From: Ministeria vibrans ATCC 50519
Taxonomy: Eukaryota; Protista; Filasterea
Length of the DNA stretch: 58,157 bases
Assembly (NCBI GenBank): GCA_943704425.1
Contig: CALSCP010001726.1
Coordinates: 1 to 58,157, forward strand
Direction of reading: 5' to 3'
The notes under the pieces were generated by a model that saw only the letters and a program-made list of their open reading frames with translations, was not told the origin of the DNA and searched no databases. The position numbers were made by a program, and so were the translations under genes. Positions 1 to 58,157 of the stretch are shown here, in pieces. Within the stretch, counting starts at the first letter, position 1; every line of letters begins with the position of its first letter.

Positions 1-51
<51 letters not shown>

Positions 52-65
52 TGTGTGTGTGTGTG
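1..65. repeat. (GA)n then (GT)n microsatellite at window start
   Basis: Directly visible dinucleotide runs; probably a contig end. Confidence 0.95.
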
Positions 66-1238
66 AATATGCAGTTTGTTTCACAGTTTTGCATTGGTAT
101 CATAAATGGTACGTTATTCAACAATCATAAGAACCATCTCTAACTATCACTGAATCACATGCCCAGGTTCTTGTTTTTTTTTTTTCGACGTAAGGAAAAT
201 GAAAAAAATAAGCGATATTGAGTCAACTTCCAAATGTTGGAGAGTTTCGCTCTCTTCTCTCCCTGACCCTCTGTCTGTCTGTCCCTCCCTTGATCCCTCT
301 CTTGACACCCAAATGAGTGAATATTGACCGCAGTCCGCCGGGAAGTAAGTTATTGAGATGCGTTGTGGAGACAAAACGAAATCAACCGCGTGATTTGTTG
401 GGATATATTATTATGATAAGCAACCAAGAAAATGACTTGCTTGCATAGTGCGGGCGTGTGTTCAGCAAAAAGCATTTAGCATGGACTGACGACTATTGAA
501 GTTTGATAGGAAGTAGGCGGTGATAGCAATGAACGAAGAAGGAACGTAGAAATTTTCGTCCGCCAATGCAGCGTCGTTTCGCGAACGAGAAGAAATAAAA
601 GATAAGCCAAATACGCAATATGCAAAGCCTACAGCAGTCACGCCGTAACGGGGCTAACAATGGCAATACAGCTAACAGCATGGAGAAGGGAGGGGGAGGG
701 GGAGACATGAAGGGGAACGGTGAGGGGGGAAGTGGAAAATTACCTGCGAAGTGCTTGCAAGGAAACCCCCGCTGTGTACAAGTATTGACTGATTCACTAT
801 CCAAATACCAATAGCCAGTAGCAAACGGGAGTCTCAGAGGGGAAGGAATTAAAAAAGTGACGAATAAATAAGTTTACAGTTAGGTCTCGATAATGTTTTT
901 GTCTAATAACTCTTCATTCTTGAGTTCGGCGTTTGGTACACAGTTTGACGAGAAATCCCAAGCTTTATTGATAAAATGTATATAATTTTTACACACTCTC
1001 CACGATTGAGTTGGATATATAATAAAACAGCTAACATTTCGACTGTCAATGAGACGCCATTAAGTAGTAGTACTGGAGAGCAGAAGAATGATTTTTCCGG
1101 GTTTGTAAATGATCTCAGAAGATGAGAATGATCTTGAACCGTGCTTGAACCCTTCTCAATCAAATATGTGTCACTTTGTCTTTTTGAGGGGTTTATTTGT
1201 ACAGAAGAATCAGGCTTGGGCGTTGAACCAACAACACG

Positions 1239-1284
<46 letters not shown>

Positions 1285-1344
1285 GGGAGAAACAGAGAAA
1301 AAGGAGGGAGAAGCAGAGAGAAAGGAGGGAGAAACAGAGTGATG

Positions 1345-2834
1345 TCAGCTGAAAATAACCCCAATAGCTGTTTCTACAACCCAATTGGTCTGTTCCAGTG
1401 TATCCTTGGCCGTTTTTGCATCAATTCCCATTTCAACCAACTGTTTGATCTTCTCAGCGCGAGGATCACTTTGGTCACCTAATAAAAAATGAGAAAACAG
1501 AATAAGAAATAATAATTATTATACCGTGAGCGTATTTTTGTCTCCATTCTTTTGCGTGCGTCTGGAAGAGCGGCTGATTGTCCTTGTACTCCTGCGCAAC
1601 CACCGCATCCTATACATAGAACACAATCAGAACTCACTCAAATGTCAACTCTCTCATTCTATAATTATAATTATAATTATAAATTATTATTATTATTATT
1701 ATATATAATTATAATAATTATAATAATTATTTATAATATAATATATATATATATCAGTCTCTCTCTCTGCATCACTTTGTTTCTTTCTCCCTCCTCTCTC
1801 TCTATCAGTCTGTCTGTGTTACTTGGGGATCGTCTGGTTCTGGAGATTGCATCAGTGCTTGAATGGACAGGAGGACAGTACGCAGTGTCATTGCTGCTGC
1901 CCATTGGTCCTACAATACACCGTATTCATTTGTTTTGTCGTTTCATCTCTGTCTCTGTCTCTCTCTGTCTCTGTCTCTTGTATTTGTGGGTACTTTGAGG
2001 ATGTCAAGACAGATTGCGCCGGTGACGGAGCTGACATTGGGATGCCATATTTTAGTGCGAAACTTCACCTGAAAGGAATAATAATGTTATAGAAGAAGAC
2101 GAAGATATCTCCAAATTATTATCAACCACAGACGAAAAAACGACAATATATAATGATACAATACAAAAAAGAATTATAATTATGGTTGTGACACTATGAC
2201 ATGTTTTGAGTGATGTTGATATGTGTTGCTCAACCCACAACCACACACACACCAATCTGTACCTTGGGAGGGACAAAGGGGTAGTTTGAAGGAATGTTGA
2301 TCTCGAGCACGTACTTTCCGTCGGCGTACGGCGTTCCTTCGGGACCAGTGACCTGTAAGCAGAGAGAGAGAGAGAGAGAGTCGAACAAACCTTAGACCGA
2401 CTTTTTCTTTCTTTTTGTGCGTTTGCCGATTTGACGACAGAGTCGCGACAGAGCAAAATAGATGGAGAGGTGGGGGAAAGAGAGAGTTGTAGATGAGAGG
2501 GAGAGCGACGGCAAAAGCCTTTGAGAGTGCAGAGAAAGGAGAAGAGGAAGAAAGAAAGAAAGAAAAAAAAAACGAAATGTTCGTCCCATACCGTTCCCAC
2601 AAGATGCAAGAGATCGCCTTCATCGGGTAGCTCAAGAAGAATACCACATCCACCGAGCTACGCACAAAGGGAGGCGGAAGAAAGCGGTGGGGAGCGCAGA
2701 GAGAGGTCAGAGGAGACAGAGCGACACTCATACATTATAATTATATGATTATTATATTATACAGTCGCATCCTTGTTGGCTTCTTTGTATTCGCGCCGCA
2801 CGCGTGCGATGGCAGTGCCCGGAACGGATGCCAT
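1345..2834 (-). CDS. UBE2K: Ubiquitin-conjugating enzyme E2 K (UBC domain + C-terminal UBA), about 7 exons
   Basis: Spliced exons read [24 protein letters not shown] / [30 protein letters not shown] / [25 protein letters not shown] (HPN motif and catalytic Cys) / [29 protein letters not shown] / DAVVAQEY... / [35 protein letters not shown] (UBA). Introns are GT-AG. Confidence 0.93.
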
Positions 2835-2959
2835 TGTATTGGAGGAATGAAAAGAATTGTGAGACAGTGAGAGCAGACTCAGAGATAGATTGATCACTGA
2901 TTAACTTTTTTCTTTGACGTTTGAACCCACTCACATAATCACATTTATTTCATATTGAC

Positions 2960-3161
2960 ATGGGGCTGTTTGGACACACCCCCACGCCCCAGGAGCAAGT
3001 GCGCGAATGGCGTCTGAAGATGAAGCACGAAGAGAGAACTCTCGACCGACAAATCCGCAGCATTGAACGAGAGGAGGCCAAGGTCAAGGCGTCGGTCAAG
3101 GACGCCGCCAAGAAGGGCGACCACGTAAGAAGACGTGCGCGCGCCTCCGTCTTGTGAGGGA

Positions 3162-3246
<85 letters not shown>

Positions 3247-4031
3247 ATAAATTTTTTTTCGTCCATTTACTGCTGGAACTCCTGCTGTGCGGATATGTGG
3301 CAGTGGCAGCGGACTGACACGCGTGTGTGCCGTGCAGGATGTCGCTAAGATCCTGTGTAAGGAGCTGGTGCGGTCGCGCAAGGCAGTCAACAAACTGCAC
3401 GCAAGCAAGGCGCAGCTCAACTCGGTGGTGATGAGCATGCAGCAGCAGATGTGTAAGGGGCACACACACATATATATACACACACATACAAAAAAAAACG
3501 AACAACAAAAAAAAAAGCAACTCAACCAATCTCTCTCTCTCTGTTTTTGTGTGTTTGTGCAGCTACTGCCAAAATTGCTGGAGCACTCTCGGCGAGCACA
3601 CAGGTGATGCAAGGGATGAATGCTCTTGTACGAGTACCCGAAGTCAGTGCTACGATGCAGGCGTTGTCGCGGGAAATGATGAAAGCGGGTCTTATTGAAG
3701 AGATGCTGGTGCGAACTTGGCGGCAAAAGACTCAAATGGGACGCTTAACGTGTGGTTTAGGAGGATACAATGGCAATGGATGACGACGACGAGTTGGAAG
3801 AGGAGGCAGAGGGTGAAGTCAATGCCATTCTTCACGAAGTCACCAAAGGTACATCATATGCAAGAGGGGAAGAGCTTCCTCATGATTAAAAATGTAGGGT
3901 TGTTGGGACAAGCGACTGTTGTTACGGATGCGCTTCCAAGCCAGGCTGAGCCAGCAGCACCCGAAGAAGACCAAGTGGCGGATGCTGAAGTGGAGGATAT
4001 GATGAGCAGACTCGAGACGCTCCGCAGTTGA
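2960..4031 (+). CDS. CHMP3: ESCRT-III subunit CHMP3/Vps24, 5 exons
   Basis: MGLFGHTPTPQEQVREWRLKMKHEERTLDRQIRSIEREEAKVK..., KELVRSRKAVNKLHASKAQLNSV, LSREMMKAGLIEEM, and C-terminal MIM1-like EDMMSRLETLRS*. Confidence 0.95.
3171..3244 (+). repeat. Poly(A) tract of about 74 nt in CHMP3 intron 1
   Basis: Directly visible homopolymer. Confidence 0.95.
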
Positions 4032-4517
4032 ATCCAATCTGTCTTTTTTTTTAATATACTCCTCACTGTAAGTACGTAAGTGAAATTTAACTTCTCAATG
4101 CCATTGACAGTATTCGACACCCATTGTATGATATTTTTATTGAATTCCGGATCGATAGATACATATATATATATTGTCCAACACAAATGTAGTAGAAGAA
4201 GAAGACATTTCCAATTTACTATCAATCACAAACGAAAAACGACAACACAAACAGGTCAGAACCAGTTTCTAAGCCACACAAATGTACTAGAAGAAGAAGA
4301 CATAAATGTACTATTAATTTTAATTTCGGTAGTGAACTTGTCGGTCTCACTCTTTCGTCCAATTGTCTGATTGATTGCGTCACATCAAATGATCAAAAAG
4401 TAAAATCACTTTATTCACTGGTTCAGTAGGCTCCTCTCTCCAAGTCTACATCCCCACCCTTCGTCCTTACCACTGCGCTTTATATACTATTTTTTTTCTT
4501 CTTTTTTTTCCTTTTCG

Positions 4518-6642
4518 ATGAATCATTTCAATCGTCTGCCCGACTCGCTGCTTGTCGAGATTCTCGCGCTCACGTGTACGGAGGACCTGCCAGCCGTCAT
4601 TGCGGCGTGCAAGCGATTCCACAGACTCCGCGATGAGTTCGTTCCGCAAACCATGTTACGTTCGCTCGAGCAGCATCGCTTCCGTTCGTCGGCCCTGCCG
4701 CGCGTCATGGACCTTCACCGACGCTTCTTCTCCAACCAAGACTACACACGTATCCTCATGCTTATCCTGCAGCGCAACAGCTGTCCCACGACGGCCGTGC
4801 GGCTGCTCCAGGCGAGTGTCTGTCTGCTGGGCGGCTCGCCATGGAAGTCTCACGCCGGTTCGGTCGACCCAGAGGCGCGTGAGATCCTGGGGCCGCGCCT
4901 CTTCCTCGACGCCGACCTGGTGGACGACGCGCAGTCGACCGGCGAGAAGACGAACACGGACACGCAGGACGACGAAGGACAGGAGGAGGAAGAAGAAGAG
5001 GAGGAGGAGCAGCACGCCGCGCAAGACGGCGACCACCATGATCTTGCGGACGATGACTTTGACCAAGACGACGACGACTTCTTTGATGTCGATGACGAGT
5101 TCTTCGATGATGATGGTCTTGACGTTATCATGGACGACGACGAGGACGAGGAGGATGAGGAGGACGACGACGTCGAGGGCCAAGCAAACCGTCCCGTTGT
5201 GTTCCACACGCTGTTCAAACGCGATCCCAAGAAGCGAATGAACTTTCCAGGTCTCTTCAGTCTGCTTCGTCGCAAGACCACTTCAAAGCAGATTCTTGCC
5301 GGAAAGGAGGTAAAGTCGTATCTAAAAACAAAACCTACAGGGCAAAAAAAAGAACACAAATGAAATGCTATTGACTCGTGCGGTTTGTGCATTAACTTTA
5401 TTGTTCATTTTTTATTTTATAGGTGGCACTGGGAGTATTGTGGTGCACTGCTCTGAACGAAGAAGACCGAGCGCAGATTGAGCGGTGTGGTGGACATGCG
5501 TACATTGTCGATGTACTTCGTGACCCACGCGCCTCGAGCAGTACAATGGAGGTAGACAATCCTATTGACATGCAACTCACATCTCTTTATCTCTGTTCTC
5601 TCTCTCTATCACTTTACTCTTTATCTCTGTTCTCTCTCTCTATCACTTTGTTTCTTTCTCCTTTCCATCACTTTGTTTCTTTCTCCTCTCTCTATCACTT
5701 TGTTTCTTTCTCCTTTCCATCACTTTGTTTCTTTCTCCTCTCTCTCTATCACTTTGTTTCTTTCTCCTCTCTCTCTATCACTTTGTTTCTTTCTCCCCTC
5801 TCTATCACTTTGTTTCTTTCTTCTCTCTGTATCACTTTGTTTCTTTCTTCTTCTCTCTCTATCACTTTGTTTCTTTCTTCTTCTCTCTCTATCACTTTGT
5901 TTCTTTCTCCTCTCTCTCTATCACTTTGTTTCTTTCTCCTCTCTCTATCACTTTGTTTCTTTCTCCTCTCTCTATCACTTTGTTTCTTTCTCCCTCCTCT
6001 CTCTCCCTCTCGCTCTCTCTGTTCACCTCTTTACTTTGTTTCTTTCTCCCTCCTCTCTCTCCCTCTCGCTCTCTCTGTTCACCTCTTTACTTTGTTTCTT
6101 TCTCTATTCTTTCTCCCTTCTCGCATTTTCATGGCTTACGTTGGTTGTTTTACTAGGTTGTTGCGTCGGCTATGGTCAACTTGGCGCTGAGTGATGAACC
6201 GTCGCGTTTGCTGGAGAAGCTCGGCTGTGTTGAGTTGTTGGTGGATTTGCTGCGGAATGGCACGCGATTGGCGCAAGAAAAGTGTGCAGTGGCGCTTGGG
6301 AATATGGGACAGGTAGAGAGTATTGCGTGTCGACTAGCGACGCCGGAGACGCTAGCTTTGTTACGGCACCGCATTGAGTATGGGCAGACCAAGCTGATTG
6401 TGGAAGAGTCAATTTGCACCCTGTGGAACGTTGTGTACTGCAACACACTTGCCGAAAAGGTCGCCCAGGCAGGCTTCCTGCCACTGCTTGTTAAGATGCT
6501 GGGCAAGTCTGACGATGAAGTGACTCTGTCCACGCGCGAGGCTGCCGCAGCTGCTCTCTGCAACTACGCCTGCACTGTGCACGATATGAACCCTCTCATT
6601 CAGGTCAGCCTACTAAATACTTGTTGCTTTGGTTTGTTTTTA

Positions 6643-6686
<44 letters not shown>

Positions 6687-7351
6687 TAAGAATGTGCGCA
6701 TGTATACCAACCTTGTGTAACTTCTCTGCATTTTGCATGTATATCAACCTTGTGCTGACTTCTCTGCATTTTTAGTTGGGAGCATGTGAAGCACTGTGCG
6801 AGTGCATCTTGGACGCCGCACACAACGACTTTTACATTGTGGCACAGGGCGAGAATCCTCTGCCCGCGACGTACAAGGCGTACCAGGATGGCTTTGACTA
6901 TGTCGAGGCCAAGTCTGCTCTCGGCGGAAAGGTCTACTTGCAGAAAGGTACGGTAGAAAAGAGATTGATTGCGTGCTTATTACTTTGTATTATTTTTTCA
7001 GGCGGCGAAGTGATCGATAGGGTATTGGGCACCATTGAGAATCTTTTGCGAGTCCAGGCACACAGTCTACACACATTTTATAATCGCTATCCGGACGTGT
7101 TCCGCGCCCTGAGCAGTATTCTGAATGAGCCTCGCTTACCACTACAGTTGATTGAGCGCACCTGCCGTCTCGTTTGCTGGTTTCTGAATGTGGTGCGTGC
7201 ACGACAGAACGAGCACTTGAAGACTGTTTTGTTGCCCGTGGCCCGTCAGCTCACCCAAACGGTCAAGTCGCCCATTGTGGGGCAGATGATGAGTGGACTC
7301 GAACGCACTGTGAATGGAAATGTTCCCTTTCCGACTTACTTGCGCGAGTGA
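4518..7351 (+). CDS. F-box protein with acidic linker and armadillo-type repeats, about 5 exons
   Basis: N-terminal FNRLPDSLLVEILALTCTEDLPAVIAACKRFHRL fits the F-box pattern. A D/E-rich tract follows, then ARM-like units (LGCVELLVDLLRNGTRLAQEKCAVALGNM; AGFLPLLVKMLGKSDDEVTLSTREAAAAALCNY). Approximate exons: 4518-5308, 5423-5551, 6157-6603, 6776-6947, 7002-7351. Confidence 0.75.
5580..6115 (+). repeat. Intronic minisatellite, unit about 23-29 bp (TCTCTCTATCACTTTGTTTCTTTCTCC)
   Basis: Imperfect tandem copies directly visible in intron 2 of the F-box gene. Confidence 0.9.
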
Positions 7352-7565
7352 ACCCCCAAAAGAGCTTGAGAGTGTTTGGTTGTTTGAACAAGAAAAAAAA
7401 GAGAGGCAAGAGAAAGCGAGAGAGGGAAAATTTAATCTGTAGTGGGGGGGTTTGTTTATATGTCAAGTTTGTTTGTTTTTTACTTCGACGAAAAGAATAA
7501 AAACGATAATAATTATTATTATAATTGATTCATTTCTTTTCGCACATCGTCTTTTGTAATGTGTA

Positions 7566-10500
7566 TTACAAATGCTGAAAGAGACCGAATGAGACGGGAC
7601 ACTTTGTGGAAAGAGATTGCTTGACAAAATTGTGCGCTTTTGTGAGGAGGGAAAGGAGAGAGCGTGGGGGAGCATCGGGGCACGCGTGAAGACGAGCCAG
7701 GAGGGGAGTAAAAACCGAGTGGCTGTCAAGGTGATCGTGGAAGGCAAGAAGACGACTGTACAGATGCACAAGTGCGGTGAGAGTGGGCTCGTCGCGGGAG
7801 AGGGGAAGCGATTTTGGTGCAGCGTGGGTGAGAACGGAGAAAATAAGGAGGGGGGGAAGGGCGTCGTTGTTGTCGTTGCTGTTGTTGTTGTCGTCGTTGC
7901 TGTCGCTGTTGTGTAAGGTGAAAACAATTTGAGAGGGAAACTGCTCGATGAGGGAGCGAGTCATTTGCAATGTAGCATTGTTGGTGTCAAGGGGCATTGT
8001 GGATGATGCCGAGACTTGAAGGGCCAGCTGGTGACGAAGAGAAGCACAGAGCTGTTGAAACACAATGCCAATGAGCGATGGAGTGGACGAGTGGACGCGA
8101 GTCAAGTAGCGATGGAACATGGTGAGGGCCTGGCTCGGATGACATACGGACGCCATGGAGAGCTGATGCTCGAGCACACTCGACACAAGACGCACCACAA
8201 GAGAGGGATTGTCACGCCATACACGCGGCACAGCGATAAAAGCCTCTTCAAGACGTCGCTGGTGCGCCAACTGGTCCAAGGCGTGTCCAGCGTAATCTAG
8301 TGTGACCTCGGCAAAGCAACGAGCCGTTCGCAGAAAATGATCCTGGCCAAGATGATTGCCATACAGGGGCACGGCGACAACGAGAGCACACAAGAGGGTC
8401 TCATGCTCCTTCAAAATGCGCTCAAGCTGTGTCGGCGAGCAAGGCATTTCACGCATCAGACGAAACACAAGGCCAACCATTTCGAGAGAGGGCACAGCCG
8501 TCGAACAGTCTCGCATCAAATGATCCACAAGGAAATGCACCATTTCTCCGCCAATCGTCGTCGAGTTCTCCGGCTCCTCCAATGCGCGACCCTGTCTTCT
8601 CGCTCTGTCGTACGGCGCACGCATGCCAATGGGCAGAAGAAGAACAAGTTGGAGCAAGTAGGTGGCGTCAACACGCGGCGAAATAAACAGATCAAGATCG
8701 ACAATGCCAGAAGGTGTGGAGGCAGGTTCAGAGAGGGCCGCGGTGCCATCGGAGGGCTGTTGTGAAATACGACTCAGTTGGAATTCGAAGAGAGCAAAAA
8801 GAACACTGCCACGTTCGTTCGAACGTAACGAGAGTGCGCGCAGGAGAGCACGCGAGACGGATTGACGGCCTTGCAAGGCGACTGCGTCATTGAGGTACTC
8901 AAATATGTAGACTGCGCGCGTGCCCGAGTCCAATGAGTCCTCCGACACGTTTACCGACAGCTCTCGATTCAACCATGTAAGAAGTGAAATTTGAGAGGGA
9001 CGATGACGATGGCGACAACGCCGACGGCGTCGAGAACAGTCCTGGCCGTATTGGCCAGATCTGAGGGGATCATCCTCTTCCTCCTCATCAGAGCTACCAT
9101 CAGCGCCGTTCGAGAAGACACTCTCTTCTCCCTGTTGAGGCTTTTGAATCGGTTGGGCGGGTTCCATGTCGGCGGCCACGGCGAGAATGGAGGTGGCGCG
9201 ATGGGCAAGGCGACAACAGTCTTGGTCGACGGACCAGACTAGGCGTTTGGCAAGCCAGGCAAAAGTGGCACTGACACAGGAGGGCAGGAGCGCAACTTGC
9301 TGGCGTGGCGGAACAGATTGTGCTGAGTGAGGCAACGACGACGACGACGACGACGACGACAACGACGCAGACAGAGAGGCAATGGTGGCACTCGATTGGA
9401 GCGTTTCAATCCACGTCAGGAGAAAACGTAAGGTCCACAGTTGCTCGGACAGCGTGGCCAGGGGGAGGAGACGCGAGACACGCTCGGTGAGTGTGTCGTT
9501 ATTCAAGTGGACAAATAGACAGGTGGCCGGCTCGAGGAGCTCTCGGTGGAGTTCGAGCGGTGTGCTGACAAGCAAGACAAGATGTTTACGGAGTGCCTCG
9601 GTGAACGCATCAGGAAGTGTGTTCAAGTGCTCAAGCAAGAGGGAGAGGGGTGTGTGGGGATGGAGGTGGTGGAGAGCTGAGAAGAAGCGAAGGAGAGCAT
9701 TGAGGGCGGGAGGGGCGGGAAAGACGTCGCCAAGGGACGCCTGGTAGAGCTGAAGGCACGAGTGGGCACGTTCAATGCACGAGAATACAATCTTCTTGTG
9801 TTGCAAGTGGTGTTGATGAATTTCGCTGCTGCTGCCGCCGCCGGAATGAGGAGCGGCCTTTTCGAGTTCCTCCTGCAGGTCTGCCAGACGACCGCACACT
9901 CCCAACAGAGTATTTGCGTGACTCGGCCGAGCAGTGGTGGTGGTCGATGATGTAGTAGCTGTAAGGCTTGTTGCTTTCGTTGTTGTGAGAGGGTTTCTTG
10001 AAGGGGACGTGGACGTATCGGTGGATTGGAGGTGAGCAGCATAGGAGGTCATGAGGGATGGAGGGATCTTTCCGGCAAGATCGAGAGTGCGCACAAGACG
10101 TTTTTGCTGCTCCAAAAGCGTGTGCTGTTGGTCGTGGTCGTCGGCAACAAGAGGATGAAAGAGAAGAGCGGGGAGAAACTCGCGAAGGAAAAAGGGTTTT
10201 CGAAAGAGACTCCATTGGAGAAGGTAAACTGGCAAACGCGTCTGGTTGTTGGACAGGCCAAAATCATGCACGGCACGAGAGGCAGCCTGAAGGCCTTCAT
10301 TTGTAGTAGCGGAGACACTATTGACAATTTTGCTCTTGCCCTTGTGATTGATGTTGTTGTTGTTGTTGTTGTTGTTAAGGGTGGCTAAGTCGATGACTTT
10401 GGTGTGAGACACGGCGACAATGTCGTCAAGTCGCGTGGCAATGAGGTCGAGCAGGTCGGAGACGGAGGGGCGTTGGAGACGGTGTTGCTTAAGAAGACGA

Positions 10501-11780
10501 TGTTGGACACGCAGACTCCATTCGGGTGAGTGTGGTACACAAAGAGTGAGTGCACGCGCAAGTGAGGCGAATCGCGTGTGTGTCAGTAGAGACGGGTCTT
10601 GCTCAATGTGCTGCGACGACGTTGACAGTGGCTGTTGAGCCATCAGATCTTGCGGTGAAAGAGTCACCTCTTGCACTACCTGTGTGAAGCTTTGGTGAAA
10701 AATCGTGTCCGAGGAGGTCGATGGATGAAGTGTCGCGAGGCACTGCAAGAGTGCAAGGGCGCGCGCCAGTGAGCGCGTCGTTTCGTTCGCGGTGTCTTCT
10801 GGCGAAGTGGCGTGGCGGGCAACAGGAAGCATGCGTGCAATGTGTTGCGTGATAAGATGTGCAATAGCAGGCTGGTAGCCATTGGGTAGTGTGTGAGCGA
10901 GAGCAAGGTAGTTGAGAGCGGGAGCGCGACCGAGCAGGGCGTTGTTGATGGACGAGTCGTCACTGGTGTCGACAACGATGGCATCAAGGACCTCGCAAAC
11001 ACCGGCGTCGCCAAAGAACGCGACAACAAAGCCAAGAGCAACGACCTGAGGAGTCGTCTCAGTGCGTTGTGCAGTAAGAAGAGACGCCAGCGAGAGACGT
11101 GGCACGGTTGAGTGGGGACAGAGAAGGTGACGACGTATAAGGCGATAGGCTTGCTGACGAGCGGTCGTATCGGTAAGGGAACCTAAGCGGCCAAACCAAG
11201 CGTCGGGGTCGTCAATAACACACGCTACAACGACTTGCAGAGCGAGACACGCCGATTCTTGAGACGACGACGATGACAATGAGTGAAGCAGGAGCAGTGT
11301 GAGGAGAGCGTCGCTCGCTTCGGTCGTGTTTGCCTCCGTCTCGTCCCGATTGTTGAGCACCGACACAATATGTTTGGCAACACGGTCGACGGAGCCCAAC
11401 TCGACAAAGAGGCGCCGCACGTAGAGGACGAAAGGGAGACATTGGTGTGCGTCGAGAGCAACAACAAGAGGCGCTGTGTACGCCCGCATGTCGACGCTAG
11501 CAGCGAAGAGGCTGGCCACAGCAGCAACAGTAATGCCTGCACTGGCGCCTTGTTGTAGTGCTGAGGCGATGGGAGTTCGATCTCGAAGAATGGCCGCGAC
11601 CACATCAGACGGTGAGACAATTTCGCGGCGCGAACAAAACGCACTGCTTGCTGCGTGCGCCTGAGCCGCATCAAGTGTCGCAAGCGCCTGTATACAGCTA
11701 GGAATCACATTCAATGCGGCTGAGCGCCCTCGTTTTGCACTGGGTGGGGGTGGTGCCTCTGGAGAGAGGTTACGTTTCAT
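7566..11780 (-). CDS. FANCA: Fanconi anemia group A protein homolog, single exon, 1404 aa
   Basis: Collinear blocks resemble human FANCA as recalled. [26 protein letters not shown] ~ [45 protein letters not shown] ~ [31 protein letters not shown] ~ [27 protein letters not shown] ~ WLHLELEIQPEADAL. Similar length, and a bipartite NLS-like N-terminus (KR...KRGR). Confidence 0.8.
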   Translation of the reverse strand: [1404 protein letters not shown]

Positions 11781-11978
11781 ATAAATAAAAATAAATAATA
11801 ATAATAATTATTATTATTATTAATTTTATTATTATTATTATTGGTACGTCTTTTTGATTTTCATTGGGATGATTAATTATTTATTGGAAAGACGTCTTCT
11901 TTAATTTATTACTCTCGATTCTCTATTAATTATTATTATGATTATTATATTTTTGTTATTATTATTGAGTTTAAGTAT

Positions 11979-14659
11979 CTATCGACCGGCAAGAGCATCA
12001 CGGGTCTCTTCGGCTGCCAGACGGACCTTGGGTTCGGCATGAATGAGAAGAGCATGCACCACGGCGGCCATGTCAAATAGCTGCCCATTGGCACGAGCAT
12101 CGTTGTTTTCGAGCACAAGGGTGCCGAGGGCAACAAGAGCACGATAGCACGTCTCGGGAGCACGGTCGCGTTTGAGCACGTCTAGTAGGGTGGACATGCA
12201 TTGCATGGCGCTGTCGGTGTCCGCTGACAAGGTTGCGGGCAGTGCAAATGACAAGGGACTCCGCAAGACAACGGTAAAACTAGAAGAAGAAAAACAAAAG
12301 GAAATGAGAACAGTGTCAAAAAAAGACATTATCGACAAAAATAAAATAAAAATAACATACTTGAGGAGGAGGGTGGCAAGAGCCAATCGCACGCCAGGGT
12401 GGTCTACATTGGCGGGAATGTCGGTGACAGCCACAAGGACTGAGGCGCGATGGTCAATGATGGCGGAGCGAGAAGAAGCATGACGGAAGGCGTTGGTAAA
12501 GAAGCGCAGGGTGAGCATGAGGGCGGGGGGAGGTGAGGCGGCGTTGCTGAGAATGGAGAGAAGAGCCGCTGTGATAGGGCCGTCGCTGAGGAGCTGAGCA
12601 CCGGCGGGGGTGAGAACAAGAAGGCGCATGAGATCGATGGCGGGGAAGAGAGTGTGCGAGGGCCAGTCGGTGAGGAGAGCCGCGAGAGTGTCGCGCACGC
12701 CCGAGTCAATACTTGAAGGAGTGTGTTGGAGCGCAAGGAATGCGTGCGCAACGTGTTCGATGGCGGTTGGGCCGAGACGCGCGCTGTCTGGAATGTCGGA
12801 CGAGGAGGCACTGAGGGCAAGCAGTTTGTCGTGGATTGCCTGGTGGTTGCCCGATTCAAAGGCAAGCAGAAGTTTGAGGGGAATGTGCTTGCGGGCACGC
12901 GCCGGTGGCATTTGTCCGCCAAGGGGCGCGTGCGATGGAGCGCTCATGGATGACGGTGGCGGGAGAGCTTCGCTGCGTGTAAGTGGGTCGGCATTGCCCG
13001 AGCCGACGGGACCGCCAAGTTCGACACCCTTGGTGTTGGTGGTGATAAACTCGGCAATCTCCTGGACAAAGCGCGTGTCGAGGAGGTTGCGCTCGACAAA
13101 CTGGTAGGCGGCCATCCAAGGGTTCTCGGTCACGTTGAATGGCAGTTTACGAGCGGGGATGCCGTCGCCAAGATCGATGTCAAAGACATAGTCGTACTCG
13201 CGTCCGTCGTAGAGTTGCTTGGACGCGTTGGCCGCCGTGTCGACGACTTCACCCACTTTACTCCATTGTGCCTCGCCCGCACTCCAACTGTACAGATCCA
13301 CTTTGCCCTGTGCGTTGCGAACCATTTTCGTCTGTCCTTCGCGCGCACCGGGTACAGACAGTGCTGACTCGTCGGGAAGTGTCGCCACATCGATGCCACC
13401 AATTTCGCGAGCGGACACCGTCTGGCTGGCGACGGCCGCATCAAAAGTGGCAATCGTTTCGGCATTGGCAATGCGTGCTGGATCACGACTAAACACACGC
13501 ACCACACCGTCACTGCTGCCGCTCACAACGTCACCCGAAGGCAACGCAGCCACGGCCCACACTGATTTGGCCGGGTGTGCAATCGTCTGTACACACTCAC
13601 CTTCACGCCACACTTTGACGCACGAATCTTCGCCACACGACACCAGTTCGCCCGTAGCCATCACCGACGCAACGCCATACACGTAGTTGGAGTGCGAAAA
13701 GAGTGACTGTTGCAAGTCACCCTCGAGCGAGTAGATGCGCAATGATCTAACAACAACAAAATGAAAAAAGAGAAAAAAAAATTGGTCAACAAGAAGACGC
13801 ATGGGAACGGTCTTACGCGTCGTTGGAACACGAGACAAACCCGGACGGGAGCAGTGCCAGACCACGGACGCAGTCGGTGTGGCCAGTGATGCTACGTACG
13901 GAAACACCGCCGGTCCACATTCGAATGGTTTTGTCAGCGCTTGCTATACAATTAATAGTTGGCAGTGTGTCAATTTCTGTTATGGTGATCGCGTCTTGAG
14001 TCGATCCTCAATACTTACCAGTGACAATTGTTCCGTTGGGCAAGCCCAAGACGGCCCACACAGCCGACTCGTGTCCGTTCAGTGTCTGTTGGCAATTGGC
14101 GTTCTGGGACGACCAGATTCGCGCACTCCTACACACACGAAAACAAAAGTTGCAATCGAGGATGAGCAACTTCAATGATTGTGTCGCGTTGCGCTTTTAC
14201 GTGTCCCACGATCCTGAGATGATATCGCCGGTGACAGTAGTGGAAAGAGCACACACTGTCGAAGTGTGACCCAGCAAAGTGAAGACGGGCTCGCTAATGT
14301 CTGCCAGTGAGTACACCAGAATGCGGTTGTCTTGACTGCCCGTCGCAAGGGCTCCTGCATGAGAGAATTCGAATGTTGTTGAATGAGAAGAAGTGCAAGA
14401 GCAAGTGACAAAGACGCATAAGTCGATGAGGGGTGACGTGCCGAGATTGGAGCAGTGACTGACCTGTGGGAAAGACGTCGGAGGAAGGAAGGACAGCAAG
14501 GGCCATCACAAAACCCGTATGGTCCGTCAGCGTGCTCATTGGCACTTCGCTGGTGCCATCTTCGTTGCGAGAGGCAGGCCAGAGCTTGGCAGTGTGGTCT
14601 CGCGAACCGGAGAGGATCAAACCATCGACATCGGACGGCACAAAGGCAACGGCGCGAAC
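11979..14659 (-). CDS. PLAA: Phospholipase A-2-activating protein / Doa1/Ufd3 (WD40-PFU-PUL); first exon not found
   Basis: WD40 repeats (ILSGSRDHTAKLW, IISGSWD, LVSCGEDSCVKVW), PFU domain (YDGREYDYVFDID...KLPFNVTENPW) and PUL domain (LFPAIDLMRL, YRALVALGTL). The most 5' exon starts after an AG acceptor, with no start exon upstream. Confidence 0.92.
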
Positions 14660-14971
14660 CTGAACACAATTTTAACGATGAGTTGTCAAAAACAGAGAGA
14701 GAAGAAAAAAAAAACAAGATAAAAAACGAGAATGTTGCAGGTGGACGGCACAAGAGAGATCGTGTAAGACGTAGGCAGGGCAAGACCAAAGAGAACAGGA
14801 GAGAAGGGCGATTGAAGTTCCTCAACCTTCGCGAAGAAAAAAAAAAAAAAAAAAAAAAGAATGAAAAGGAAAAAGTGCCACCACACAATGGGATAAGCAC
14901 GAGTTGACAGGGCACGGGTGCCAGCAGACTCGGGATGCATCTGCTAACACGCGTGCCTGCCCCCGCCACAG

Positions 14972-15333
14972 CGGAAATCACCATGTTCGACGGCGTGACC
15001 GTTGTGTACCGCAGCAACATCGACGTCTTCTTCTACGTCGTGGGGGCCGCCTACGACAACGAGCTCATCCTCATGACCGTCCTCAACGCCTTCTTCGACA
15101 CCATCTCCACCCTCCTGCAGAACACCGTCGAGAAGCGCGCCATCCTCGACAATCTGGACGGAGTGCTCTTGGCCCTTGACGAGATCATCGACGGCGGCAT
15201 CATCATGGAAATCGAGCCGGCCACCGTCCTCTCCCACATCATTAGCCGTCGCTCGACCGAGCAGAAACAAGACTCTGTCTCCCAACTGTTCCAATCGGCG
15301 ACCGAAAAGGTCGCAAAGAACTTCCTCAAGTGA
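14972..15333 (+). CDS. COPZ1: Coatomer subunit zeta, C-terminal exon only
   Basis: EITMFDGVTVVYRSNIDVFFYVVGAAYDNELILMTVL...VEKRAILDNLD..LALDEIIDGGIIME matches zeta-COP. The N-terminal ~50 aa (ILILD...AKYY) are absent. Confidence 0.9.
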
Positions 15334-15452
15334 TTTCCCTTCTCCTCCTTCCTTCTCGCCACTGTACAATGTAACCCAAAAGCCATACCAAACGAAAAGA
15401 GAATTACTATTGTTTTATATATTATATATATATCTGGAGCTAGACGTCCTTC

Positions 15453-16469
15453 TCACTGCCTTCTGATGAGGGAGAGAAATTCCTCGCGGGTCTTGGAGTC
15501 CTCGCGGAAGACGCCCAACATGGAGCTGGTGACGGTGGACGCGCCGGGCTTCTGCACACCCCGCATAGTCATGCACATGTGGGACGCCTCAATGACCACC
15601 CCGACCCCCGTGGGCTGGATGCTGTCCATTACCGCCACTGCAATCTGTCGTGTCAGTCGTTCTTGTACCTAAACAAGCGTGAGTCAATTGCAATCGAGTG
15701 TGTGTGTCCCTCCTCACTTGCAATCGTCGAGAATAAGTTTCGGCGAGTCGCGCCACTTTGGAGAGGCCGAGGACTTGTCCGTTGGGAATGTAGCCAATGT
15801 GGCACTTGCCCACAAACGGGATCATGTGGTGCTCACACAGAGACGAAATGTCAATGTCGCGCACGATCACCATCTCATCATGCTCCTCCTGAAAGATAGC
15901 CTTGTCCGTCACATCTGCGCGGGGTGTTAGCTCGCAGCAGCATCAAGACACACACACACACACACACACTGGAGCGTACCCTTGGGCTGGATCTGGTAGC
16001 CACTGGTGAAGAAGAGCAGCGCTTTGGCTGCGCGCATGGGTGTCTTGACGAGCCCTTCGCGCGACACATCCTCGCCAATGCTCTCCAGCAGCACTTTCAC
16101 TGCGTCCGCCATGCGCTGGAGGCGAGCCGCATGCTCCTCCTCCGATTCCTCAAGGCGAGCCAATGCCCCCACGCCTACAGAGGGGCGGCGGTGTCAAACA
16201 TACACTCTCCGATCAGATCACATCATGAGTCAAAGGGGGTCGGTTGCAGTGCCATGCGATTGGCCATTCCAAAGGGCAACGATGCACACAGCAGAGTGCA
16301 TGGGGAAGGGAGGCGGAGGGTGGTAGCACACAAGGCACAGGGCAGCTGGATGGAGTGTGCAGTGATTGCGACTTGCCGTACTGGGCCACGACAGTCCAGT
16401 CGAGTTGCGACGGCTCTGGCTCTGGATCGCCATTGTTGCTTCGTGGTTCATGTCGGATGAGTCTGCCAT
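15453..16469 (-). CDS. GCH1: GTP cyclohydrolase I, 4 exons
   Basis: [83 protein letters not shown]. Confidence 0.96.
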
Positions 16470-17018
16470 GGATGTTGACTGTATGAGTAGAACCAAGAAA
16501 AATAAAACTGATATGATTAAGTCATTAAGATTATTTCATAATATTTTAAAAGACTTTTTTGAGGGGATCGACAGACGGACGAAAAAATGATCACTCAACT
16601 CAAAAATTGGAAAACGTTGTCAAACCTCACTACTTCAGCATTTACTCACAGAATAACAATTATTAACCAGGATGAATGATTGTTAATTGAACAAGCAAAC
16701 AGCCATGTGTGTAAGCGAGAAGTGAAAGATGTGTGTGAAACGAGTAATTTTATTCGACTCAGTTTCGACCAGAACTCGACCAGTCGAGAGGAGTCGAAAT
16801 TGAGCCGGAAAGCGCCAAAATCAGCTTACCGTCTGGAACAATTCACTTGATTGGATGTTGAAATGTGGCGTGACGGGCGAGATGGAAGAAAAAAAAATAC
16901 TGTTGATCGAAAATTGAATAAGAAGAATAGAGTACGTCAAATGTCAAAACAAGAATCTTGTCAAATTGAAAGCGAAATCGCAATAATTATTATTAATTTG
17001 GCAGGAACGAGGTGAAAA

Positions 17019-20000
17019 CTATTTCAACATAGTCGATGTAAACATCTGCTTGATGACGCGCGGCACATCGCCCGTGTCCATACACACATACGCCCGTCCA
17101 CTCGGAAGCTTCTTCTTCAGTCTATAAACAGCGCATCAACACACACATAATACACACATAACATATGATTATATATATATATACACACACACTCCCTTGT
17201 TTTTTTCTGCGTACCGCTCTGCTTGATCGCCCAGTGAGCCAATGAAAATGGCACAGGCGTGCACAGACTCCTCCGCCACCAACGCACGTCCAAGGGACTC
17301 GGGCGGAATTCCATACCGGTCCAAATTCGCATCACTACACACACACGAATCAAAACCCAAAAGAGAAGAAGACCTTTATAAGACTTACCTGAGAAGCACG
17401 ACAAAACGCTCGTCATACTTGTCCTTGTCGTACGCTGCCAGTGCTCCCACCGCCTCCCGCGCTGCCTCCAGCGTATGGTCCCCCGAGTCGCAAAACTGTG
17501 CGTGTGCCAGTAGCTTTTGCAGTGTCTGATACCGCTCCTAAAAACAAACCAGTACATTTTCATCTCCTCATTTGCAGCGCATTCATTCTACTCTTACCTT
17601 TTCGTTTTTGGGAACGGACGAGAGAGTGACAAAAGGAATCATCGAGCGATCGCCCGAATGGCCGTAGATCTCATAGACAAGGCGGGATTGCGAGTCAGCA
17701 CTGGCCGCAACAGCCTCCATGATCATGCATGCGGCAGACAGCGACCGCGTCAGCCGCGAGTCAGACCCGTTGAACCGGTACATTGACCCAGAGCTGCACA
17801 CAAAAATGGAAAATGAGCCAAAAAAAAAAACAGCCACACACCCCACAAAGAGTATCGCTACTTCTTACACATCAAAGACAAAACGGACAATCTTGGGCTT
17901 CATCTGAACTGAACCGGGCGGAGGCGGTGCATCCGCACGGCGGCGAAACACCGCTCGCTCGCCTGTCACGCCCTCCACCAGGCGAGAGTCATCCAAATCC
18001 CCTACAAAAAGAAACTCCCAATTACACTCACTGCTAATTGCAGTGTCGTATTCTCTTTCGCTACCCGTCGTTTGGTGGCGCTGCCATGACCGCTCGTGTG
18101 ACTTGGCCTCCAAGCCTGCAAGGACGTCCTTGAGCAGCCGGATCTCGCGCGTCACTGCCTCTCGGTACTGCCCATACGCCTTGGCATCGTACACGCTCAT
18201 GTTGATCTCCTCAAGCCGCTTAAGAAACGCCTGATCCCCCATTGCTCGCGCTGCTCGCTTCACATCCAACGGCACATCGTCCTTCTCAAACTGAGGCACC
18301 TACATAAATAGCAAATTACAAAAAAAAAAAAACAAAAAAAAAAACACAAAACAAAACATTTTTTTTTAGTTTTTTTTTATAGCTATAATTATGTAATTTA
18401 TTTTAAAAATCAGTTTTGTACCTGAGCGACATCGTGTCCTGCGTCGAGACGGTAGGGTCCGCCCTTGCCACCAAGCCCGGCCGTGTCGCGCCCACCTGTG
18501 CCACCCGCCCACTGATTCCCGCCCACATGCGGCTCATTCTTCCCATCCACCTTGCCATGCTTGGGGCCCGTCACGTCCTTGCCGCTCGCGCGCTCCCGCA
18601 TCATATCCCGTTTGCCCCGCTGAATCTCAATCTGAATGGCCGCCTGACGTTCCTTCTCTTCGCCCACCATCTTGAGCCACGAAACCAGTTTGGTCGCAAC
18701 TGCACGTCCGTCTGTCTCCCACACACGCACCAGTCCCTGCGCCGTCGACATAACCACCACACCTGGCTCACGTGTCGCACTCGCCATGCGCAACGTATCG
18801 CCCATCTGTCGTCGCATGTACTCGCCCATTGAGTCCGTCTCATCCGCTCCACGGGCCCCCACAGGCACCTTGCGTTGCGACTTCTCCGCCGTCGTCAGTG
18901 CAATGTCGCGGCGCACACGTCGCACCACATCAACCACTTGCATTGTCTTTTCGCCACGCTCGCCACTTTCCACCAGACGCATCACAGTGCCTCCGCTCGC
19001 TCCCAACGTCTGCAACACTCGCGGCGCATCTGCACTGTTCGTCTCACCATCTGCCGCCGCAAAACCCATCACTTGCACCTTCATTCCGTCGGCGTCCATT
19101 GAACCCCGCTCCACACTCAGTGCCGTCATACCCGATTCCTCACTCGCACCCATCGCGCGTGCAGACTCATTGTCGCCCCAGGGAGCAAACATGGCTGACC
19201 GATTGCTCGCCCCAGGGTACGCGTCAGTACGTGGCACCACCGTCGGAGCACACGCATCCGACGACGACGACGTTGTCGTCGTCAAAGGCGCCCAAATCGA
19301 AGGGTAGCCGTCGCTCTGCTGACCCGACAACAAAAAGAGGTTCACCGGTGCCGTATTGTCCTCTTGCATCTCCTCCACAAGCCACTCGTTGTTCGACAGA
19401 ACACTCACGCGACCCACTGGCACCGGCACGGTCATTGACACGTCCGTCACCACACCATCGTCCCGGTCCAGCGCTGACAAGTGCACATAGTGCAAGCGGG
19501 TACCACCACGTCGGTACACCAGCACATCACCTTTGCCAATGCCCGCCTCAACTGCATATTCGGGATCAGACGCACTCGCTTGTGCGCCCTTGGCCGAGCC
19601 CATTACACGCATGGCGCGTTCGGCAAGCCCTTCGTCCACCGTCACGGCCCACGCCTCACCTGACAGCGTATTGACACGCAACAGTGTATTCTTCAGACGA
19701 TCATGCACAAGCACACGATCGTCATTCAACGCAATACACTGCATTGATTCCTTGCGCCCTCCACGGTACACTGGCGGAAATATGTCGTACAAGTCACACA
19801 CACGCATTTGACGTCCATTGTCAAAGTACGAGTAGAGCGCCGGAGGAGATACAGCCACAGCGTGCACTGTCGTGCTGTCCGCCGCACACACAGAGGCAAT
19901 GCGTTGTGCGTTTGTCAACGGAATTCGCCAGTTGCGCAACTACCGCAGCAAAACATTGATGGAAAATTGAAGATTTTTTTAAAATAATAATAATAATAAT

Positions 20001-20081
20001 AAAATAATAATAAATAATAATTATAATAATAATAATAATAATAATAATAGTAATAATAATAATAATTATAATAATAATAAT

Positions 20082-20121
<40 letters not shown>

Positions 20122-21185
20122 GTAATAATAATACTAATAATACTAATAATAGTAATAACGATTTTTTACCTCTTCCGTGAAACGATCGGCACGACATTCC
20201 GTGAGACCGTCCTCTGCATTGTGAACGCGACCATCGCCAATGAGAAACGGCCCGCGGACACGCACGGAGGCCTCGCGCAGGGAGAGACGACGCATGCGCG
20301 AGGCATCGCGGGTCCACTGGCCCACTCGAACGGGAACGGGCAGTGCCTGCTCGTTGCCCAGCAACACACGGTCGGCCGAGCCACCAAAGGGAATGCCACA
20401 GTGGTGCAGGGCACTGATGAGCGCACCACGTGCCGTCTCGTCGCGGTAGTCAAAGTCCATTACGTTGGCAGCAGCAATTGCCGCACTGTCCTGCGGGAAG
20501 TCATTGATGTGCCGTGCAATAGCCACAAGTTCTCGTGTGCTGTACGGGTACGAGAGCTCTCCAGCATCCGCTTTGGCTGAAAAAAAAAAAAAACCAAAGA
20601 ACAAATCCATAGTTGTAATATCAGAAGAACCTTGTTAATTTTTTTTCTTCTTTTTTTTTTTTTTACCTCTGAGGGTGGCAAATGCTTTGCAGAGACGCTC
20701 GAGAAGATCACGTTCGACATTGGGTGCGTACTGTTCAAGCATCTGCAGCTCACTGGCACGGTCAGGGTTGTCTACAGCGTGGCAGCCAAAGACATCGCCG
20801 ACCGCACTGAAGAAGTTGTTGCCAAGGAAAGGGAAGCCGGGACGGTTCGCGAGCACAATCATGCGAAAGTCCTTGTGAATGACAATCTCCTTCTCACGAC
20901 TGTACACTCGCTCAATCAGTGCATCACCACGGTCGTGCGACGGAATTTCTGTTGCAGCGGCGGCCGTCATGTCACTCGGGTGTGATACAATGCGTCGCCC
21001 ATCTGCCAACATCATCTCGCGTCGCTCCACCAGCTCTTTGAGTACCCCCACCACATGCGACGGCGCCTTGTCTGCCTCGTCCACCACCAGCACGTGCCCT
21101 TCACGCGCCGCACGCACCAGCGCACTGTCCTCATACACAACGCGTCCTGATATCACATTGGGCTGCGATGTCAACGATTGCACTA

Positions 21186-21237
<52 letters not shown>

Positions 21238-23909
21238 ACTATTAATAATGCACAAACATTTCAACTTTTTTTTTGTTTTCGTTTACCTGTGGTGTCACGG
21301 TGGAGTTGGAGATACTCGCGAGGGCGACGGAGAAGCTGAAGGAAGCGATCTGCAAGCTTGTTCTTGCCAACGCCTTGATTGCCCATAAGCAGGAGATGGT
21401 CACCGAGGAGCCAGTCGGCGAGCATGTCGCGCAGGTTAGCAGTGTGACGTGCATTGTCATAGTAGAGGATGGACGGTACGAGGGCATGGTGATCGGCCGT
21501 AGCGTCGGCCAAGGGCACGGAGATGTCACCGACCACCAGGTGGTTGTCGGCTGTAATAGTGGGTACCGCGGCAATGTTGTGCTCTGTCTCTTGACGCCCA
21601 GTATTGTGTGAAGTCGAGTGCACCGCGAGAATGTCTTCGACCGACTCGCGCGCGAGAGCTGGAAGAAACTGTGCCAGCGTGACTTTGCGGACCGACTCGG
21701 CCACCGACTCGTTGGGGAACCGTCCCAGGCGACGCGCGGCACGGACAAGCTGACGAGTGGACAGGTGAACACCACTGCCAAGGGGTGACGAGGCAGCGCC
21801 TTCGTTTTCCTCCACGTGAGTGGCGCTCGCTGGCTCGTTGGAGCCGCGAAGTGCCTCGGCAATGGCAAGGAGCTCGGCGGCCGCCTGTGGCGGACATTCG
21901 GGTGCCTGGGCACGCAGAATGGCCGCCTCGTCGGCGTGCGACAACGGCTTGAGCGTGTGGAAGTTGAACACGGAGGCGGTCTCGGGAGTAAGCCAGGGAA
22001 TAGCATCGGGTGAGGGGTGACCGGGAATCGGTGGGGGTTCGGCAAGGGCAAGCACGCGGAAGGACTCGTGGACACGCAGGAAGGCGGTGGACGAGGTATC
22101 GCGCAGGTGTGCAGGCATAGAGTCGTAGCGGTCGTGACGCAAAAGACGCGTACCGTCGTGCAACTGAGCGTCGCCGTCGTAAAGGAGGCGGTAAAGCACG
22201 GCCAAAGTGCCCTGGTCGCAGCGATGGATGCCGTCGAGAACGGCAAGGTGGCCCTTGACGGCGGCGCGCACCAGAGTGCTGGGCACCCACATGGTGTCGC
22301 CGTTGGGAAGCGTGTCGCGTCGCTGGAGTAGGTCGCGGTCAAGCGTGTCCTTGTGGAGCGTGACAAGCACCGTCTCGTAGCCGAGAAGCGCGGCAAAGGC
22401 CTCGGCAAGCTGGGACTTGCCGCAGCCACGGGGCCCCACCAGACACAGCTGTGCACCGGCTGCGTGCGAGACCATCATGTTGCCCAACACCGCACTGTGG
22501 TAGGGGGCGCTCACGTAGCCGCGGGCAAGAGGCGAGCGGGGTGCTTCCGAGCCGGTGGTGACGGGAAGCGCCGAGGTACCATTGGCAAGAAGGATGGTGC
22601 CGGTGCTGGCGTCTGCCGTGCGGGCTGCGTCCACGCTCACTGCCATGTCGACGGTGACGTCGGCGGGCAGGGCGGCGGAGCCCTCAACGAGTTTGTGAGC
22701 AACAAGAGCCCGTTCAATGATGCCACGCGTGTCAGCATTGGTCACGAGCGAGTACGGGTAGGCGGCGTGCACAATGGCCGAGAGAGACATGTGGGGCGCC
22801 AGAGTGAGCATACGCGCCACCGTGGTGAGCTTGTGCGTGGCAAACTCGGGTACACCATCGGCCGCAAGCGATACTGATGCCGAGAAGGTGGAGAGGTCAT
22901 GGAAACGAGGGTTCTCTTGCTGCACCGTGCGTTGCATGAGGCGCGTGAGGGCGTCGCGGTGCGGCGCGGCGCAGAGGCGTGCTTGAAAACGCGAGCGGAG
23001 AGGTGGGTCCAGAGGATGTCCGCGATACTGAGGCACAGGCAAGCCCAAAGCAATGACACGAAAGCGTTCGCTGGTGCGTACCAGTTGCCACGTGTCGAGT
23101 TCCGCCTGTCCATGCTCGCGCAACAGCTGATCGTAGCGAGCGGGACTCGTCAGGAAGCGACCGTCTTCAAGGCGCATTTCGCGATTCTCCAACAGATTGT
23201 TGAGGACAGGCAGTACATTGCGTTCGGCCTTCTCGATGCCATCCAGGATAAGCACGCGACCAAGAAGAGCGGCGCGCACTGCTCCCTGGTCGTGGAAACT
23301 CGCCGTGCCGTTGGACAACTCGCGACGTTGCTTCAGATCCGATTCGGTTGTGTCGCGCGACAGCGCCACATACTCCACTTCACGCTGGGTCATCTCGCAG
23401 TATTGAAGGGCAAGGCGAAGGCGGTCAGGTGACGGCGGGCCAATCAAGAACATGTCCTGAAGGGCGCAGTCAGTCGCAACGTCTCTTATGTGTGTGTGTG
23501 TGTGTGTGTGTGTGTCTCACCTGCGAAAGTAGTTCCTTCTGCATCATCCAGCGCAAGTGACGGATCGTTTCGGGGTGTTGAAGAGCAAGCTGGGCGGCCG
23601 AAGCGCCACCAAAGCCCGTTGGCACAAGGACTGAGCGAAGGAATGAGTTGAGGTCGCGTTCACGTTCTAAGTGGCAAAACGGATTTCTTACGGGGATCGG
23701 AGGGAGGGGGACACTCCAACGTGACGTCTCCTATGCTCACACGCACGTCTTCGGCCGAGGCAGAGTCTAGAAGCGGAGGGGGAGTGAGGAATGCGGTGGT
23801 GACTGAAGCGACTATTCACGTGAACCGTACTCGATGACGACGAGCGTGCAAAGGTCATCTGCGGCCGCAGCGACACCTGGAACCGTCGGAGGCGGCCAAG
23901 GGCGTGCAT
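17019..23909 (-). CDS. VWA8: VWA8 (mitochondrial tandem AAA+ ATPase with C-terminal VWA domain), multi-exon
   Basis: DMFLIGPPS...EVEYVALSRDTTESDLKQRREL, ILDGIEKAERNVLPVLNNLLENREM, Walker A motifs GPRGCGKS and GNQGVGKN, PKHGKVD..NEPHVGGNQWAGGTGGRDTAGLGGKGGPYRLDAGH, and MIDAS FVFDVSGSMYRFN. Arg-rich presequence-like N-terminus. Confidence 0.95.
19983..20158. repeat. (AAT)n microsatellite in a VWA8 intron
   Basis: Directly visible. Confidence 0.95.
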
Positions 23910-23992
23910 TGGGAGAGAAGGAGAGAAAGAGCAATAGAATTGAATATCAATTAATGATATTGAAGAATGAAGAAGAAGAAGACATTGATATT

Positions 23993-26889
23993 TTACATGA
24001 TGAGTTTAATGTCATTGGGTGAACGACGCATTGTCGCTGCAGGATCGGTCACAAGCACAGCATTGTAGGCGGTCTCATAGGCGACACAAACACCCTCAAT
24101 GGCGGCCTCACGCACGGCAGTGCGAGCACGCGTTGACAGAAGGCGGTCGAGCACTGGCATGACCACACGCACCCATTCATCGGTCCCTGTAAAGACACTC
24201 TCGAGACGCACAGAGGCCGCATCGACTGCTGTTGCATCCCACTGCTTCTGCGCGTCCAGGAGCAGTCCACAGCGCTTCAGTACAGCCTGTGTGAGCTGCG
24301 TAACCAGTGCTGTGCGGTGTTTTGTGCTCTCCAGTTCCAACTGGGACAGTCGCTCGGCAGTAAACTCGTACAAACTCAATGTGGTCTGAAAAGTGCAAAG
24401 CTGGTTAAAAGAGACACGCAGAGAAATTAGTTTGCCACCTCAATAGTGTAGAGACAGTTGACGGTAAAGACGGCAGCAGAGTCGGAAGAGAGGTCACTCG
24501 CAGCCATGGCGCACGCGTGCATAAGAGGGTCCACGGTGCACCGGAGCACACGTGTGAATGCCTAAGTGTACGTGAGTGCATATGAGTATAGGTTGGGTGA
24601 GATGTGCGTCTGTATGTTGGTGTGTTTGTTTTATCGGGTGATTATCATTGAGAGTCAAAGTAATTATTGTGTTACTTCTTCTGTTATATCTGCGTTGACG
24701 AGTGATGAGTCGTGTGATGAAAGAATGTCACGCTAAGAAAAAAGGCAAAAGAGTGTAAAAGGAGAGTAGCAAGCGACAGGAACATACGAGAATGGCAATG
24801 GTGGACGAAAAGGCAGGCGGAGGAAGAAGATCTGGTCCACACGGCTAAGAATAGAGCAGAGATACAAGAGTGAGAAAAAACAAAGTGATAAAGAAGGGAG
24901 AAAGCGAAAGAGACACAAGAGTGTGTGTGTGCGTGTCATTTCAGAAGAAATTGAGCGTGACCGTGATTTTTTTTTTACCTCGAGTTGATTGACCAGTTTT
25001 GCCGCATTTGCTTCGAGACCATCATAGAAAGTCTTTAAAGCCAGTTCTCTCATTCTATATCGCCACAATCAGTTTAATCTCTCATTCAATCTCATTGTGT
25101 CTCTTATACTGTTCAATTGTCTCCACCAACAGGCTCTCTTCACTGAGCAGTGGACGAATCGTACTGTTCCCATAGAACTGTAGCAGTGCACTCAGTCGGT
25201 AACACACAACAGAACCCGGTTCGTTCAACAGAATCCCTTCAAACCGAGACTGAAATACACATATACACAGTTTGAGTATGGCAAAGCTTGAGGGAATAGA
25301 TCTACTGTGTGCGTGTGGTACTTTGAGTAGCTTTGCAGCGGAGTCGAGCACTCCAGAGAGAAGAGAGCGGATTTTAGCATCACGTTCACGAGACGGGTCA
25401 GACTCACTCTGAAACACATACAAAGAGCAATGTTAGTCCAATATTGAGAGATGGAGAAAAAGGAAGAAGAAAAAGCAAAGTGGTAGAGAGAAGGGAGAAA
25501 CAAATAATAGAGAGATGAGGAAGAAAGAATCAAAGTGATGAGGAGAGGAGAGAGAAGAAACAAGGTGAAAAGTGAAGATTGCGTACGGTTTGAGAGTGAG
25601 AGAAGCGTCTGGATTCCATTTGGTCTGTCTCAGTGTCATCAGCATCGTCCACAGCCATGCTTATACTTTGCTTGGAAGTAGCAGCAGCAGATGCGGTTGG
25701 AGGAGGAATAAGGCGAGAGAAGAGCTCACGTTCGCCGGCAAGGGTCTGGTGAAGCCATGCGGTCATGTCCGAGGTGTAGCGCAAGGGATCGTGTGCCTGT
25801 AGCTCAATGGGACGCGCGTTGGAGGACAGCGTGCCCGTAAGTGCATCGTTGAAGCACCGCCGTATACTCTCACGGCGCGCTGTCTGTGCCTGTATATATA
25901 TGTGTGTCGTGTGAGTGGCTGTAAGAACACGACGAGGGCAATACCTCTTGAAGACAATAGCTGGCGAGCAAAGGACGGTCCTGCAGTGCCACCAGTGCCT
26001 GCCGCAGCAGCGGAGACACGGACGGCATTTCTCCAAGGAGGCGCTGGCACTGTGCTCGCGCGTACCGATAAATTTTCATGCATCCACTCTCAATGTGTGA
26101 TGCCTACACTCGAAGGCACGGTGCCAAAGTGAGACGATTCGTTGCACAATCGCTTAGTTCCTACCATTGCTTCCATGATTTCAAGGCCTGTTTTCTGTGC
26201 GCGCGTGGGAAGGAGCGATCGGCAGTCGCGGTGGATCTCACGAGCCCGTTGAAGAGCAGCGAAGGTGGCGGCAGACACATTGGGAATGGCGGTGCTGCTG
26301 TCGGTGTCAGTGTCGTCGTTGCGTTCGTCGGCCAACTCGACGAGCTGCTCGGGCGTCAGCTGGAAGCGGTCGACAAAGGACTTGGCTGCAGCCTGCTTGG
26401 CGCTGAGCACGCGGCTCTCTTGGCGAAGTGCACCGGCGCGCACCACAATGTTGTCGGTGGCCGCCTTGACCGTGTTGAGCTGGACGCGCATTGCGTCGCA
26501 TCCGCGTCCCATGCTCTCAATGTCGTCCGCGACACGGTCCACGGCCCCCTTGACGCGCTCCAGCTCGGCAAGAAGCTCTTCGTTGGCGCGCTGCAGCCGT
26601 CGTTCCATGTCGCCGCTGAGAGGGGAGAGACAACACACAGACGACTCTTGAGCGCCGCTTCTCCTGCAAATGAGAGCGCCACGCCATGTCCTCACCGCAG
26701 ATTTCGTCGTGCACGCAGCGTATTCTCGGGCATGCTGCTGCTGAGGGACCGGAGGGCCTCGACAAGGTCGCGATCGCTCTGGTCCAGTCGCAAACTCAGC
26801 ACTTTCTCCAGTTTCTTTGCGATCGCCGACTTGGCCGTCGACACGGGCACCGACGGCGTGCCTGTCGACGCAGACGTGGCGGTGGCCAT
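23993..26889 (-). CDS. COG6: Conserved oligomeric Golgi complex subunit 6, multi-exon
   Basis: KKLEKVLSLRLD..DLVEALRSLS...ENTLRARRNLRGDMERR, FQLTPEQL, FNDALT...ARPIELQAHDPLRYTSDMTAWLHQTLAGERE, LLQFY. Confidence 0.92.
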
Positions 26890-27348
26890 CGGCACAAGAG
26901 ACAAAGGGAGACAAAGAGAGAAAAGGCTTTTATTTAGAAAAGCGGAGTTGACTGTTGATCTGGAGTTGATCTGAAGGTTTTTTCATTTTCAACTTTTTTC
27001 AAATTTCAAATTTCATTATTATTTGTTCTCTAACAAGTCAGTCTCTACACTAAGCACAAATTACACTCGTCAATGACATATACCAGTTCTCGTAAGAGGC
27101 ATCGTTATTATTAATTTATGGCTATTTTGGGTTTGTTGTTTTGGAGCGTTAGTGCCAATTCTGTTCGGCTGCTGCATGTCTAGTTGTGAAATTGTCATTT
27201 GGCACTCCGCACTTGGCAGGCCGCCATGATCCTTGTGGCGTGAATTATGTTAGGTTTTGTCTTTTTTTATTTTTCCGCTCGTTTTTTATCATTAATATAT
27301 TATTGTATTCTTATAATTCTTATCTTCTTCGATTGATTTTTTCTGTAG

Positions 27349-27735
27349 TGACACCTCCTGAGAGGGTTGTGCTTGAGCTCGCTGGTCGAAACGAGGCTCT
27401 GGCTGTCTGCTGGAAGCAGGTGTTGCAGGACCTCGACATTTGTCTTGAGACGTTTTTCTTGGATGATGAGACGATGAAGGAGGCGATCGGCCGTCTGCGC
27501 AAGGCCAGCCACGGTGTCTTGGCGGATCGCTTGGATCGCTGGGCGCGTGTGCAGCGCCATGTGAAGCCCGTGGTGGATCTCCTGGAGGCGCGACGTGAGG
27601 CCTTCGAAGAGTGCGTCTCCGCTCAGCTGGAGGAGTGCTTGGCATGGCAGACGGGCAACTGGCAGTCTGTGGCAGGCAACCCGCACGACCTCAACTCCAT
27701 CCTGCAGTTTACGCTGCAGAGCACTCCCTCCGGTG
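27349..27735 (+). CDS. Hypothetical protein fragment, interrupted by an N gap
   Basis: An AG acceptor at ~27348 is followed by a GC-rich open frame (TPPERVVLELAGRNEALAVCWKQVLQDLDICLETFF...) that runs into the gap at 27736. No family recognised. Confidence 0.5.
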
Positions 27736-28103
27736 NNNNNNNAACCTTCGCGAAAAAAAAAAAAAAAAAAAAGATGGTACGTCTTTCTGGTGTGATTGCA
27801 GCTGCCGTGCGAGGCGAAAAGGACTGCTCATAGGTGAAAGCAAAAAATAAGAATAAAAAGAAAGAGGCAAGAAAAAAGTGACCAAGTGAGATAATGATTG
27901 TGGTTTATCTGTCCTGGAAGTTCAATTATGCCGTTGGGCGTTAATGTCACAATGTGCTGCCTTGCCACAGCCTTGGAGTTTAGACTCACTCACTCGTCCA
28001 TTTGGCAGCTGGCAGTGACTATTTTATTTATTTAACTAATAATTTTCAATTTACGAATTGGAATGTTTAACAGTTATATTTCTGTTCGCGTCTGCTACTC
28101 TGC

Positions 28104-28569
28104 TCAACAGAGATGACGGTGGTGAATGGAGCGCTTGCTTTCGTTGGCCAGACACACACGCAAAAGGATGGATTGCCACGAACAAAAAGCGCGCAATTCT
28201 TTGCCCGCAAATATGCGCACTCGTGTGTGGCAGGCGGCAAACTCGTGCGGAAGTGAATCCGTCACAATGTTGCCGTACAGCCCCGGATTAGAGTCAACCA
28301 GTAACGTCTGAAGTCGGGGCATTTTGAAGAAGGCAGGGTCGAGGGGGCCCGAGAGTCTGTTGTCTTGCAACTGAAGCGTCTCGAGCAGTGGAAGGGTCGC
28401 GAGGGAGCGAGGAATGGTGCCGGTGAAGCGGTTGTTGTACAAGTCTAAAGCTCGCAGTTTGCGCCAGTGGGTCCCGATCCAGTCGGGAATGGAGCCACTA
28501 AAACCATTTGCATCTGCAAAATAATAGAAGAACATTTCCAAATTAATTATTCATTATCAATCAATAAAA

Positions 28570-28609
<40 letters not shown>

Positions 28610-30181
28610 GATTGTTAAGTGCGTGTGTGCTTACCAACCCAGAATTTTTGCATGTTGGAGAGATTTTTGAACGAGTCGGGAATGTGACCACTGATGGCTG
28701 AGCTTGGACACACGAAGGAGAAGATGTCCTCCGTCACTGAAACAAGCAAGAGGTTGTAGAAGTGAGTATGAAATGCAAAATATTTGCTTTTGAATACACT
28801 TACGCCAGCGAGCTCTGGCCTTGTAGGAAAAATCGCAGTCCGAGTACTTTTTGGTGAATTGCATGCCGTTCTCAAAGGCAACAAACACCTACATGGAGAA
28901 AAAAATAAAAAGATTAAAATAATAATTTTTTTTCTTTTACTGTTTTCATTTTCTCACCTTGAGCTGACGAAGATTGCCAAAGTTGTCGGGCAGGAGACCC
29001 GGCAGGTGCGTTCCAACCATGTGGAGATATTCAAGGGAATGGAGAGACTCGCCAATGCACTGGGGTGCGTGGTAGGTGTGGAAGATGGGAGCAGAAATGC
29101 GAAGAGCGCGCAAGTTTTTGAGGGAGCAAATGCTGTTGAAGAATGCGGGAGTGGCGTCAAGTTGAAGGGGTACATCGCCCTCATAGCCATTTGACATGCA
29201 CAGAAAGAGAAGGGAAGGGAGGCCGTGGACGGCCTTGGCGAGCGCCGAAAGGGCAGTTGGTGTTTGCAGGGAGATGAAGAGAGTGTGAAGATGCTGCAGC
29301 TGGTTGATGTGTGGGGGGAGAACAAAAGAGAAGGGGGAAATATAAAGGCAGAGGACACGCAGATGCGTCATTTGACCAACGGAACGGGGCACGACAACGG
29401 TGTTTTTCGTGCGGCGGGTGTTGTGGAAAGTAAAGGCAATGACCGTGATTCGCCTGAATTCCTCCTCAGCATCCATTTCGCAGCGTGCATAGGCGCACGG
29501 GTTGGTGTACATGGCGCGCGAGCGATGGTTTATCGGGTGAGTGGCGTCGTCGATGGCTCTGAGTAGATCGGTCCAGGCCTTCAAGTCGGCAGGGTGGACG
29601 GGCAGGTCCATTCTGTCTCCTGCACGCGTGTAATTTGCACCAGGCATGCGCAGCTGGTAGGATGGCATGAGCCAGTAGAGGTTGTTGGCGAACTTGTTGT
29701 GGTGCTTGATGGGGAGTGCCTTGTGCTTGAACTTGTTCCAATTGTTGTCCTCCAGATGGTCGTAGCGTTCCATCAGGCTGTCGACGACGTCTATTGTTTC
29801 CGTTCCTTGGATATGATTTTTGCGAAAGCGGGATCGGGATGGAGGCCTACATGGGGACAAGGGAAAGAAAAGGTTCAAGAGGGAAAACAAGAGAGAAGCA
29901 GAGCAACTCCCACTGCAAACTTACAAGCAGTGACCGCGAAGAGGAATATTCGGTCTTTGGTGCAGAGCGAGGGAAAGACACTCAAACGTTGTCGAATTGC
30001 CGCACTCAGTTGCGATGTAGTTTTGCAAGAAGCCAAGGTGACTGAAGGTCTTTGAGAAGGCGTGGTAGGGTTCAGGGGCGAGTAGGCGTTTCTCAAGAAG
30101 AACCCGCAGGTTTTCAGTTTGGCCACTTGCAGAGTGAAGCAGCACGAGCAAGAAGAGACCCACCGGCCCGCAAGCAACCAT
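28104..30181 (-). CDS. Secreted leucine-rich repeat protein (plant-type LxxLxLxxNxF/LxGxIP repeats), about 5 exons
   Basis: Signal-peptide-like MVACGPVGLFLLVLLHSASG. LRRs include LRALDLYNNRFTGTIPRSL, LETLQLQDNRLSGPLD and ISGHIPDSFKNLSNM. No TM or kinase domain seen. Confidence 0.75.
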
Positions 30182-30370
30182 TGTCACTCGTCGGTTGACC
30201 AGAGGCGGAGGAAGAGAGCGAACAGGGAGTGTAAAAAATAAATCTGACAATTCACAAAATAATATATATTAAGGTCTATGTGCCCGGGATGGAGTCAAGT
30301 CGACACGAAAAAATCCAACCGCAACGCTTATCTCTTTTTTTTTTTTTTTTTTTTTTGGTCACNNNNNNNN

Positions 30371-30525
30371 TCTCTCTATCACTTTGTTTCTTTCTCCTCT
30401 CTCTCTATCACTTTGTTTCTTTCTCCTCTCTCTCTATCACTTTGTTTCTTTCTCCTCTCTCTCTCTATCACTTTGTTTCTTTCTCCTCTCTCTATTATTT
30501 TGTTTCTTTCTCCTCTCTCTATCTA
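30371..30525 (+). repeat. ATCACTTTG-family minisatellite next to an N gap
   Basis: Same unit as 5580-6115. Confidence 0.9.
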
Positions 30526-30587
30526 ATTCAAAGGTTGTGCATGAAGGCTCCATGAAAGAATACGATCTTTGTGATGGTGTGTATTCT

Positions 30588-32109
30588 TCAAGTGAAGTGG
30601 ATTGTGACAGAAGTCGCATTGGCAATGGAGACACTCTCATTGCAAAGATGGTATTGCGACGGCTTTGGGTTGGCAATCCACTGAGGAGTGACGGGCGCAG
30701 ACTGAGTACTGAGGGACAACTGGGTGAAGACGGACGGAAGAGTCGGATAGGTCTTGCACGAAGAGCAGCCATAGCCTAAAGAAAAAAGTGTGTGAGAGAC
30801 AGCGAGAGAAAGAATAAATTAGTGATAAGAGGGAGAGAAAGAAGGAAGAAAAAAAAACACACACACACAAAGTGATAGAAAGAGAATATTTACATTCGAG
30901 AGTGTTGTACGCCCACGGTTGCTCCGTGAGTCGCTTGTTGTGTGCGTTGGTCACGGTTGTTTCTCCTGTGCGCACCACCGTGCTTCCAATGTAGTACGAT
31001 TCCGGTCCAGTGCGTGTCATGTTCCCAAAAATCTATGTGAGCGCACAATGATACAATGATGAGCCTCTCTCTCTTTCATAGTGATTTTTTGAACGGGTGG
31101 TTACCGAGTCACCAGGAACACAGTCCACGAGATCCGACGAAAGAGCTCCGGCCGCCAGAGTGACGTACCACGAGCGAACTCCCCATTCGCCGCGTTTACC
31201 CGGATACTAAGTTGAAAAAAAAAGAAGCGGGAGGTTTCAAGTTGTATTGAGTGTGTTTGTGTTTAGATAGAGTGCTTATGATGCATGTGCTCAGTGTATG
31301 TGTGTTTTGTGCGTTTGAACCTGCAGAACCGGCTGGATGATATCAAAGTCGGTGCGAGGTTCCGGATCGACCACTGGGATCCAGTCGATGTTCTAGAAGA
31401 ATACAATGACGATGAAATAATTATAATTATTAGTTTTGATGTGTTGAGGACCTGAAGTCCAGTAAAAAGGTAGAGAACTTCGGGGGACTCCTTGGGGCGA
31501 TCGGGGACAGAAAAGTAGCCGAGAAAGGAGACGAGATCCTCGGTGTGATGGTAGGCAGTGTACTCGGTCCAGCCGCTAAGACACAAGGGACACCATCAGA
31601 CGACACACAGACATCGCCTGCGTCTACACATAGGTTACACATAGGTCTCGGGAGCGACGACGGTACGCGCGCGAGTGCGCTGGTCCGTCACATTGGCACG
31701 ATGGAACAGAGGGCGGCCGGCGGGCTCGCACAGGGGCAACCGGTATGCTGAGCCGTCCTGAGACACACACACACACACACACAGAGAGAGAGAGACAGAC
31801 ACACACACACACACACAAAAGTGAGTGACACGGTTGAAAATGGGAAGCGCATTGGGGCCTGACCAGGCGTGTAATGAGAATGTGATCACTTCGTTCCATC
31901 ACGGTGGCGCCTAATCGTCGACGATAGGGTCAGTTGGAGAGAGAGAGTTTGAGTGTGATGAGAGAATCACAGACAAAGAGACCGGAAGGAATGGAACGAA
32001 CGCACTCGGACAGCATGTAGCCATTGGGGGTCGGCGAGTAGCCTTCGGGGGCTGCAAGAGCAGTCGCGACAACACACGCGAGGGCGATGAGGAGTGTAGA
32101 GCGAGACAT
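30588..32109 (-). CDS. Secreted protein with peptidase G1 (eqolisin)-like fold, about 8 exons
   Basis: Signal peptide MSRSTLLIALACVVATALA; propeptide-like TPNGYMLSECVRSIPSG; then GWTEY...FSVP...LYLFTGLQ...FDIIQPVLQ...WGVRSWYV...PGDSIFGNM...AYNTLECYG...VFTQL. The motif order parallels G1 peptidases. Confidence 0.65.
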
Positions 32110-32181
32110 GTCACAAAATTAGTATTATTTTGATTAGGAAATGAAACGGAAAATAGAAAAAATATTATTAATTTATTTGAT

Positions 32182-32431
32182 ATGGACTCGCGAAAAGGGC
32201 CGCAGTATCGCTCCTCGAACCAGGATGTCCGAATAGTTCTTGTTGGAGACAGTACGACACAATACAATGTTTGTTCGTTCCACTCAACTGAACTTCTCTC
32301 TCTCTCTCTCTCTTCCTCTCTCTCTCTCTATCTCTCTTGCTCCCCTCTCTCCGTGCCTGCATCGTCCACCAGGCGGCGTCGGCAAGAGCACGCTCATCAT
32401 GTCACTTGTGCGCGAGCAGTTTGTCCCTGAG
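32182..32431 (+). CDS. RHOT1: Mitochondrial Rho GTPase (Miro/Gem1), first two exons only (43 aa)
   Basis: Exons 32182-32251 and 32373-32431 give MDSRKGPQYRSSNQDVRIVLVGDSGVGKSTLIMSLVREQFVPE, matching Miro DVRILLVG..VGKTSLIMSLV.EEF. The rest of the gene was not found. Confidence 0.75.
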
Positions 32432-32641
32432 GTACCGTATTATTTTGCGATCACAGGTCGGTCGACCCGTCGCGATCCGTCATCACTCGACTTCCCCTCC
32501 GCCTGCGCCCACGTGGGCCGCTGTGGGAGTACCAACCATATGGACACACAGGGGGGGGTCTCTGTCTCTTTCTCCACCGTGTGCGGTTGAGTGTGCTCCG
32601 CACAGTATTGAGTCTTTTGCGATTCTCTGCAGTGCAACACA

Positions 32642-32677
<36 letters not shown>

Positions 32678-33698
32678 GGTCACGCGCGACTCCGTTTGCT
32701 TTGCCAATATCACTTAGCAACCTCCCGCAGTGCGTTAAGTCATTTTGAGGTGCCTATTGCTCTGACCGAATACCGATTTTCTTCGGGCAGCGTCATGCAA
32801 CAACAAGACCAAGAATATGCAACATTCTTTATTTGACCTCTCGTATTGCACCCTACCCAGCCTCTCCTGCACGCCACGGATACTGCGGCTACTGCACTGG
32901 CCACTGATACGCTCCCGAAAGTCGACGGTGGGCGGCAAACTCCCACAACGCACAGCGAGTCGTCAACTCGAAGTCAACTGAGTGAGAGTCAGCTCATCCA
33001 CTCTTTCCTATTCGACGACCTGAGAAATTCATCCTATGACCACTTCACCCAACTGTGCCTACCTTGACCACTATATAGTCTGCGCGTTTTGCTATCCCGT
33101 GCTTTTTTATCGTGGCTTTGAGGTGCTCTGCAGGTTGGCGTTGTTAATAGCCCCACAATTTATTTGGCCACCTGGACGTCGTATCAGATCTATCACACCT
33201 TTCTCTATCGAGTGAGAAATACTGAGTATCGGCTATTACCGGTATCACGTGATTCACGTCAGTTGTATTGATCAGGAGGTTTGATTTTTGATGAAAATAA
33301 AAGGACGCTGGCGATCGGGAGTTCGGAGTTTATCTGCACCTTTCTTTTTTTCTATACGGTCAACAAGAAGGACAGCGGCACCTCGAGCTCTCTGGCAGTT
33401 AAAGATAGAAACGTAAAGAAATTGGACAAAAAAGCCGAAAGAGGGGTCAGCTTTCAAGTTTTATGATCAATGTACGAATTTCTCTTTCGATTTATAATAA
33501 ATTTTCTTTTTATTATTAATTTTAAAATAAGAACCATAAAAAATTAGAAGAAGAATACTACCCATTTATTAATGATACAGGATAATAATTATTATTTTTA
33601 TTATTATTATTAATACTAATTTAGTTGTATTAGTATACCTTTGTATTGTCTTTGATTTATTTGTACAGCTTTGAGGTCAAGGAAGAGATACAGCTAAT

Positions 33699-35466
33699 TT
33701 ACAAAAAAGACTCATCGTCATCATCACTATCTTCTAGGGGGTCTGCAGCGCCCAACGCGACCATTGGCAGCGACTCGCCCCTGTTGCCGTCCGCATCATT
33801 TCCCGCACACCCATTGCGAAGTGTACAGTCGTCGTCACCAGGCGCCTGTCGCTCAGCGTCCACGCGACGGTACGGCCCGTGCCAAGAAAATGCCACCAGA
33901 CACGCAACGGCTGCCATGGCAATGAGGAAGTAGAGTCCCCGGTCAAGATTGTCATTGCGCAGTGCGTCCATGACCACAATAAACACAATGCCAAAGACCT
34001 GACCCGACAGCCAGAGAAAACCCGCACTGGTGCCCTCGGGAACGGGGTAGCTACTCTCTACGCCCAACTCCATGCACACCGGAATGATTGCAAACCCACA
34101 CGCGCCAAAGACTGCCAGTGCCACTGCAATCGACGCCATATTGTCACTCTTGTGCGACGCCACTGAAAACCACACCACTGCGAGTGTCGCAGATGGCAAA
34201 AGAATCTTCATCATGGGCGCAAACCGGCCTGTCTTATCCGCAACGGGTCCCGCTACTGCAGCGCCAACGAGTCCTGCGCCAATAATGGCCGCTCCAAGAA
34301 GACCTGCGTCGTCCTAAATCAGAAAAAAAGGGCGAGAGAAGAAAGAGAGAGGAGGGAGAGAAAAGAGAGAGGAGGGAGGGGGAGAAAGAACAAAGTGAAA
34401 CAAAAGTGAATAAACAAAGAAAGGATAGAGAAGCAAAGTAATGCTAAGAAAAAAAGAAAGACGTACTTGGGAGTAGCCGCGTGGAGAGAGAATTTGCTCG
34501 AGAAGAGTAGTAAGGGCGTTGAAAATGCCGACGCCCACGCCAAATGCGATGAAGACGACAAGGAATTGGGGGCTGCGGATAAGTTGGTGCAGGCCGCGCG
34601 TGAAGGGCTCTTCGGGGAGGTTTGCCGAGGCAGATGGTGGTGTTGGGGGGCGGTTTTGGAGAAGGGTGACAGTGAGGATGAGGACGAGGGTCGCTGGGAG
34701 GGCAAACACCCAAAGCATTGTCGCGACGCTCGTTGGGTCGTCGATGGAGACGAAGACGGGCGACAGGCCACTGCCCACGGCAATGCCAAGAGGGTTTGCG
34801 ATGGAGGCAAGCATGTTGGCGGTGGCTCGTTGTCTCTCGCTGAACCACACTGCGGCAAGTTTGGTGGGCGCTGACAGGAAGAACATTTGAGCGAGTGCCG
34901 CGACTGTTTGACCGACAAAGAGCAGAGCAAAGGCGCCGTGAGGCGAGGAGTCGACAAGGAAGGTTGAAAAGAAGCGAATCCAGCCCCCAATGGTATTGAG
35001 AATGGCTCCGACGATGAGAGCGTAGCGTAAGCCCTTAAAAGAGGCAGCACGACGGAGTTTAACCCTACAGCGCCAGTGGAACGAAGACGTACCTTGGCAT
35101 CCAGAGCCCACGTGGCAGCAAACGTCATGGGTATAGACACAACCATGAAGATGAGGCTGAGCCAATTGACGGCCGTGAGGCTGACCTGAGAGGCGAGGGG
35201 GGATGGGGGAAACGGTTATTGTTGACTTATTTTTCGGTTGTGCGCCGTACGTTGAAATATGCTTGTGTGGTGGACGCCACAGGGGCAAACGAAATCCATA
35301 GGATGCCATTTGAGATGTTGAGAAGCGCAAGAAGAGTCAGGTTGCCCCAGCGTCGTCGGTAGGAGCGGTAGACGATGTTGGAGTGCGACGAAGCGACATG
35401 GCCCTCATCGACGCCCGGATCGTACGCGGGGTTGTCGTCGGTGACAGAGAGATCAATGTCTTCCAT
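33699..35466 (-). CDS. MFS transporter, SLC49/FLVCR family (SLC49A3/MFSD7-like)
   Basis: YRRRWGNLTLLALLNISNGILWISFAPV, GQTVAALAQ..PTKLAAVWFSERQRATAN, PPTPPSASA, ELGVESSYPVPEGTSAG. Confidence 0.88.
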
Positions 35467-35719
35467 CACAAAAAGGGAAAAAAAAGGGAAAAAGAAAGGG
35501 TTGTAAAGAACTAGTTTGACTACGACGAGTAATCACTAAAAATTAATAATAAATAAATTATTATTAATAATAATAATAATAATAACAAAAAACATGTTAT
35601 ACTGTCACAGTTTTTTTTTTATTGTCGGTCCACAAACACAAAAGACGACGACAACAACAACACACACAACAAAAACAAAACAAAACAAAAATTCATAACA
35701 GCAGCTGCAAACTGCCAAA

Positions 35720-37159
35720 TCACAAGTCAGACTCATCTTCATCCAAAATGGTGCGGAGACCGTGAGACTGAGTGACATTGTGCGGCTCGACATTCTGTCC
35801 CAACGAACCAAAGGCAAAAAATGGCGAAGAAGCATCACCATTACCGCCACCGCTACCACTACTGTGACTGCCAGTGCGGTTCGAGTGATATGTGCCGTTC
35901 TGTTGCGCGTGTGCGTCTGACGTGTGCTCAAGCAACCCAAACCGACCAAACCCTCCACGCGCCCTCATCCTACCCCTTCCGTCCTCCTCCTCCTCTTCCT
36001 CATCATCATCGTCATCATACTCCTCCTCCTCCTCCTCCTCCTCCTCCTCTTCGCTCACGGTGCTTGACACATACGATGACCGCCGCTCCTTTGGCCGTCG
36101 AGGCCACGACGCTGCTATCTTCTCCTCCACCTCACTCAACGCATATGTATCCGCATCTATAACAAAAAAAAACACAATACCATTGCTATGAGTGGACCGG
36201 GAAAAATATTGCTTCCTCTCGCTCTTTCTTTACTCTTTTCGCGATGAATGTCCAGCAGTCGTCTAAGCATATCATTTTCTTGGTGCAACTGGTAGATTTC
36301 CGTTTCGACTTCATGTTCTTCGTCTTCCTTCTGTGTCAATGCCACCGCAATTACTATCAATTAAAATGGCGACAGACAAAAAAAAATTATGGACTGACAG
36401 GAGAGTATTATTTTGTTGTTGTGTGTACCGTCTTGAAGATCGGAAATGCGTTGGGAGAGCCGATCGCGTTCGCTCTCAAGCCATCTGTTCTTGACACGCT
36501 CCTCTTCAAGCTGCACTCTGAAGTTCTCTTCGGCCAGGCTCTGTTGATCGCGCATTTCCTGAATCTGAAACGTCAGAAGCGAAAAGAGCAAACGATGCAT
36601 AAAAAAAAAAATTGAATGAATGAATGAATGATGAGTATGCTGTTCCCTGCACCAACCTGATGTCTGTGTTTGGTCATGATCATGTCAACAGCGCAGCGGA
36701 ACTCGTCAATAATGTCGCGCAATAGGTTGTTTTCGGCGTGCAGTTCCTGCAGCCACTCTTCGACCGCCGACGCGACATCTTCGTCGCGCTGTCTCTGCTC
36801 ATTCTCGCGCGCTTCGGCGGTTTTCTCTGCACCGCCTGTCGACGTTTGTACAATGTCGGCCTGCACGAGAAGGAAGAAGGCACAGAGCGAGTCAAACAAA
36901 GGAGGGAATGGCGAAAGAGCGTTGGTTGTTCATCGGGATCGAGACGGAGCAATGGCGCGAGGAAGAGCACAGGGAAGGGAAGAAACGGCAAGGGAGGGTC
37001 ACGTACGACTCGGCTCGCAACCGACGAGGGAGTCGAAGCGACAGCACGGCTCACAAGGGCTTCAGCAAACTCTTTCAACGACGACAGTGACGACGTCAAT
37101 AGTCTCGCGTCTCTCGTCAGCTGTTGCGCCAGCGCCGAGTTGGCCGGCGTCGCAGACAT
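35720..37159 (-). CDS. FGFR1OP2/SIKE family coiled-coil protein (STRIPAK component)
   Basis: QLTRDARLL..., LQELHAENNLLRDIIDEFRCAVDMIMTKHRHQ ~ [32 protein letters not shown], and IYQLHQENDMLRRLLDI ~ IFQLEQENKGLREILQI. Acidic C-terminal extension. Confidence 0.78.
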
Positions 37160-37492
37160 GCTAACGAGTGGGATTAAGGAGTTGGAAGAAATAATAATCT
37201 GTTGTGACTTGTGACACTTGTCACTTGATAATTGTAAGGAGTATGAAATGTAAAATGTAATTTGTGAGTAGGAATTGAACTCATTGTTAGTTACAATTCC
37301 AATTTTTCAACTGGTGCCTATCGCGTCACTTGTCTGGCCAACACTCCCAACAGCCAACCTGTATCTGTTTCCTCTCGACGCTTCTGTAGCTTAGAAAGTG
37401 GTTCTGAGGTGTTTGTGTTGTCGCTTTTCGTTTGTGATTGATAATAAATTCTTCATTTGTTCATTATTTTATTCCTATTCATTTGACTTGTT

Positions 37493-37891
37493 ATGAGACT
37501 AGCGTTGGCAGTGCTGATTCTATTCTCGGCAGTCTCATGGGCACAAACAAATACTCGTATGGTGTGCAAATGTTTCGAGTAGACTCTCTCAACTCCTTCT
37601 GTGTGTGCAATAGCGACTCCCACGCCACACGCTGCACACGACGCGACTCCGACTGCCGCACCTACACAGACGCGGGCCACTGCGACTGTTGAGCCGACGC
37701 AAGACGTCCTCTCGCCCTCAGCATCGGCGAGCGGAGTCGAAGTGGCGCGCACCGGCTTCTTTGTGTCGCCTGTCGCCCTCTTTGGCGTTGTCTACGGCTT
37801 TTTTGTCCTCTTTTCCATCGTCTTTGGCTTTGTATGGTGCTACTCTGGGAAGAAGATTGATCAAGCAGCTCAAAAATCCAAATTAAAATAA
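37493..37891 (+). CDS. Small type I membrane protein with T/P/A-rich stalk, 2 exons
   Basis: Exon 1 MRLALAVLILFSAVSWAQTNT is a signal peptide, followed by a GT-AG intron. Exon 2 gives PTPTPHAAHDATPTAAPTQTRATAT..., a TM segment (VALFGVVYGFFVLFSIVFGFVWC) and the tail ...QKSKLK*. Confidence 0.72.
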
Positions 37892-38118
37892 ATTGTATTA
37901 TATGTGTTTATCTTCTCATGGGTGTATCAGTATTCAGTGGGTCTATGGGCTTCTTTCGCGCACATTTTTTGTCTAGAAGTCTACGGCGCAAGTATCGAGC
38001 TGCTCTTTGTTAATTGTTTCACCTTTTGTTTTTGCATAATGTCTTGTTTTGACTTATTATTCATATTCATTTATCATTATAAATTTCACTTTTGTTCAAC
38101 ATCATCATCACTGCGACC

Positions 38119-38900
38119 ATGGAGGCTGTCGATACTATGCTGCAGCCGTTCGCCGACTCCATTGGCTTTCCGGTTGATCAGCTCAAGTAACCCAAAAAAA
38201 AAAGGACACAATCACACACTCTCGTTCTTCACGGAGCACTCCCAGCTGCATACACATGCGGTTGTGCAAAGGCAGACCGTGTCAAACGCGCTTTCCTTTG
38301 CACGTTTTCTTCGTTTCCGATCAGTTTTCCGTTGTTGGGATGATGAGTCACGCCACGAGCGACTCGGACTTGCAGCGCACCCCGCCTGGGCCCCACCCAT
38401 TGACAAACATGGCTACGCATCCGATCGCCTGCAGCAGATCCTCGGGTTCTCTCTAGAATGTCTTCTCATGCTTTTGTCGCGTTTTTTTTTTTTTTTTTTT
38501 TTTTGGCGAATAGGCTCGTGAGCTGTCTGTTGCTCTCCTACCCGCTGGCGTTGATCCACCGTCAACTCCCCAACGCCACCATGAAGCACATCTTTTCGCT
38601 CTTCTTTGGCGTGCTTTACGGAGTCGCATGCTTTGGATTTCGCGGGTAAGCAAAGAGAGTAGCATTGACTCATTGGATAATGCGATCAACTCATTGCTCT
38701 TTATATTTGTATCTCTCTCTATCACTTTGTATCTCTCTCTATCACTTTGTATCTCTCTCCATCACTTTGTATCTTTCTCTATCACTTTGTATCTCTCTCT
38801 ATCACTTTGTATCTCTCTCTATCACTTTGTATCTCTCTCTATCACTTTGTATCTCTCTCTATCACTTTGTATCTCTCTCTATCACTTTGTTTGTTTCTCC

Positions 38901-38993
<93 letters not shown>

Positions 38994-40928
38994 CGGCACA
39001 GAATGGCCCACACCATTGCCATGTCGCTTATCCCGTATGTTTTTGCCCACGTTCCACTTGCGGGCTCCTACTCGCACGTCGTTGCGTTTGTTGTGGTGCT
39101 CCTGTACCTGTTTGCTATGCACACGTACCGCATGATCACCGACTACGGCGGATGGACCATGGATATTACCGGGCCACTCATGCTCATTGCCGTCAAGTCA
39201 TCCGCCTTCGCTTTCAACGTCGCCGACGGCCGCCGTAAATCAACCGAGTTGAGTGCAGAGCAGCAGCGCTATGCCGTCGCGCAAGTCCCATCGCTACTCG
39301 AGTATCTCGGGTTCATCTACTTCTTTGCCGGATTTGTTGCGGGCCCTTCCTTCGAACTCACCGACTACCTCACCCTGTCCAACCGCACCACAGCGACCAC
39401 ACCCCCGCACAGCGCACACATCACTGCCCTTCGTCGACTTCTAACGGGTCTTCTGTGCATGTCTGGTGTCATTCTCAATGGTCAATATCCCTTGTCGCTT
39501 ACGACTCAATCCTTCTTCGTCGACGACTGGTCTTTTCTCCAGCGCTGTGGTTTTGTCTTTTTTTTTGTTTCCCTTCAACGCTTCAAGTACTATTTCGCGT
39601 GGAAACTCGCAGAAGGTACAATTTGACAACGTCAATCACACACGCAATCAATCAATGACGTATTATTTCATTTTTAGGCTCTTGCATTGCTTCTGGTCTG
39701 TGTGTCGAAAAAGACGGTTCTTGCGAAGGTATTATTATTATTAGTATATTAATGGGGTTCTTTTTGATAATAATAGTCATTAAATTATTATTCAGGATAA
39801 ACTGTTGTCGTCTTTCCCATTCTCTCAGAATATGAAACACACAATTCTTATTTCTATTGATTGATTCATTGTTTACTCTGTTGACACATTTTGTTTTGAA
39901 CTCACACACAATTTTGTATGTTTCATCATCTCTTTAGGAATCACAAACATTAACATTTTGGGTGTTGAGTTTTCAACGTCATTCAAGGGCATTGCGGACA
40001 ATTGGAACATTGGCATTGCAAAGTGGTTGAAACGCTACATTTACTTGCGACTCAGTCCCTCTGGAAAAAATGTAAGAGAGAGAGAGAAAGAGAGGAGGGA
40101 GAGCGAAGCAAAGCGATAAAAAAAGAAAAAAATAACAAAATGTAGAGAGTTGCATATTAATTTTATTATTATAATAATTTTATATTATTTTATTTATTAT
40201 TTATTATTGCTGTGTTTTTTGTGGTTTAGGTTCCTCTGTCGACCACTGTGACTACCTACCTAACATCTGCGTTTTGGCATGGGCCGTACCCTGGTTATGC
40301 GCTCTTCTTTGGGTTGGCTGTAAGTCACGCTCTGTCACACTGTCAATTCACTATCACTCATTCAATCACTCATTCAATGTCACTCATTCAATCGCTCATT
40401 CAATGTCACTCATTCAATCACTCATAAAAATTTCATGTCACTCATCCACTACCTCTCACTCACTCTCTTCTCTCATTAGGCTGTCATCACTGATCTTGCC
40501 CGTTCGCTTCGTCGCCATTTGCGTCCTTTCGTCATGAAGGTAGATTATTGATGCACCTTTGACACCTGAATTAATGATTGTTTGCGGTTTGGGTTGTCAC
40601 AGGCGGACGGAAAGACCCCCAAGAGCATTAAGCCGCTGTATGATATTGCTGGCTGGGCCCTCTCCATCTTCTGTCTCAACTACGCCGCGGTGCCCTTTGT
40701 GCTTCTCAACATTGACGACTCCCGTACGATCATAGCTAGCCCAATTGACGTCCCGAAAGACACAAGAGGATTCGAACCCTAACCCTATCTATGTTCTGTT
40801 CTTTTCCAGTCACGTACTACTCGGCGATGAAGTACTGCGTTCACATTGGTTTGGTCATTGTCTTCATTCTCTACAAGTTCCTTGGGTTTGGTCGCATTGG
40901 TGTTACCAAAGTCAAAAAGACCCAATAA
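38119..40928 (+). CDS. MBOAT family lysophospholipid acyltransferase (Ale1/MBOAT1-2/LPCAT-like)
   Basis: GGWTMDITGPLML...K, PSLLEYLGFIYFFAGFVAGPSFE, RFKYYFAWKLAEG, WNIGIAKWLKRYIYLRL, catalytic SAFWHG, C-terminal KKTQ*. Confidence 0.93.
38705..38990 (+). repeat. 20-bp minisatellite (ATCTCTCTCTATCACTTTGT)n followed by (CT)n in an MBOAT intron
   Basis: Directly visible. Confidence 0.92.
40345..40426 (+). repeat. (TCACTCATTCAA)-type tandem repeat in an MBOAT intron
   Basis: About 6 imperfect 12-14 bp copies. Confidence 0.8.
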
Positions 40929-41153
40929 AAATTTGCTTTGGATGGATTGAGATCTTTTCCAGTTGTTCAAGCTCCCTCTCATAGCTTCTTACTCTGTGGT
41001 TCTGAGTTGCTTGCAAATTGTCGATTTAATTTTTTTATCTTTGACATACTATTATTCACTTTATTTGTACAAGAGCGAAAGAGAAAGAAACAAAACTTGA
41101 AAGATAGAAGCAGCGGTACGAAAAGAGACCACCATAAGCAAAAACCACACAGA

Positions 41154-41741
41154 CTACAGTGCTACTGAAAGACCATTGTCTTCAGGTAATTTTGCCGCCA
41201 TCACAGAGCTTGCCCGAAAACTAGCACGTAATCGAGACTGAACGGAAGTTTCGTGAGCGGGAGTTTCGGGAATGAGAGCGCTAAAGTCATAGGAGCTGAG
41301 AGCAGTCTCAAGTTGATTGGGGAGAGGGGAAAAACGGTAAAAGAAGGAGGAGTCGTGAAAGTGATGTTCACAGCGAACGTGATGCAGGAGACCGCCACGG
41401 ACAAGATTGCGCCCAAACTCGACTGCCTGCGCGCGTGTTTTGGCGAGTTCCTTGAAAATAAGCCAGTTGACAAGCTCGTGGCCCGTTAAGACTTGTTTGT
41501 AGCGATTGAAGCGACGGTTTCGACAGAGCGTCGAAGTGCATTCGGAGTAGAATGGGATGAACTGGCGACAGTCGCGTGTGATGTCGTTGAGTACGGCGAC
41601 GTCCCATCCAACGCCAGGCATCTCAACCACTTCAGTGTCTAGAGTACAGTGTAGCATATGTGAATGAGCATGATAGAGACAGTGCAACACAGGGTGTCTG
41701 GATACAAAAACATGAGGTGCATACACACAAGTAGATAAAAT

Positions 41742-41778
<37 letters not shown>

Positions 41779-44570
41779 GATTAAGTATGTGTGAAACGAC
41801 CTTCATACCAAAGATCTTGTGACGAATGCGAGCGGAGAGAGAACGTAGAAACTTGTAAGGGAATTCAGTGAGATGTTGATCGAGTCCAAAGACAAAGAAG
41901 GAGACAATGCCACAGGCGTAAAGCAAGGCATAGTGGAAGAAAGCAACCTGTGTGACAGAAAACAGTCAATTAGACACACACACACATATATATATATATA
42001 TTCATAATAATTAATTGACAGATCGGATTGATAAGAGTCATACTTCAACTTGAACAGCGGAGAGATCGGGACGAGAGAGGGTCCAGACCTGATCAAAAAA
42101 TGCCAAGGCAGTAACAATCATTGTGTAGACGGCAACGGCAACCATGCGCAGTCGCATATTCCACCGATTGTGCATGAGAATTGCATGGTCGTCTTTGGGG
42201 TCCATATTATACACTTGCGGCTGCGGCTGTTGTGACTGCAACTGCGTTTGTGTTTGTGTTTGAGTTTGTGGTGGAGGTGCACCCACTGGAGTGGTTGCTT
42301 CTTCGAATGTGAGCTCCTGTCTGCTAAGCAGACTCTCACCAGACTCTTTCTCTTCTTCATCGCCATACAGCGATTCTTCTTGGTCAGCAAGCAGTGGTGC
42401 TTCTCGATCGCCCATTTGAAACTCACGCATGTGCTGTTCATGATGGTGATGTACCGCACGGAACACGCCCACAAGCGCACCGCAAGTGGTGGCAAAGTAG
42501 ATTACTGAGAGCACAAGCGACGCAATGCTCTTACTTGTCCCGTAGCGATACCAACACCATAGGTTGGGCGTGTGATCAAACGGAGCGCTCTGTGTGAGAG
42601 TCACAGTAGCAATGAGGGGTACCCCCCAACAGAACAAATGGTACACTTTGAGTGCGCGTTTGCATGCGCGAATGCCACTGTGCGCCATAATAGCCATGTT
42701 GACTGCAAGTGCGGCACTCCACGCAAACACACTCTGGGCAAAAAAGAAGTTGACCGCAAACGTGATGGGATGCGAGCTGAAAGCCTGACAGAAGGAACTG
42801 GCAAGTGACAGGCCAAACTGGGCAAGTACAAGACAAAAGAGAGGGTGGAACAGCGGACGGCCAATGCGACGGGAACAGATCAGTAGCACAAGCAGGACCA
42901 GTGTGAAAAAGAGAGAGGTATAGCCAATGGTGAGAGTGCCATCGACAAGCGCAGTGTACGTTGAATGTGTCGATGGAGAGCTTAGCAGAGAGGCGCTGAG
43001 AAATAGAATGGGGCACGCCAGTGATGTCGAGAGGACAATGCCAAATGCAATAGCAGCCGGTGAGGTCAGAGGGCCGCCCAAATCGCGCGAGAACACAATC
43101 AGAGTAGGCGCAGTGGGCAGAGTCCCATACACAAAGGCAAAGTCCGCCAACGCATCGTTCCCACTAGTCTGATTCGCACTCACTACTGTGCTGTTCACTG
43201 TTCCACTGTGTGTCGTTGGGTTGGTTGAAAGCAGTGTGACAAATTGTCGAGTTAAAATTGGCATTAAAAGTCCTAAAGAGTAAGTGCGATTGCTTTGAGT
43301 GATTGTTTTGCGATCGTGTCTTGTTTGTTTACTGCTCATTCTGACCTTGAAGAAGCACCAAAATAACAATTAATAGAAGTTTTGAACGTGGGAAATTGGA
43401 AAACTTCCCAACCATTGAGAAACCCAGCGAAAACAGAGCGAGAGCTACAAAACAAAACGCACAATCAACAAACAAACACACAAAATGAAAAGAAAACTAA
43501 TAGTTTACCGGCAAATGCATTTGCAAGTTCAGTGAGAAGCGAGTTAATGACGGGCGGAAGATTGTGACTGAATGCTAGGTTTCCAAATATCCCAAATATA
43601 GTCTGTACAAAGGACACAACATTGATAATAATAATAAGTATTATTATTAGTATAATTATAATAATAATAATAATTTATAAATTGAAGACTCGTCTTTGTA
43701 GGTCGTACCATAAACACGATTGGATTTGCGAGAACCCCCAAAATGTTTTTGCGGACAATGAGCTTCCAGTTGAAGGCGTTTCGGTCAGCTTCAGTCTCGT
43801 TTGTGCGGTCGCGTCCGTAGTGTTTTCCATATTCCATCAGACAGTATCCGATCTGAAGGGGAAAGGAGTTGAGAGGAAACGAAAGACTCCCGAGATGGAG
43901 CTTACTGGGTTGAGAAGAACAAGACTGATCGGAGCGACAACAAAGATATTGGAAGCGTAATTGGGATGAGATGCACCGAAGAGTGATTGGATGACTAAAA
44001 AGACGTGGTAAGAGGGACAATGTTTGTGTATGGGCCAACGTGTCGCGTTCTCTCGTACCTGGCAGGCCGAACGCAAGGTCGTTGGACTGACTGGCAAATA
44101 TTGCACGTATACCTGCCTGTGAGAACTTCGCCGGCGACCGACGGTCCGTCAGGAGCGTCACAACGAGAGTGCCGAAAAACAGAATGGACTGCGAGCGAAG
44201 GTCAGTCTAGTCTCTCTGTGCGTCCTGCTGCGAGTGATTGGAGGCATACCTTGGAAATGAGAACGGCCAGGACAAAGTCGACTTCGATGGTAGCAAGCGA
44301 AATGGTCGCCATCGCCTGAAAGAGCAGCGCCGGAAGGGCAATGGTGGCGGTAAACTTGGAGATGCCGCCAATCATGTCGTCGGTGATGATGCCCGCCCGG
44401 CCCATGCAGTACCCAAGGATGATGGCGCCAAAGGTCTACGCAAACGAGCGCAGGTGTGAGCAAGGTGATGGTCGAGAGGGAGGGAGAGAGGGAGAGGGAG
44501 AGAGGGATGGGACCTCGACAATGGCGGGGGCAAGATTCGCAATGGCGTCGTCGCCATCAGAATCAGGCAT
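41154..44570 (-). CDS. GPR155: GPR155/LYCHOS homolog: PIN-like transporter domain + GPCR-like TMs + DEP domain
   Basis: NLAPAIVETFGAIILGY...ALPALLFQAM, AIFASQSNDLAFGLP, FVYGTLPTAPT, YHLFCWGVPL, GIVSFFVFGLD, and DEP-like GHELVNWL..ELAKTRAQAVEFGRNLVRGGLLHHVRCEHHFHDSSFFYRF. Confidence 0.9.
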
Positions 44571-44745
44571 TGGAACGGAGACGCAGCGGGGTGAGGTCTA
44601 CAAGGGGAGGACAAGGCCGCCTTGTGCCAAGTACGTAGGAAAGCGACTGAGTTGTGAGTAGTCAAAGTGAGTTGTGTGACTTGACCTTGTGAGTCAACAT
44701 TGACTATTGACTAATGAGTTTGCACTGAGTTTGAATGCTCGCGTT

Positions 44746-45813
44746 TTATTTTGCTTGCATTGCATCACCCCCCAATGGAAGATCCACACTCCTCCTCATC
44801 CTCTTTCTCCTTTTTTGCAAACGGCGCACTAATCGCTCGTCATCACTGTCGTCGTCGTCTCGTCTCTTTTGTTTGAGCGATGCTTCAAGCCAACCAGATG
44901 CCTTGGCAACCGCCACTTGGCCATTTATCATCTTGGGTATTTGTCCCAATATGGTGTGCCCACGTTCGTGTGGGGTAGGTTTGTGGAGTGAGAGAGAGAC
45001 CAACAGTGGATCGTGTTCAGACGAGTAGGGTTCAATAGGGACATCGAGTGCAGCACAGAGCTCTTCCAGCACACTATCACATGAGCGATCATGTACTACA
45101 AGGTGCGCTGTGCGGTCTTTGCAGGTTGCCTCTTGATTTACAATGACCACTTTGGGTGGTTCAGTGCGCGCGAGCGTGGCCGGTGCGACATAACACCCTT
45201 CCACAATACCTGTCCTCGCTTGAAAGGCACGCTCTGTCGCCTCGTCACCCCACAGAGGATAGGACTTGAGCACCGTGCAACTGGAGCCCAGCACAACGAT
45301 CAAATCGGCACGGCGCGCCGCCGCAACGGCACACGACCAGTTGAGCGTGCGCGGCGAGCGATCGCGTCCAACTTCCCCAAAATGCACAATGGTGTCCACA
45401 AGGCAGCTGTTGCACGCGGCACACCGTCGTGCAGTGCAGTGCGTACCACCCACAGACGTCCTGCGCGTCGTGTCAAATCGCTGGTACACCTCAATACGAC
45501 ATTGCCGACAGAACTCAACAAACATATTGCCGTGGACCTCACTCAGACGCTGTCGGTCGACACCGCTGCGCAAATGAAGCCCATCACAGTTCTGCGAGAC
45601 CACATGGTGCACAAATCCACGTCGAACTAGCGAGGAGAGTGCCATATGAGCGATTGTGGGCGAAACTCGAACGCAGTCGACTGCGCCTGTGTTCTGCGTT
45701 TGATAGAGGCCGTTGGTGCTCCTAAAGTCAGGAACACCCGATGCGGTCGATATCCCGGCCCCTGTGCAAACGAGAACACACTTGGCGTTGCAGACGAGAG
45801 CAGCCAGACTCAT
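44746..45813 (-). CDS. SIRT7: Class IV sirtuin, SIRT7-like, single exon
   Basis: TGAGISTASGVPDFRS, PTIAHMAL, VVSQNCDGLHLRSG, SEVHGNMFVEFC, zinc-binding Cys pairs, DTIVHFGE, LGSS. The QNCDG variant is SIRT7-like. Confidence 0.85.
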   Translation of the reverse strand: MSLAALVCNAKCVLVCTGAGISTASGVPDFRSTNGLYQTQNTGAVDCVRVSPTIAHMALSSLVRRGFVHHVVSQNCDGLHLRSGVDRQRLSEVHGNMFVEFCRQCRIEVYQRFDTTRRTSVGGTHCTARRCAACNSCLVDTIVHFGEVGRDRSPRTLNWSCAVAAARRADLIVVLGSSCTVLKSYPLWGDEATERAFQARTGIVEGCYVAPATLARTEPPKVVIVNQEATCKDRTAHLVVHDRSCDSVLEELCAALDVPIEPYSSEHDPLLVSLSLHKPTPHERGHTILGQIPKMINGQVAVAKASGWLEASLKQKRRDDDDSDDERLVRRLQKRRKRMRRSVDLPLGGDAMQAK

Positions 45814-46126
45814 TTTGTTTGTTTTTCTGATATCGAGAACTTCCCAAAGAAAGAGAAGGACTGGTGGCGGACGGTTTTAGTCAGAAGTGGCGTCAAATGT
45901 GTCAATGTGGTCTAGAGAGAAAAAAGGTAACACACAAATTTTCAATTATTATTATTAGAAGAAGACTTCTAATAATTCTATTTTAATTAATCGAATATCG
46001 ATTGACTCTGTAATTATGTGGTAATTAATGACGCTCAAACGTTCACTTCGAACAGTAAGAGTGGAACACAATGCGGATGAATTAAAGTAAATGGTAATAT
46101 TGGTGGGGAGTTCACGCACAGTTTGG

Positions 46127-48234
46127 TTACAAGGCCAAAACAGAGAGAGACGACCCAACAGCTTTGGCATAGAGATAGCCTAAGAGATGAGTGACAAAGA
46201 GCAAAAGGGACGTCCAGAAGAGGGCATAGTTCAGGAGGGCCTTGGTGACGAGTGCGGCGAGATGAGCTGCATCTGCTGACTGGGCTGGGGCAAACATTGT
46301 CGAGGGGGCACTCACTGCACTCCATCTAAGCAATTCAAAGGGGGGTGAGAGTGCGTCAGTATGTGTGTGCATGTGTTCAATTGAGTATGAATCTGATGGA
46401 CTGTGACAGAAAAAAAATGCGTTGAATAACATAATGGAGATTCATGTGATGAAAGATTCATTTTAGTCAGTGTTTTCACAATCACATGAATACAATAAAG
46501 AACAATCCAAAGTCAGTGTACCTTAATTGAGAATTCATTTTAAGGCTGATCGCAATGCTCAACAAAAGAGAGATAGAGCCAATATATTGAATGCCAACGA
46601 CAAACATATAGAGCATAATTGAAGAAATCTACTTATAAAAAGTGAATTGTGAGTGATTTTTGAAATACGGTTCTTTTGATCGGAAAAGTTACTCTTGATC
46701 GGAGTTTTGCAGTGTAGATTCTCCCTTTTGACTGTTGGATCACTTTTAATCGACGAAAAGCCGTATTAAAATACCCTGAAAAACCAAAGAATAATAATTA
46801 TTATTATTGTTATTATTATTATTACTAACCTTGAGAGTAGTCTTTGAAAAGAGCAAAACGTAAGAGCGCAAAAAGAAGAACAAAAACAGTGCGAAATTGA
46901 GTTTGAGAGTCGAAATCAAACCCATAGTGATTCTCAATGAGACTCACAATTGGTTTGAGATACGAAACGCAAATAAAAAGCGGGAACAGAAAGTTCAAAT
47001 GCAAAAGAAACCTATAAAAAAACGTACGCAAATTTTACGACTCAGTAGATAATACTAAGTAGATTACTGTTTGAAAGAGTTCGTTTGAGGGGAACTGAGA
47101 GCGGAAAGATACGAATCGCCAAAACGGATTCCGGGAAAAGTGAGAATAGTTCCCAAGAGACCAGAAGAAATCGCAATGTAGAGCTAAGTAGAGAGATTGG
47201 TTGGTTAAGGAAAAGTGATTGTTATGCCATCGAAGAGAGAAAAACAAAGTGATAGAGGGAGAAACAAGCAACGGAGAGGGAGAAGCATATGATGAAGAGA
47301 AGGAGAGAGAAGAAAGAAGCAAGTGATGAAGAGAATTAAGAGAGGAAAAAAAAAGAAGTCTGTTTGAGACAAGTGATTAAAAACACAATCACTGTCGCAA
47401 TACCCATTACCCTTTTAACGTCTTCGTACCTTATAGCGAACAAAGGAAGAGGGAACAAGAGAGAGCAAAAATGAGTCAGAATCGACAAGAGAGGACAAAC
47501 GGACGCGCGAGACATTGAGAAGAGTTTCAAGGGCCGCATCGAGTTGAAACGTGAAGAGAGATTCGTTTTGGATGAGAATGGCAGTGGAGAGAAGGAAACA
47601 CGTGAAGCCCGTGACAAACGCAATTGCAAACTCATAACTGAGCACAGTGTAACTAAAGTGGGCTATTAGTGTTTTTTTCTTCTTCTGAATTGTGTCGTTT
47701 GTTTTGATTACTTGAAGAGCACTGAGAGGAGAGAGACAAGAGAGAAAATGGTAACGGCGGCTGCTGCGTAACCCGCAAAGGCCAATTGGGAGTGAGGATC
47801 CGAGGCAAAAAAGCGAAAGTAGAGTTCGGTGAGAGCAAAGTTGACAGTAACAATGAGAGTCGCGTGCAAAAGATAGTCGAATGGAGTGTGCATGGGCAGA
47901 CGCGCCAGACCCCTGTCAGTACACAAAAAGAAGAATGAGAGTGAGTGTGTGGCATGATGATGGTGGTGGTGTTGTCAAACCGTCCTCAACGTCAAANNNN
48001 NNNNNNGGGGGGGGGGGGGGATGAGGAGGAGGAGGAGGAGGAGGAAGGTTACGGGTCGTTTCGGGCGATCATGCTGGGGGCGAGTGTGACTGGCGCACTG
48101 CACGGGATGGTCGGGTGGTCGGGCGCCTCCTCGTGTGCCAGCGCCGCCCTGGTGCCTGTGGACGGATGGCAAGCAGAGACACAGTTGAAGAAAGGGTGTG
48201 CAGAGGCGAGCAGTGGAAGCGAGAGAGAGAACAG

Positions 48235-48268
<34 letters not shown>

Positions 48269-48532
48269 CGTGCTTAGTGCAAAATGACTGATCATGCTCT
48301 CACCTTGATTTCGGCGTCGTCTGGACGAACCAGCGAGAACGGAGTTTGCCGAGACAGACACGCCATTTGTGCCGCCTGAACCAACCATCTCACGCAGCTC
48401 GGCATCCTCGGGAACAAGGTGGAAGACGAGTCCGGCGAAGAGACGACAATGCGCGTCAATGAAACGATGCAGACGCGCCACTACAAAGCTAGTGATCACC
48501 AACAGGGTGAGTTGGACTCCAAGAAGAGCCAT
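46127..48532 (-). CDS. TMEM161: TMEM161 family membrane protein, multi-exon; N gap lies in an intron
   Basis: MALLGVQLTLLVI...PEDAELREMVG, LGTILTFPGIRFG, FLLHLNFLFPLFI, VVGIQY, C-terminal LLNYALFWT...LLGYLY. Confidence 0.85.
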
Positions 48533-48822
48533 GCTAGTGACGACACGAGACAGAGAAAATGAGGAGAGCTAAACAATTATGATTGTGCAATATTCATTAT
48601 TGTTTCATTTAGTATTACAACAATTACCTCTTTACTCAACAGAATAATATAAAGAAGGGGAAAAGTAATGTTACATATGAGTGACTGAGTGCTAAATAGG
48701 CGGAACCGCCCGAACGTGGAGCGGCATAGACTAATCACTTAATGTTATATCTTAACTCTTGACTCTTAAATGAATATTAATTTTTCAGAATTCTTTGAAT
48801 ATTCTGTATCACACGAGTAACG

Positions 48823-49408
48823 ATGGGTGTTGAAAGAGTTGAAACGGCCAAGGCATGCATGCGCTTCCACATTGTGATGGGTCTGCTTCAAATGCTCGTT
48901 TGTTGTGTGTTTTGCTTCTCGGGCGATCACGCCGTCGTTGCCAAGGCGTTTACCGGCGCGCACCACCAGGTAGGATGATGCAAGTGGAAGCTAGATCGGC
49001 CCTCTTTGAAGCAAGCAAACAACGGCTTGTAGTTTGCGCACAACGGCGAATTCGAGTTGGTGTTGGCCTTTGTCTTTCCGCACGCATTGGGGCTCTCCTC
49101 GTTCACGCTGAAGCTCGCCAGCCTGCTGGTGCTTGTAGGCACCTGGTCTAATCCCATTGCGTACTGTTTCATTGCCTTTTCTGGCCACCATTCGGATATA
49201 ATGGCCAAAACCTTTCCCGACTTGAAGGTAAACACACAATACAAATTGGCGCATTTCACACAATTTTTTAATCATCCTTTTCTTCCAGCCTGGCCCATAC
49301 GGCACGGCAGCCGACATGACGCTGACTGTGTGTGCCATCACCATGATTTCAGCGATCCTCTTGCTGATCAGCGGCTCTCTACGCCATCCCAAAGTGAAAG
49401 TGCAATAA
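48823..49408 (+). CDS. Styrene oxide isomerase (StyC)-like 4-TM putative heme protein, 3 exons, 153 aa
   Basis: Exons 48823-48969, 49033-49227 and 49289-49408 with phase-0 GT-AG introns give MGVERVETAKACMRFHIVMGLLQMLVCCVFCFSGDHAVVAKAFTGAHHQFAHNGEFELVLAFVFPHALGLSSFTLKLASLLVLVGTWSNPIAYCFIAFSGHHSDIMAKTFPDLKPGPYGTAADMTLTVCAITMISAILLLISGSLRHPKVKVQ*. The AHxxxxxNG and WSNxxxY motifs match StyC. Confidence 0.72.
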
Positions 49409-49639
49409 TAGTATTGATGATTGGGCTCAGCTTCACACGCAGCGTGCCGCAGCGCCACTTGGAGCAAAAAATAGTGAGTAATTAATAATGCAGATAGCAG
49501 CATGTGTCAACAGAGACTGGCTAAGGATTTGGGGTTCAGAATTCAGATCATTTTGAGTGAATAATACTAATAATCGAATAAAGTGATTAATCATTAATAA
49601 CACACGTTTTCTTGTTCGTTCACTCCTCACATTTGCACC

Positions 49640-51080
49640 ATGTTACGAAGACAGGCGCGCGAGCGTCGCGAGTATTTGTATCGAAAGGCTTTGGAAGAAC
49701 AGTAATATAAAAAAGGGAATCGTTTTCACGTGTACGGACAATGGCGATGCTAAACATGCATGCGTTGCGGCGACCACCTAGGGACCGCGCCACCCAGTCA
49801 CGGAAGCGCAAGTTGAAGGACGCCCTCGAAGACGGGAAGCAGATACCGCAAGGTAAAGCATTTGCGCTGAAGACAGTCGCGCCGTTTTGCGCCTCTGCTC
49901 GCCTTCCAGGCGGTCTGCGGCGCCTCTCGTGCCGACGTGCAGTAAAAAGATGTGCTCACCAGCCCGCCATGGCGCCCTGTAGAGCTTCGTGAGGACGCAG
50001 TGAAGTTACATCGCGAAATCGAACTTGACGACGATCTGACGGCGGAGCTTAAGACGCACGAGGACGACGAGTACGCGCACGCCGGCACGCGCGACCCGAA
50101 GATCATGATCACCACAAGGTACAGGGGGTGCTCAGCAAAGAGAGTCGTGTAAGGTTTGACGTGTCGTCGTTTCGTCTGTGCAGTCGTGATCCCTCGTCCA
50201 AACTCAAGCAGTTCACTAAGGAGTTTAAACTGCTCTTTCCCAACGCACAACGAATGAACCGCGGCGGAACAATCGTCAAAGAGGTACACACAACTAAAGA
50301 TGCTGAAGAAGAAGAAGAAGAAGAAGAAAAAGACAAACCTTTTGGCAACTGTGACTGATTGTGCAATTGAGTTGTAGCTGGTTGAGGCTTGTCGCACCAA
50401 CGACGTCACAGACCTCCTGATTCTCAGCGAGCACCGAGGACAGCCCGACGGGCTGATCGTGTGCCATCTTCCGCATGGCCCCACCGCCTACTTTACACTC
50501 GCCAATGTCGTCATGCGTCATGATGTGCCTCAGATGCAGCGATCGACTGTCTCCGAGGCCTTTCCTCACCTGATTTTTGATAACTTTTCCACAAAGTTGG
50601 GTGAGCGCATGCGCAACATTTTAAGGTGAGCGGAAAACATTGCGTGCTCATTGCGTGTCTATTTTGTGTGCGTGCCTGTCTGTGGGTTTGTCCGTGTCTG
50701 AGTGTGCTTTGTGTGTGTGCCAAGTGCTTGTTTGACTGAGTGTTTTGGGTTTAGGTATTTGTATCCGGTTCCACGAGAGGACACTTCACGTGTGATGACT
50801 TATGCGAATGAGGGGGATTACATCTCGTTTCGCCATCATACGTTTGTGAAGAAGGGAAAGGATGTGGAGTTGACGGAGGTTGGGCCGCGCTTTGAGATGA
50901 GACCCTATCAGGTGAGACTACCCTAATGTTAAGACGACGTGTCGTTCAAACCCTAACCGCAATGGCCACTCGCAGATCCTCTTGGGCACTCTGGACATGG
51001 CTGACACGTGTGATCGCGAGTGGGTCCACCGTCCATACATGCACACTGCATTTAAGCGTCAACACTTGTCCGACAAGTAA
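49640..51080 (+). CDS. IMP4: U3 snoRNP protein IMP4 (Brix domain)
   Basis: [73 protein letters not shown]. Confidence 0.96.
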
Positions 51081-51365
51081 CTGCCCCTCTTTTGTCACTT
51101 CTTCACAGTTTCGTTTTTTCTTTTTTTTTGTATTCTAAGAAGACTTTTTTTTTCACATTTGCATTCGAGCAATAAAGCGAATATTCAAACAACTCGCCTC
51201 AGCGGAAAGTCGAAAAAAAATTCGTATACACTTCATATTTTCAAAGTAAAGTTATGAACAAGTCAGAAGCACGTATAAAGCACCAACTCACAAAGTACAA
51301 ACAACCCAACAACGAGTCCTAAACAAAATTACGTCCAAAATAATTAAAAGTAAACCATTAATGCG

Positions 51366-53342
51366 TTACATTTTAATGGAAGAGGGAACGACACAGTATG
51401 AAGGAACAGCATTCGAATCGGAATGGGACACAATTCGCAGTCGCTGTAGGCGCACGAGCACAAGCAAAATCGCCTTTGCTGCATTTTCCATCTCAAGTTC
51501 ATCTCGAATCTAATGGATAATTTAAACAACAATGACGTGAGTGTGAATTTATTTTTGTTTCTTTGTTTGTACCTCTGATTGATTGACTGTTGGTTCAATG
51601 TGATCTTTTGCTTTGCACGCAACGAACGCGTAAATGCACTGCAGAGCATCGTTAATAAGCTCATAAGAGACCTAAAATAAACAAAAACAATGAAAAACGG
51701 AACGAAATCGAGAAAATGTTTTTTTTATATATATTATATCTGACTTGTTTTGTGAGATAGGACGGAAGAGATTCCCATTCTGACTGATCAATGTTTCGGG
51801 GAGGGATTGAGCAGAAGAGCGATGGATCAGACTCAACAGGTTTGGCAGTGGCCGGAATGACCGAAACGGTCGTCACTCTAATAAAAACGGATTCGCATTC
51901 AAAATTTCTTAATCTTATTGTGAGTTTATGATTGATTGATTGATTGATTGATTAATTGATTGATTGTTTTTTTTTTGTGTGTGTGTGTGTGCGTGACTGT
52001 GATTTTCCCTTCTTACGCAATTGTGGGAGACTGAGCAGACTTTTCCGGCGCTGGTTTTGTCTTCGTCGATTCTTTTGGCTCACTTTCTGTCGAGCGAGTC
52101 ATTGAGATTGATTTTTTGGTGCGGGTGCTTGTGCCTATACCATTCAAAGTGAGCGGTAAACACAAACAAAAAATCTCGTGTTTGTGGGGGATACCTCTGA
52201 GAACGTTCATTGTCAGAGCCGTAATGCCAAAATCTTCCATTGTTGGAGTGCGCGCCTCGGCTGTTTCTTCCTTTACCAGTGCCCTACAAGCACACATGTT
52301 ATTTTAAAGGAAGTTCTTGGAGAGGAAGAAGAAAAACAAACAAAGCGATACATGGAGAGAGATAAACAAGTAATAGAGAGATAAACAAGTGATAGAGAGA
52401 GATAAACAAGTGATTGAGAGAGATAAACAAGTGATAGACAGAGACACACAGAGACACAGAGAGATAAAAAAAAGTGATAGAGAGGATAAACAAGTGATAG
52501 AGAGAGAGAGAGAGAGAGAGTCACCACAATGGGGTGGGATGCGTTACTTGAGCGGCGTCTTTGGAATGTTCTCCGAGGGCGAGTCCTCCTCAGCCGAGTC
52601 GCCTGAGTCGTCCTTGGCTTCACACGACCCTTCCTCTGCGCTCTTGTCTGTTTCTGGCACCGCTGAGTTCTCAACGGCCGCAACAGCAACAGCACTTGAT
52701 TTTTTCGGTGTCTTTGATCCGCCTTGCTTGCGAGGAGTCTCTACAGAACAAACGATGTGAGTTGAGTTGACTGAGTGAACATATTATTATGATGTTATGT
52801 GCAACTGACTCTCACTGTTTGCGCGACCCTCTCCCTTTTTCTTGTATCCGTATTGCTCAAGCGTGTCTTCGATGCGGTTTACCGAGGCATCACATGACTT
52901 GGCAAGAGTTCTAAAACGACAAAGTGAAAAATATTTGAAAAATTCAAAATAAATTAACATTATATAAATCCACTGAGTGTCCTCTAAATCACCTGCAGAT
53001 GGAAAGGATCTTGTCGGCGGTCACTTGAGCATTGGGATGCTTCTGCAGTGCGGCAACAGACCGCTTCAGCTCGTCGGCACTCGCTGTCATTTTGGCTGTC
53101 ACATCACCTAACATTTTTGAAAACAGTTGATCAAAATGCGAAAGTATTTGATGAAGAATCGCCAAAAGCAGCAGCGGGAGCAACAGCAGCGATCGCTTAC
53201 GAATGGCTTCGTTGCGTTCAGCAATGGGGTCCAAGGTGATGTCGTCCTTGTCACGATCGACACGCTGACGCAGATTGTGCGTCTCCTGTTCAATGTTGAC
53301 AAGTTCGCTGCGAAGGCGAGAAAAGTATCCGCGAGCAATCAT
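51366..53342 (-). CDS. SKA3: Spindle and kinetochore-associated protein 3 homolog
   Basis: N-terminal YFSRLRSELVNIEQETHNLRQRVD, IEDTLEQYGY and RTPTMEDFGI (Ska3 motifs). C-terminal IDQSEWESLPSYLTKQVSYELINDAL...AKAILLVLVRLQRL resembles the Ska1-type winged helix. Confidence 0.78.
52350..52520 (-). repeat. Minisatellite variant (CTCTCTATCACTTGTTTAT)n in a SKA3 intron
   Basis: GAGAGATAAACAAGTGATA units visible on the + strand. Confidence 0.85.
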
Positions 53343-53462
53343 GGAAGGTGATAATATATTTCTAATAATAATACTAAAGACGTATTAAAGTCCATAAAAT
53401 ATTTGAGAATGAGATCTTTAATCTTTTGATTTTTCAATTATTTTCGTTTGATTTGTGTCAGA

Positions 53463-55176
<1,714 letters not shown>

Positions 55177-55209
55177 TTTTCTTCTTTTCGGGATTTGGAC
55201 ATGATTAAT

Positions 55210-55246
<37 letters not shown>

Positions 55247-55721
55247 TTTGGTGATGCTCTATTGTTATAGAATGAAATCTATTTTCAATGTGTAATATAT
55301 TTTCAATTTTTTTTTAAACTTTTTTCTTTTTTTGTGGTCAAACCAGAGCATCAAAAGTAGCTGAGACTAATAGTACCGAGAACGATCATCATACCTACAA
55401 AGCGATAGAGGGGGGGAGGGAAAAAAAACGGAGTGATAGAGAGAAAGATACAGTGATGGAGAGAGAGAGAGAGAAACAATGTTCAGTTAATAAAGTTGCT
55501 AGTTATGCACACTCTCAATAAATAATTTAATCAAACCAAAAATATTATTGTCTGTACCGGTCACTAAAAGAAAAAAGAAAAAAGGAGAGCATTAATGATA
55601 AGGCAAACGAAGTATGTGATAAAAAAGAGATGGCTGTTATGTTTGATATGATTGTAAAGAAACTGTGATTATGTGAGTGAGTTGCAATACGACTGACGGA
55701 ATGAGTTCCTGCCACAAATAG

Positions 55722-55945
55722 TCACAAGTACCGGTCATAGCGATCGCGTTCATAGCGATCTCGCTCATACCGATCGCGCTCATAGCGATCCCGTTCGTCA
55801 TACCCATCACTATGATAATAATCGTCTTAATTCGGGTATTGACATGATGAAGATGGGCTCTTACCGTCGTTCGAAGCGATCATCACTGAATTAATAAAAG
55901 CAAAAGCAAAAGCATCCGAAACAGAGGAATTAATGCATTACAATG

Positions 55946-56014
<69 letters not shown>

Positions 56015-57175
56015 GAACTAACCGGCGGTACTCTCGTCGAGGAGGAGAATCGCGACGACGCGGAGGAGACATTCCGCCTGTTCAGGCATAATCATAATAT
56101 TAGTTTATAATAATTAATGTTTTTTGGGACGAAAATATTATCAAATGTCAAACAAAAACAGTTAATCTGTAACATTCTGTTGACTTCTTACGTCCGCCAG
56201 GCCTTCGACCAACGTAGCGACCGGGAGTGGGTGAGCGCGGACGAGCGCGTTTCGCCTAAATGAACACAATACTAATAAGTCATTGTTCTCGATGTGTAAG
56301 CACACATTCTATCGCTTTGTTTCTCACTATCACTTTGCTTCACTCTCACTATCACTCCTTTCTTTCTCGTCTCTCTCTCTCTCTATGTTTCTTTCTCGTC
56401 TCTCTCCCTATCACTTTGTTTCTCTCTCTGTCTCTCTGTCTCTCTGTCCTCTCTTGCACTTTCACCTTTTCCACTGTTAAGATGGATCCCGGGGACAGTG
56501 TTGAGCGATGGAGCTCGGAGATAACGCGCTGGAAGACACAAAATGAGTGAATTAAATGTTATGAGTGAGCAACTGTCACGAAAATGGGGAGAAAAAGATG
56601 ATTGACATCTCTCAGTCCTCTCCTCACCTCGGCATCGTCCAGGGTTGCCACCTGGACAAACCCAAATCCAAACGACTCGTTCGTGCGCGGATCCCGCACA
56701 ACCGAACATCCTTCAATCTGCGCACGAAAGACAGTCAGAGCAAAACGTAGAAAAAAAAAAAAAAAAAAAAAAGAGTGTTCCACTGTTAAACAAGAAAACG
56801 ACTGATGGGGCGCAACCGGTGAGAGGGAGGGTACCTTGGTGACTTTCTCAAAGTGGTCCCGGAGCTCGGGAGTGGTGGCACGGCCGAGGCCTCTGACATA
56901 GAGGTTTGTGCCTGGATTGGCATCGCCTCTGTCGTACGCGCGCCGTCTGCAGGCAGCAACAGCTCAGTCAGTGGTGCGCACGCAGCAGTATCGACCCGAT
57001 GGCTCTTTTTTTATTCGTTTCTTTTGAGGGTGTTTTTTGCTTACGGTGAGCGACTGCGCGAGCGACGTCGACGCTCCGGCGAACGCTCACGCTCCCGCGA
57101 CCGGCCCCCTTCGCGGCTGCGATCGTCGTGGTCATGGTCGTCGTCGCGGTCAGGATCGCGTTCTCGGCTTGACAT
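55722..57175 (-). CDS. TRA2: Transformer-2 / SR45a-like splicing factor (RS-RRM-RS/RD)
   Basis: RS N-terminus (RRRRSRSRSP), NPGTNLYVRGL, VVRDPRTNESFGFGFV (RNP1), TVEKAKRARPRSPTPGRYVG, C-terminal (DRYER)n. Confidence 0.85.
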
Positions 57176-57407
57176 GATGGATAATAAAGTGTATTAGATT
57201 GCTGAATAGTGAAGATTAGTGAGATGAAAGTGAGATTACTTTTAAGACAGGTAAGTTTAGTTTGTTGCAATTGAATTGAAATAGTGTCGACTGATCATCA
57301 TAATGTACGCCTAGGTGACCGATGAATCGCCTCTTTAGTCTTCTCCCCAATGGTCAATAGTCAATACGGATCAGAAGAAAATATAATAATAATAATTAAG
57401 GGTTTCA

Positions 57408-58057
57408 TCATTCTCTCAAGACAGTTGCAAATTTCTGCTGCAGTATCTCAAGACTCTGCAGCTTCTTGCCGAGTGTGGTGTTCTGTTCCTCATAGAGGTT
57501 AAGCTGAAGCTTCCACGACTCAACATTGGCACTGCTCTCTTGCAGCGCAGTCAGCAGACGCGAATTGTTCTGGCGCAGTGTCTGGATCTGCTGCTCCCAA
57601 TCCGCGACATTGGCGGTGCTCTGCGACACCGCATTGCGCAGTCGCCCGTTCTCCTCCTTTACCAAACGCATTTCATCTCGCAGTCGCTGCACTTCCTCCC
57701 GTGCACTCGCAACATTGTCCGTCTGGCTCATCTGTGCACTCGCTGCGTCCCGCTCAAGTGACCCCACCCGCTCAAGAAGTCCGTCCACTTGTTGCTCTTT
57801 TGCTCTCAGTTTTCGCTTCAGCTCCTATCATACACCAGTCCCAATTCAGCATTGATCCATGCGCTTTGTGCAGTCGCGTCTCAAGTCATCGGCCTTACCT
57901 CTACTGCCGCCATGTCCGCTTGAGACGACGCCTTCCTCGCCTCCTCCTCCGCCTGTTGTTGACGCTCCTCCTCTGCAGCCAGCCGTTCTTCTGCTGCCTC
58001 TGCATTCTTGGCCATGGCCGCAGCAAACGCAAGTGATTCGCTGAAATGCTCCGCAAA
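57408..58057 (-). CDS. HOMER: Homer scaffold protein, last two exons (end of EVH1 helix + coiled coil)
   Basis: Exon 57899-58057 begins FAEHFSE (Homer EVH1 end FAEKFQE). Exon 57408-57824 contains ENGRLRNAVSQSTANVADWEQQIQTLRQNNSRLLTALQESSANVESWKLQLNLYEEQN, the Homer coiled-coil signature. Confidence 0.85.
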
Positions 58058-58068
58058 CTACCAAAGAG

Positions 58069-58071
<3 letters not shown>

Positions 58072-58157
<86 letters not shown>
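58072..58157. repeat. (GA)n microsatellite at window end (Homer intron)
   Basis: Directly visible. Confidence 0.95.

Follow-up and report, generated by a model that had tools for sequence, protein, structure and literature searches.

The window analysed here, the whole stretch of 58,157 nucleotides of Ministeria vibrans DNA, carries a three-exon gene for a protein of 153 amino acids (49 + 65 + 39 residues) that resembles styrene oxide isomerase (SOI, StyC) of bacteria. The features of the gene are collected in Table 1. Its coordinates are as given in the earlier note, which had proposed three exons and two canonical phase-0 introns, and the exons tile the family profile in order. Since read-through into intron 1 leads to an in-frame TGA after two codons and the 61-nt intron 2 would cause a frameshift, the gene needs splicing for its expression. 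An antisense ORF (48991–49503) overlaps the gene; the conserved frame is that of the sense strand. The sequence AATAAA at 49577–49582, ~170 nt past the stop codon, is a candidate polyadenylation signal.

Table 1. Features of the SOI-like gene (positions in the window; residues named as "SOI" follow Pseudomonas numbering)
Feature	Position	Strand	Description
Exon 1	48823..48969	+	49 aa; predicted cytosolic N-terminus, TM1, short luminal loop, TM2 start; ends A-H-H-Q
His47 codon	48961..48963	+	counterpart of Pseudomonas SOI haem axial ligand His58
Intron 1	48970..49032	+	63 nt, GT..AG, phase 0
Exon 2	49033..49227	+	65 aa; remaining TM2, TM3, beginning of luminal loop 2; Asn64/Asn99/Tyr103 equivalents
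Asn53 codon	49042..49044	+	equivalent of SOI Asn64; same six-residue distance from the His as in StyC
G-T-W-S-N-P-I-A-Y	49138..49164	+	Gly at Asp95 position, then Trp97, Asn99, Tyr103 equivalents
Asn99 equivalent (Asn89)	49150-49152	+	within G-T-W-S-N-P-I-A-Y
Tyr103 equivalent (Tyr93)	49162-49164	+	within G-T-W-S-N-P-I-A-Y
Intron 2	49228..49288	+	61 nt, GT..AG, phase 0; variable TM3-TM4 loop
Exon 3	49289..49408	+	39 aa + stop; loop 2 end, TM4, predicted cytosolic tail
K-V-K-V-Q	49391..49405	+	C-terminal; Lys at -3 and -5; KxKxx dilysine pattern

Downstream of the SOI-like gene, a multi-exon Brix (IMP4-like) gene occupies 49641–50926 on the plus strand and starts ~230 nt past the SOI-like stop. 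Its introns are short (~77 nt) and similar in length to those of the SOI-like gene. A Sir2 gene is located ~3 kb upstream. The minus-strand ORF upstream of the SOI-like gene (47975–48532) had no Pfam match. This ORF contains a His-Thr dipeptide repeat and enters an N stretch (X in the translation), suggesting an assembly gap just upstream. As had been noticed before, styA, styB and styD are absent next to the gene, their place being taken by the Brix/IMP4-like gene, the Pfam-blank ORF and the Sir2 gene. A StyA-type (substrate-binding) domain was not found in the whole genome, with control genomes also blank in the same search.

The three exons were compared one by one with databases and profiles, and structural information was taken from a relative, P0002. 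When aligned by hhalign to a profile of 11 eukaryotic relatives, exon 1 covered columns 49–91 (E 2.3e-13), exon 2 columns 92–153 (E 3.9e-21) and exon 3 columns 152–185 (E 2.9e-5; HMM positions 106–140). The exon order is collinear with the family profile, all clade-invariant residues are kept and the frame is intact. Junction 1 falls exactly within an invariant H-H-Q/F-A-H-N-G-E stretch, through which intronless relatives run on unbroken. The end of exon 2 and the start of exon 3 correspond to adjoining profile positions, and the placement of intron 2 is weaker than that of intron 1. An exon-wise profile search of the 29.7 Mb genome revealed this locus (exon 1, E 1e-7; exon 2, E 1.4e-17) as the only one of its kind. 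We conclude from these alignments that the locus is a real spliced nuclear gene.

Sequence similarity to SOI was detected by several comparisons. The best PDB match of exon 2 was the SOI structure 8PNU (E 0.0045), with Asn64, Trp97, Asn99 and Tyr103 (SOI numbering) aligned. The eukaryotic profile also had two SOI entries among its PDB matches, 8PNU (E 0.015) and one other. The NCBIfam StyC model matched exon 2 weakly (E 0.048, 13.7 bits) and 6 of the 11 relatives, with a best E of 5.3e-7. Both exon 2 and the best relative are far under the 150-bit cut-off of the StyC equivalog NF045734; with 13.7 bits against 150, the SOI-like protein is not a StyC orthologue. Every relative bears a precomputed Pfam PF26512 'SOI' tag, which is also assigned to a genuine StyC encoded in an Alloalcanivorax operon of the order styA-styB-SOI-porin-StyS/StyR (two-component). 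The Pfam set used in our own scans was one without PF26512, and with this set neither the three exons nor any of the relatives gave a meaningful match. Bacterial StyC genes for comparison were collected by motif. Comparison of the eukaryotic and bacterial profiles with hhalign gave an E of 1.6e-5, with His58, Asn64, Asn99 and Tyr103 in register, and in whole StyC-bearing bacterial genomes the StyC locus was the top match of the eukaryotic profile. The window protein is ~20% identical to StyC and 29–42% identical to other eukaryotic members. No match was obtained in a word search with exon 2 (through the open frame 49033–49482) or in a loose first-pass search of the whole genome with the NCBIfam StyC model, and an Atlas search by exon 2 alone told us nothing, all scores being below 0.9. 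Two further matches were discarded: MprA GlyGly-CTERM on exon 3 (E 0.012, under the cut-off) as a hydrophobic-helix artefact, and the repeat protein P0007, which came from the large exon 2 search, as low-complexity noise. The earlier note had described the gene as an intron-containing eukaryotic homologue of StyC. The match to 8PNU, the NCBIfam StyC model, the PF26512-tagged relatives and the agreement between profiles bear this description out, and, judged by sequence, the window protein is a remote but true SOI/StyC homologue and, by way of its tagged relatives, probably a divergent eukaryotic member of the PF26512 family.

Four hydrophobic segments had been proposed for the protein. Hydrophobic segments are present in each of the three exons, and the AlphaFold (AF2) model of P0002, which is ~38% identical to the window exons, consists of four long helices (pLDDT 90.9). 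A Foldseek search with this model ranked 8pnu_A first with TM 0.74/0.71, the next match having a TM of 0.43. A superposition on StyC, which the earlier note had suggested, was made with the P0002 monomer model and 8PNU, and VIA aligned the two with Z 13.8 and an rmsd of 2.5 A over 133 residues. Thus, the P0002 model has the four-TM-helix fold of 8PNU, the 38%-identical relative serving here as a stand-in for the window protein. Since generic four-helix membrane bundles reach Z 10–12.5 in VIA, little below the Z 13.8 of 8PNU, the fold alone would not decide homology. The Atlas model of the homologous Capsaspora protein had a TM of 0.85 to a bacterial SOI cluster.

His58 is the axial haem ligand of SOI, and the H58A mutant is colourless, without haem and inactive. 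Activity is likewise lost in N99A and Y103A and impaired in N64A and in D95A, in the latter substantially; Asn64, Asn99 and Tyr103 form a network that positions the substrate, Asp95 belongs to network 1, and Arg112 is thought to hold a haem propionate (PMC11374702; PMC12502698). The StyC motifs and their numbering had been given correctly in the earlier note (Pseudomonas putida StyC; PMC11374702). Its claim of an intact haem and catalytic pattern stands in part. His47, Asn53, Asn89 and Tyr93 of the window protein correspond to SOI His58, Asn64, Asn99 and Tyr103 with identical spacing, but Asp95, Arg112 and Glu52 are not conserved. The position of Asp95 is occupied by Gly in the window protein and in all clade members except P0017, which has Ala. 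The Arg112 position is His in the window protein and variable across the clade; loop 1 is ~14 residues shorter than in SOI, and Glu52 belongs to the deleted part. In a mixed alignment of eukaryotic and bacterial sequences, His58, Pro76, Leu78, Trp97, Asn99 and Tyr103 were the sole invariant columns, and the Asn64 position is Gln in two members of the clade.

Comparison with SOI of Pseudomonas sp. VLB120 (8PNU/8PNV; NF045734; PF26512) summarizes these relations. The two proteins are of about equal size and have a common four-helix fold, His58 with Asn64 six residues later, Pro76, the W-x-N-x-x-x-Y motif of TM3 and a predicted cytoplasmic location of both termini. Unlike VLB120 SOI, the window protein has Gly for Asp95 and Thr for Gly96, lacks Arg112 and Glu52 along with ~14 residues of loop 1, has additional His, Gln, His and Glu residues in TM2 and is only ~20% identical overall; its gene is eukaryotic and spliced, stands outside any sty operon and encodes a dilysine tail.

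The polar residues of TM2 (His59, Gln60, His63 and Glu66 in SOI numbering) are kept throughout the clade, whereas bacteria have Gly-Pro and hydrophobic residues there; an H-H-Q-x-x-H-N-G-E sequence, invariant only in eukaryotes, stands in place of bacterial x-G-P-x-x-N-G-M. In the window this part of TM2 is encoded by 48964–48969 and 49033–49050, and by helical periodicity positions 59, 63 and 66 lie on one face. The face formed by His59, His63 and Glu66 could serve as a site for a metal or for protons, or could provide a sixth haem ligand, and the gained polar residues could also alter the pocket.

An exhaustive search with exon 2 among 1.84 billion representatives identified eight true relatives (E 5e-9 to 3e-4). 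They comprise Capsaspora owczarzaki CAOG_08839, a transcript of Paulinella chromatophora and proteins on metagenomic contigs of uncultured eukaryotes, where the neighbouring genes include ArfGAP, eIF4E, NGP1, Vps54 and PIF1. Few others came to light in a further profile search and in a scan of metagenomes. With about a dozen distinct sequences recovered from very large collections, the eukaryotic SOI-like clade is rare. The gene had been presented earlier as a bacterial-family gene domesticated as an ER haem enzyme; family membership holds, but the case is not a lone one, as the dozen eukaryotic relatives, CAOG_08839 among them, make clear.

CAOG_08839 (XP_011270480, UniProt A0A0D2UGR7) belongs to one clade with the window protein, with equal motifs, F-P-D-L in loop 2, Lys at −3 and ~37% identity. 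It differs in having Gln-Ala where the window protein has Asn-Gly (the Asn64-Gly65 position) and in its tail, D-K-T-K, which is neither KKxx nor KxKxx. The Capsaspora gene (L026:5001-5869) contains one intron instead of two. This 374-nt phase 2 intron interrupts the Gln codon of H-H-Q and is thus 1 nt away from the phase 0 intron 1 of the window gene. The near coincidence may reflect either an old common intron that has slid or independent gain at a CAG|G site. Two metagenomic relatives (L017:136-752 and L023:3010-3524) have introns elsewhere, in the loop that follows TM3 (loop 2), and two others (L002 and L022) are intronless and reside on gene-dense contigs of ~60% GC. The clade members are established eukaryotic genes.

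The family as a whole is mainly bacterial, with 427 matches, nearly all of StyC type; non-StyC Atlas clusters with the SOI domain also come from Myxococcota, Acidobacteriota and Cyanobacteriota, and all of the nearest clusters are bacterial. Two of 401 sampled Pseudomonadota encode a 152-aa protein that matched the eukaryotic profile (E 5.4e-8) better than it matched StyC (E 0.006), and StyC itself scores lower against the eukaryotic profile than this protein. With the clade these uncharacterised proteins share the short loop 1, the six-residue spacing of His and Asn-Gly and a Gly-Thr that precedes the Asn of TM3; they differ from it in replacing Trp97 by Tyr and Tyr103 by Thr (G-T-Y-T-N in TM3) and in having no dilysine tail. 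They had no match in Pfam (the set without PF26512) or NCBIfam, and may represent a bridge group of the SOI superfamily. Their loci (L033:1456-1911:-, L034 and also L035:6708-7166:-) encode four-helix proteins, and the neighbourhood holds an adjacent, divergent TetR regulator gene and no further functional clue. The small and patchy eukaryotic branch is compatible with either an old transfer from bacteria or loss. A sequence from Euglypha rotunda in EukProt (P0023), considered as a second eukaryotic SOI type, was dropped. It has the long loop 1 and the D-G-W-S-N-V-G-F-Y motif of proteobacterial StyC, being a typical sequence of that kind, and is probably a bacterial carry-over.

Both the N- and C-termini of bacterial SOI are cytosolic (PMC12502698). 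The charge distribution of the window protein, counted per exon, fits the positive-inside rule with both termini on the cytosolic side. The C-terminal KVKVQ had been interpreted as a KxKxx retrieval signal; with Lys at −3 and −5 and a C-terminus predicted to be cytosolic, the tail does conform to the pattern of dilysine (KKxx/KxKxx) COPI-retrieval proteins. Among the ten eukaryotic members with a complete tail, nine have Lys at −3 and six the canonical dilysine pattern; several members thus differ from canonical dilysine proteins in having Lys at −3 only. Bacterial SOI tails are without the Lys at −3. The positive-inside rule by itself is also expected to produce lysine-rich cytosolic tails. 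From the KxKxx tail, retrieval to the ER is a reasonable inference.

The explanation that we consider best, and probable on the whole, is that the gene encodes a divergent four-helix protein of the SOI family, which would form a haem b-containing trimer, be retained in the ER and rearrange epoxides or other oxygenated lipids. By homology to SOI, the 153-aa protein most likely assembles as a trimer and most likely binds one haem b per subunit interface through His47. On its open side the haem would be flanked by Asn53, Asn89 and Tyr93, and a lipophilic, oxygen-containing substrate would bind there. With both termini in the cytosol, the KxKxx tail would direct COPI retrieval to the ER or early Golgi, and the haem site would then lie within the luminal leaflet. 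As for the chemistry, it is most likely that the ferric haem would act as a Lewis acid and rearrange an epoxide or an oxygenated lipid of a related kind; styrene catabolism is not the role that we propose. Asp95, Arg112 and Glu52 are not kept, which we counted against this reading.

These same substitutions favour a different function on the same fold. The protein may bind haem without being an isomerase, the His/Gln/His/Glu residues of TM2 either furnishing a sixth ligand, which would make it a small electron carrier like cytochrome b or an ER membrane protein that handles haem, or supporting another reaction. We regard this as unlikely but deserving of serious weight. Loss of Asp95 together with that of Arg112 and Glu52, the exclusively eukaryotic H-H-Q-x-x-H-N-G-E in place of the bacterial x-G-P-x-x-N-G-M, and the lack of an epoxide-forming partner nearby or of a StyA-type domain in the genome search (where the controls were blank too) all point in this direction. 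So does the bacterial sister group that is nearer to the eukaryotic profile and has neither Trp97 nor Tyr103; the fold thus serves beyond StyC chemistry. However, no eukaryotic member deviates at Asn99 or Tyr103, residues that position the substrate rather than bind haem and whose replacement by alanine abolishes activity, and a closed or unused distal site would hardly explain this invariance.

The other alternatives fare much worse. That the ORFs fell together by chance, or belong to a pseudogene in decay, is very improbable: intron 2 does lie in a poorly conserved loop, but the three exons match the family in order (E 3e-5 to 4e-21), the frame is intact and every residue invariant in the clade is present. 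An origin by contamination with bacterial DNA, or by transfer from bacteria in very recent times, is scarcely credible. It would accord with a family that is overwhelmingly bacterial (427 matches) and with the bacterial origin of the nearest Atlas clusters, but the gene has two spliceosomal-type introns and intron-bearing eukaryotic neighbours, its identity to StyC is ~20%, and its dozen or so eukaryotic relatives reside on contigs with ArfGAP, eIF4E, NGP1, Vps54 or PIF1, some with introns of their own. No relative was found on viral contigs, and the eukaryotic signature motifs led to no confirmed relative among 185,579 prokaryotic species genomes, a result that in effect excludes contamination and recent transfer. 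Kinship with MAPEG-like trimeric ER enzymes (of the LTC4 synthase, MGST or mPGES-1 type) instead of SOI has equally little to recommend it, for although MAPEG structures are also four-helix ER trimers and align to the P0002 model at Z 9.4–10.4, MAPEG gives no sequence signal in Pfam or PDB searches, a Foldseek TM of 0.43 and identities of 8–15% compared to 21% for SOI, to which all sequence evidence leads.

Returning to the reading as a divergent SOI-family protein of the ER, a stronger form of it can be put forward only tentatively, and we think it rather doubtful. The protein would be the first eukaryotic haem-dependent isomerase of Meinwald type, converting endogenous lipid or sterol epoxides to carbonyls in the luminal leaflet of the ER, or would perform new haem chemistry by means of its His-His-Glu face. 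On the isomerase side of this proposal, a rare ER-resident enzyme would have survived in filastereans and a handful of other protists. No enzyme other than SOI is known to carry out the Meinwald rearrangement with a ferric haem that serves solely as Lewis acid. Until now SOI has been regarded as a peculiarity of styrene degradation by bacteria and as a tool for biocatalysis. If our interpretation is true, the SOI fold with its haem site also serves in the membranes of eukaryotes, among close unicellular relatives of animals. The clade would supply new natural variants of SOI, with Asp95 replaced by Gly, polar residues in TM2 and a shortened loop 1, and its very patchy distribution would be a case study of ancient transfer versus massive loss. 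A literature search turned up no publication about SOI homologues in eukaryotes; what is already known is the automated Pfam PF26512 tag on the Capsaspora protein.
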